A program made the position numbers and the translations under genes. DNA of 63,746 nt, counting the filler, from Reticulomyxa filosa (Eukaryota > Protista > Foraminifera), in NCBI GenBank assembly GCA_000512085.1. It is 16 parts of 16 records of this genome, joined end to end, with 100 filler letters (N's around TTAATTAATTAA, not from the genome) between each part and the next. Parts side by side here need not be neighbours in the genome. Positions count along the whole stretch, not along the records: positions 50,069 to 55,497 come from ASPP01002760.1; 15 more parts are not named here. One strand, 5' to 3'. Under the pieces are notes generated by a model. The model was not told the origin of the DNA and did no database searches. It saw nothing but the letters and a program-made list of their open reading frames with translations. Position 1 is the first letter of the stretch, and each line of letters begins with the position of its first letter. Of this stretch, positions 1 through 63,746 are shown one piece after another.

Positions 1-1194
1 TTTTCATTTTCTGCATTATTTTTAAATTTTTTTAAATATATTTTTGCTTTGACTAAAAAAAAAAAACTTTTTGGTAAGCTTGTGCATTTGATTAATTGTT
101 TTTGATGTTGATTATTTTTTTATATTTTTTTTTTTATTGGCCAATTTTATACTTTTATTCATTGTTGTAGTTATCAATATACTAATCCCTTAATATATTG
201 GACACGTTTTTGTAAGCATTGATATTGCTTTTTTTAATTTAACACCTTTTCGAATACCTAATGCTTTTTTTTTCTCATTTCTTTAAATAAAGTAATATAT
301 ATCATTGCATACACTAAAAATAAAAGATTTCATATAATTTTATTTATTTACCAATATTATGGCTCTCCAATATCGCCGTTCTATTTTTAATTTGTCTAAA
401 CCGTTACGGATTGTCATAGCGATAGAACGGCTGTTTTGGTACTCTTGGTATTTCTTTAGTACTTGAATCAACAATAAAATGAGATTGGTGAAGTTTTCTA
501 TCGATATTATGCTTTGTGCCTTCGCGTTCCTCCGAAATTCCACCATCTTTTATGTCTTTGCAACATAAGGTGATATTGTTGTTATTTTTTTCATTCGTTC
601 ACACAACAAATGCGTCAAGACAGACATTTTTTCAAGCTGGATATTTTATTGATCGGTTGTTTTTTTTTTTGAGCGGCAAGCATTTCAAATATTTGTCGAC
701 AAAACCAAGTCCCAGTCTGTCCATTCAGCATTGTTGTCAATATCTTGACCACATAAAGGGTACTGTTTCATCAACACTAACAATTGCACATGTTCTCCAT
801 CAAAATGCTACAAAAATAAAACTTATATATTCAATATATTATATGGAATATGTAACATAACGACGACAAATGTCCAATTTGTAAGTGGCATCATCTCTCT
901 ACCCACCATGTTGTCATTGCTATTTCTCTTTGCATTTGCACTTATATTCGCACTTGTATTCGTAAGCAAATTCAGAATTGTTATTTCACTCACAGCTTCA
1001 CCCGTATCTATTTTGACAGTATTATTGTCTTCTTCGTTTCTTGACTGCTATTTAATTGATATGTTTTTTTTTTGTTAGTATTATATGGAGTATCNNNNNN
1101 NNNNNNNNNNNNNNNNNNNNNNNNNNNNNNNNNNNNNNTTAATTAATTAANNNNNNNNNNNNNNNNNNNNNNNNNNNNNNNNNNNNNNNNNNNN

Positions 1195-1751
1195 AAATGA
1201 TAATAATAATAAAATGAATAATATTAGTGTAATTGGTGGAAATGGATATACAATTTGCTCTGGATCATATGATAAAACAATTCGAATATGGGATATTGAA
1301 ACAACCAAACAATTGAATATATTCAAAAGACATGAACATTGGATTAGGAGTGTAAAATATGGATCAAATGAATTATTAAATACAATATTATCTGGATCAT
1401 ATGATAAAAGTGTTCGTTTGTGGGATATTCGATCTAGTGAACAAATTCAAGTATTTAATGGACATACAAATACTGTTTATGTTGCTGAATATTCATCATT
1501 TGTAATAAAGAATAATTATTGGTAATTCAAATGTGATATGTTCTGGATCAGAGGATAATACGATTCGTTTTTGGGATATTCGATCAAATAAGAGTGAATT
1601 GTATGTGATAAAAGGAGATAGTGGAATAATGTGCTTGAAGTTTTTACAATTAAAAAAGAATGAAAAGAAGAGAAAATTCAATGATGATATTGGTTGTGGT
1701 ATTAATTTGTGTTATGGTTCATGTAGAGGTTTTATTTATATTTGGGGATAG
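1195..1751 (+). pseudogene. WD40-repeat protein, C-terminal part (5'-truncated by contig edge), frameshifted near 1515
   Basis: Repeats ICSGSYDKTIRIWD, LSGSYDKSVRLWD, FNGHT and ICSGSEDNTIRFWD. One extra base (AATAATTATTGGTAA) relative to the intact KNSIGNSNV of the copies at 49606-49968 and 60111-60484. Confidence 0.85.
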
Positions 1752-2690
1752 TGAAGATGTATTGACTTTGAGTGAATATAAGCCTTTTCAATAAAAATAT
1801 TAAAATGAAAGTGATATAGATGCAACTCCAATTTCAATTGAAAAGTATAATTTTTTTTTTTTTTTTTGATAAAATAAAAAGAAGGAAAAGTATAATGATC
1901 AGTATTTTCATTTGCAAAATTGACTTTGATGACAAAATATATTAAACAAACTATTGAGACAAAAATCATGCAACTGTGATGTGTTTGTTATTCAAACAAA
2001 AAATAATTATCTTTCCAAATGGATAAGAAATATTAGACAAAGAAGGGATGATTTGACAATGAAATACATTAGTGGTCAAAATAAAATCGATATAAATTTC
2101 TTTGAAATCTTTAATAATACTTAATGTGAATATCTTTGTATTTGTTACCAAACCAATCCATTAACAATTTCTAAAAAACATTATTCAATTGTCTTTCATT
2201 CAATTTCTCCAATATTTTAAAAATAAATATATATTTTGTTTATAACATTGTATAACAATACTTAAATTTTCTGTAAAAATACACAAATAATGTAATCAAT
2301 AATATATGAATGGATGGATATCTGGATGATGAAAAATATATTTAAAATTGTGTAAATAAAATTTTATTACTTTATTCAATAACCTAATATCGTATGCATA
2401 ATTATTGTCTTGTCAAATGATAAAATAAATGCAATAATTTCAAACTTAAATCTTGCTTGATATTGGTGTGCATACCAATCTTTTTTTACAAATATTTTTT
2501 TTTAAAAAAAAAAAGGAAAAATAAAATCTTCTTTGCTAGTGAAGGGACAAAAATATTGTTAATTTTAAAAAATAACCTTAAAGCATTGATAAAATTACAT
2601 ATTTCCTTTATGTGAAGGAAGTTATATTTTTTTAATCAAAATGGAAAAAAAGTTATAATGATATTCATGAGAAAAATAAATCAATTATCT

Positions 2691-3887
2691 TCATAATTTG
2701 ATAATAATTTTGTTAAGATCATTGATCCATCCTAATTTTATCTTTAAAATACGAATCCAATATTGAATAATACAATTTATTTCATTTTTTGACTGTATTT
2801 ATTATTTATTATATAATTTATTTGTGTTTTATCAAAATAAATAAATAAATATATCATTACCAACAATGAATGATCCCATATACGTACTTTTGTTTTCATG
2901 TGAGTTGATACTGATGTATCTTTATCACTTCTTCCTCCAATAATGTATATATAATTATCTTCTTCATTCAATATTGCAACACAATAAAATAATGGATTGG
3001 GTAAAGTTTTTTTAAATGTCATCCATTTATTTTCTTGAATTGAATATTTGTGTACTGATTTTGAAAAAATCCATTTTTTATTATTCCAAATCCATCCACC
3101 AAAGAATAAAATTATATCATTTATACACACATATGCATATCTATTGAATGATATAATATTCTTAGAAATAGGTATTTGATGAAATTGAAAAATATTGTTA
3201 TCTTCATCATATTCAATTAATAATCCTGTCTTCAAACAAAATAACATCATTTGACAATTTTGTTTATTTGTTTTCATCATTTCTTGTCTTTGTATATTTT
3301 CTGAAATTGATATAAAGCAATGATAAAATGCTTTAATTGGTAAATTATCATATTTAATAAATTGAAATGTATTTAAATCAAACACACTAATATTATTTTC
3401 AAAATAAGTAATAAATAATAAATTATTGCTAATTCCACTAATTACTGCACGCATTCCTCGATAATCATCATTATTTCTTCCAATGATAATTGGATGATTG
3501 TGATTGTTTATAAAAGGGATCCATTGATTATAATTATTAAATTCATTTGCTTTATTTGATACATCTGATATATTATTATTATTCCAAATACTTACATATT
3601 TCATTATCAATGTATGTCGTGTACGTTTATCCCATCCACCAAAAGATAATAAAGTAATTTGATTATTATTATCTACTAGTTTCAATACACAATGTCCATA
3701 TAATTGAACATGATTTGGATACTCACAAATAAACTTATATTCATTTTTAAGTATATGATAAGAATAACAAGCTCTTTGTTGATAACCTACCTCCACAAAT
3801 GAGAAGTTCGTGTTTATGTAGCACACATTGAGTTTGCTCAAGTGGAGTGGGTAATTCCTTCAAAATTTGAAAGGTTTGATTACCCAT
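2691..3887 (-). pseudogene. Kelch-repeat (beta-propeller) protein with a frameshift near 3790 and one intron (2793-2860)
   Basis: ATG at 3887 reads MGNQTFQILKELPTPLEQTQCVLHKHELLICGG, then shifts frame into the 2777..3841 ORF. Kelch motifs LLSFGG, ILFFGG...W and IYIIGG are present. A GT..AG intron precedes the last exon SKNEINCIIQYWIRILKIKLGWINDLNKIIIKL*. Confidence 0.8.
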
Positions 3888-6085
3888 GTTGTTAATGTTT
3901 GCTCAAGTTTTTTTTAAGTTTAACTTTTTTCAAAAAAGTGCTTTTTAAAATAACGAAGAGATATTTTTATTTATTGAATTAACTTATTTCTTAAAAAATG
4001 AAGTTCTTTTTTTTAGTAAATTTTATAATATTTTAAACAAAATTGTAAAAATAAACATTTAAACTAAGTCCATCCATTCATCTTTTATATTTCTTTGCAT
4101 TATACAATGGCTGGAGTTTTTAACGGTAGTTTTTTTATTTTAAAACATTTTACGCAACTTATAATCTCTCTGTTCAAGTGGCATTGAAAAAGTATTATTA
4201 TGACATCAATATTTTTTATAAGTAAATTATTATTTGTTCCACAGACTGTCACATAATAAGCATAATTAATATTACAACAAAAGATCTTATTTCAATCACT
4301 TGTTTGTAAAAATACGCATCAATATTGTTATGTTATGTGATAGGAAGAAAAGAAATATAATAAAAAATAATTTAATTAAATAAAAATGATTAACAAAAAT
4401 CATTTCATTACAAATTATTAAATTTTGCTTAACATTGTACACATTACTAATTAACTTGATCATTTGTATTAAATGTAACCATTAATTGTTTACCAGATCG
4501 AACTTGTTGTTTCTTAAACCATTGTTTAAGATAATGTTTTTGTAAATAAAATTTATCCAATACATTTACTACCGTTTTCATTAGCCAACTGATTTTCTCT
4601 TTATCTCACGCACAATAAAAGCTAAGCTCATCATTTGTGTTTAATCATTTAATGAAATAATTTTGAGATATTTCAATATATAAAAATGTTAAAAGAATTG
4701 AATGTACTTTATTATGTGTCAAAATTAAATTGTTTTGCTTAACATATATCTATTGATCCATATTAATCTTATCATCAATCTTCAGAATAATTATTTAATG
4801 TAATAAATATATTTATGAAATATCAAATGAAAACTTATCAACTCTATCATTATAATCAAAATACACTCTTTCATTATGTAATCAGAATATTCACATAAAA
4901 TTTTTATTTCTTAAATGATTTAGACTAAGTTCAATATTATATTGTTAAATAATTTGACCTATTTAGAAACCATTTTATCAAATTCCTACATTTGTCCTTT
5001 TTTAATAATATTCTTCAATGCAATGTTACACAAAAAAATACAATACTTGAAATATCTTGTAATTTATTTTGATATNNNNNNNNNNNNNNNNNNNNNNNNN
5101 NNNNNNNNNNNNNNNNNNNTTAATTAATTAANNNNNNNNNNNNNNNNNNNNNNNNNNNNNNNNNNNNNNNNNNNNATGCCTTTGAATTAACTTGACTTAA
5201 TTGGCATTAGAAAAAAAAAGCAAAAAAAACCAATAATAAGAAAAGACAAAGCAAACAGTAGTAAAAACTATCATGTCTTCACAATGTACAAACTTTGAAA
5301 ATAACATTAAATTCTGCAAAAAAATTTATATTAACAAAAAATTGAGTTTTCTCAAAAACTACGCAACATAGAAGACTAATATTTTTTTACAAATATCTAC
5401 GCATTGAAGACTTTCTGAAAATGCTTAAAAAAAATCAATACGTTTCATAGTTACGACATAGGCACGATTATCAATTTTTTCTCGAAAATTTTCAAAAATC
5501 AATAAAATATTCAATTTTTTAAAAAATTATGAAAGATGTAATTTAAAATTATATCTAAAAAGTACACGATTTGTAGATATTTTTTAAAAATTAGGTCTGA
5601 ATGTTGTTTTTTCATGTAGAAAATCAATCAGCTCTATAAGGTGCTGTTTTAGGTTTCGACTTTACTTTGCATTATACTGTACTACCCGTTTTTTTTTAAA
5701 GAGTTATTATCCAAATCGTTGTTTGTCTCATTAAAGGGTTTGTTGTTTTCACTTATTGTGATAGTTCAAAAGTCCAAGAAAACATTTTATCATACAATAA
5801 TGTCACTTTTCAAAAACACCAACAGATAAACAAAAAAAGGAAAGAAAGTAACACAATATTGTTGTGCAATGAAACAAAGCGTTTTGTTGAAAAAACACAA
5901 ACAAAAGGTATTTTCGTTGTAAATATCACCACATATATCAAACAACGAGAAAAAAATCCATAAGCATAAAATGCTCCGATCCCAAAAGAGCAAATCAAAT
6001 TAATCAATGCATGATTTGGGTATGACAAATGTTGAATTGCAATGATGATTGGCATAATCAAAAAGCATGATGCAAAGCTAGCACA

Positions 6086-7450
6086 TTAAGAGTTGTCATG
6101 AAGAAGATGCATAAATTCACGTAGAATTAGCACTCTTTTTTGCGCCATGGCATTGGATTGCATAACAGCATCTGCTTGATTGACAACTAGCAGATGTGAT
6201 TCAAAATTTTCATTGAAATTCGGATAATAAAATTTGGTCGTGTTAACCCATGACGTAAGGTTTTTAAGCCAATGAATATAAATAAAGTTATGATTTAATG
6301 GCTTGTATACATTGCATCTATGTCATTTGATTTCAAACAAAGTGTCAATTGTTTACAGATATCATACACATAATTGTTACCGTTTCTCCCATAACAAGAC
6401 ATTATTGCAATAATACCAGTCCACGTTGACCAAAGACCAATTGAACTCCAAGATGTTTGGAGTGTGAATCATTCGATCACTAAACAGCCAAACTGCAAAC
6501 GTGGCATCTTCAGCTGTGCATGTGTGTGAGAAAGAACAGAGCCATAACACTCACAGCTGTACACAAAGTACCTCTAATTACTCGATTGTGATACGCATAG
6601 CTGAGATCGCTGCCCAACCAATATACCGCATACATAGATACTCCGTATCCCATTCCATACATATACCAGCTTGGAGCAGTTCCACGAATTATTGTCATAT
6701 TTTTTTGATTCCCTGACTTTTTGCCAAAATAATACATTGTATTGAAAGCGTGTTGTCTATTCCACATTTCCATCAGAAAAAAAAATTATCAAAGAAATTG
6801 AAAAAGTGACTATGTACTTACCTGTACGGAGATAAAAACTTGTGCAAATTGACAAAGTGAGTATACGTGTCATCATCAAATTTCCCCACAAACGCATACA
6901 ATTGACGATATAAATGGTGGTTTGCAACGTATTCAAAGTAAGCAAAGGTCTTGCCGTCATTCATGCTTTCTTTAATATCTAATACAATTATGTCATGAAA
7001 TGTATCGTTTTCGAATTGCACTAAACTTACATAGTCTTTGGAGAGTCGTCCCAGCACAAAATAAACGTCAATATCGTAATCCCACGGCTTTTCGTATAAC
7101 AATATCGATCTTATCAACATCCGTCTTGCAAATTTGCTATCCACTGTCAATATTCCATATAAAAGCAACTTTTTTGGAATTTCAGTGTTCATTGGAGCTA
7201 CTTTTACATCATTTTCTCCCCAAAGAGAGGATGGAAAGAAAATTGTTGGTGTTGAACGTTGCAATGTTTTGTCGGCTGGTGCATGTAGATCGATGTTTAG
7301 AATCGGATTTGAGCCAAAAGAAGACAAACCGATCCGCATCATATTACCTCCTATAATTCCAATGACAATACATAATCCAACAAGAATATAGCTTTTCAGA
7401 TTAAGACTACATTTCAGGTATTTAGAGTTGATTATTTTTGATTCATACAT
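6086..7450 (-). CDS. Glycosyltransferase family 31 (beta-1,3-galactosyltransferase-like), type II membrane protein, multi-exon
   Basis: N-terminal TM (YILVGLCIVIGIIGG), then RRMLIR, YFVLG, ENDTFHDII, GKTFAYF, KFDDDTY (DxD), YMYGMGYGVS and AEDATFAVWL in spliced exons. GTAAGT donor at 6821. The 3' end is approximate. Confidence 0.85.
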
Positions 7451-8085
7451 TGGAAAGGGTTCTCTTTTTTTTAATTTTTAGCGACAAAGCGTCGACACGT
7501 TCTTTTGTACTAATCACAGCGAAAGCGCGTTTTAAGGGAACCTAAAACTCGATCATAAAATAAGCTCAGTAGCTTCAGTCTTTTAATGTGATATAAGAGT
7601 TATGTTCATGATCAGACTGTCAAAAATAAAAGTTTGTTCCAAATTCAATCTTTATCGCATTTTTACTTTTTAAAAAGACTTATCCACCATAAGAGATACT
7701 CCCACAGTCGGTATTTGCTATCTAGACAAAAAAACATTTAGTCGATATTGAAAAAATGAAATATCTTTGTCAACGCTTGTAAGAATTTTTTGTGTAAAAA
7801 AAGTTCTTTAAAACTTTCAAAATGACAGAAGTTCTTCAAAATTCTGTTCCAGAAACAAACATACAGACTTCTGGGGAAACTGTTGATATCAATATTGATG
7901 GAGATGGTGATACAAAGACCCGATTCGCACGCCCAACCATCCCTGCTCCTCAAAGTTAACTACAACACGTCCACAAGAAACAGCCATTCTCACGCACAGT
8001 CGCTGTTGCATTGTGTTAAAGAAAATAACCGCGTCGCAATATCGCAAATAATAATGTAAACAAAAAAACACTAGGGTCACTTCGT

Positions 8086-11000
8086 ATGAATAGTAAATTA
8101 ATTCAGCTAAAGCCAGGCGGAGGTGTGACGAAAGCACTGAGCATTCGTCCAGGTGGCCGAACAAAGAGACCATTGCAATTTGCAGTCCAATCTTCTCGAC
8201 GCACCCGAATGAAAAAAGTTGGCATTCGAAAAAATTATACTCTTGAACAATTGCTTAGTGTAAGACAGTTTTTCACAACATTTCCGGGTGTTGTAATAAT
8301 TGAAGAAGTGTTTGAAGATGGAATTGCTGAAGATGTTGGAAAAGATTTGGACGTGACTCTATCAAGAAAGGCTGAATCAAAAGAGGCAAAAGAAAAGCGT
8401 TCACAAGACAAGGATGCTCAAGAAAAATCTGAACCCACTGCTCATATCACCCCAGAGTCAACTGCCCAAACAACACAAACGCCTCAAGACATACACAAAG
8501 AACGACATGATGTTAATGACGTTACCAAAACGACTCGAACAACCTTAGGCCATGGTTCAACTAAATTCGAGGCCACAGAAGCGGAAGAAGGCATGTTGTG
8601 TGATTCTTTCTTTTAAAAAAAAGCAAAACAAAATCTCCTTTTGTGCATTAAAAATAAACAAACAAAAATTTGAAGACGAAAAACGCCCGAACTTGACAGA
8701 AAGAAGAAGCAAAAATGCTTATGTGCCACGAAGAAATGTCTCGATGGACCCGATGGTATGTTTATTTTACTTAAAATGGCCATCGATTGGATCTTTAATT
8801 ACAAACCTTGCCCAATTGTGTTACTTTAGCATTTCAAAATAATGTGCCAAAGTTTTACCATTCGGCATAGATTAAATTGAGTGAATGAGTTTGCAAATGA
8901 CAAAACGTGTATTTGTTTTTTGTCCTTTTAAACTGAATCGCTCACACTGACGCTTGTTTCGTCGAAAGTTTGATCGACAAATGATATGTGTTTTTGTAAA
9001 TAGCAAGAGTTTACCAGATCAATTCGTTCCATATTGAACAAAATTACCTTAGATAACTTTGATACATTATCTGGCAAAGTTGTGACCCTGTACGAACAGG
9101 AAGTGCACAAGCCAACACAACTCGAAAAATTGGTGGAATTGATATTCGAAAAGACTGTCATTGAACCTGAATATGGGCCTTTGTATGCGCGTTTATGTGT
9201 GGGTCTGAGTAAACATAACAGAACGTTCATCCTTATTACGCCAGAAGGTCAGAAGGAAACAGGATTTCGAGGTATTCTGTTGAAGCAATGTGAAACTGAA
9301 TTCATCAGAAGCAGTGATCAGCTGGCAAATCACGTCAAAAAAAATTCAAGCAGTTTAACCAATTTGAGTGAAGATGAGAGAGAATATGAAATAACGCAAC
9401 AAAAGAAAGCATTAATGGGAACAATAAAATTCATTGGGCAATTGTATTTACAGGAATTGTTGCCTTACACGTTAAGTATAATGACATTTGTCGAAAATGC
9501 AATTGCTCATTTTACGTTGATAAGAAGTGCGATTTTGTTGATAACACAGTATCATGCTTGCATGCTTGAACAAGATGATCGGTGCATCCATGCCCGCCGT
9601 TGACGACTTGGAAGGTGCTTGTGCTTTGCTAGAAACCGTAGGAAAGAGATTAGACAACGATCCTAGAGCAAAAACACAAATGAAAGGATATTACAGTAAA
9701 TTGACACAATTGCGAAATGATGATCGCAATTATCCACCCCGCATACGTATTTTAGTTAGAAATTTATTGGATTGGAGACAAACTGGATGGCAAAAATCTT
9801 TAAGTGGCAGACCCGATTTGAAAACAACAGAACAAGTACGACAAGAGTTCAATGAACAAAGAGGGCAAAATAGACAATTGCCCAAAATTTCGTTTCGTGT
9901 TCATTTCTTATGTTACATTATATATAATACAATTTCCAAACTAAACCACTGTTACTACGATAAACAGAGAAACGGAGTCAGACATGGTGTTGAGAATGAT
10001 TGAAACAGGAGCATTAATTGATCCTGGTTTCGCAAAAAAAGCAGATATTGAAAGTCTGACTGGATCTTTGCCAAGTTACATTTTTAAAAAAATCTCGCGC
10101 AATATGAACATAACAAAATTGTTAAATATGCTTGTCGAACACAGTTACTGGAGATTCAGTGGGAGTTCCTCGCCCACGTACCCGAAACAGATATCGCTAT
10201 GAAACAAGCGGCCCTGCTCAAAAGCAAAGCGGCTTGACATCTGAGCGTGGCAACGTTGGGCAACGTGAACGTCAACAAAACCGCATGAGATTGTTGTTGC
10301 CCACTGATAATTTGATTCAAAACGAATCAGAAGCGATCGATGAAATCGATGCGTTTGATGAATCAAAGAAAGAGAACGTAGTCGAGTATAAACCTAGGCA
10401 ACGCGCGGACGGGCCAGAATTGAAAAAAGATCTGTTTATGGAATGGTTGCGTGAATACTTTGATCAGAAATTACCAAAACAGCAACTGGTACGGCACTTG
10501 GAAGGATATCAATGGAATCCTAAAAAAATAATTGAATGGAGCTTTCGAAGTGCTGTGGACAAATCAGAAGTGGAGCAAGAACTCACCACATTGCTGTGGA
10601 TTGCCATGTTGAAAGATGGGCTTTTCACATCCAAAAATTTGGAAGACACGTTTAGTTGTTCGTTATTATTTCAACAGGCTTGTTCACTTTTTCTTTTTGA
10701 TATAATATAGAATGAGTGAATTTTTTGAAACCTACACTACTGAATTAAATGATGCCCCGAAATTGGCCGAGTACTTGAGCCGAATGTTGGCTCCATTGTT
10801 TATTAGTAAAGAATTGGACTTAAAATTGGTGGAAGAATGGTTGCAAAAAGATCCTAGTATGACAAAACCTTACAGAAAGAACTCCAAGTTGTCCAAACAA
10901 TTAGAATTTATTGGTCAACTATTTGAAGCAATTCGAGAGTGTGGAGACACAGAAGTGACTGTTCAAGAGTTAGTACGGACGTCAAAGTTTGATTTGGATA

Positions 11001-11127
11001 AGTTTCTCAAAGAAGAATTACGAAATGATTTTGCGAACCAATTTGTAAGTTTTTATTTTCTATAATTTGTTTATGACAAACATTTGTGTGCTATTATGTG
11101 TAACAGAAGCTGCAATGGTATTTCTGA
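8086..11127 (+). CDS. eIF4G: Translation initiation factor eIF4G family (4E-binding motif, MIF4G, MA3), multi-exon
   Basis: YxxxxLL eIF4E-binding motif YTLEQLL (8236-8256). MIF4G motifs SILNKIT, LIFEKTVIEPEYGPLYARLC, GTIKFIGQLY, LLETVGKRLD and PPRIRILVRNLLDWR. MA3-like LREYF...DAPKLAEYL. Last intron GTAAGT..CAG, stop at 11125-11127. Confidence 0.92.
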
Positions 11128-12158
11128 GAATATAAAAGTGTCAACCGCTATAAATTGACTTATCTGATGAAAGATACGGCTTTCTGGGATTTAAAATAAA
11201 ACACAATTTTGTTGTCCCAAAAGGACTTGGGTTAAATTTTTGTTTCAAACTTTTATCAGTTATATTCCATCTCTACAAATAGATTGCACAACACTAGGGT
11301 ACCGCAAAAACTACTCACAAGTCAAATAATTTTGTCCTTTTGTCATTAACGGGCTTGATATTAAACATTGTCTTTGATGAAATAAAAGTTTTTTGAATTA
11401 TTCAATGACAAATTCAAAAATATGCTTTCCAAAAAACGTAGAAATAGCATTTAATTAATTGACATGCATACTCTCATTCACACATTTCAGTTTTTTAAAA
11501 TTTTACTTATTCTTCGCTTGTTTCTTCACAATCACTTCAGTGTTCGCAATTCACAATTTTGCACTTAAAAATTACTCTTGTTCGCTGAGTAGAAATTATA
11601 TAAACTACTTAATAGTCTTTTATTGTGATAGCATATTCAAAACAACTAGAAACAAAATAAAAGTAAAACGTTTCGCAATGAGCATATCCTCGAGGTTTTC
11701 ACTTTGGACAGAAAGGTTTTAAAAAGAGTTCAATCCCTTTTTTTCCTGCTATGTTTTTCTTCTAAACAAGAAAGATTTTGACCTCGCTTTTGTTTTAGTC
11801 GTTTGCCCTTGCTTTTTTTGAAAGCTAGTTTTATTTAATTTTACCAACAGTACAACTGTTCGTTAATCATTGTGCAAAAACAAGTAAATTTAGTGTTCAA
11901 TTTTACTTTTGCCACGTTGGTGGAAATCTCCGATTGTGATTTACAAATTTGAAAAGTGCTGTCAAAGATAGCAAATGAAGGATAGTAAACAAAACGAAAA
12001 TTAAAAAAATTTTACAATTCTCAAGACAAATTAGCTCCATTATTTGATGATCACGAACAATCTATTAACAATTGTTATATACAATTGATCCTTTTTAATC
12101 AGCAACAGTTTCAAGAAAGAAAAGAGTAAATGACAAACAAAAAGATATTAGAACGTTT

Positions 12159-12560
12159 GTGTATTTCTACAGAAACTTCAGACATTGTATTCAATGTCTT
12201 AAACAGGCTTTTCGACTTGAAAATAAAGATGTTCGTGATATATATGTGGAATCACTTGAATCAATATCATCAAAATTAAAACAAGATCAATTGGATATTG
12301 TTTTGGAATTGCTAATGGAAGGATTCTATACCGAGAGTTATGTTCATAAGAAATGTGCAAAAGCGCTTGGAACTTAAAACTATCACCCAATTGTTTCTCG
12401 TTTAAGAGTTTCATAACTGCACTTGATAATAAACAATTACTCTTTGTGATGCATGTACAGACTTACTTGTAAAAATATCAATAAAATTAGGCCGAAAACA
12501 ATTGGCAAAGGTTATGAAGATATTTTTTTAATGCCATGATTGCGGAATAAGTTAGTTGTG
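12159..12560 (+). pseudogene. Decayed HEAT-like alpha-solenoid repeat fragment
   Basis: LENKDVRDIYVESLESISSKLKQDQLDIVLELLMEGF...KCAKALGT, followed by stops. Similar debris at about 1970-2230 (-) and 42750-42981 (+; DVNVRRKYAELLGTITAKL). Confidence 0.45.
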
Positions 12561-13602
12561 CCAAACCAGTCGAAATCATAACGATTATATACTAGTAAAC
12601 AATTAACTTTAAAAAGTCTTTTGAATTATTCATCTATGCTGCTTGTGTGTTAACTATTGTTCATAGATAAAACATGTCGCATATCTTTTTTGGTAAATCT
12701 ATATAAAGATAGTTAAATGTTCATTACGCCGTACGATGGCTCAAATGTATTATCTTGCCATTTGATAATCAAATAGTTTGGACATTCAAAATATAAATCT
12801 TCAAAACTAAACTTTTCGAAATTTTGTTTTAATATATCTTATTTTTGAATTTTTAGATTGGAATTGACACTTTTTCTTATAAAAAATTCTGCAAAGAAAA
12901 TATAAAATAATACAACTGTCAAGAAAAGTGTAACAAATTGACGAGCCAAAACATTTGCCAAAAAAAGGGTTCATTCCATTTTTTAATTTTTTATCTTTAA
13001 TGTTTTCATCTTTCTTCGTGTTTCCAAAGTTTAGTTGCTGGTTTGTTTCCATTCTTGAAAATACGCAGAATTGTTGTTACGAAATGAACTGTATTGCTAA
13101 AATTACACATATCAAAAGTTTGTTATTACTTCAAAAAATTTAATTTTTGCAAAATCAACATCAGACATATAAGACAAATTTAAATTTTTCTTTTTGATAC
13201 TGTTTTCATCTTGTGTCATTTTCTTACTTTTACAATTATTCAAAAAAGATTCGATGTTCAATTGCATAATTTTTTGAAGTTATTTCTTAATGGAAAACAG
13301 TCTTCTAATTTGATGCAAAAATGTTAATTGCTGTTACGCAACAAATTGCTACCCTCAAAATCGATCGTAAAAACAGCAATATTTCCATAATAAAATTATC
13401 GAGAATTATCCTTTGAAAGGTCTGACCTGCGTTTCAGTATTTAAAGTAATTATATGCAAATCTTTGGCTGCTAAGAAAAAAAAGTTGAAAATTTGGTTAA
13501 GATTTCTGGCATAACACGCATTGAAATACATTCTGGAAAAGAAAAAGACCGCACAAATGCATACGCTGCTATGCAACGACATTAAAGCAAAGAAAGAGAA
13601 GT

Positions 13603-14619
13603 TCAGAGATGGCCATCAAATGAGACAGAAATGGATTTATAGTGAAGTGGTTCTTGCACTTGTTGCAAGTAACAATAGTGCGGCAAACCATAATAGTGGT
13701 CACTGTCATTGTATTGCTGTGAACTCCGCACTGTATCCAATATTTCGTACCAAGTACAATCTCTTTGTTGATCGTTGTCATAATTTGGGAGCAATATTTG
13801 CAAAACGCTTGAATCTCTCAGACACACGAAATGGTGTAAATTTTGTTTGTGAGGAAGTACTGCACTCCAATCGTTAGTTTGTAATATATTGGACGACATT
13901 TTTTTTGCAATTGTGCTTTCGTTGTTTGTTTGTTTATCTGTTTTGAAAATTGCGCTTTTCAAACAAAAACAAACAAAAGATTTATTTACTGCTTTTGGTG
14001 GTTTGTTCTAAGATGAGAAATACTATGTGGTGAGATGGCATCGCCAGACATTTGATGCCATTCATCTTCTAACAATTGTTGAAACTCCGCACTCTCTGGA
14101 TCTGAGGGATCCATCAGGTCATAACTATTTTGCAATAGATATCCACTCAAAACGTAATTGACTCCATACATTTGTGGATGATTGTGCAATGGCATCGACG
14201 AATTCTCGTAAAACCGCATCAACGACACTGAAAATAGGTGCGCTCTCTCTTCGTGAATATCAGACCAAACCACCGGAGAGGGTTTGTTAGTCTTGTTTTA
14301 TTTGTTTCATGTTGTGTTTGTCGTCCGTTCATTTGGCCCTGTTTGACTTTTCCATCTCTTCCGATAAGTAAAAATGTCAAACATCCTCTCAATAAAGATA
14401 TTATTTGTCATTAATAACTTCTGCACGCCATTGTGGAAAGCTTTGCACCGTGAAGTGTCCGTAATCTTCAAGAGGGATACCTCGAACGTACCGAACAATG
14501 GACGGAATCACCTCAAAACTCATATATTGATCATCACCAAAACAATCAGGACTTGGAACTTGTTTCTTGATCAAATTAATAAGACCACGAATTGAGTTGG
14601 CACGTTGACGAGAAAACAT
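13603..14619 (-). CDS. Thiol dioxygenase of the plant cysteine oxidase / cysteamine dioxygenase (PCO_ADO) family, multi-exon
   Basis: IPLEDYG; FSVSLMRFYENSSMPLHNHPQM (HxH metal ligands; cf. IPLHNHPGM); SYD; NLHHF (third His); VLQILLPNY; RDCTWYE (cf. RxCxYY). Start assigned to the ATG at 14619. Confidence 0.85.
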
Positions 14620-14932
14620 TTTTAGGATACCTTTGGTTACACTTAGCCCAAATCTTTTTTTCTCTTCAACTTTTTCGGTGGACACTCTGCTTGGCAGTGT
14701 TCAGTAGTGCCTTGTTTTGAACAAAACAAAGTCTATGATAAACAAAAAAAAAGTATGCACATGAGAATATAATGCTTGTATAATGGGCCATGACACGAAA
14801 AGCTAGAGTTAGTCCTTCTTTGTGTAAATGTCAGTGACAAGGTTTCATTAACTTTGTTTTTTGGGCCAAGTGACGAGAAGAGAAGAAAAAAAGAAGGTGT
14901 TTAGGGGTGGTAGAATTTTTAAAGAAAAAGAT

Positions 14933-15611
14933 ATGAATCGTGCAATGGCCTCTGGTGACAGTCATTTGAGGTCAACAACCTCACTCCCGCAAGCAGGAGG
15001 ACATGAAAATATTGGACATTTCCAGAGTCAATCGATGACCCCACAAAGCACCTTGCCTCGAACGGAAACAACAAAGAGAGACTTTCGAGATTTGGTATGG
15101 AACCAGTCGAAATACTTGAACCAAGAGTATCGACGAAGACTATGGTTGTCAGTGGCGGGCCATTTCCACGCGACTGAAACGTCACACCCTCGTTTTCAAT
15201 ATAAGAACTACAAATCGGCGGCGTTGCCTTCGGAGAACACAAAGAAGAATAAGTACGGAAAGAATGCGACGCAGACGCCAGGAGATGTGGAGGTAATGGA
15301 CGTGGGACTGGAAATGGCAGTGGAATTGGAGACAAAGATGAAGAAGCAGATGGATACAGAGATGGAGAGATCGCAGAAAGACAAAGAAAAGGAAAAGGAA
15401 AAGGAAAAAGAGAAAGAGAAAGAGAGAGAGAAAGAAAAAGATAATGACAATGGAGAGACAATGACAGTGGAGAAATTGGAAATGTATTTGTCGAGACATG
15501 AGACATATGCGCATTTAGTGAACGACGCAGGAGGTAATTCGAACTTGAGTTTGAATTTGAGTGCAGCCTCGAGCCCCTCGGGAAGTGGAGTATCAGAGTC
15601 GACAGCAGCAG

Positions 15612-15650
<39 letters not shown>

Positions 15651-16642
15651 TAACAACAGCAACAGCAACAGCAATAACAACAACAACAACAACAACAATA
15701 ACAACGACGACAATGACATTGGTAGAGAGACAACTAACATCGACAATGCGCAATGTGCTGTCAGCACATGCAGTGGCGTGGAACAATCGATTAATGTTGG
15801 TGGGAGCGGTGCAGATCTGCGCAGTGCTGCAAGTGACAACGCGCAGCGAAGAGTGGTCATTCTATCTGATGCAAGTGCTGACTGACATAATGAAACCATT
15901 CCGCATCAACGACGAGGAAATGATCAAAAACGGTGCTCTACTGTTGATCGACGAGCTGAGTCGAGAGGACCCCGAGCTAATCTACAAAATGAACGCAGCG
16001 AAAATGGACGCCGTGGATCTGACACTGTTCGTCACGTCGTGGGTGCGTGCTCTGTTCGCACATCACTTTTATTTGAAGTTTGTCCAAAGAGTCATCGACT
16101 TGGTGCTGGTGGAGGGCCCCTGTGCATTGCTGGCCATTGCCTATGGACTGATTTGGCTCATTCGCAGTGACATCAAGTCCAGCAAAAACATACAGGAGAT
16201 CTTTGAAAAGTTTTCGTATCTGAAAAAGTTCCTGAAAGAAAAACGCTTCATCAGCGAAGTCATCTCTGTCGCCCAGGAATTGTACGCGCGTGATGACTAC
16301 TCGTATATCGAAAAACGCATTCGACTTAAAACTTGGAACGAAATGCTATCGATTCCCGGAAAAAGATCTCTGAAAATTCGCGAAGGGGTGGGTGACAAAA
16401 ACTACATTCACAAACTCACTTCGCAATGGAAGTCGGAATGGAGGACGCAGTTCATCACTCGCGATGCCTACATCGAAGAGGACAATGTGTCATCCGACGA
16501 AAGTGCCGAAATGCAGAACAAACGTCTCAAAAAACAAATCAGCGAGTTAAAATATGCCGTTATGGACAGCACTCAAAAAATCGATCGCATGTCCATGATG
16601 CTACAAAATAATAACAATAATAGTAATAATAAAAATAATAAA

Positions 16643-16676
<34 letters not shown>

Positions 16677-17713
16677 TTAATGACAATGCCACCGTAGATT
16701 GGAACGAATTGAAACATCAATGGTCCGCAGATCACATACATGCCACTCAACTGTCTGTGCTCGCCACTGTGGACGAACATGATCCCGAACATGCACTCGC
16801 ACATGCACGTGGAAGTGGGAAAGACAAGGACAAAAAAGAACACAAGCAGCATGACAAAATCAAGACATTGTCCGATTTGTTGCATGTCTCGAAGAACGGC
16901 GACGTCCATTTGGAGCCTATTGGAGACAGCGTTACAATTCGCGAAGTGCAAATAAAAATTAACGAATGGACTGACATTTGGCGACAGGCCGTGGCAGATT
17001 TGGAGGACGCAGCAATCAGTTTGGAAGGGTACTTGGTGACATTGACATCGGGTCTTTTCAACAAAATGAAGAAACAGCGATGGTGGTTTATGCTGCGAGG
17101 TTGCTATTTTACATATCTGGAGACGTTCAACGCTCCCAGGCCCAAAGGCGATAAATGTCTCAATATTACCGGCTATATTGTTAATCCGGTAAATCACAAA
17201 GAAAGCAAATATGCGTTCGAACTCATATCCCCTCCGACCTCGGCCAATGGCAACAACTTGGAGCGACTCAAGTTTGTGCTGATGCCTGAGGATGACAGCG
17301 CCAATGAGCGCAAGTTGCGTCAAACGCGAGATAAATGGATCAAGGCACTACGCTTTTCTGCCAAAGGAGGAAATATGTGGCAGCAAATGCTGCATTTAAT
17401 GACCACTATCAATCCCGCTTCGTCCTTTGCAAATGCAAATCCTTTGTCGTCCACGTCCACTTCTTTGTCCAGACGAATGTCTCCTACTACTGTATATCCT
17501 ACCAGATCTTCCAATATTTACAAACCTTTCAATACTAATACCCAGACTAATCTCCATGACTCCAACACTACCAATTTCGTGTCCGAGGACACTTCATCAG
17601 GTCGTTTGAGTGCCACCAAAAATTATCCCACACGCCCATTGCCGCTGTCACCATTTGAAAAAAGACCAAGCAAATTGTATCGTCCTCCATCCACCCATTC
17701 GTCTGGGTATTAG
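14933..17713 (+). CDS. Rab-GAP TBC-domain protein with coiled coil and C-terminal PH domain (single long ORF)
   Basis: TBC signatures YRRRLWLSVAG, SEEWSFYLM and FVTSWVRALFAHHFYLKFVQRVIDLVLVEG. PH signature LEGYL...KKQRWWFMLRG...YAFEL...RDKWIKALR. Confidence 0.8.
15385..16680 (+). repeat. Coding microsatellites inside the TBC gene
   Basis: (GAAAAG)n encoding KE at about 15385-15440, (GCA/ACA)n encoding poly-A/T at about 15602-15712, and (AAT)n encoding poly-N at about 16607-16680. Confidence 0.9.
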
Positions 17714-18454
17714 ATTAATCTTTTCTTTTTTTGTTGTTTGTTTTTTTGTTCATCTGGATGGAGCACAAACAATGTCGCAAATTCTGACACCACGAAGTCG
17801 TGCTGTCCTTTTCCTTATGCAAAGCGTTTGCTCTTGTCTCATTTCTACAATGCATTTTAATAATAATATCTATTGTATGCACGTTTTATTAGGCTCTCTG
17901 GGGGGGGAAGGGAGTGGGCATTTTAATGCAAACTCACTTGTCTGTAATCATTTTCATGATGTGACTGTAACTCTTTTTTTTATATGTTTTCTGCATTTTG
18001 AGTCAGCATTTCTATAAAACTTCAAACGTTTATATTCGCTATTATCACAATTTACAATGTTTTGTCAAATATTGCACATTGGTAGATTTTTTTAATTTGA
18101 ATAAATGGATAATTTAACTTGACATATATTTTTTTACTTAAAAAATTTCAAATCTTACATGCAATGATGCAACATGAAGAGTATTGTTAGCTGTTATATT
18201 TAGTACTCTTGTGGATTAGTTTCTACGACCAACAATCTTTATTTTCTTAAAACAACTTTTTTGGGATTGTAATGCTTTTTACACAAAAATATTGTAAAAA
18301 TTTGCATATTGTTTCCTCCCGATTCATATTAAACAGGTTAATATATGTTTAAGCCAAGATGAATGTGTTTGAAATATGAACGTTTTGATGCCTTTGCAAT
18401 TATAAAGCAATTTCTGCTTTTTGATTGGACACATTAGAGAGCAAAGACAGGTCA

Positions 18455-19457
18455 ATGGTATTTGTAATGGGTTTCGAAGGGTCCGCCAACAAAATAAGCG
18501 TTGGTATTGTGGATGAAAAAGGTGTAATATATGCAAATCCACGACGTACGTTTATCACTCCTCCAGGTGAAGGTTTTAAGCCAAATGAAACGGCAGAACA
18601 TCACAAAGGAAAAATCCTTGAGTTAATTGAGGAGGCATTAAAGAGTCCAAACTCCAAAAGAAGGACATATCGGCGTTAGCATATCAAAAGGCCCAGGAAT
18701 GGGTGCATGTTTGCAAGTGGTTGCAATTGTTGTGAGAACATTGTCTCAATTGTGGAAAGTTCCAATAATTCCAGTGAATCACTGCATTGGGCACATTGAA
18801 ATGGGCCGAATTGTGAAAAAGGCAAAAAATCCAGTTGTGTTGTATGTGAGTGGCGGTAATACCCAAGTGATCTCTTATGCCGACAAAAGGTATCGCATAT
18901 TCGGAGAGACGATTGACAATGCGGTTGGAAATGTGCTCGATCGCATTGCCAGGGATTTGAAATTGAGCAATGACCCCTCGCCGGGGTATAACATTGAGCA
19001 AATGGCAAAGCAAGGCAAAAGCATGATCTCATTGCCATATTCAGTCAAAGGGATGGATGTGTCATTTGCAGGACTTCAAAGTGCAGTCAAAAAAATTTGC
19101 AAAGAGCAAAAGCATTCGGTAGCGGATATTTGCTACAGTGTGCAAGAAACGATATTTGCAATGTTGGTGGAAATTACAGAAAGGGCCATGGCTCATGTAG
19201 ACACCAATGAGGTATTGATCGTCGGAGGAGTGGGCTGTAATGTCAGGCTGCAGGAGATGATGCAAAACATGTGTGAAAATAGAAATGCTCAGGTATTTGG
19301 TATGGACGATCGTTACTGTATTGACAACGGTGCTATGATCGCATGGGCGGGCTGTTTGTTGTTTCAATACTCAATACCAAATGGGATCCCTCTCCATGAG
19401 GCAACCATTACTCAAAGATATCGTACCGATTCTGTTCATGTTTCATGGCGAGAATAA
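18455..19457 (+). CDS. KAE1: tRNA N6-threonylcarbamoyltransferase Kae1/OSGEP (two apparent single-base deletions at about 18640-18686)
   Basis: [69 protein letters not shown] and TQRYRTD. Confidence 0.95.
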
Positions 19458-20379
19458 CATTTGTTTTCTATACTTTGATTTTAATGTCATACTACATTTT
19501 CCATTCCTAAATATTATTCATTCAAAGATTGCATTATGTTCTTTGTGGAAGTTCTTCGCACTCCCTTCTTAAAAAAAAGAAACTATCAAAATTTTTCAAT
19601 GTCATTGTTTTTTTTCATTTAAAATCTATTGGAAACAAGCATTATCATAAAAAAAAATAAAAATGATAGAATTTTTCAAATTATTTGACATTTTTGTGTT
19701 TCAAAGGGATTGGACACTTAGTGTATATAATTTATTATATAAAACAGTCATAAGATAATAATCGAAATATGATTGTAAATTTTGGAATGGCGATGCTGAT
19801 TGCAACAAAAAAAAAATATAGTTCAATGTGTAGAATTCTTGAAGTTATGCCTTTAACAATCAACTACAGTAGGTTGCAAAGAAAACTGAACGCCTAAAAC
19901 ATATCTTATGATGATAATTGATTTTCTNNNNNNNNNNNNNNNNNNNNNNNNNNNNNNNNNNNNNNNNNNNNTTAATTAATTAANNNNNNNNNNNNNNNNN
20001 NNNNNNNNNNNNNNNNNNNNNNNNNNNCTCTCTCCGATTTATTAGTAGCCAAATTTTTATTTTTTTTGTTTGCAGAAAAGAAAAAAAAAAATCCGTGTAT
20101 CCCCACAAGTATGAGAATAACCTGATGGTTGTCACTATTGCTACTCAAAGCATTCTTGTCATCACTTTTTGTACAAGAATCGTCACAAACGTCACTGTTT
20201 ATTATTGTTATTGTAATTGTTGTTATTTATACTTTTGTTTATTCTTTGTGGAGAGGGGAAATATGTTAGTCCGGATTTTGGTGGATTTGTTGTTATTGTT
20301 ATATCATTGTTATCATTTTATATTATGTATTTGTTTGTTTTGTTTGTCATGAATTGTATGATTATTATCATTGTCCTCA

Positions 20380-21777
20380 CAGTAGTGTTGTTGTGGATGG
20401 ACGAAACTGTTTGACCGAGGTTTTGGAGGGTGACGAAAGTGAAGTGATTATGTGATGACCCGAGTCGGAGTAATTTGGATCGCTCTTTCGAGTGAGACTG
20501 GGAACATCGTTATGATCACCCCTTGGATTGCTAAACGCGCGTGTGGGCGGGATATTGGGTAATAAGGCAAAGGGATTGATTTGGGTTTCTTTGACATATA
20601 TGTATATGTATATATATACACATATATATATATATATATATATGCAATTTCAATCAAAAATGCATTCACACACAAATTATTTGTTATGCTAATCCATTTA
20701 TACTATATACATATACATATATATATATATATATACGTCAAACCTGGGACTTTATGAATGACAACTCCAGATGAATTAGAGACGGTCGACGAGGAATGAC
20801 AGGATGCATGTACTGCTTGCTGCTTTGCAGAGAGAGTTGTAGAGGAGCAGTATTCAGAGGACGCGTCATTGTCAGATGACACGGCAGCACGTTCGTCGAC
20901 TTTGCCAACGCGTTTGCCGCCGCTGTCGGTGCGTTGCAACTCGTCCTTGCCATTCACTGGGACACGCTCCACTTGGTAGTGATAGTACAGCGAGGGCTTG
21001 TCATTGCCCGTCGCACTGCCTCCCATCTCTTCGTTCAAATGCCCATGGAGAGGAGGGACGCCCCCTGTTCCCGTTTCCATCATATCTGCCACACCCATCG
21101 CTGATTCATTGCCTTCGTCGCCATTGCTCATCACGCCGTCATGCATGTCCTCTTCATCCTGTCGCGTCACCGCTTGGTCATGTAAGAATTGGCATCTGAT
21201 GATCCGTTGCATTTTTGTTCCGACCCAACGGAACAACAATTTTAAAAAATTTTCAAAAAAAAAAAAGTTTTTTTTTTGGAGCTAAGATAAAGGGGCCGAT
21301 GAAGACCTGTGTTCATAAGGGCAAAAATGATGGGTGTGCCAATTTCGACAACGCTTCGTGCGCCATTTTGTACTGCGAAATACTGGTCTTAGTTCTTGCA
21401 GTCCATGTGAAAAAGAGCATCGTTTTCCATAATAACACCACCCTAAATAAAAAATTTTTTTTTTCAGGATGCACTTTTTTTTTTTTTTTTGAAAAAAAAA
21501 AGTTCATACCACTTTGAGTCCATTCTCGGCATAACTCAGTTTTGTATAAAGATTGACGGTCTTTTGTCTTGGACAATGGTTGGATTGGTTGACTGGTGTT
21601 GTTTTGCTATACATGCACACAATAACCTCAAATAAACAACACAAAACACAAAAACACAACAACAATGCAATGAACAACCCGAATAATACTACTCACAAGG
21701 GCTTCTGTAATGATGTTGATGTTGTGTCCATCAAAGTGCACTGGAACCGGAACTGATATATCTTGGGCGAAAGTCAT
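20380..21777 (-). CDS. Tandem CCCH zinc-finger RNA-binding protein (TIS11/ZFP36-like), multi-exon
   Basis: Spliced reading [33 protein letters not shown]...WRTKRCRNWHTHHFCPYEHRCQFLH, using GT..AG introns, followed by a low-complexity tail. The 3' end is approximate. Confidence 0.88.
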
Positions 21778-22639
21778 CTTTGCTTTCTTTTATCTTTTTG
21801 GCGTCCTACACAAATGTTTTCAGTGATTTTTATCAACTATGAGTTGTCGTTGGAAAAAAAAATACGATCTCTTTTCCACTTGGTTAAAAAATCAAAACAA
21901 ATACTTTTTTTGAAGCCAAGAAAATGGTTGTTGCTTGAAAAGCTAAATTATTGCTCCTCACAACAACAAAATGAAATATGTGTTGTTGATATAGATCAGT
22001 GTAGATTATCTAGAGTTCAACACTGAAAAAAGATCCGCCAGATCTCCAGTTTGTCAATGGATCTGCTACAATGAAGTAACCTGCAAATATTAGTAAATTT
22101 CAGCTCTAGCTGTATATAATTCTAATTATAGTGTGGTTAAGATATTTTGGAATCACAATTGAAATATTATTTAAAAGTTCGAACAATTTTTTGAAAATAT
22201 TTAAAATTGCAACCTCTCAATATTCCTTCATACACTATAATCAATACTTTGCGCAACAAATATTCCACACACCTACTATTATGTTTACTTTAGCGTAATT
22301 GATGGAATTTTGTTACAATATGATATATGTATTGAAGCATGATACCAAAATTGATAATGATCAATAAGATACAGTAGAATGCAAAGTAAAGTTGACACCT
22401 AAAACGGCACCTTATATAAATGATTGATTTTTTTAAAAATTGTAAAGGATTGAGAATTTTAACAAAAATCGTGCTGTTGAACNNNNNNNNNNNNNNNNNN
22501 NNNNNNNNNNNNNNNNNNNNNNNNNNTTAATTAATTAANNNNNNNNNNNNNNNNNNNNNNNNNNNNNNNNNNNNNNNNNNNNTTTTTTTTTTTTTTTTTT
22601 TTTTATTTTTTTTTTTTTTTTTAATTAAAAAAAAAAAAG

Positions 22640-24898
22640 GCAGCAGTTCAGTATTCGTGGAATTTGCCAGCATTAGCAGATCGACTGGAATTGACAGAAA
22701 AGGAACTGCGTGAAGCGCTGTTCAAATACACAAAAAACGAGGAGTTGTTGGACAAAGAGATCCGCACATTTTTGCCTCAAGTCGGTGGCTTGACGTGCTA
22801 CTTCTTTGGGGACATACGGAAACTTCGATCGAAAACGTGCGAAGTGGCGGTGCGCGTGCACGACGAATGCAACGGATCAGATGTGTTTGGGACGGACATT
22901 TGCACGTGTCGACCGTACTTGGTGTTTGCACTACAGAGTTGCATTGAGTGCGCTCAAAGAGGGGGAGTGGGACTGGTCGTGTACTTCCGAAAGGAAGGAC
23001 GCTCATTGGGAGAAGTGACCAAGTTTCGCGTGTACAATGCCCGTAAAAACCAAGTCGGAGGTGACAGCGCCGAAAAGTATTTCTATCAAACAGAAAGCAT
23101 TGCCGGCATTCGAGACGCACGCTTCCAGGCAATGATGCCCGATGTCTTGAACTGGCTTGGCATTGAACGTATCGATTGGCTGCTGTCAATGAGCAACGAA
23201 AAGTACGAAGCTATCATCAACGCCGGCATTCGCGTTGATCAGCGTGTGCCTTTGCCCAATATGTATGTGCCAAAGCATGCCTTCGTCGAAATTACCGCCA
23301 AAGTGATGTCCGGGTAAACTTTGTGAAACTGTGTGTTTTTGTTATTATTATTGATTATATTCAATTCAATTCGGTTATATCTAACCCATGTATTTATTTT
23401 GATGTGTATATATGTGTTAGGTATCATGCAGAAGAATTAAAGGGAGACGAACTGATGGAAGAACTCCGAGATTTGAGGACAATTCGAAAACAGTGCTATC
23501 GCATTTATGACTTGGCCAAACAAGACAAACTCAACTTCTTTTCTGTTCGATTTGATAAAATCGAGGACTGTGCGAAGGATGTGGTGACCTGTATTAAAAA
23601 ACATTACCCCGACTTGAATGTCCCAATGCACAGTCGCTTCCGACATCTTGATGCCAAGGTCATTGAGAATCTGCGTTCGCAATGGACTTCGTCTGGAGTT
23701 CGTTTGGAGTTGGGCATTGTCCTCTATTCCCCTTCTTTTTTTTTTTCCCCTTCCCTGTCTCTCCCTAGTTACATGTGTACTGATGATAATTACATGTATA
23801 TTGTTCTTCATTCGTTTGTTTTTTTTTTGCTTTTTGCGTGTATCGATTATAGAGAACAGAGTCGACGCTTAATTGACTTAACCTTCGTTTCCGTTTTGTT
23901 GGATGCCGGTGCAGGAGAAAATTGGAAATACGTGGATCGATATGGCCATACATTTAACCGCAGCGAGGGCATTGGCGCGGCGTCTTTGCAAATGTTTTTA
24001 GATGGCATGTTCAGCAGCGATGAGGCGATGAAGACAAGAGTAAATTCACGAGGGCTGCACAAGCTGTCGGCTCAAGAGTTAGAAGCAGGGTTTCAAGTCT
24101 CCAAGTCTAATCCCATGGTTGGATTGGAAGGACGTGCTGGCTTGTTGAAGCGATTGGCAAAGGCTTTGGAAAAGTTTCCACAGTATTTTGGCTATGAAGT
24201 TTTGTCGCATTAAAGCAATCAAAAAGGGGCACATACCACATCAAAACTTGCAAAAAAAAAAAAACATTATTTTTTACAATAATATAAAGGTGCATCGTCC
24301 TGGACATTTGTTGGATTACTTGTTGAAAAAAGCCGACAAAAACAAGAAGGTATCTCTTCGAGTATTATGGCATGCATTGGTAGTTGGATTGGAACCCATT
24401 TGGCCACAAAGAATCACCGGTATTCGCAGTGGCGATGTTTGGGCGCACAATCAGTTGAGGTCAATTGGAAAACCAGGGTCGGACATGGTCCCATTTCATA
24501 AGTTGGTTCAATGGTTGTGTTATTCCATTGTTGAAGAATTTACCAGATATGGTATTCAATTTGAAGTCTTGGATGATCTCACATGTTTGGCCGAATATCG
24601 AAATGGTGGTTTGTTAATCGATACTGGTGTTATTGTTCCCAAAGAAGACACAGTAGATCTTGAAATGACATATCACGTTGGATCAGAAATCATTGTTGAA
24701 TGGAGAGCCCTTACTGTTGCTTTAATCGATCAGGTTGCTGATTATGTCAGAAAATATATTGGAAAGACGAAAACAGAGTTTCCTTTGGCAAAAGTTTTGG
24801 AAGGAGGAACATGGAGAGCTGGTCGTGAACTTGCTTTCAAACTAAGACCTTCTGGAAATTCTCCGATTAAAATACGATCTGATGGCACAGTGTTTTAA
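22640..24898 (+). CDS. Fused uracil-catabolism protein: URC1/urg1 (GTP cyclohydrolase II-like) plus URC4/urg3 (DUF1688); 5'-truncated by contig edge
   Basis: URC1: TFLPQVGG, VRVHDECNGSDVFGTDICTCRPYL, YFRKEGRSLGEVTK, DARFQAMMPDVL, SMSNEKY. URC4: PMHSRFRH, VSVLLDAGAG, RSEG, PFHKLVQWLCYS, AEYRNGGL, VEWRALTV, VLEGGTWRAGRE, SDGTVF*. Intron 23314-23420 joins the two in frame (MSG-YHAEE). Confidence 0.9.
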
Positions 24899-26658
24899 TA
24901 CGACATTGATGTTCGCTTTTTCTTTTTTTTTAAGGACGACACGCTTTTGATTATTCAAGACATATAAAATAAACAGTGATTTTTTTTGTTATTACTTGTG
25001 GTGACAATTCTCGTGAATCGATTTAGCACGTATTCCTTTTTGCAAGGAAAAAGATAAGTGTTGTTCTGGATTTTTTCATTTTGTGAATTAGTTGGTACTC
25101 AAAAGGTGATGTTTTTTTTGAGAAAGCCAAAATTCACTTTTATGTCATCATTTCTGTCAGAGCCATTTCGAAAACAACATCTCATTGTCATAACGGTTTA
25201 GCATTTCTCAAAAGCAAAGAAATATACATATTCTTCAAAATGACATTGAGCACGTTTCGACATAGCAACAAAGTATTTTCCTGATAGTTTGAATCAAGAA
25301 ATACAATAAATCGAATCCATTAATTGCTACTTTTTTGCACAAACTAATTTGAACTGTAAATAATTTTCAATTAAATTATACATTTTTTTTAGGTTAAAAA
25401 ATTTAAAGAAGTGTAATGAAAGTGCAAAGTTTTTACAAATTATCAAAAATATTGTTAAAAAATTTTATTGGTAAATCAATAGAATTTTTTTTACGCATAT
25501 GAACGTTTGTATATCGAAAAATATAAATATAAAGTGAACTTAGTGAACACCTTTTCTAAAAACATTATTTACTTTGAAAATGTTATATGTTTTTTTTGTT
25601 ATAATAATTCTTCATTTGTTTATTTGACCGCATTTATTTTTGTTTTTTAAAATTTCTTATGTAGTAAGTGTTCCCATATACACTATATAAATGTTTAATA
25701 ATGTTAAATAATCAATTGTATATGAGTTGTTATATTGATATACTTATTAATTTTTAATTTGCTGGAACATATATTTCGATTATTTTAAAAAACTCATATT
25801 ATTTCTCAGGTAAAGCTTTAAAAGCTAGTTACTTGATAAATGCAACGGAATATGCAAGCATGATTATTAAAATGTTGTTTTTTATGGAAATTTCATAGAA
25901 ACTTTCAAACAGCTGTCAAATCAGAAGGCAAAGATTCAAAATGAAAAACATGAATTCTAACAAAAGAAAAAATTTCGCAACATCGTTTCACCAAGTGACA
26001 TTAAGACATTTTCTTTTGAATTTGATTTGAATTTTGTTTATTAAATTCTTTGAATATTTTCGAAGATTAGCAAGATACAATATCACGATATTGCAACCAA
26101 GCTACAGTTGTGATATGTTGGAACAAATTTTAGTGTCGATCATAGTTGGGAATTAGCAAAATTTTTTATAGAGTTAAGGACAATCTTTTTTTAAACAATT
26201 TTTAAGATTTTTTTTTTTTTTTTNNNNNNNNNNNNNNNNNNNNNNNNNNNNNNNNNNNNNNNNNNNNTTAATTAATTAANNNNNNNNNNNNNNNNNNNNN
26301 NNNNNNNNNNNNNNNNNNNNNNNCACTCACAATATCACAAAAATCCAACTACTATAAAAAAATTTTTAACCACTATAAAAAAATTAATTTTACTAGTAAA
26401 AAAAAAATTTTCCGGACTTTGTCTTGACGATTTTTGTTAGTTTGGAACTACTTGACTTTTTCGACGATTTCGAAATGTCACGAGGTATCTTGTTGATCTA
26501 ACGTCACTTGATCGTTAATCTTCCAAATCTTGTAACTTTTTTTCGATAATGACCGATGATGATCAATATAGATTTTTTTTTTTTAAAAGAATTGGCGACA
26601 AAGATCAAAGCGTACACGCTCTCGCAAACTTGGAGAACACTGTTTGTGCATTTCGATA

Positions 26659-29586
26659 TCAAACAAATAAATGTAGAAGGATTTGAGAAAATTGCAACAT
26701 CAATATATGTTTTAGGGTTACAAAGCATGATTCATTAAACCAACAACCAAGAAAGCGATATTCAGAAATTACATTGAGGAAGCTGCAAAAATTACAAATA
26801 AGAAACAATAATACTGAAAGAAAATTTGACAACCAAACTCTTATATGACAAATTTCAAAAAAAGCCTTCTCCTTGTATTTTAAACCGAAATTGACCGAAA
26901 AGAAAAGGAGACGGGCAGAGAAAAGAAAAGAATCAAAAAGGAACAAAAAAGCCAATACGACTAAATACACTGTGAAAAAATCGTTTACACTTAAGTTCAA
27001 AAAACGATAAAAAAACGTTCAAGAGCTAGCCAAATAAATGCGCATTGGGATTGAAAAAGGGCTTTGAATAGTCTCATTGTTTGTCTCTGCAATAAATATT
27101 TCATTTTGATAATTGTTGTTCACTTTGTGATTTTTCATGAAAAATTTGTATTTGAATATTAGTCCTTTCTGTTTTGTTTGGAACAAAAGGTTAGAGAAAT
27201 CTGAAACAATGAGTTGTTTTTCTTTAGACGCAATAAGTAGTTGTAAGGGTATGAATTCAATTGATATAAAAACTCGATCTTCTTCTGGCTTCAATGTTAA
27301 CGTATATTGACGAATGGCAGTGCCCTCAACTTTTTTCCAATTGACAAAAACATTAATTGTGTGGATCGATTCATTCAGCAATGAAGCAACATGATCGTTG
27401 GTTTCGGACTTGTTGATGTTTGCATAGGAAAAGAATAGAATTGTCTCAATTCTTTGCAAATAGTATCCTACGGGGTATGTATTTTGTAATGTAAAGACAA
27501 TCCCATATCGACTGTTCTGCGAATTTATTGTTTTTAATTGGCGATATTGTCGTGTTTCCTCTTTGTTTATTTCTCCAAGCGTTAGTAGTGTTGGATGAGT
27601 GATAGATTGTGATAGCATCCTGCGTCGTTGTTCGCTGCCGTTGTGATAACGATCTTCGAACTGTGGCAACAAGCACACCAATTGGTAAAAATAATTCGTG
27701 GGAGATGCTGTTGGCGATTCAGACGGTAGGAAAGATGGTTGATTGGACGGATTTACTGTAGATCTTTTCACTGGATTGCTGGTAGGCTGCTTCGAGGGCC
27801 GTTTTGTCGGTAATTTGGTTGGGTTTTTGGAAGGTCTCTTTGTTGTGGCAATAGATTTCGTTGGCGATTTGGTAGTTGGACGAAGAGTGGGCACGGCCGA
27901 AGGAGCAAGTCTGAAGACCAATTCATTCCATTTTGCGCAAAAGTGTATCGATATGATTGACAAAATGGACGAATAGAAAATACATACGTTGATATGATAT
28001 TTTTTTGATCGTATAAACATAGCCAGAGTTGCTCGTAGTCGCCACTATAAACAAAAGATACAAAAAAACGAATCGCAAATGTAATTGGAAAAGACATTGG
28101 ACAAACCATTTGACTCCGTTGTGGGATACAATGGCGGGATAGATGCAAGTGCGACATGACGGTTGAGTGGCGGGACACCAGTCACAGGGACACGACCCAT
28201 TGGGATATTGGAGGGCCACCCCATAGGGAAAGTAGGTTTTATGATCGAACTTAGGCACCACCATTTCGATTTTGGAAATGTCAGAAGAATACAGCCAATT
28301 GATGGTTTCATTGAAACTGTGTGGCAGACGATAGCCGACGGGACACGTCACGTGGTTATTGATTATCTGCAATGAGCTATACCAGCCCAAACGATAGACT
28401 GGAGGAACCGCTACGTAATTGCAATTGGCTTCTCCACTCAAATCCTTTGCAGTGCAAATGTTACATTTTAATGGACACAACTGCATCACGCTGAGCGAAT
28501 TGCACGTTAGCTCTTCGTTGGTTCGCGGCGCACACAGAAACAAACAGACAATCAAACAAAGTGAGGAAATGCTGTTATTAAATAGACTAAATACCTGAAC
28601 ATGCAGCAATCTTGTCAATACAGTTGTAATACTTTGGTGCGGGACATCCAGCACACAGTCCATTTTGGCAGGTATTGTTTCGATCGCGCGTGCACTGATC
28701 ACACACCGTGTGTCGATTGTCTGCACCGTATGGAGGCAGTGGTGTGGTCTTGGACTGTGCGTCATTGTAACCCGGCCAATAGTCGCATACCACAAATGCC
28801 GCATTGTACTTCAACTCGATTGTTTTCATTCGGAAATGTCAGCTGATTACAAATGTTGACACCACAGGACAAATATCGTGTCTTTGACCACAGCACGTTT
28901 ATCAATTCCAAACAACTTGACACATCACTTTTTCCATTGCAACGGCTAAGAGAATAGCTATAGTTTTTATATTCATTCAACCACTTTGACACTATCAACT
29001 CCTATTTTTTTTTGTTTTGACAAAAATTTTTCTTTTGAAAAAAAAAAAGGGGGAAACGTACATTAAAAAAAAATTAAAAATTATTTTAAACTTGCAACAA
29101 CTCATGCGTCAAATTCTGGGCATTTGGAAACCACGCAATGCTTTCTTGTGTTGGATAAAACGACAAGTCCAAGTATTCCCCTTTGAATTCAAGTAAATTG
29201 GAATCAAAGAGGAATTTCACCAAGTCGTTTCGAACACTGTTTTTCTGGTATACACATTTGCCTGCGTGGGTCATTGTTATAATGCTCATATTGTAACTGT
29301 ACACCAATTCTTGCATGTCCACTGCTCTTGGATATCCATAGGAAAGCAAGTTTCCATTACCCACAAAACTTCTTATTATATTGTGTGCTGAGAGCAATGC
29401 GTAACGCCAGTTGAACCCCGGTTCTGTCACATCGGTCCTCTTGTCGAGTTGGCTGGTGTTCACAATCGCGTTTTGTTTTACTGGGGAGAAGTTCACATTC
29501 TCTAATTCAAACGCATTTATCCTTATCGTGACTAGGAGCAAGACCGCTACACAATAAACACAAATTGAAAATGTTTCAATAGCCAT
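26659..29586 (-). CDS. Secreted or type I membrane CAP (SCP/PR-1/CRISP) protein with Cys-rich ShK-like segment and P/T/S/K-rich stalk, multi-exon
   Basis: Signal-like N-terminus; LLSAHNIIRS, MQELVYS, WLNEY..Y, VLWSKTRYLSCG, FVVCDYWP; MQLCPLKCNIC; PTxxPT repeats; hydrophobic FFTVYLVVLAFLFLF near the end. One apparent frameshift near 28830. The 3' end is uncertain. Confidence 0.75.
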
Positions 29587-30838
29587 TACGTAACTATTGA
29601 ACCGAGAATAACACCCATAAAGTTTTCTTATAAGTGCTAACAATTCACACTTAGTATCAGTGCGCATTTGCAAACAAGAGCGTCAAAATTGGTTATCATT
29701 TCTTTGTTATTACCTTTATTTCTTAGCTTTAATATTTTTGTGAAAGATGTATAACGAGATAAGATATTTTAGTTGTGAACAGTTGCACACATCGTGCCGA
29801 CTACTTGTGAAACAAGGTCTCATTTTGAAGTTGGATAAACATGATTCTCAAGTTAATTTTGCTTACTGTACGAAAGCTATTCTCTTAAAATCTGTCACGA
29901 TTTTGAATGTATTCGTTTGGCAGGAAAGTGGAATAAAGAAGCACGGACACTCAAAGAAAAAATTAAAAAATTGATTGCACGTGTTAAATGAATAAGAAAA
30001 ACCGTTTTTTTTTTGTACCGCAAAAATTTTTGAAAGTACTGAATAAAACGTCTCAGCTAAAGTATTCCCTGGAAACAATTACGACCCAAATTTTAATTTG
30101 ACATCTTAATTTTGACAAAAGTTCAATGTACGTGGTATTTGCTCAACACACATTTGGACTGCTCAAAAACATAAATCTTATTTTTGATTTGTTATTAAAT
30201 AATAAAGAAATTACAAAAATTTGATTTTTTTTTAAACGACAATAAGTTATTTTAATTAGCTAGTTTTTTTTGTAAATCCCCTGGGAAACACTTTTAAGAA
30301 AAATAGAGAAAAACAATAAAAAGCAATCAATAAATACAATTGAAAGCAATATATATATCATTTTTACAATTTTTTTTTTNNNNNNNNNNNNNNNNNNNNN
30401 NNNNNNNNNNNNNNNNNNNNNNNTTAATTAATTAANNNNNNNNNNNNNNNNNNNNNNNNNNNNNNNNNNNNNNNNNNNNAAGATATAATATACAAGATTT
30501 TGACTTCAAATATTCAATTTCATTTTACGTTAATGATAAAATTATTTGATACATTACAACAAAAAGTTCAACAATATAAAGTATTATTTATTGTTTTTTT
30601 TTTGAAGATTTAAATAAAATAATATTATCTAATTGAAAAAATACAAAATATGATTATATTATGTAATTAAAAAAAACAAAAGATAAATATATTTTATTTT
30701 AAAAACAATAATTAGTGCAATGCCAAAGCAAATTAAATATTTTTCATGTCGTGTTTTTTTTTTAAAGTACAAAATATCAAATCAAGAAAACAATAATAAA
30801 TAAAAAGTACTGCATGAGATCGAATCGAAAGATAATGA

Positions 30839-31580
30839 ATGGATCACAATAGATTGACGGAAACAGCAAAAGCCTTTCTCAAAAATTCAAATTCCACATT
30901 TTCAAACCAGACTGTTACAAATATAATAACAGTGTATGAAAAAATAATGAAAGATCAAACGAATGCATTCAAATCCAATGGAAATATTGATTTCTTTGGA
31001 GCACGTGATTTTTATGGATTAATCAAACATAAAGTCGCTCTTGCTGAAAGGCCCAACAGTCAATCGCTGGAAAGTTATTTTTGCAATTTTGGTGGACTTG
31101 ATCATAGTGATTATAGAAAACAATTTAGTAAGATTTAAATAAAGTACTGAACATGACTGAAAGTGAAGTTATTTGAGAATTGTGTAGAAAGAAATTTAAT
31201 GGAAAAGAAATATTGCCAGTCATTAGATTTATCAGTAAGTCGGCATTGTATGATAACCAGTGAAAAATATTATTCTTGGCAATTACTTTTGGAATACATA
31301 TTTTGAATTTCAATAAAATATATTTTCCTCAAGATAAATATTCGAATATTACCAATTACAATCAATTAAATAAAATTTTTGATTGTATGGATACTGGAAA
31401 ACTGTCATTTTACATCATTTCGAAAGTATTTGTGAATATTTGTATGACATATTGAATCAGAGGTATCAAATAAGACCTTTAGGCATTTTCATCTATTTTT
31501 TTTATTGTTTGATCATTTTAATATAGCATCTATTTTAAAATAAAAAGGAAATATGTATTGTCGAGTGGTGTTGGGATGTC
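30839..31580 (+). pseudogene. Fragment of an RNF213/mysterin-like AAA+ ATPase
   Basis: FFGARDFYGLIK...NFGG, FPQD...QLNKIFDCMDTGK, LYDILNQRY and YCRVVLG appear in the order expected for RNF213, interrupted by stops and frameshifts. Confidence 0.7.
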
Positions 31581-32899
31581 CACAGCACAAATATGCCAGT
31601 TTACTTTTTTTTTTTGAAAATGCCAAATATGTACACATAACATAAATATATTTAATATAAATCTAAAAACAAAAAAGATTGTATTTCTCAGTCATTTTGA
31701 GAAAAAATTCATTTTATATCGCTATTCATTGCAATCCAATATCAATCAATATGTCAAATATACAAAGATAGTGTTTTTAAAACTATTTATGTTGAAATAC
31801 ACTAAGATAAAAAGAAAGTTGACACATAAAATGCCACCTTATAGAGATGATTGTGTTTCTCCATGAAAAACAACATTTCATCTAAATTTTTTTTTATTTA
31901 AAAATATCTACGAATCGTGTAGTTTTAAATATCATTTTGAACTTAGTTTTTTATTAAGTCTTTCTAATTTTTTCAAAAATTTTATTCTTNNNNNNNNNNN
32001 NNNNNNNNNNNNNNNNNNNNNNNNNNNNNNNNNTTAATTAATTAANNNNNNNNNNNNNNNNNNNNNNNNNNNNNNNNNNNNNNNNNNNNCAAGGAGAAAT
32101 TATGGTTTGTTATATCTATTTTTATTTTTTTATTTTTTTTGACATAATGATATTTTTTGTGTTTTTCCATTACAGCCGCAGCCCTATGTTCAAAAAAAAT
32201 AATAATTGTGTACACTCACTCCAAAGAAAAACTTCGGTGTTGAAGCCACTCCGCATCAAAAAAAAAATGAAAAGGTTTACATTTATATTTATTTTGTTAT
32301 TTTTTTTATAAAATGTATGTTTGTGTCTTTGAATAGGCATACCCTCAAAAAAAAATGTCTCCACTCACTGTGTAAAAGAAAAAAAAAAAGAAATATTGGA
32401 ATTAGAGCTTTTCGCTCCTAGCAAAAGTATTTTTATTTTATTTTTTTTCTTAAAAAATGAAAAAAAATTTCTTTGTGAATGTGTTAATAGTAGTCAAGAC
32501 AAAAACAAATTGAAAAGTTTTTATTTTTTTTTTATTTGATATAAAGAAAATGTGGGGAAAAGAAAAATATAGGAAAAAATTAAGTGGAAAAAAGGGTGGG
32601 AAAAATGGAAAAAAAAGTGAATATGAAAATTTTATTTAAGAAAAGAAAAAAATGAAAAAAAGAATGCGAAAATTTTAAAAAATGAAAAAAAATTTGGAAA
32701 GGAAAAAATTAAAAAATTTAAAAAATTGCAATGTGAAAAAATGATAAAAAAAGAGAAAAAGAAAAAAAAAGATAAAGATAAAAAAAAGAAAAGGGAAAAG
32801 AGGGATGAAATGAAGGAGAAGAATAAAAGAAGATTGGAAAAAAAAAAGAAGAAAAGAAAAAGAAGAACAGCACCAACAACAACAACAGTTCACTCACGG

Positions 32900-35800
32900 A
32901 GATATTATCGAAACGATCGTGTGATTGCGCGCATGCGCAACTTGTAGCAAAGATATCAAAGTCGGGCAAGTGAAACTCCCGAATGGAAAAGCAAAACGAT
33001 TATGGCAACATGGAACATTTGGGAAAATTGTTTGCCATAACATAGGCGCACACAAGTTTATTCGAATAATTTTTGGATTGGCAAATCATCAAAGACAGTG
33101 TCGAACTGCGATATACATGCTCCAACAAATAAGGGAAACTCCGTCGCTATGGAAATGGTGCCAATTTTATCAACTGAGGAAAAAAATCGAAACTGGTGGT
33201 GTGCGTGCGCACAGTCGCAACTTTGCATTTTAGATAGTGCATTGTCGATATGAGGAATCTTAGAAATGAATACGCACAAGAATGAAAAATAAATAAAAAT
33301 TTTACTCAATATCTCTTTAGATTGCCAGCATATATGTAGATGTACAGGAGATGCCCGCGCAAAGTAGAAAGATGCAAACATTACGATATCGCAACAGTGC
33401 ATAGAAGAAGTGGAAGGCAAGGAAAAAAAGAAAGTGGAATTTGTTTGAAATACTTATTCATTGCGATCGGAAAACCACAACTGGGAGAATCGTTCCATGT
33501 GATAGTTGGTGGAGGAATTATGCGAAACTCCGCAAGACATTGACAAGCGAGAAGATGAATATGATTAATATGAAAAGAAGAAAGAGAATATCGAAAGAAC
33601 ATCGTATTGAATCTGTTTTAAAAAACAAAAAAAACTTGTGTGCTAAATTTACTGATTGTTGCTATGTATTTGTTCTTCGTGCTCACGAGTATAGACTTTG
33701 AGTATTTCCAGATACGCACTACCTTCCCGTCAATGAATGAGTATGGTAACCCAAACAATAGAAAGCAAATGGTTCACCATCAACGTAGGCGCAAATAAAT
33801 CTATGCTAATAATTGTCGGCGTGGCACAGCGCCAAAGATAGCATCGAAATTTGATCTACCGGCGTCAACGAATAAATGAAACTCGGTCGTCATGAAAATT
33901 GCGTTTCGATGTTGTAATGTGTTGATAAAGTTAGCGCCGGCATTGAGAATTCGTGTTAAAACTAGTTGTGTGCGTACGCACATCCGCAACTTTGAATTTT
34001 AATACATGAATATGCCTGTGGGGGAGAATAGTCAGCAACGAATACGCCGAGAATGAAAAATAATGAATAAAAATGGTACTACCTCCATCGTTAAATCTCC
34101 AATCGAAACATCAAATGAACTGGAAATGCTTGCCAAAGTGTGCTATCATCAAAAGAGAGATGATTTTTTCCAAGCACGAAGTCCATCTGCTCTCGTGGAA
34201 CAGTCGAACAAGATTTTCCATATCAATCCCTGGAAAGTTGGTCTTGGTCAGCCAGACGTGATGACACACGTAAAGTGTCGCAATTGCGGCGAAGTGGAAG
34301 GCGATGACAAAAAGAACGTGGAAGTTGTTAGAAAATAGCCACTCACGGCGATCGAGAAAGCCACATATCGAGAGAATTGTTCAGTGTGGTGGGGTGGTCG
34401 CGAAACTAAGTCAAAACACTGACAATCAAAAGATGATATTAGGAGGACTACAAAGAGAAGAAAGAGAATCCAGAAGCTATATCGAGTTGAATTTGTTTTT
34501 TAAAATCAAACAAACAAGTCTGTCAGATTTGCTGAATTTAGTTTGTACTGGATCTTCACGCCCGCGAGTGGAGACTGGCGCGCGCGAATAGGAATGTAGT
34601 GAATGTCTGAAAACGCGCAATCAATGAACGAGTGTGCGGCAATGTCAAGCAGTTGTAGCCCGAACCATTGAAAAGAACTTGTTTGCCATCAATGTAGACA
34701 CAAACAAGTCCTGTGAATAGTTGTTGGTGTGGTACAGCGCCGAAGAGGCGTCGAACTTTGATCTACAGGAGCCAGCGAACAATTGAAACTTGGTGTTATT
34801 GAAATGGAGTTAATTTTATCAATGCATGGCAACAATCGAAACGCAGATACTGTAAACTCGTGTCGAAACTGGTCGTGTGCGTACGACATTCGCAACTTTG
34901 GATTATGGACTGTGAATATGCCGATAGGAATAATCTTAGCAACAAATACTCTCAAGAATGAAACATTGAATAAGAATAGTACTACATCACTCATTAGATT
35001 GCCAATACAAACGTTAAATGTAGTGAAAATGTCAGCGCACAATACTTAAATTGTGGTGTTGCAACATCTGCAGAGAATTTGAAGGCAATTAAGAAAGTAG
35101 CGTGTAAGTTATCAAAAAATGCCCACACATGGCGATCGAGAAAACCACTCATTGGTAGAACATTCTATGTGAGAGTGGTTCAACTTGGTGGAGGGGTTGT
35201 ACTGAACTCCGTAAATACGTTGTCAATCAAGAAGAAAAAGATTAGAATGAGGATGAAGAGAAGAAAGAGACATCGAAATCGTATCACGTTGGATCTGTTT
35301 TAAAAAAAAACTCGTCTACCAGTTTGGTTATGTACTGGCTCTTCTTACGCATGCAAGTAACGACTTTGCGTGTTTCTAGACATGCACTACCTTCCCATAT
35401 AGCGCACCAATCAAAGGCAATAAACAAGTGTGTGGAAATGTCCAGAAGCGGTAACCCGAATCTTGGAAAGAACTTTTTCATCCAACGTATGCTAATACAA
35501 GTCTATGCGCGGATAATTGTTGCTTGCACAGCGCCAAAGAGGCATCGAACTGCGATTTACCGGCTCCAACGAACAAGGTTGTTATAAAAATTGCGCTAAC
35601 TACTTGTGTCAAAACTGGTGGTGTGAGTGCGCACATTCGCAATTTTGGTTTCTTAATCGTGAGTGTGCTACTGATTGGATGAATGATGAGCTTGCGAATG
35701 ACACTTAGCATTGATAGTCGATAATAGAAAAAGATAGAGATAGAGAGAGCTGGTTTGCATTTTCTGACTCCATCAATGTAAGAGTCTCATGCCTTGCGTT

Positions 35801-36530
35801 AGTTCGGCAAAGATAATCACGCTTGTTCGACAGTTTCCGGAATCGCCTATGCACTACAGACGGCGCGTTGGATGCATGTTGATGGATGCAGAAATTTCTA
35901 ATATCGACCATTATTCAACGCCAATGTGTGTCCATCATCTCAACGGCGGCGAGAGTGGATGAACTTCATATGTTGAAAATGTCCATCATATGATGGCATT
36001 GGAACAGTTGAAAAAATTATCTCAGTTCAACTGCGGAGAATCTGGATCTTGGTGCTACCCAACTACAAACGCAAGCTTTTACCAAGAAGAAAAAAAAAAG
36101 ACGTGAAAATACCACCAAAAAAAACAAAATGATATCGACATTACGGTATTGCAACAGCAGCAGCGACTGGATTGATTGAAGAAAAGGAAGAAATGAAAGA
36201 CAAAGAAGAAAAGGATGCGGATGTTATATTCAACAATCACATATTGCGGTCGAGTAAGCCAATCGATGTTGTGGAGGCCATCAGCGAACAAGAAGAGGGA
36301 GATGAGTTAGATGATAATAAAGAAGAAGAAAAGTAAATTCCAAGACCATACAATCGTTGAATTTGTTTAAAAAGAAAAAAAAGAATAGTTCGCCGCTATT
36401 ACTTTGGTTATTGCTCTTTACACACAAGTAGCCACTTTGGCATTTTTAAACATGGATCAATTTCACATAGCGTCCCAATGGAAGCTACGGCTGAACGTGA
36501 CAATGTCAAGCGCAGTGCCAGCCATGATGA
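32900..36530. repeat. Degenerate tandem array, about 4.5 units of 0.7-0.9 kb
   Basis: Recurring anchors: (C)AGCGCCAAAGA..CGAAC at about 33087, 33828, 34735 and 35529; AACTGGTGGTGTG.GTGCGCAC..CGCAA at about 33191, 33960, 34867 and 35613; GCGATCG.GAAA.CCAC at about 33463, 34348 and 35132; GA(A)T.TGTTT.AAAA at about 33610, 34489, 35292 and 36359. Confidence 0.8.
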
Positions 36531-36589
36531 CCACGAAACGCAGCCCATGTTTTCCTCTGTTATTGCCAATTACTCAAATACATTGGACT

Positions 36590-38300
36590 GATGTTGTGTG
36601 TGTGCCAATATTGGGTGCCGCTATTGCTGATGTGCGTGGAAGAGAACTAATGTTGTTGTGTACCATTTATTACAAAAAACAACGTCGCGTCAATCAATCG
36701 ACGACTCAAAATCACTCAATTATTTGGCAAATCAAAACAAAAGTTTGGATATTGTCAATGTATTGGTGGCGCTGGGCCCCTGCTGAGTGGATATTTGAAC
36801 AACATTTCATGTCAGCAGTCGAGCCCCTATCTCATTTCTCCTCTCTTATCTCAAAGAAATTGGCGCTGTTAATACAAACGAATTTTTCGGTTACCAAAAA
36901 TCGAATCACTTGAATCGAAAAGTGGAAGGGTCTGCCATTTACGAGACTGTCACTCAAAAAATGGTAGCTAGGGAAAGAGCCTTTCAATGATAATAGCTTC
37001 TCTCAGGTCAAAGCTCAATTGTTCCAAATAACAGAATATTTGATGGATGCATTATCATTAAAATTAACGCGCGCATTCCAACACAAGAGCTCAAGGTATT
37101 TGGTCATTTGTGCGCCTGTCTCTTTCCTGCTATTTGATGCTATAATTTGTGATTGAATCCATTCCTTGAAAAAGTTTTTTTTATGTACATATTTAATATA
37201 TAACATCTTTGTAACGTATACTTATTTATTTATATGTATTTATTGTGTATTTCTTCAAATTTTTGAATAGATATTTGAAGTTGTGCAAATGGAGGTGGAC
37301 AAGTTGTTGCTGTTAATATTGTTGTTGGTGCTGAAGTAAATTCCCAGCAAAAATGGTAATTGTAATCGCAACGGCGTGAATCGATTATGGATCATGTATT
37401 GTGCTTTGCATAAAGTATAATTTGGGAAAAAAAAATGAACGGTTCTTATCTGTGTAATGTGCTTCTGGTGTTTTGTACGCCGATATTTGGGTGTTGCTGC
37501 TGTCGGTGTGCGCGGAAGAAGCTAATGGTGTTTCGCCATTTATTACAAAAACAAGGTCGTGCCAATCAATAATTGGATGACTATTCAAAAATCGCTCCAT
37601 ATAAAAATAAAGGCTTGGATATTGTCAATGTGTTAGTGGCGTTGGCCCTGCTGGGTGAATACGTGGGCAATATTTTATGCCAACAGTCGAGACCCTCTAT
37701 CCTCTCATCTCAAAAATGTGGTCACTGTGGATACGAACGAATTTTTCGGTTACCAAAAACCGAATCACTCAAATTCGAAAAGTAGAATGGTCTGACATTG
37801 GCAAAACCGCCACTCAAAGAAATGGTAGCTCTGGGGAAGAGCATTTCAGTGATAATATCTTGCTTCAAGTCAGTCCAATTGTTCATACTTGATGGAGGCA
37901 TTATCATTGAAATCAACGCGCGCATTCCAACACAAGAACTCAAGTATTTTGTTGGTAATTTGTGTGCATGTCCTCTTTCTGTTACCTACGCTATAATTCG
38001 TGATTGGATCCATTGCTTGAAAAAGTTTTTCTTTATATGTACATATTTAACATAAAACATCTTTATAACGTATATTTACTATTTGTTCATATGTGTTGCT
38101 TGAACTTTTGAATAGATATTTGAAGGTGTACAAATGGAAATTACAAGTTGTTGCTGTTAATATTAATATTGGTGCTGAAGTGAATCCCCAGCAAAAATAG
38201 TAATAGTGATAGCAATGGCATGCATTGATTATGGATCATGGTATTATGCTTTAGATAACGTACAATTTGAAAAAAATGAAAGGTCCATGTCCGTGTAATG
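36590..38300. repeat. Direct tandem duplication of an approximately 0.86-kb unit
   Basis: Paired anchors TTGGATATTGTCAATGT (about 36744/37615), GAATTTTTCGGTTACCAAAAA (about 36880/37739), AACGCGCGCATTCCAACACAAGA (about 37066/37915) and TTTTGAATAGATATTTGAAG (about 37261/38106). Confidence 0.9.
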
Positions 38301-38429
38301 TGCTAATGATTGATTGAAAGTAGTTAGCTGCGCAATCTATGTTTCCAAGTTATAATATTTTTTTTATAATGTGATTGGAAAATACTTAAGATATTTGATC
38401 AATACATATATAACAATAGGTCTCAAAGA

Positions 38430-39720
38430 ATACAACAAATGCCAATCGAACGTTGAAAGTTGTGGTTGCGGTACCTGCAAGCAAGGGTGAAGTCAAACAA
38501 TGGCAAGTTTGTGGCATATCTGATTTCAAGTATTGACACTTGTCTCAAATTTATTTTTTTTGTCCCAATTGTAATCTTTTGATTTTTTTTTAATGATAAA
38601 TTCAATATCATTCTCCAGCTCACCTAATATATTTCTCATCAAATCATATTCATTGTAAAAATTTTTGAATTTTAGTATTTAAATCTAATAGAAAGTCAAA
38701 AATATGCAGAAAGATTCGATTTGGTTTTCACTTATGCCTTTGAAAAAACTGATCACTGGAATTAATTGAATGTGAAATATACAATAGACTCTAATGTTAT
38801 TTTTTTCTGGCACCAACTCTAAACATTATAAGATAGTTCAATTCATATCAAGTGCTCCGAAAGGGCCAAGCTTAAGCGTCGACTGTACAAATTAGAATTG
38901 ATTCCTGTCACTATTCCTGGCAAAAAAGACCTCAAGTAGTATCTTCTTGAGTCATGTAAGAGTAGATACAAGAAGAATACGTAGATACTCCCTACTCATG
39001 ATATTGTTGTTGTTCCAATGATCAAGCAATTCTTTGATGGTAAGTAAAAATTTACCAAACGCAATCAATTCACTCGCTTGACTGTCCATGCGATGGATTA
39101 ATCCTGGTGTCATCGTGAAATTGAATGCATTCATGTGTGAAGGCAACATTTGTGCCTGCTGGTCTAACATTAGTGCATTATTTTGGACACTTGTGCAGAT
39201 TTGGGACCATTTCCAAAAGTATTTCATTAATACATTGTCTTGATACTTATTATCACTTTCAGGCAAATGCAAACCCATCCCCAGAGATTTATTTACCAAC
39301 ACTATTTCTTCGTCTTCACAAATAATCAATTCTTCTATTGACCAATATTTTTAAGAGGCACTCGTATCTATCAACTTTTTCATAAATAATAAACAATGCT
39401 TAATCAAGAATGTGGACCAAACACACATATTTTTAAACATAGACTCCAAACTTTTTGGAAAGGCAATTTCAAAACCAATTTATTTGGGGTGATACAGCGT
39501 TTCAATGCATTGATCAAGTTTCATGTGAACACTGTGAAGAATAAGATGGAGAGGCGTTCATATTGTTGTGTAAGTTATTTATATTGTTCTGGTGGCAAGC
39601 GTTTTAATTTCTTTTCAATCTGTCTTCTCGACAACTGTGTCCCTTTATTTGTCTTTGCCAAGTGCATCAACACCATGCAGAGTGCGTGTTTTATACGTTT
39701 GTCGGGAGTGCTGCTCTCCG
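38430..39720 (-). pseudogene. RluA/RluD-family pseudouridine synthase remnant
   Basis: IICEDEEIVLVNKSLG (motif I) and PGLIHRMDSQASELIAFGK (HRLD motif II), with S4-like LSRRQIEK upstream. In-frame stops are present and there is no intact TGRTHQIR. Confidence 0.6.
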
Positions 39721-40529
39721 CATCGACTTGCTATCTTTTTTTGGTTTCCCTCCACAGTGGCCATAGACCACGCCAAATGTGATCAATGACATGGTAGTGT
39801 ATCTCACTCAAGCCTTGAAATGAAATTCGTAAATGCGACGTATGTTCAAATAGCAATTATATTCACTTATCCAATTCGACAATATTTTTCTGTCTAACAC
39901 AAGTGATACTAAAATTCTTTGTCTTTGTACATTGTGCTGGTCTCTTTCACGTCTTGGTCATTTCCAATCAAAATAAAAGATATATACATTGTGATGACAA
40001 CATAGTAAAAAAATAAATAATAATAAATGAAAATAAAACATTGTTAGTATTTGATTGAGCAACTCGTAGCTGTGATCTCTTTGTGAGCATGTTGCAAATT
40101 TGCAATATATCAAAGTGGTCGAGTGAAACGAATTTTTTGTTTTTAAAATACAAAATGTTTTTCTTTTAAAATCAACTTTATTTCCGCAAAGTAGATGCTG
40201 GAATAACGACAAGTTGGATTTAGATGCGTGTAGTGAATTGTTTTGTGATGAGCTTCGTTTTATGTAGAAAAGCTCATTAAGCATTGTACATGATTTATCT
40301 GAAAGGAAGCAGCTTGTTCTGTGATGTATGTACGAGTTGTGCGACGATGTTCGCATAACTCAAGTAATCCGTCAAATTATGAGAAATTCCTTGCGCAAAC
40401 AGCAAAGCAACGCCAGCCGATAAGCTTGGAAAGTCATTCTATAAATGCAAGCCACATGCTTACACACGAGTGACGTATCCCAAATGTATGTTTCTTTTTG
40501 TTGCTATTATTGTTGCTGCTATTTTTCAT

Positions 40530-40990
40530 ATTTTGAAATAGCTTGGTAAGCAAAGTGCTGCAAGAGTGGGGCGAACCCGTGTTCAAAGAACATCCCAAAC
40601 ACGTCAGCTACGTTTATGGCAAAAAAGGGACATGATGGAATCATTGCTACAACAATACTTTGGAACGAAACACGAATGGATAAAATATAACATTCCCACT
40701 GCTGGCATGTTGTATTGACTGCAGATTGTCAAAGACAAGTCTTCCTTTGAATTACAAAAAGCAATTGACAAGAAAGTGCTTATGCTATCAGGGAAAAGCT
40801 TTTATCCAAGAGAATAAATAACCACACGTGGCCATGTAATTGAAGATCCACAAGAGTACGAAAATTGAAAAAATCCTTTGTTCGAAGTGCGTTAGCATTA
40901 CAATCGATGATGAAATGAAAGAGGGAATAAAAAGATTTAAGGAATTTCTTCTTAATGTCTTAAAGATACGCTGCCCTTTCCTTCCTTCTT
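40530..40990 (+). pseudogene. PLP-dependent aminotransferase (AADAT/KAT-II/ARO8-like) C-terminal remnant
   Basis: Across frameshifts: VLQEWGEPVFKEH...YGKKRDMM...IPTAGMLY*L...AIDKKVLMLSGKSFY...DEMKEGIKRF. Confidence 0.65.
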
Positions 40991-43105
40991 TTCCCATTAC
41001 TGTGGTTAAAGTTTTAGATTTGTAAGTTTGCCTTTTTTCGAGTACCTTCCCGGAAACGAAACCATTCCATGAATATATCCAGCCAAAAAAGCTAGAGCCA
41101 ATACACGAGTCTCTTCTTTGCACTTTTCCTTTCATTTTGTTCTCAACAAACGATTCACGATATCTTTGAACCTTATCTTTGCCTCTTCGCTACAAACTTT
41201 GCACTGTTAAAAATTTTGAGGTTATTCTTTTATTAGATTAGACAATTAGGTACTACATCTGTCATCAGTACTAAAGGATACATAATTTCAAAGATTTCCG
41301 ACCATTTTCGTGTAAACAACATTTGTGATAACAAGGCGAATATCAAATAAAATAAAACTACAGTAAAATTTTTATATTAGTTTAATCAGAGGTCTATAAG
41401 ATACTAACGAAACAGTCAAAATTATCAGCTACAACAGTTTGATACCAAATTAAACCAATTGCAATTTAACAGCTTTCTCATACTTTTTGATGACGATAAG
41501 TGCCCTAATTTATTTTTTTGATTTGTTAAAAGAAGTATATTTGATGTCAATATTTTATGCTACTTCAATACTTCAAAAATAATAGCTCGATTATTCGGTT
41601 TAGCATCCTCGTGTAACCACTGACCAAAGATCCAAAATTGCTTTCAAAGCCTTTGATTGGTTTTGCATTACAACCTTTGTTATTCAATTTTTAATAAAAT
41701 CCNNNNNNNNNNNNNNNNNNNNNNNNNNNNNNNNNNNNNNNNNNNNTTAATTAATTAANNNNNNNNNNNNNNNNNNNNNNNNNNNNNNNNNNNNNNNNNN
41801 NNCTCCTACAAATATCTTTTACCAGCGAGCAAAAAATTACTGGAAAACCAGGAAAAAATTATAGAGATGTCAAACAATTACTCCATTATTCGAGCAACGA
41901 CGATGAGTTTTATTCTGAGAAAATGATATTATCCAGAAGTCACTATTTTTTGTTATTGATTTTTGTTCGTGAAATTTGTGTATTATGTCTTTTCTTAATT
42001 AAATACTATTACTCAATTTGAAAAAATTTATTTCATTCAATTCGCTCAAAAGAGAGCAAATAAACTAAAAATGATATGTTGTTAGTAAACAAAAATACTG
42101 AATGCCCATTGAATGATTGAATTTGCTTGTTAGTTTCAACATCCCATACACTAACTCTTTCATCCTGTGATCCTAAACAAATGAATTGATCTTAATTATT
42201 TTTATTTTTCATTAACACTGCAAGGATAGAGTTACATAACGGATATTTCAATATATAAAAGGATTTTTTTACAATACTGATTAGTTTTTTTATTCAATTA
42301 TGTGCAATTTTTTTGTTTCGTTAACAAACAAAAAATATCAACGTAAAATCCTTTTTTTTTGTTTTCTCAAAAGGGTAGTTGACTAATCTTGGAAAACAAA
42401 AAACATTGACCAGATTAAGATTGTGAGATTTGATATCTTTTTGTCGTGGATTTTTTAGTCCGACAATTTGTTTTTGGAGAATATTACAATTTTGATTCTC
42501 ACTGACTTTTGTTGACTCTTGCTTTTTGTATCGTGTGGATTACAAAAATTAAAATGCTAAGCTGATGAGGCAATTTATTAGCAATAATATTCAGTCTAGC
42601 AATTATTACAATTTTGTTTGAAATAATCACAAACTTCATATTTATTTCGAATCTGTGCAAGCATATTCACAAAAAACTCAGCTTTTCAAAAAAAAAAGAA
42701 AATTGATTGATTGATGCTTTTAATTTTTTGATCAGTAGATTAGATATTAAAAAGAGATCTATATATGGACAGGGTAAATATGCGATCTACTTGAAAGAAT
42801 GGCACTGAAATTGAATGAAAATAATTGAAGGAAGTCTTACACTCTTTAATGCGTATATTCAATAACAAAAGTGATGATGTAAATGTGCGTAGGAAATATG
42901 CAGAATTACTTGGGACAATAACAGCGAAACTGGATGGAAATATTTTGATGATACTCTTCAATATTTGGTAAATGGATTAAANNNNNNNNNNNNNNNNNNN
43001 NNNNNNNNNNNNNNNNNNNNNNNNNTTAATTAATTAANNNNNNNNNNNNNNNNNNNNNNNNNNNNNNNNNNNNNNNNNNNNAAAAAAAAAAAAAAAAAAA
43101 AAAAC

Positions 43106-44328
43106 TTAACCTAAGATTTCAGATTGATTATGATAGCGTTCTCGACATTGCCAAAAGCCATAAGCCCAAATGGGATACATAGGGGCGGTGCCCGTGAGGA
43201 GTCGAAAGCCTTGGATGACATTGTCCATTCTGGTGTTGAACCACTGCGACTGGGTTTGGTTGGGCGAGGTGAGAGGAGGGGAGTAAACGAAGTAGTAGTC
43301 GATGTAGTCAGTATACGTACTGGAAATGTCCAAAGACACGCTGGGATAGCGAACAAAAAATTTTGGGGAGATGACATCAGCACAGCGAATGAATAAAGTG
43401 AACATAGCAGTTTGATTGGGTTGCAATTGCAATCTGCCGAGCATTTGTCCACCAAGGTTGTTTTGGTTGTTCCAGTCGATCACAACACGTTGCGCGACTT
43501 GTTCACCATTGGAATCGACAATGGTGGCATTGACAAACAAAGTGTCGGATCCGTAAGGCCAGTCATAAGGACCAAGTAATTCAAGCCAAAAATTATACGT
43601 ATAACTATTCTTTGAAGTATCATTATTATTATTATTATTAATAGTCGGAGCAGTGAATGTAGCTGTATAATTCAACCATCCACCACCATTAAATAAATGC
43701 ATTGGTACCAATTCAATCTCTTCATCTGGCTCATTCCACATCGTAATAGTGTAGCTGTCCCATAAAATACCCCAATACTGATTGCTCACTAAAAAAGGGA
43801 TACATGCCTGTGTGTTCCATTGCAAACATCGGATTGTCGCGTCGCGATAATTGGACAGCCCATTCTGGTATTCGCCGAAACCATACAACGCTGTGTTCTT
43901 CTCGCTCTCCGATGGCAACTGCCACTTTTGACTAAACTCATACGTCTTCTTCCCATTCACTGGGTCCGTCTGTGGCGTGTACTGCTTCCCATTCACATAG
44001 CCACTCTTATTGTACGGCTCTGTCAACAATGCCGTCCCGTCCACGTCGTAAAAACCCACCCAATCATTATCTGTCACCACTTTAATCTGCAAACTTGACG
44101 TCTCAATCGTCACATTGTTCCCGTTGCGCTGCAGCGAGTAAGGCACTGCACCTCCTTCGTACGATACTATCAACGACGAACTTTCTGTCGGTTTCGTCTC
44201 CGAGTTTGGCGCCGTATACGTCACTCGCACTATACTATCCGTGTACAACCATACCGTCAACGCGTCGAACGCTATTGGCGTCACTCCACTCGAACCGACC
44301 ACCAATACAGTCAACACAAAAATAACAT
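43106..44328 (-). CDS. Glycoside hydrolase family 31 (alpha-xylosidase-like), N-terminal part, 3'-truncated at contig edge
   Basis: Signal peptide; DSIVRV; ALYGFGEYQNG..NYR; IPFLVSNQYWGILWD; IDYYFV; MDNVIQGFRLLTGTAPMYPIWAYGFWQCRERY. Confidence 0.9.
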
Positions 44329-44716
44329 GGCCCGAATTTTTTATTTTTTTTAATGAGAGGATGAGAATGGATGATAATGTTAATGTATTATATTATTTGG
44401 CTCCTTACAACACTTGCTAAACTGTTTTTGAAAAGTTTCTTTTAATTAATACACATTGTTTCAAAGAACTAAAATTTGACATTTTTTTAAATTCACAAAG
44501 TCACTGACTAGCTTGTCTTGATTACAAATGAAACAGAACACAATAGACTTTACAATAGTCAAACAAAAGCAATTGTACAACATGCAAAGACAATTTTTAA
44601 TCAATAAATTTATGAGAGGACTACAAAAAAAAACAAAACAGAAATGACATGTTTTTTCAGGCTTTCCCTACATTATTACATTTATTTTTACTCCCTTAAC
44701 CAAAAAAAAGAAAAAA

Positions 44717-46007
44717 TTAGACAACATTGTATTTCGCGTTGAGAATTTCAAAAGAACGCCTAAAGGCAGACGCATTTTTGCCTCCAGCAAACGCATGTGG
44801 CTTGCTTGGTTTTGACAAAAGTAGCATGAAACGCTGTTTACATGGCTGAATATCTGAATACGAGTAATGAACAAATGACTGTAGCTGTTTCCAATGAAAT
44901 GATGTGGCGTTTGTGGTTTTCAGCGCAATATAAAAACATGTAGCAGCAATGATCCCACACTCAAAGTTTAGCATTTGTTCATCAATTACAGATAACTCCA
45001 ACAAATATTCCAATTTTAAGCGAATTGCAACAATTCCATTTTTGTCAAATATTGTATTATTCTTAACACACCCAGATTCTGTACAAAAAATTGCCAATAA
45101 AATTTCAGCAATACTTAAAGGATTAGGAACTGTTAATTGAAAGTCCAGTATGGTCACAATTTGTGCTTCTAATTGAAACACCTGAGCTCTCAAATGTTTG
45201 GGCAACGAATTTACTGCTCGAAGCGCCTACACAATTTAACAGCAAAACTAAATAATTTTTTTTAAAAAAAAAGGAGGCAATAAAAAAAAAATTCAATACA
45301 ATTAAATTCGGCCCGTCAATCTCATGATATTTGGCAGCCAACGTCAGCAATGCCACAGCAACAATATTTTTGTCAAAGTTACGGACTAGAGCTTTGGACA
45401 AAATGCGATCGAGGAGGTCAGTGGCCAAAAACAACGAGTGTAAAGACTCAAACCGAAAACGGGAAAAGTGTTCGTAAATGCTTTCCAAAGTCCAGACTCG
45501 AAGTTGTAACAGTTCTTCACTGTTTTTAAACTTTAAAAATTTTGTGCTTGTTTTCCAATGGAGATGTGATTTTTGTACAAGTTTTTTCAATTGTTCTTCT
45601 TGATACGCACAACACATCAACTCATTTCCGCATTTGCATTGAAACGCTTTTCCTTTTTTTGGCTCTTTACAGTTGTTCTTTTCGCTGCTTGTCAAACAAG
45701 TATTGTTCACATCTGCACTAGTTGCACCGTTGAGCATGTTTTCTTGTTTACCAACGACTGGGTGGTCGGTCAGAACTGATGCTATGCTTTCTTGTATGCT
45801 CAACTGAGCCAGTTGCTCTCTTACGTGTTCGACGCTTACTGCACTTTGTTTAGGGGTCAGCCTTGTTGTGTTTTGGATCAATTGATTCTCTTGTTGGGCT
45901 GTCATCGGATGAAAGATGCGCTCTCTTGACAATGACTTTGTCTCTGTGTTTCCAGCATCGAGGAGTTGAAAACTGCTTAAATTTGTGTTATCGGGGGACT
46001 GGCTCAT
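44717..46007 (-). CDS. Divergent cyclin (A/B-like cyclin box), at least one intron near 45230-45296
   Basis: LFLATDLLDRILS...VAVALLTLAAKYHEI; QLEAQIVTILDFQLTVPNP; YLLELSVID..ML.F..GIIAATC; YSYSDIQPC. Confidence 0.85.
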
Positions 46008-47026
46008 TGCACTAACAGACAGAGCCAACGTCCAATTGGCCGTTTTTGTGTTTACATCGATCCCATTTTCGCTTAGTTTTTCGCCTTTTTCTTACCTTGT
46101 TGAAGATTTTTTGCTGAACATTAGTTTGTTTTTATATTGTTTTGAAAAGTAATGTCGTCTACCAATAAAGTTTTTGAAAAAGCATTTTGATAAATAGCTA
46201 ACTTTTGAATTTTTGTTTTGCGTTGACAAAAAAATTCATAAGTCCTTTTGCTCCGACGTTGTTAAATATCATCTTTTTTCTTTTTTTTGTTTTTGTGTTG
46301 TTTCGGTGTTTATACTCCTTTATTTTATTTTTATTTGTTTTTAAAAGAAAATAAATATATACTTTTTGCTTGGCGAAATCATACGAAAGGTATTGCTGCT
46401 CAGATTTACATCATTAATGGCTAAGCCAATATTGAGTCCTTTTGTCACAACATGTGAAGTTATGAACAAATTGTCTGTAATTATTGAAAAATAGATTTTT
46501 CAATAATTGAACAGCTAAACTAAGAGTATACAAAAAAAAGTGCAAACTAAAAGTATCTGATTGGGCCAAGTTGTTTTAATTTATTGCAGCAAATGAAGAA
46601 AACATAACCCCTACATTTTTTTCCAATGTTTATAATTTTGAGCTAGTCGAAACTATTTTTGAAAGACATTTTTTGTTTAAACATTAAAGTGTATGCCAGT
46701 GGAGAAATAAAACTCGTTCAAACAACAATGTCATTTTTCAAACCATTTTTTCCAGTAGAAAAGGGAGTGAACACGACAGACAATTTTGATATGGACTACT
46801 CTGCAAGTAAATACATTTCGAAGGAGCAAACAAATAATAAAAAAAAAAGAAATAAAAACATAGAAATAAAAAAGGGTTTTTTTTTTTGTTAAGAAAACAA
46901 TCAGAGAGTTAAGATAGAGAGAAAAAGTTAACAATTTTCCACCACTCGAAAAAAAAGGGTGCAGAAGTGTGTAAGTCAAGTGACAGAAGAAGGTCAAGAC
47001 TTAAAAAAAAACAAAAAAAAAACAAG

Positions 47027-47709
47027 CTATTTTTGAAGATGATGATTTTGTTGCATTAATTGAGCTCGAAATAAGTCAGAGATAAGAAATTGTGTGCGCC
47101 CTTGTTTTTTGTCATCATCGATTAAGCGCCAGTATCGACTGGGCTGATGCAACACCATATGATGGCGGAGAACATAGCCGCAATACCCATGATCCGAAAC
47201 GTAGTTTTGCGCACACATTTCGAAACCTTTGTCCAAGCATTCTGAACTCACTCCAAACTTTTCATTCAAATTGACTACCATTATACCTTCTCGACACTAT
47301 GTATGTGTGTGTATTTCATTTTGTGATATGTCCCACTTGGATCGCTTACAGATTCTAAACAAACCTTATCAACCCCTTTTTTTTTTTTTTTTTTTTTTTT
47401 TCTCTTCCATAAAACATTAACTTGCAATTGGTATTCGTGAAGCTTGCCAAATGGATTTACTTTGGTCCAATCACTACCATTGTCGTCGACTGCTGCTTTG
47501 ACCGTTGGAAACACTTTCACCCATGTGCCTAACACGCCTTGGAAGTCCAGATTTGGCCATAGCTGCTTGTCCGACTCATCTTTGACTATCATTTGGTCAT
47601 CGCTCATTGTCCAATCCATCGCGTTGTCATTCGCATTGGAGCTTTCTTTTTCGCTGTGTTTCTTCTGTTTTGTGCATTGCTCTTCTGTTCAAACCAATCA
47701 AAAACGTAC
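47027..47709 (-). CDS. Hypothetical protein, 3' exons (5'-truncated)
   Basis: Two protein-like ORF blocks (47281..47619 and 47027..47281) separated by an A-rich GT..AG intron-like segment. No family recognised. Confidence 0.45.
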
Positions 47710-47809
47710 NNNNNNNNNNNNNNNNNNNNNNNNNNNNNNNNNNNNNNNNNNNNTTAATTAATTAANNNNNNNNNNNNNNNNNNNNNNNNNNNNNNNNNNN
47801 NNNNNNNNN

Positions 47810-48809
47810 TGTACATACAGTGGAGATATTACCTATACGAAGCACAAACATCGACAACCATTGCATAGAAAAAGTGTTTCGACAAAAGACTTTTCTTAAA
47901 TCAAAACTAGGTGAAAAACAGTCTGGATTTTGTTGTGTTCTGGAGTGTTGGATTGCAGAAGTGGCATAGTTGGTCCTTATTATTTTGGGATATCTTTCAA
48001 AAGAAGAATAAAGTTGCGACGAAGCAGGGGTTGAGTCGCCAATATTTTTCATTTTGAAAAAACTGCGAGAGGGCGGTTGAAAATAAATCGGAACATTTTT
48101 GGATGATGACATACAGGTCGTGTTGCCTGTGGCAGTACGTAATGATATGGACTGCCGATCTATATTCGATAAAGACTTGGTATGAATTGATTTTTCTTTG
48201 ATCTCTTCGCTCTCGACATCGGTAGTGTGTTGATGTTTATCTTGAGCATTGAAAGACAGCATCTTTTTTCCCTCTTCTTTGCTTTCACTATCACTGTCAG
48301 TGTCATCGTATTCATTCTTTGCAGCTGGTGATAATGGTGGAGGAGGTAGTCCATTTATATGTCCATCTCCATTGTCATTATCATCATCGCTGTCATTTCC
48401 ATTCATTGGGACAATCTGGTCCATTTTATCTTGTTTCAATGGAACATGGTACATGGATTTGGACAGGAAGACACCATTTGCATTTGCTTCAATGTTTGAA
48501 TTTTTCAATTCTTTTTGTGTAATTGTGTTATCATAATTTGCATTGCCATGCATGTCATTCTTGTTATCTTCTTCATTATTTTCTAACTCTAGATTTGTTT
48601 GTCGTGCTTGGAGAATGGCTTCTGGGGGAGGAGTTGGAGGTCTCAGCAGAGTGCCCGCATCACTGCTGTAACTACAAGTAATACCCCGATCCCGTTGTAA
48701 GTAGACGGTACTTGCTAATTGGACAGTAGGAGACAACAAGACACCAATTGTTTCAAAGTCCATTTGCGTCACAATTTCGCTGGTTTCCTTTTGTTGAGAT
48801 TGCAACTTT
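47810..48809 (-). CDS. Hypothetical low-complexity (Pro/Asp/Asn-rich) protein fragment spanning the whole contig
   Basis: About 330 stop-free codons in AT-rich DNA, with PPTPPP and LPPPPLSP motifs. No domain recognised. Confidence 0.55.
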
Positions 48810-48999
48810 NNNNNNNNNNNNNNNNNNNNNNNNNNNNNNNNNNNNNNNNNNNNTTAATTAATTAANNNNNNNNNNNNNNNNNNNNNNNNNNNNNNNNNNN
48901 NNNNNNNNNTTACTTTAAAAAAATTTTTTGTGGTTGCCTGAGTATGATAAGATGGTTTTTTAAAATTTAATTCAAGTTTACCAATGTGTTATATCTCAT

Positions 49000-49450
49000 T
49001 TGGCTTTTTTAACTGACTGTATTATCTTTGGCATCGACTTTATTAAGTTTTCACAAATGTTTGTTTCTATTTTTTAACATTATATTTCGAATTGGTTACA
49101 AAGTTCTTCAGTAGTATTAAATGGTCCTTTTTTGTAAATCATTGTCTTTATTATCCACCAAAGATTTTCAATTGGATTTAAATCAGGTGAATTTGGAGGA
49201 AAATTCATTGTTTTTATTTTTTTTTGTTTTAACTATTTCATAACTTTTTCCGATTTATGGCATGTTGCATTATCTTGCTGGAAAATTCAATCATCTTTAT
49301 TTTCTAAGCAACAATTGACGCTTTAGCATTTCGTCAGATAAAATTTTTTTATATCAATATTTACTACACCTTCCACTTTGCAAGCGTAACCTGTTCATAA
49401 TGCTTCAAAACATGACATACTAAAATGCTTCTACCACCAAATTTTGCTCT
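49000..49450 (-). mobile_element. Tc1-family (DD34E) DNA transposase remnant
   Basis: Minus strand reads *IFQQDNATCHKSEKVMK*LKQKKIKTMNFPPNSPDLNPIENLWW, with exactly 34 residues between the second catalytic D and the E. Two in-frame stops. Confidence 0.88.
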
Positions 49451-49605
49451 TTTTGTTATGGAATTTTCATCTAATGGTTGTCAATCAACAAAAATCAATA
49501 TCAAACACCTAAAAAAAAAAGTATCAATTTCATTTAATATTTTTATTGAAAAAAAAATTGAAAAATTTATATTCACTCAAAGTCAAATCAGCCAATAAGA
49601 TGTCT

Positions 49606-49968
49606 TCAATATCCCCAAATACGAATCAAACCCCCAAATGTACCGTAACACAAATTAATACAACAACCAATATCATCATTGATTTTTTTTTTATTTTCAT
49701 TCTTTTTCAATTGTAAAAACTTCAAACACATTATTCCTCCATTTTCATCATCTCCTTTAATAACATACAATTGATTCTTATTTGATCGAATATCCCAAAA
49801 ATAAATTGTACTATCATATGATCCAGAACATATCACATTTGAATTACCAATACTATTTTTTATGACAAACGGTGAATATTCAACAGCAAATACTTGACCA
49901 GTATGCCCATTAAACACTTGAATTTGTTCACCAGATCGAATATCCCACAAACGAATACTTTCATCAAA
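49606..49968 (-). CDS. WD40-repeat protein C-terminal fragment (same family as 1195-1751)
   Basis: LWDIRSGEQIQVFNGHT...ICSGSYDSTIYFWDIRS...LCYG...IRIWG. Confidence 0.85.
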   Translation of the reverse strand, partial: FDESIRLWDIRSGEQIQVFNGHTGQVFAVEYSPFVIKNSIGNSNVICSGSYDSTIYFWDIRSNKNQLYVIKGDDENGGIMCLKFLQLKKNENKKKINDDIGCCINLCYGTFGGLIRIWGY

Positions 49969-50068
49969 NNNNNNNNNNNNNNNNNNNNNNNNNNNNNNNN
50001 NNNNNNNNNNNNTTAATTAATTAANNNNNNNNNNNNNNNNNNNNNNNNNNNNNNNNNNNNNNNNNNNN

Positions 50069-53000
50069 CAATTAAAAAATGTATTATTATTTATTAATTT
50101 GTTGAATTTGTTCTTACGTCGGTTTATGTTCTCGCATTTAGCGCAAATGCAGAAGCTTACACTTCCAGATTTGGAGACCCCTCCAAAATTCAAAGGAGAT
50201 GAAGACACACACAACAGCAGATTACTTCCTTTGCCCTTGCCTCCTCTATTTCAGCACACACACATCAGCCAATTTAATTCGAACCACTCTACCGGAAAAT
50301 CGCAGAATTTTTCAAGACCTTTGCCACCGACCCCTGATTTTTCAAACGTATCGTTGATCGCCGATCAAATAATACAACAACAATACATTTCCAGTCTAGG
50401 GCAACACAGAAACCTGTACACACCAGAAGCGCAAAACAGAAGTAATAATAAAAACCACCCGACCGCATTTTCGCAACCGCAATCGCAGTCTCAACCAGAG
50501 CCGAAACAAAGCGAAAAACATACAGCACTTCCCCCCTTAAAGTCTTACTTTTACAATCCAGATGTGAATTTGCCATCGCAAAATTCTTCCATTCATTCAA
50601 TAGACAAACTGCAAATATTTGCAAGACTTAAATGTCATGACTATCAAAAAGATAGCTCCAAAAACATACACACACACAATAATAGTATTTCTTTTCCTCT
50701 AAAACACACGAATAACAACACTTTCGAATTTTCCAACATCTTTCCATCATCTTCGGATAACAAATATGTTAGTAACACAATCTTGCAACCATACATAGAC
50801 AAAGTTATAAAAGGTCAAAACGCATTAGTAATAGCATATGGACATTCGGACAGCGGTAAAACATTTTCAATCATTGGCAATGAAAACGTAAACAATAGTC
50901 AATGTTATGCCATCTTACCAACAGCATTCAAAATGTTAATTGAGTCACAAATGAAATTAACAACAATACTATTTTCAGCAATAGAAGTTTATGGCATTAA
51001 TGCTGAAAACACAAAACATTTCGACCTACTAATCGACAATCACCAAGGTATGAAAGACTTAAAACCGCAAAAAGCAACTCAACTAGCAATAACCAATATC
51101 ACAGCATTTCAGCCAATAATCGAAAGAATTAGAAAAAACACACATTCTACAGCAATCAGACATAATTATAAGTCATCTAGAGGTCACGTTGTATACACAA
51201 TAAAATTATACCAAAAATTTTCAAGCGTAGTTACAACACCTTTGGTAAGCACATTAACCATTATTGATTGTGCATGGGCAGGCAACATACATTTCAAAAT
51301 AGCAAATGTTATTTCACCATTACCTCGTAACGAAGTGCAACAGTTACGTGAAAAAGAGGATGAAGTCATCCAACAAGGCAACGACCAACTCCGGAAACTT
51401 TTCCAAGATATAGCAGTCAACAGAAGTCCATATGCCACTGAAATTGGGAGACTAAAAGCTTTATTGTTACCTCTATCATCACAATTAACATGGGTCGCCG
51501 TATTAACGACAATTGCGGAAGATATCAACGATGTGAATACAATTGACAAAATGTTGCAATTCATTTCAAATGTAAATTTAAATTATTCAAATTTAAATTC
51601 AAAACAAAATTCAACTACTACAAATGTGCCACAAAAAGTCACAAGCACAACTTTGTCGCAAGAGTTTGCAAATACATGTCCTCATCAGAGCAATGTCTTG
51701 CCACAGCTCTTTAACACGAGAGAACCTTTACGTCCCGCCGTCGACAAAATCCAACCACACAACACACAAAATCTTAGTGTAGACAACAACGATATTACAT
51801 ATATACAAAAGGAGAAAATAAAGAAAGCTTTGATCGAACATATATATGAACAACCAAATACCTCCAACGCTAAAAATACAATCCCAAGTAACCAAAATGC
51901 CGTCAGACAAATCGTTAGCGCAACAGTAAACGACGTTACCATTGAAACAAGAGATAACAAACAGGTGAATAATTCCACAACAAATCATGTGCATACATCC
52001 AACCATCATCTCCTGCATCCTGTCATTAACACTGAAATCGCAAAATCTCAAAGAAACACTGAATCACCAACCACCGACGAAAACATTGCCAAATCTTCCA
52101 ATAAAGAGGATGAAGAAAAATATCCAACCGCGTCCGATAGCGAAATTGTCTCCGAGCAAGAGAGTGAAATAGATCCAAAAAATTATACCGATTTAGATGA
52201 CGAGTACATGCAATTCAAAGACCATTTGAATATCAATCAAGTCTGCCCAATCTCAGATTGCGGATATACTACAAATTCCGAAAAATTGCGCGTCCTGATT
52301 GCACATATTAACAAACACACAACGGGTCGATTAGCAGGAAACATTCCAGAAAGTTTCCTGGAGAAACACAACAGAATAGTCTGTTCACATTGCAAGAAAA
52401 CTCTGGCAAAAGGCAGAGCAATCAATAATATGCATACCAGATGTTCAGTCTCTAAATCGCAATCGCATCCAAATGGGCAAGTCGAAATTGTACCTGTGCA
52501 AATACAACATCATTTCCTTTGGTCGGACATTACACCGGTCTTCGTCGCAAAAAAGCCTGCCAAACTCATCGCCAGAGTGCCCAAAGAGGCAAGGCTACTT
52601 TTCGCCGCTGGCGTCTCATCGTGCCTTCAAAACATTATCGAAAACAACAATATTCAAGCATGGACAGCATGGATGGTATACATACGTTCAATGCTTTGGC
52701 AACCTGAGAGAGAAGGGAAACAACATATCAGAACGCTCACAAATACAATCGTCAATCGAATCCAAAGATGGAGAGCAGGAGAAAAACAACAACTGTGGTT
52801 TGAGTTCCTCGCACACTCCCAAAAAATCAAAGAAAAACCAAGACGTGACAACCCACCAAAACGGTCAGAAGATTCAATACGATCATCTTGCATGAAATAT
52901 GCCGCTCTCGGAGAATACTCCAAGGCCTTCCAATCGATGAAGCCAACGCAAGCGACATTGTACAATGACAACACAATAGCTGCGTTGCAGGCCAAGCATC

Positions 53001-55497
53001 CATACGAAGACAGCCCACAAATTCCAATCCAAAACAGACGAGCATCCAATTCGAGATCAAAAGTACAATCCATAACAGTTGACGAACTTAGAGAATATAT
53101 CCAAAAGTTGCATCGTTCATCATCTGGTGGAATTGACCTCTTTGCAGCTCAATTTCTACACGACATTGAACCATTCGACCTCGAGACATACGCGATTACA
53201 AATTGGGCCAGGGTGGCGCACATGATTGCAAGTGGAAATGTGTGTGAGGAGGCCAGAGCCATCACGTATGGGGCCAGGCTAATTGCGGTGTCCAAACCAG
53301 ATGGCTCGCCCAGACCAATAGCAATCGGTTCACTCTTTCGTCGATCCGCTTCAGCCATTCTCGTCAAAAGACACGCAGAAGATTTAAAGAATCTTGTGGG
53401 CCACAAACAATTTGGCATTAACACCATCAAAGGCATCGAACTATTTTCACATAGTTTCAAAGCCATCCTTCGACGTACGCAGTTAACCACCGGAGCAGTC
53501 GCTGTCAAGATAGATTTTCGCAACGCCTTCAATACTGTCCGTCGTCAAAAGCTCATTGACCTAGTCAACGAAAAAATCCCCCAATTATGGCAATCACTCA
53601 CCTCTCATCTTACCAAACGAATCAATCATACATTCTTGCACAGGAGTACATCAGGGGGACCAACTGGGAAGTGCACTCTTTGCAATCGTCTTGGCTGATG
53701 CCTTGGAACTGGCCCTCAAAGAGATCCGCAACATATATCACGCAGCCTATCATGATGATTTGGTCATCGCTGCCAACGACTCCGCAACAGCAGTACAAGC
53801 AATCGAAAATTTAATACATTTACGACAGTCCCATGGTATCGAAATAAATATCAACAAATGCGAATGGCTTGCAGAAGAGACAAACACTCCACCCACTCAA
53901 TTGGCCGGAATAAAACATGTTACTGACTTCAATACCACTCTGGTCAGCAAGCAATGGAAAAACACATGGACAGTTGGGATGGAGATTTTGACAATATCAA
54001 AAATGTAAATCATGCACAAACAATGCTTTTACTCTTACGTCACACGATGCAAATCTCCAAGACAAATTATTTCCTCCGGGCAAATTTTACTGACCCACGA
54101 GATAATTGGGCCAAAAGATTTGATGCAAGATTAAAAGGGGTCATGGAAGTTATCATTAACAAGCCCCTCACAGAAATACAATGGTTGCAATGTCAGCTGC
54201 CAATCAGAGCTGGTGGTCTCGGCCTGCGCACGATCAAACAATTTTCCAGCGCCGCCTTTATCGCCTAATCTGTGAACGCAAGTCTCACGTTGCCTACCAT
54301 TTACAGTCATATCAGCAATGGTTGGATATGTCAAGTCGAGATCAACAATGCAATTTTCCATTTCAATCAAAGTGTTCCCCCACAGCAAAGTTTCAACGAT
54401 TGGTCCATACCGGTCCAGCAGTCCACATTATCCGAACGTATAATCAATCAAGCAATCAACACGTTAAAGCAAAAATCATCAGACAGAGCAAATAAATTGT
54501 TAACTTCGTTATCAATCAATCAAGCATCCTCATATTTGCACGCCGTCCCCAACAGATTCCTGCACAGTTTTTTCGAAAACCCCGAATTCCACCCCATTCT
54601 TCAATTCCGCCTAGGAATGGAAATTGCCACAAGCACAATTTGCCACGGAGGGGCCGAATGTCCAGCCATAATGGATCCCCACGGAGACCACGCTTTACAT
54701 TGCAGATATGGCAAAGTTCGCATATCCAGACACAACAAAATAGTATCATGCATCTCCAATTTCCTCAGAAGAGCAGGCATATCGCACCAAGTCGAACCCC
54801 GCATAGCTGCCGAACACAGAAGAAGACCAGCCGATTTGGCAATGAAATGGTTTGAACACGAACATGATATAACATTCTTCGATGTCGGCGTGACCCATAT
54901 AATGATTGAAGAACAGCGACCAGCCCGTCTCCAGGCGGCGCAAAACTATTTCGATACCAAAAATAGAAAGCACAAGCAAGCAAGTCATCGTTGCGGTGCA
55001 GAGTATATTCCATTGATTACCGAGACCACTGGTGGCTGGCATCAAGAGGCCAAAAACTTTTTCCATACTCTCTGCCAATCATTAGCAAATAAAGAAAGAA
55101 CTTCAATTGACAAAGCCAAGCAAACGATATATCGGTCACTAAGTGTCGCCCTCCAAAAAGGTAACGCATTAGCACTAATCACGCATTGCAAATGAACGAA
55201 TCCGATTATGTTATCATAGAGCGACCAGAAAAAATCAATTACCAAAGAATTAGTAGACATAACAAGTACATGGAGAAGGCACAAAATAATAACACTTAAC
55301 TTAAACACCATTAATTTTTGAATGGTATGAGAAAACATTGAAATGCAAGTGTTGACAAACAGCACTAATGCAAAATGTAAAGAGTTATTTTTCATTGAGG
55401 GAAGGGATTAAAGCAAAACAAAATTTTCGTTTATCTTATTTAAGTTCACTTTAAGCACGGCATCACTCGCCAAGTTGCTGGACTTAAAAAAAAAAAA
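50069..55497 (+). mobile_element. CRE-like non-LTR retrotransposon (RLE class) carrying an N-terminal kinesin motor domain; this copy has two frameshifts and one nonsense codon
   Basis: The ORF from ATG 50126 gives kinesin motor (about 50609-51580), two zinc fingers (about 52244-52445), then RT (ARLIAVSKPDGSPRPIAIG, QFGI, IDFRNAFN, GVHQGDQLG, YHDD at 53748-53759). Downstream: QLPIRAGGLG, CCHC plus RH (54641-54733), RRPAD...FDV...K...PLITETTGGW endonuclease, stop at 55195, about 290 nt of 3' UTR and a 12-nt A-run at 55486-55497. Confidence 0.93.
50609..51580 (+). other. Kinesin motor domain (divergent) within the retrotransposon ORF
   Basis: Ordered motifs: LQIFARLK (VxVRxR), FEFSNIF (FxFDxVF), VIKGQNALVIAYGHSDSGKTFSIIG (P-loop), ILP, FSAIEVY, DLL, NYKSSRGHVVYTIKL (switch I), LTIIDCAWAG (switch II), REKE..I, SPY...RLKALL and IDKMLQF. 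Confidence 0.9.
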
Positions 55498-56619
55498 NNN
55501 NNNNNNNNNNNNNNNNNNNNNNNNNNNNNNNNNNNNNNNNNTTAATTAATTAANNNNNNNNNNNNNNNNNNNNNNNNNNNNNNNNNNNNNNNNNNNNCTC
55601 ATCCAAGCAAGAAACTGAAAAACAACCTTCCTTACAACTGATTTTGGTAAGTTTCATCCGATCTTTCAGAAAATTAGTTGATTTTACGACAAGATTCTCC
55701 CTTCCCCTTTTTTTTTCCCCATTGAAGCAAATCAGCGTACTTTTTACAGTTGTGATACAAAATGTAATTCGCGTATGTATTGTTTCTGTTGTTGAGTCAA
55801 TGTCTTTTCATACATTTTATCTACGTTTTAGAGCGGACATAAAACTAAGCAACGATACTCTGTCGACGTTTAGAATTCTCTTATTTTCATTACATAGATA
55901 ACACAATTTAAAATATATAAACAAAGAAATACAAGCATAATGATCTCAATATTGTAACATTTTTATGCTTGACAAATTATTATAAAAAAAATTGTGTTCA
56001 TAAAAAAAAATAATTTTATGCAATCATCAAATTATGTTACTTAATTTTTTTTCAAATTTCAATAAAATAACAAAATTATTACTGAAGTATATATTTATGT
56101 GAAGAAGGCATTGATGTGGACATCACAATGTGACAAATATCTGACCAAAGCTTTAATAACTTTGAAGTTAATTTTAATTTTTATTAGTTTAATTTTATTT
56201 TTTTAAACTTTTCGTTTTATTAAAAAAAGCAAAAAAACTATAAAAAAAAATGATAAAAAAATTTTAAAATAAAAAAAGGATTGAGTAAATAATAATAACA
56301 AAAGATAAAAAATAATCCTCTGAATTAATCGATTTAATGACACTTTTAGAATGTGTAAGAAAAAATTAACTAATTTATTTCACAATTTTTAGTACTGCAA
56401 AGAGATTTATTTACAATTTTTCATTTCAAAATTGTTTCAGATTGTCATATAATAAATTATTCATCATAACGAGTTACCTAGCTACAAATTTATTTTAATG
56501 CTGGAGAAAAATTTTTTAGAAGATATTTGTAGAAAAAATTTTCAGTTTAGAATGGATTTGTTTCTTTAAGAGCAATCTTTTAAGAATTTTGTTTTTTTTA
56601 TTCCCTTATACTTTTGTCA

Positions 56620-58414
56620 ATGCAATCCACAATCACCACGTCAAATCATCAAACACTTCAAAGAGCACGCCATTGGAATTGAATTGCTTTGGAGGCTGTA
56701 GTTGTTTTTGTGCGGTGAAAATAACACGATCTATAATGACTCGGAGTGCAAAAAGGTGATGATATGTTTCAGCTCGTTTTAATTACGTGCTTTGCAGTTT
56801 CGAATTGGCGAGTTATTGTTCATAACATCGACTAACCAGTGTCTCATTGCCAACCACAAATCTGCAGACACGTTTTTGCCCAAGCTAAGGAGTGTAGTGT
56901 TTTCCAAATCGCTTTTCATTTCCCAGCAAATGTATATCTCCAATGAATGTCAGGTATTTAAGAACAAGTGTGAATGTTCGTGAATGAGTGATAATATAAC
57001 CCAAGATATTTTTGAATGAGAGCAAATGAATCTTCCAAACATCCTTTCAATAAACTGACACCTCAATAATTTTTATTGACCACATCAGATGCTTCAAGTC
57101 CGTCCAAATTCACCAAGTTTCTAAAGGGTACTTGGTGATATCACCAATTTGATTTACATTGTAATCTTTTGTATCAACGACGACAATGGTGTCTTCTTCC
57201 CCTTTGGTCTCCTCATTTTCGGCCACATCATCGTCAATTTTTTCTTCCTTTTTGCTAGATATTCGGTTCCTGGCTCGACTATTGGCATCCTTATCTGCAG
57301 CTACTTGCTCCATGAGCTGTCATCATGTTTGTTTTGTTCCAACGCCGACTTTTCCGCCTCTCGAATGGCGCACTAATGAATCCTACCAATTTGTCGCGCA
57401 CAGTTTGATACGAGATATTGATTCCAATACGGTAGCGATAGAACAAGGCATGGACCAGTGTCCAATGCGTGCAGCTCCAAATGCAATGATGGAAATGTTG
57501 ATGAATAATATACTTTTTCAACACTTGAGTCGCGTACTTGCGCAAGCGAAGCTCTTGTGTTGGATCACTGGCCACTTGTTCAAGTATATTTATCCATTCA
57601 TGTACTTCCGATAGGATCTCTTTCGTTTGCAAATAATTGGGTATTCAGTAAATATGTCCCAAAGCTGATCATTGCGCCCGTGCCAAGTTTTTTCTCTCTG
57701 ACGATCAACAGCCATTCAAACAGTGCTTTCCAATCGATTAGACATCTCATCAATCCACAAAACGTTCCAAAATATGTTGGGTTTGTGCATCAGATCAATA
57801 ATAAAACATCTTCCTCAAAATAAAGCGAACAAGAGCCAGTCACAAGTGTTGTTTTCAATTTGTGTGTGTGTGTGTGAGGTGATAAAAATCCATACATTCC
57901 CTTTTCACACTTTTTTTATAACAAAACTTCAAGTCCTTCCAAGTTCGACGATTCAACACATTCTTAACCACGTGCATAATGGTAAGTGTCATCGATTCTT
58001 CCACTTTGATTTTTCTCTTTTCTTCCGTCGATCGCGTATATGCAGAAATATCCTCGACATGATAGATCAGATTAACAATTTGGTTGACCGAACCGGAATT
58101 TGTTCGGATAAAATTTCTTGGCAAAGTTGGTCGACCATTGTTTAATGTGGCTGTTTTCGATTTGCTTGTCTGCTTCGTTGATTTCGATAGTCGACTTGGC
58201 TAAGAGCAGTCGCTTGTCACCGCTCAAGAGCTTCGTAAGATGCGACTTGGAGGCTAACAAGTACTGTATGATTCGTCGATGGAGGTTTTCCAAAGGCGTC
58301 AATTTGCTGACTCTCTTTGCCGCGTTGGCAATGTATGATTCCAAGATTGTAAAGACGAGCTGCACTACTCTCGCATCGATTTCGCCAACTTTCTTTGAGC
58401 AAGTGAGGTGAAAG
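56620..58414 (-). pseudogene. Decayed coding sequence of an unidentified helical protein
   Basis: GC-elevated block with consecutive protein-like ORFs in shifting frames (58072..58365, 57855..58124, 57291..57632, 57110..57313). Family not recognised. Confidence 0.35.
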
Positions 58415-59169
58415 NNNNNNNNNNNNNNNNNNNNNNNNNNNNNNNNNNNNNNNNNNNNTTAATTAATTAANNNNNNNNNNNNNNNNNNNNNNNNNNNNNN
58501 NNNNNNNNNNNNNNGAAAAATAGAGCCTCTTCAACATCTTTTTTTTTTTTTAATTGTCATATCTCTATTTATTCGAAAAGATCACCTATTCATTGTTATA
58601 ACACCCATCGAGATATCTTCAACTTTCTGACTTTACTTTCTTCTACACGTAGGAGTAATATGATATTCATCTTTTTTTGTTACATACAAAGGATAGTTAA
58701 TATTCAATTTCGTTTTATATTCAAAATTCAATGCAAATTTGTTACGTGAAAGGTTATTGAAATATAATCAACTTCTTATGATGAATATTTGGACATAATA
58801 TTTTTAACAACCTTTTCCTTTTTTGAACTTGTTAGAAAAAGTTCAACTAACTTTCATCTTACAACATCAACAACGATTCAGGAGAAAAGCAGAGAAATTA
58901 AAAGGAGACTACTTTTACTAACGAAAAGCAAACTTCAATGCAACTGGCATTTGTAACTTTGTTTTTGAAATAATTATTAAATACTGAAATACCCAGGCAC
59001 TATCATAACATTCAATAAGAGAAAAAGCTTTCAGCTTGTTCACTTTATTTTCTTTTTTATGTAACAGGACATGCTATTCATCTTTTTTTTATCTTTTTTA
59101 AGTTTGTGCAAAAAAAGTCTCATTTGTGTACCAGACATTTGTTCTTAAAAAAAAGATATATCGATTAAA

Positions 59170-59740
59170 TTTTCATTAGGTTTTTTTTGGTTTGTTTTTG
59201 GAGTAGTTTTTTTTTTGAAGAAAAAGTCAGAGTAGAAAACGAGTTTTTTTTAATCAACAAAAAAATACTTGCTAATTTTTTGAATCTTACTTTCTCATGG
59301 AAATAATCGTATTTGTTTGCATCAAATAGATAAAAATCAAAGTATTTTATTCTTTTTGAAGCATTTTTGTTTCCAAGTGCAAGTTATTGTTAATTGGAAC
59401 ACGATATCTTTAAAATTGAAAACAAATCGCCCTTTATTTTTTGGGGAAAACCAGAGTAGTTTTAATTTTTGTCGTCCATTTTTCCAAGCAAAAATATTTG
59501 TACTTATTCTTTTTAAAAAGATTATCAAATGTACAAATCAATATAAGTAAAACAATGGAGATCTCAAAACAATAAATTTATTTTCAATATTTAATATTTG
59601 ATATTTCAACTAGTTCAATATCTTACATTAAAGCGTTCCATCAAGTTTTTTTTATTTGTTTTTGGAGTAGATTTTTTTTTGGAAGAAGAATTAGAGTAAA
59701 AAACGAGATTTTTTTTTAATAATCAACAAAAAAAATTTTG
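59170..59740. repeat. Imperfect ~100-bp direct repeat, two copies about 465 bp apart
   Basis: TTTGTTTTTGGAGTAG-(T)n-GAAGAA...AGAGTA.AAAACGAG-(T)n-AATCAACAAAAAAAAT at about 59191 and 59655. Confidence 0.8.
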
Positions 59741-60110
59741 ATCATCATTATATTCTCTAATTGGTGTAAGATATTTGATTGATGTTTTTATCTTCCTATC
59801 TTGTGATATCGCTTTGATGGATGTCAAATGAACAAACATAGTTATCATCCAATTCCAATGGTTTAGATATTGCATAGTTGAATTTAATTTCATCTTCAAC
59901 CATTTCATAATGCTTTTTATCAACATCTTTTGGAGGCTGCAAATGTCTTTGCCAAAAGATAAGCTTTATCAGGATCAGACCTTGCCACTGAATTATTTCT
60001 TTATGCTGGANNNNNNNNNNNNNNNNNNNNNNNNNNNNNNNNNNNNNNNNNNNNTTAATTAATTAANNNNNNNNNNNNNNNNNNNNNNNNNNNNNNNNNN
60101 NNNNNNNNNN

Positions 60111-60484
60111 CAAATGAATTATTAAATACAATATTATCTGGATCAAATGATAAAAGTGTTTGTTTGTGGGATATTCGATCTGGTAAACAAATTCAAGTGT
60201 TCAATGGACATACAAATACCGTATGGTCTGTTGAATATTCACCACTTGTAATAAAAAATAGTATTGGTAATTCAAATGTGATATGTTCTGGATCAACTGA
60301 TAATACAATTCGTTTTTGGGATATTCGGTCAAATAAGAATGAATTGTTTATTATCAAAGGAGATAGTGGAATATATTGTCTTAAATTTATTGTATTGAAA
60401 AAGAAAGTTAATACAAAGAATGTTACATATGATTTGAATTTGTGTTATGGTTCAGACAAAGGTCCCATTCGTATTTGGGGATAA
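60111..60484 (+). CDS. WD40-repeat protein C-terminal fragment (third copy)
   Basis: NELLNTILSGSNDKSVCLWDIRSGKQIQVFNGHT...ICSGSTDNTIRFWDIRS...IRIWG*. Confidence 0.85.
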
Positions 60485-61659
60485 TTGATCTTTTTGTCGA
60501 ATAAGAAATGAAAATATTTTTGTTTGAAACGTTTGATTAAAAAAAAGTAAGTTGATATTACCTTGTTTGATTTGATTAATTTCAGTCACCGAAAGATATG
60601 CTATCTTGCTTTGTTGTTTTAAAAAATTGAAAAACATGCGTTAATGTTTTTTAAAGAATTGAAAAATATAATTAATAAAAATTTTATTCAAATCAAAGTA
60701 AGCAAGATATGAATGATCGATAATTCAAAAAATACAATCAGATAAAGAAATTCTTTTTTTTTATCAAACACAGACTGACAAGATTGTCTTTCTTTTTGAA
60801 GCTTTGAGAAAAAAAATCTAATATAATAAGCCTTTTTCGACAATCACCTGAACATGTTTAACACCTGAATCTCGATATTTTTATTAGTCTTTGATGCGCT
60901 AAATAAGCGGATTTGAGCAGCAAATAGATATCAGTTTCATTTGTTTCAATAAAGTGCCTTGATTTTTTCCTTACATTGTGCGACCACACTGATCTTTCAA
61001 CTGGGTCAAATACATTTTTTTAATTTTTATAATCAATTCAAATCTTATTCGCTGAAGAAGAATATGAATGGAACGCAATAGATTGATTAATGTCAAACAG
61101 TAAATAAAGCTTTTATAAACCGAATTGTTTTATGCTATGCCTATTCAAGAAACAGCTTTTACAAATATGATAAAATACCTCTTTTCTTCCATGACACCCT
61201 TTTTTTGAAATAAAACAAACAAAAAATAAAACATCTTCGACTTCCATTATCATCAAATAACCTGTTCCAATTTTGATATTACAATATTTTTCTATTAATG
61301 TTACTTTTTGATATTAATCACTTATCTATTCATACTGAAAGAGAAAATGCTATGTACATTTGAAGAAATAGATGGCATTCTTAAGAAAGTTAGACCTTTA
61401 GTTTTGTTGAACGTTCAATCAATTAAAAGGACAATTTTTTTTGTCACAAAACTTTTCTTTCTCCCTTTTTTTATAATCTCGTTGTATTTGGATTAAATCA
61501 TTTAATATATTAAAATTTTAAAATTAAATTTTCAACATTAAATAAATATTTTATTTTAAACAATCAAGTTTTTGTTTTGATACTTCAGAAAAAAAATAAA
61601 ATGTTTGATTCCTTCTATCAAAAAAAAAATCAGAAGCAATAAATATAATAACACAAGTA

Positions 61660-62110
61660 TGATGAATATATGAATATGAACACGACAAAAACGAAAAATA
61701 CAAAGACGAACACAAATACAAGTACATACAGACATGAACACTAACATGAATATAACAAATATGAACATGAACATAAAGAAACACGAAGGACACTATTACG
61801 AAGATGAACACAAACAGTGACATGAAGACAGACACAGACACGAATAACACAACTATAAACACAAACACAGATACATACAAAGATATTATCATGAACAAGA
61901 CGATCACGAACATATACATAGTCATGAACACAAACACCAACACAAAGAAGGACACAATTATAAATACAAACACGAAGACAGGCATAGGCACGTATATGAA
62001 TATGAATACAAATGCGAAGATGAGCACAGTTACGAACATCACAAAAAAAGAGAAAAGTACAAATCAAAAATCAACCCTGGAACAAACGTCAGCACGAATA
62101 CAGACATAAA
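61660..62110. repeat. Degenerate hexamer-period low-complexity tract (CATGAA/CACAAA/CACGAA-like)
   Basis: A/C-rich periodic sequence. It is open in several frames, giving N/T/M/K-rich (+) and V/F/I-rich (-) translations. Confidence 0.75.
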
Positions 62111-63746
62111 TAAGGCTACAGACACTAACAATGGTGAATATGTAAACGATACGATTTCGTCAGTCATAGCGAATATCCTAATATTTGTTTAAAAAATATG
62201 TACATATATAGCATACGTAATGAAATTTTAATTTTATTTTTTTGTACTTCAATTGATATGAATTGTCCTGCATTTGAAAAGGCATTCAAGATACTAATTT
62301 TTTTTTTTGGACAATTGTTTAGTCTTATTATTGAAGAACAAAAATGTAAAAACTTACTTTTTATTTGCAATGATACAACACAATGTGAAAAACTTGAAGT
62401 ATGCCCTTATCTACCTGACATGAAACTACATGCATTATTTTTTTTAATTAATATAATCTACAATAACGAGTATGTGTTAACAGTTGGAATTCGTTTCGTC
62501 TATCTTACAGAGATGTTAAAGGGTTAGTCCCAATATATACACCACCAGACTCCAATTGCAAGGACAATATCAAATAGCAAACCAGCGTTAGATGAAAGAT
62601 ATTCAAAATATATTAATTAAAGATGTTCGCATGATACTAAATTCATTTATAAATACATTATTACTCACAATTGAAGACATATATTGTGGATTAATTTTGT
62701 TGAGACTTAATGAATTACAAATTCGTGAGCGCATTAAAATGAATTCATTTTCTATATCCCTTTCTGAGGTATAAACATAGTTTATGTAATATTATAATGC
62801 ACATTTTTTAAAATTATATTGTATTACAAAACAACAGGTTTTTGCAGAAGAAAAAAAGAACGTGAAATGACATTTACTTTATCAGATTATATTGAAAAGA
62901 AATCAATCACGAACGATTTGGAAACTTTTTGCAGTGAAAACCAGTTGGAACAGCCAGGGTTATATAAATTTGAGCAAAATCAAAAAGCAAAAATTAAACT
63001 TCAAGAGACGAGAATAAATGTATAACTTTCTTTTTTCGAATTGCCTTTGTGAGTGGATGTAAAATGAAAAAATCATTAGATTGTTAAGGTTTCTCAACGT
63101 TTTCATCAGTTATTTTGCTTTTGTGGGCATATGTTTGATATACAACAGTTTGTAAAAAAATTGGCACATTTATTATGCTAATCGATTTTCTCCATCTAAA
63201 ACAAAACACCGTACATTAAAATAGTACAAGTTTTACAAATTAACAAGAAAAAAAATTTGAAAATAAGATATCACGTTTTATGTATTGCCAAAAAAAATAA
63301 AAAACAAAATTTAAAAGGGAACGTATGAAGCTCAGGCAGAAGTTGTAAGTGTAATACAACAGATGCTTTTTTTTTGAGAGCAGTTTCCAATAAAACAAAA
63401 ATGAGTTAAATAAAGAATAATTAACAACAAAAAAACGAAAGAAGTGAAAAGAACTATGAAGAAGTTTAATCTACTGGGGACTCACCTTTAGAGTTCGGTC
63501 GTCTACAGTAGGGGCTTGCCCTACAAGAAGACGAAATTGATGTTTTTATTTTTTATTGATAATTTTTTGAGAAAAAAACTTTGTATATTATTGCATAAAT
63601 AATGGATTCAAAATATCCAATTGATTTGACAACTGATTACAACAAGTCAATACTATCACAAAACTCGATATACAAATAAAAATTCAAAAAAATTTACATT
63701 AAATAAAATTTCAAATGGTCATAATTAAATGCTCAATAATCGAAGT

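Follow-up and report, generated by a model that had tools for sequence, protein, structure and literature searches.

How does a kinesin motor domain come to share one reading frame with a reverse transcriptase (RT), and does it belong there? The question is raised by positions 50069-55497 (5429 bases, record ASPP01002760.1 of Reticulomyxa filosa, a giant amoeboid foraminiferan) of the window, by which we mean the whole stretch of 63,746 nucleotides, filler included, that was analysed. Here, we found that this piece is a slightly decayed non-LTR retrotransposon (LINE) of R. filosa of the type that carries a restriction-like endonuclease (RLE). We put the probability at about 0.8 that it belongs to an RLE-type LINE family of R. 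filosa with a kinesin motor-derived domain in its main protein, captured once and attaching to microtubules.

The longest stop-free frame of this focal copy, on the plus strand like all features described below, runs from a TTG at 50099 to a TGA at 53696-53698 and comprises 1199 codons with the first ATG at 50126, against a longest open reading frame (ORF) of 185 codons in 200 shuffled versions of the piece. Its product is 100% identical to an R. filosa protein, P0001. The first-pass annotation had read the locus as an in-frame fusion of a kinesin motor with the RT of an RLE-bearing non-LTR element, and this reading held. The frame leads from a kinesin motor domain through an unconserved linker and two zinc fingers into a non-LTR RT, and 3' of it follow the remaining RT, a CCHC knuckle, the endonuclease and a run of 12 A residues; every motif that had been quoted, from AYGHSDSGKT through RPAD, is present in the focal reading. 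At the 5' contig edge, to which the frame stays open, lies an AT-rich leader (50069-50125). The 11-mer TAATTTGTTGA is common to this leader and to the non-coding leader of another copy, L003. A low-complexity, P/Q/S-rich N-terminal stretch (50126-50614) separates the leader from the motor.

The kinesin motor-derived domain occupies 50600-51631. A profile search, proposed in the first-pass annotation as a check, returned Pfam Kinesin (PF00225) with E 2.4e-24 and 86.3 bits over residues 190-392 (profile positions 24-233 of 327), an alignment that covers just the first two thirds of the focal motor; the curated cut-off of 29.3 bits is exceeded in all three copies with a kinesin domain long enough to compare (the focal copy, L001 and L003). 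By sequence, the nearest solved structure is KIF4, a kinesin-4 (PDB match, E 6e-13). From an alignment of kinesins, AlphaFold2 modelled residues 168-511 with a pLDDT of 87.3 and a pTM of 0.89, and Foldseek matched the model to Eg5, kinesin-1, KIF4 and others over about 340 columns (E ~1e-20, TM 0.70-0.76). The predicted fold is thus that of a complete kinesin motor domain.

The catalytic motifs are less complete than this fold. A full set of motor motifs had been claimed, of which the P-loop (AYGHSDSGKT, 50834-50863), switch I (NYKSSRGH, 51164-51187) and the whole predicted fold stood, the latter extending to an alpha6-like MLQFISNVN at 51551-51577; switch II did not, since IIDCAWAG (51260-51283) reads DCAWAG instead of DLAGSE. 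P-loop and switch I are kept in the focal copy (GHSDSGKT, SSRGH) and in L003 (GQTGTGKS, SSRGH), and in L001 the P-loop is gone (GQLLAPGL) and little of switch I is left (PPSGH). The switch II consensus DxxGxE fails in all three copies (DCAWAG in the focal copy, NLVGET in L001, DLASSEG in L003), while the related group of host-type kinesins has DCAGSE or DCSGSE. As none of the copies has a canonical switch II and one lineage lacks the P-loop, we speculate that microtubule binding or tethering in a rigor-like manner would be a likelier role than processive, ATP-driven walking. The earlier proposal that the element might bind or ride microtubules is accordingly narrowed: binding appears the more defensible half from these motifs, and riding is disfavoured. 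Some lineage may still have an active motor.

Downstream of the motor, a low-complexity linker of about 222 residues (51578-52243) leads to two N-terminal zinc fingers (52244-52444). The first, C-x4-C...H-x3-H, lies at 52244-52318 and the second, C-x2-C...H-x2-C, at 52382-52444; both Cys/His motifs are conserved in the focal copy, L001, L002 and L003 (z 13-35), and Pfam gave a weak zf-BED match (E 0.004). The conserved pre-RT region and the N-terminal half of the RT follow (52445-53590), with the pre-RT motif PAKLIARVPKEAR at 52556 and the RT motifs RPIAIG (53312-53329), QFG (53408-53416) and KIDFRNAFN (53507). Pfam RVT_1 matched here at residues 1065-1168 (E 1.7e-7), and a second RVT_1 piece was found in the next frame at 53691-54005 (E 1.1e-6).

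This change of frame reflects decay. As had been placed at about 53585, the true RT reading departs from the 1199-codon frame at 53585-53600, where a first frameshifting indel leaves the focal copy some 6 residues short of L001 and L002. Both frames use the same bases at this point, and the last ~35 codons of the long frame lie outside the RT reading. The C-terminal RT half (53600-53950) continues in the next frame with GVHQGD (53643) and YHDD (53748). A second frameshifting indel at 53940-53960, with about 7 residues missing relative to L002, restores the original frame near 53945. The post-RT 'thumb' or linker region (53954-54265, GGLG at 54212-54223) ends at an in-frame TAA (54266-54268), after which the reading goes on through a C-terminal module (54272-55195) to a TGA at 55193-55195. 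Owing to two frameshifts and one stop in its RT/endonuclease half, the focal copy should no longer be able to make the full protein.

Which kind of LINE is this? A profile of the family found its best match in solved R2 proteins (E 3e-20), then in LINE-1 ORF2p (1e-13), with group II intron and retron RTs far behind. The C-terminal module is 41% identical to the C-terminus of P0002, and in an alignment of the focal copy with P0002 and P0005 the residues C..C..H..C, E, RPxD, DVxV and K are invariant. Pfam gave no match for the knuckle/endonuclease region of the focal copy; judged by these aligned residues, it appears to carry both a Cys/His knuckle (CCHC, 54641-54703) and a PD-(D/E)xK endonuclease (RPAD at 54824, FDVGV at 54878, K at ~54956-54976). 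The 3' untranslated region (55196-55497) ends in A12 (55486-55497) on the last bases of the contig, without flank, and L002 shows no tail within 148 bases. Neither a protease nor an RNase H domain was detected by Pfam in the focal copy or L001. The domain order thus points to an RLE-type non-LTR element and by itself fits every RLE clade, CRE included; since the order zinc finger-RT-CCHC-RLE is common to all of them, e.g. Utopia/NeSL (PMC4640811), the CRE-clade layout that had been called established is not.

Is the fusion a trait of a family or an accident of one contig? The genome holds repeated, diverged and partly decayed copies: the focal copy, L001, L002, L003 and the fragment L004, none of those examined being fully intact. 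In two further R. filosa contigs, L001 and L003, kinesin, linker and zinc fingers, in L001 also the RT, stand in the same order in one frame. ORF2 of L001 runs uninterrupted from 3641 to the contig end and matches Pfam Kinesin with 34.4 bits (profile 26-327 of 327) and RVT_1 with E 9e-18; BLASTP of the focal product against it returned two colinear matches, one over the RT (E 2e-93) and one over the kinesin (E 1e-8). An upstream ORF of 1103 codons overlaps the start of this kinesin ORF by ATGA. L003, for which a PF00225 match is precomputed, starts at an ATG and passes through kinesin, a 102-residue linker and both zinc fingers to the pre-RT motif without a change of frame, interrupted by one stop. 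L004, a fragment in decay, shares 51% identity with the focal motor. In L002, the fourth member of the family, no kinesin was seen over the 819 residues that precede its zinc fingers; the domain has either been lost or lies beyond the contig edge. Identity among the focal copy, L001 and L003 is 22-29% over the kinesin, that between copies is 28-46% over the zinc fingers, and the RTs of the focal copy and L001 are ~40-45% identical. The kinesin domain is a component of this family of elements: at least three lineages, diverged to ~40% RT or zinc-finger identity, carry it in identical order and frame. No copies outside R. filosa and no transcripts were found.

This recurrence decides against an artefact, be it a chimeric contig made in assembly or a LINE that landed just once, by chance, behind a kinesin exon. 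The R. filosa assembly is indeed highly fragmented (N50 3.6 kb), and the only sequencing runs with the focal sequence are of a synthetic metagenome and hold short, 100% identical pieces. However, the same fusion recurs in mutually diverged form on three contigs, which effectively rules out both variants; the profile and fold matches and the copies L001 and L003 speak against each of the failures that the first-pass annotation had envisaged. A different possibility is that the kinesin is the target, i.e. that a site-specific LINE inserted in frame into the tails of multi-copy host kinesin genes. RLE-type LINEs are mostly target-specific (PMC4640811) and R. filosa has many kinesin genes (PMC13746701); moreover, the kinesin of L003 opens its frame behind an AT-rich leader, and host kinesins of the same group have their motor at residues 1-350. 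We nevertheless regard this explanation as very unlikely. It requires three independent insertions, all in frame and stop-free, and the linkers and N-termini show no similarity to host kinesin tails. The kinesin branches are very long, and still two of the three frames contain no stop and that of L003 just one, which argues for long evolution inside an element ORF and not for recent insertion into conserved host genes. The ATGA overlap in L001 places the kinesin inside a two-ORF unit, and the better tree is obtained when the element kinesins are held as one clade (see below).

Could the captured domain instead be a dead passenger, acquired once, without a role, and kept open only as stops would abolish translation of the downstream RT? 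Degenerate catalytic motifs in every copy would fit, as would the low kinesin identity between copies (22-29%, compared with ~45% for the RT) and a possible L002 without the domain. The kinesin changes far more rapidly than the RT, and its end branches measure 1.6-3.4 substitutions per site against a median of 0.51. However, the linker and the N-terminus are under the same pressure to stay open, and their similarity is gone: in the same frames, Smith-Waterman z values between copies are ~0 (maximum 2.7) for these stretches, including that of the focal N-terminus against L001 and L003, and 21-49 for the kinesin. The linker varies from 102 (L003) to 383 residues (L001), while the kinesin stays within 321-338 residues, retains the residues that define its fold and scores above the PF00225 cut-off in all three copies. 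Between the focal copy and L004, dN lies well under dS over the motor, the dN/dS of ~0.15-0.25 being read against a saturated dS; a value below 1 is what the first-pass annotation had proposed to look for. Similarity of the kinesin was maintained while flanking in-frame stretches drifted past recognition, and we consider a roleless passenger improbable, if less so than insertion into host genes.

The constrained, captured domain thus remains the preferred reading. Where did it come from? The element kinesins share insertions and motifs with a foraminifer-type kinesin group, to which R. filosa RFI_34852, Bolivina argentea transcripts and short contigs from JGI/IMG and Logan belong; among the group-specific features are LSA(I/V)E.(Y/F)G, residues inserted after DLL and a long loop that follows switch II. 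A tree in which the three element kinesins were held as one clade scored 42.5 log-likelihood units above the free search (AU p 0.947), and a single capture was not rejected. Long-branch attraction may contribute to the monophyly of the element kinesins. As to the route, capture from a spliced mRNA had been suggested from the lack of introns. The kinesin-RT frames are intronless, which stands; an intron-bearing host kinesin gene for comparison was not found in R. filosa, and the nearest kinesin locus, L005, has no introns either and is broken.

We propose that an ancestor of these lineages captured a kinesin once, probably via mRNA. The family protein consists, from N- to C-terminus, of a short variable N-terminus, the kinesin domain, a disordered linker, two zinc fingers, RT, CCHC and PD-(D/E)xK. 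The kinesin domain would attach the newly made protein-RNA particle to microtubules, and the particle may be held on, or carried along, the very large microtubule network toward nuclei or spindles. Viruses and retroelements borrow host motors via adaptors; a motor-derived domain within the replication protein of an element would be a different route to the nucleus where the cell is very large and dominated by microtubules. More tentatively, and as a reading that we hold less likely than not, intact members might join a working or microtubule-binding kinesin head to the RT/endonuclease and so provide their own attachment without any need for host adaptors. If true, a mobile element would here encode a module for its own cytoskeletal transport to the nuclei or spindles of a giant multinucleate cell. 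We found no published description of kinesin and RT in one retrotransposon protein. The accessory domains captured by LINEs form a short list, e.g. protease, RNase H and esterase, to which a cytoskeletal domain would be added. The family may also offer a natural case of a kinesin head that evolves under novel constraints and retains its fold but not its switch II. As the first-pass annotation anticipated, at least two R. filosa proteins that databases list as 'kinesins' are transposon products: P0001, which NCBI calls 'kinesin family member 4', and P0011, which carries Pfam Kinesin. Kinesin counts for this genome are slightly inflated as a result.

In comparison with known systems, the family resembles the RLE clades R2, CRE, NeSL/Utopia, R4 and HERO, which likewise have one large ORF of zinc fingers, RT, Cys/His knuckle and PD-(D/E)xK; R2 provides the solved proteins closest to the family profile, and further likeness lies in several diverged, partly decayed copies and may lie in the A-rich 3' end of the focal copy. 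In contrast to the R. filosa family, none of these clades is described with a cytoskeletal motor domain, as judged by text searches of the literature. A precedent is given by NeSL/Utopia, where RLE LINEs gained host-derived domains in the same ORF, up- or downstream of the zinc finger-RT core: an N-terminal accessory Ulp1-like cysteine protease in NeSL/Utopia and an RNase H in oomycete Utopia (PMC4640811). The accessory domain of R. filosa differs in being kinesin-derived and ~330 residues long, and a lengthy linker without conservation lies between it and the zinc fingers. With the kinesin superfamily it shares a whole predicted motor fold, and with the foraminifer-type kinesins their group-specific features, but it departs from them in its non-canonical switch II, its very long branches and the loss of the P-loop in L001; in place of a neck or coiled-coil tail, the motor is followed by a retrotransposon polyprotein.

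Reticulomyxa filosa is a foraminiferan living in freshwater, and positions 50069-55497 (5429 bases) are a complete contig of it, whose NCBI product (P0001, 'kinesin family member 4, partial') matches at 100% identity. Here, we found on this contig a frame of 1199 codons without a stop, reaching from TTG 50099 over the first ATG at 50126 to TGA 53696-53698, while the longest ORF among 200 shuffles of the same piece had 185 codons. A Pfam search of this single frame returned Kinesin PF00225 (E 2.4e-24, residues 190-392, profile 24-233 of 327), Microtub_bd and, at residues 1065-1168, RVT_1. The kinesin-to-reverse transcriptase (RT) frame noted by the first-pass annotation is confirmed: of the profiles it suggested searching, Kinesin and RVT_1 match within one frame, and all motifs it quoted were found where it placed them. 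The Pfam alignment does not reach beyond the first two thirds of the motor. For residues 168-511, an AlphaFold2 model built on an alignment of 69 rows reached a mean pLDDT of 87.3 and a pTM of 0.89 and matched solved kinesin motor domains over ~340 columns (E ~1e-20, TM 0.70-0.76), KIF4 being the best solved match by sequence (E 6e-13).

This copy of the element is mildly decayed. An indel at ~53585-53600, which also removes ~6 residues, takes the true RT reading out of the long frame, so that GVHQGD and YHDD sit in the next frame, and a second indel at ~53945 restores the reading. From there it continues to 55195 through a TAA at 54266, GGLG, the CCHC knuckle and the endonuclease motif RPxD...DVxV...K, and an A12 run closes the contig. 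The three disabling lesions all lie within 53585-54268, in the 3' 1.6 kb, and the 5' 3.5 kb (50099-53584, kinesin to mid-RT) is open throughout; by position alone such clustering has a chance of ~0.03, too weak a signal to claim that the 5' part is selected separately.

Does the fusion belong to the element? The colinear kinesin and RT copies that the first-pass annotation had proposed to look for do exist. On the R. filosa contig L001 (ASPP01029371, product P0003) a single unbroken frame opens with ATG 3641 and stays open up to the contig end at 7665. In its straight translation Kinesin scores 34.4 bits, above the cut-off of 29.3, over profile positions 26-327 of 327, and RVT_1 has an E of 9e-18. 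BLASTP of P0001 against L001 gave two colinear matches, with 40% identity in the RT (E 2e-93) and 23% in the kinesin (E 1e-8). On L003 (ASPP01026273, P0011) an AT-rich leader with stops in every frame is followed by an ATG at 227, from which a frame with one in-frame stop leads first through a well-kept kinesin, then through a linker of 102 residues, the pair of zinc fingers and the conserved pre-RT motif as far as the contig end. As this single-frame order recurs on three mutually divergent contigs, L001 and L003 repeating it in diverged form, neither a chimeric assembly nor an isolated chance insertion can account for the fusion. L004 (703 bases, P0015) is a broken fragment with 51% identity to the motor of the present contig. 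L002 (P0002) retains an intact zinc finger-RT-CCHC-restriction-like endonuclease (RLE) frame whose 5' side is truncated by the contig edge. Ahead of its zinc fingers 819 residues can still be read, and these gave no kinesin with the kinesin profile at maximum sensitivity, so that either the domain was lost or the linker is longer.

The R. filosa assembly is strongly fragmented: a table in PMC13746701 puts its N50 at 3.6 kb. None of the four or five loci recovered from it is an intact copy of the kinesin-bearing element. Word-indexed protein searches for further copies returned only P0015 and one unrelated kinesin with the kinesin-domain profile, and only P0011 with the zinc-finger/pre-RT profile. 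A metagenome scan with the zinc finger-RT profile yielded one RT relative (36% identity), which is cut at its 5' end and hence uninformative on kinesin, and the ESM Atlas gave no usable match to the whole ORF. Two runs, X1 and X2, are one 'synthetic metagenome' filed twice, with three pieces of 177-261 bases that are 100% identical to the contig at 52114-52304, 52705-52965 and 54083-54259; these were evidently simulated from the published assembly and are thus not independent support for the junction.

At all three fusion loci, the NCBI gene models mask lesions or in-frame sequence as introns (53456-53644 on the present contig, about 3990-4075 in L001, about 1000-1290 in L003), bridging frameshifts and stops, and P0001, P0003 and P0011 therefore differ from the straight translations. 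The L001 'intron' of 84 bases is in frame and without stops, and spans the decayed P-loop. The protein records understate continuity and decay alike.

To compare constraint, each segment of the open frames was aligned between copies and its Smith-Waterman score set against shuffles. Translation of the RT needs every segment to be open, and the linker consequently serves as an internal control. The kinesin (321-338 residues) scored z 21-49 with 22-29% local identity, the zinc fingers (65-67 residues) z 13-35 with 28-46%, and the RT (the present contig, L001 and L002; partial in most copies) z >160 with 45-54%. The N-terminus (41-172 residues) and the linker (102-383 residues, at least 819 in L002) gave z ~0 (for the linker at most 2.7) and no detectable local identity. 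The similarity kept by the kinesin is more than frame openness alone would explain. Between the present copy and L004 (137 codons), dN is ~0.37-0.39 and dS, which is saturated, ~1.5-2.7, giving a ratio of ~0.15-0.25.

An alternative would be that kinesin is the insertion target of the element rather than part of it. Against this, the linkers and N-termini show no resemblance to the kinesin tails with which they were compared, and in L001 the start of the kinesin-zinc finger-RT ORF overlaps by ATGA a preceding S/T/P-rich ORF of 1103 codons (333-3644), as in two-ORF retroelements. This upstream ORF, a candidate ORF1 of that element, had no Pfam match and resembled neither the N-terminal regions of the present contig, L002 and L003 nor the other linkers. 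The AT-rich non-coding leaders at 50069-50125 and in L003 (60-226) have in common the 11-mer TAATTTGTTGA, similarly spaced from the start codon in both; it could reflect either conservation of a 5' UTR element or coincidence between AT-rich sequences.

What would the kinesin part of the element contribute? The motor of the present contig reads GHSDSGKT in the P-loop, SSRGH in switch I and DCAWAG in switch II; L003 reads GQTGTGKS, SSRGH and DLASSEG; in L001 the P-loop is lost (GQLLAPGL), switch I mostly lost (PPSGH) and switch II NLVGET. Switch II is DCAGSE or DCSGSE in related host-type proteins, and some of the differences may reflect the decay of dead copies. Since changes of the switch II glycine in kinesins produce heads that grip microtubules tightly without cycling, the conserved property would more likely be microtubule binding than motility, a function that we infer solely from domain identity and conservation. 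No 2A-like release peptide was found between motor and RT, and a kinesin-RT fusion protein is therefore to be expected; a basic nuclear-localisation stretch was likewise not found between kinesin and RT.

An exhaustive search of 1.84 billion representatives for the origin of the domain returned closest relatives at 25-33% identity, save P0001 itself and the 142-residue L004 fragment (P0015, 46%). The three element kinesins, placed in a tree of 78 rows, group with R. filosa RFI_34852, Bolivina argentea transcripts and short JGI/IMG and Logan contigs, and they have the peculiarities of this foraminifer-type group too; the L003 motor is 31-37% identical to its proteins over full length. The branches leading to the element kinesins are very long, and the free tree does not resolve them. 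The best tree holding them together scored 42.5 log-likelihood units above the free tree (AU p 0.947), so a single capture by the family is not rejected, a result that long-branch attraction could help.

RFI_34852 (L005:556-1950) encodes a foraminifer-type kinesin with near-canonical GQTVSGKT, FSRGH and DCSGSE, a Cys/His-rich N-terminus, an intronless motor and two in-frame stops; no RT follows on the 4.2-kb contig, and it may be a pseudogene or retrocopy. As this locus, taken as the intron-bearing comparator, is itself intronless and broken, capture from a spliced mRNA, as proposed by the first-pass annotation, is still something we infer. The B. argentea transcript P0018 (566 aa) contains a complete kinesin-like domain of the group and, in tandem behind it, the beginning of another, with no RT within its available part. 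The beetle and mussel proteins topping the exhaustive search, Acanthoscelides obtectus P0006, P0009 and P0016 and Potamilus streckersoni P0007, fall outside the foraminifer-type group; their rank comes from kinesin motor segments that recur inside each protein (3 to 16 matched stretches), probably through tandem duplication or faulty annotation, and they are unrelated to the element.

With a profile spanning zinc fingers, RT and RLE of the family, solved R2 proteins were matched best (E 3e-20 to 1e-17), followed by LINE-1 ORF2p, while a single-sequence PDB search with the RT gave no match. The closest RTs from outside R. filosa (P0004, P0005 and L006; 24-36% identity) show no kinesin, the metagenome relative being 5'-cut. 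Full-text searches of the literature gave no description of a kinesin domain in non-LTR elements or of R. filosa retrotransposons, though the R. filosa genome paper may contain a remark on them. We rate the element as a LINE of the RLE type whose accessory domain is new and cytoskeletal. Its domains follow the general order of endonuclease-type LINEs, also described for the Utopia/NeSL elements, which have acquired an RNase H and N-terminal accessory domains (a Ulp1-like protease) (PMC4640811).
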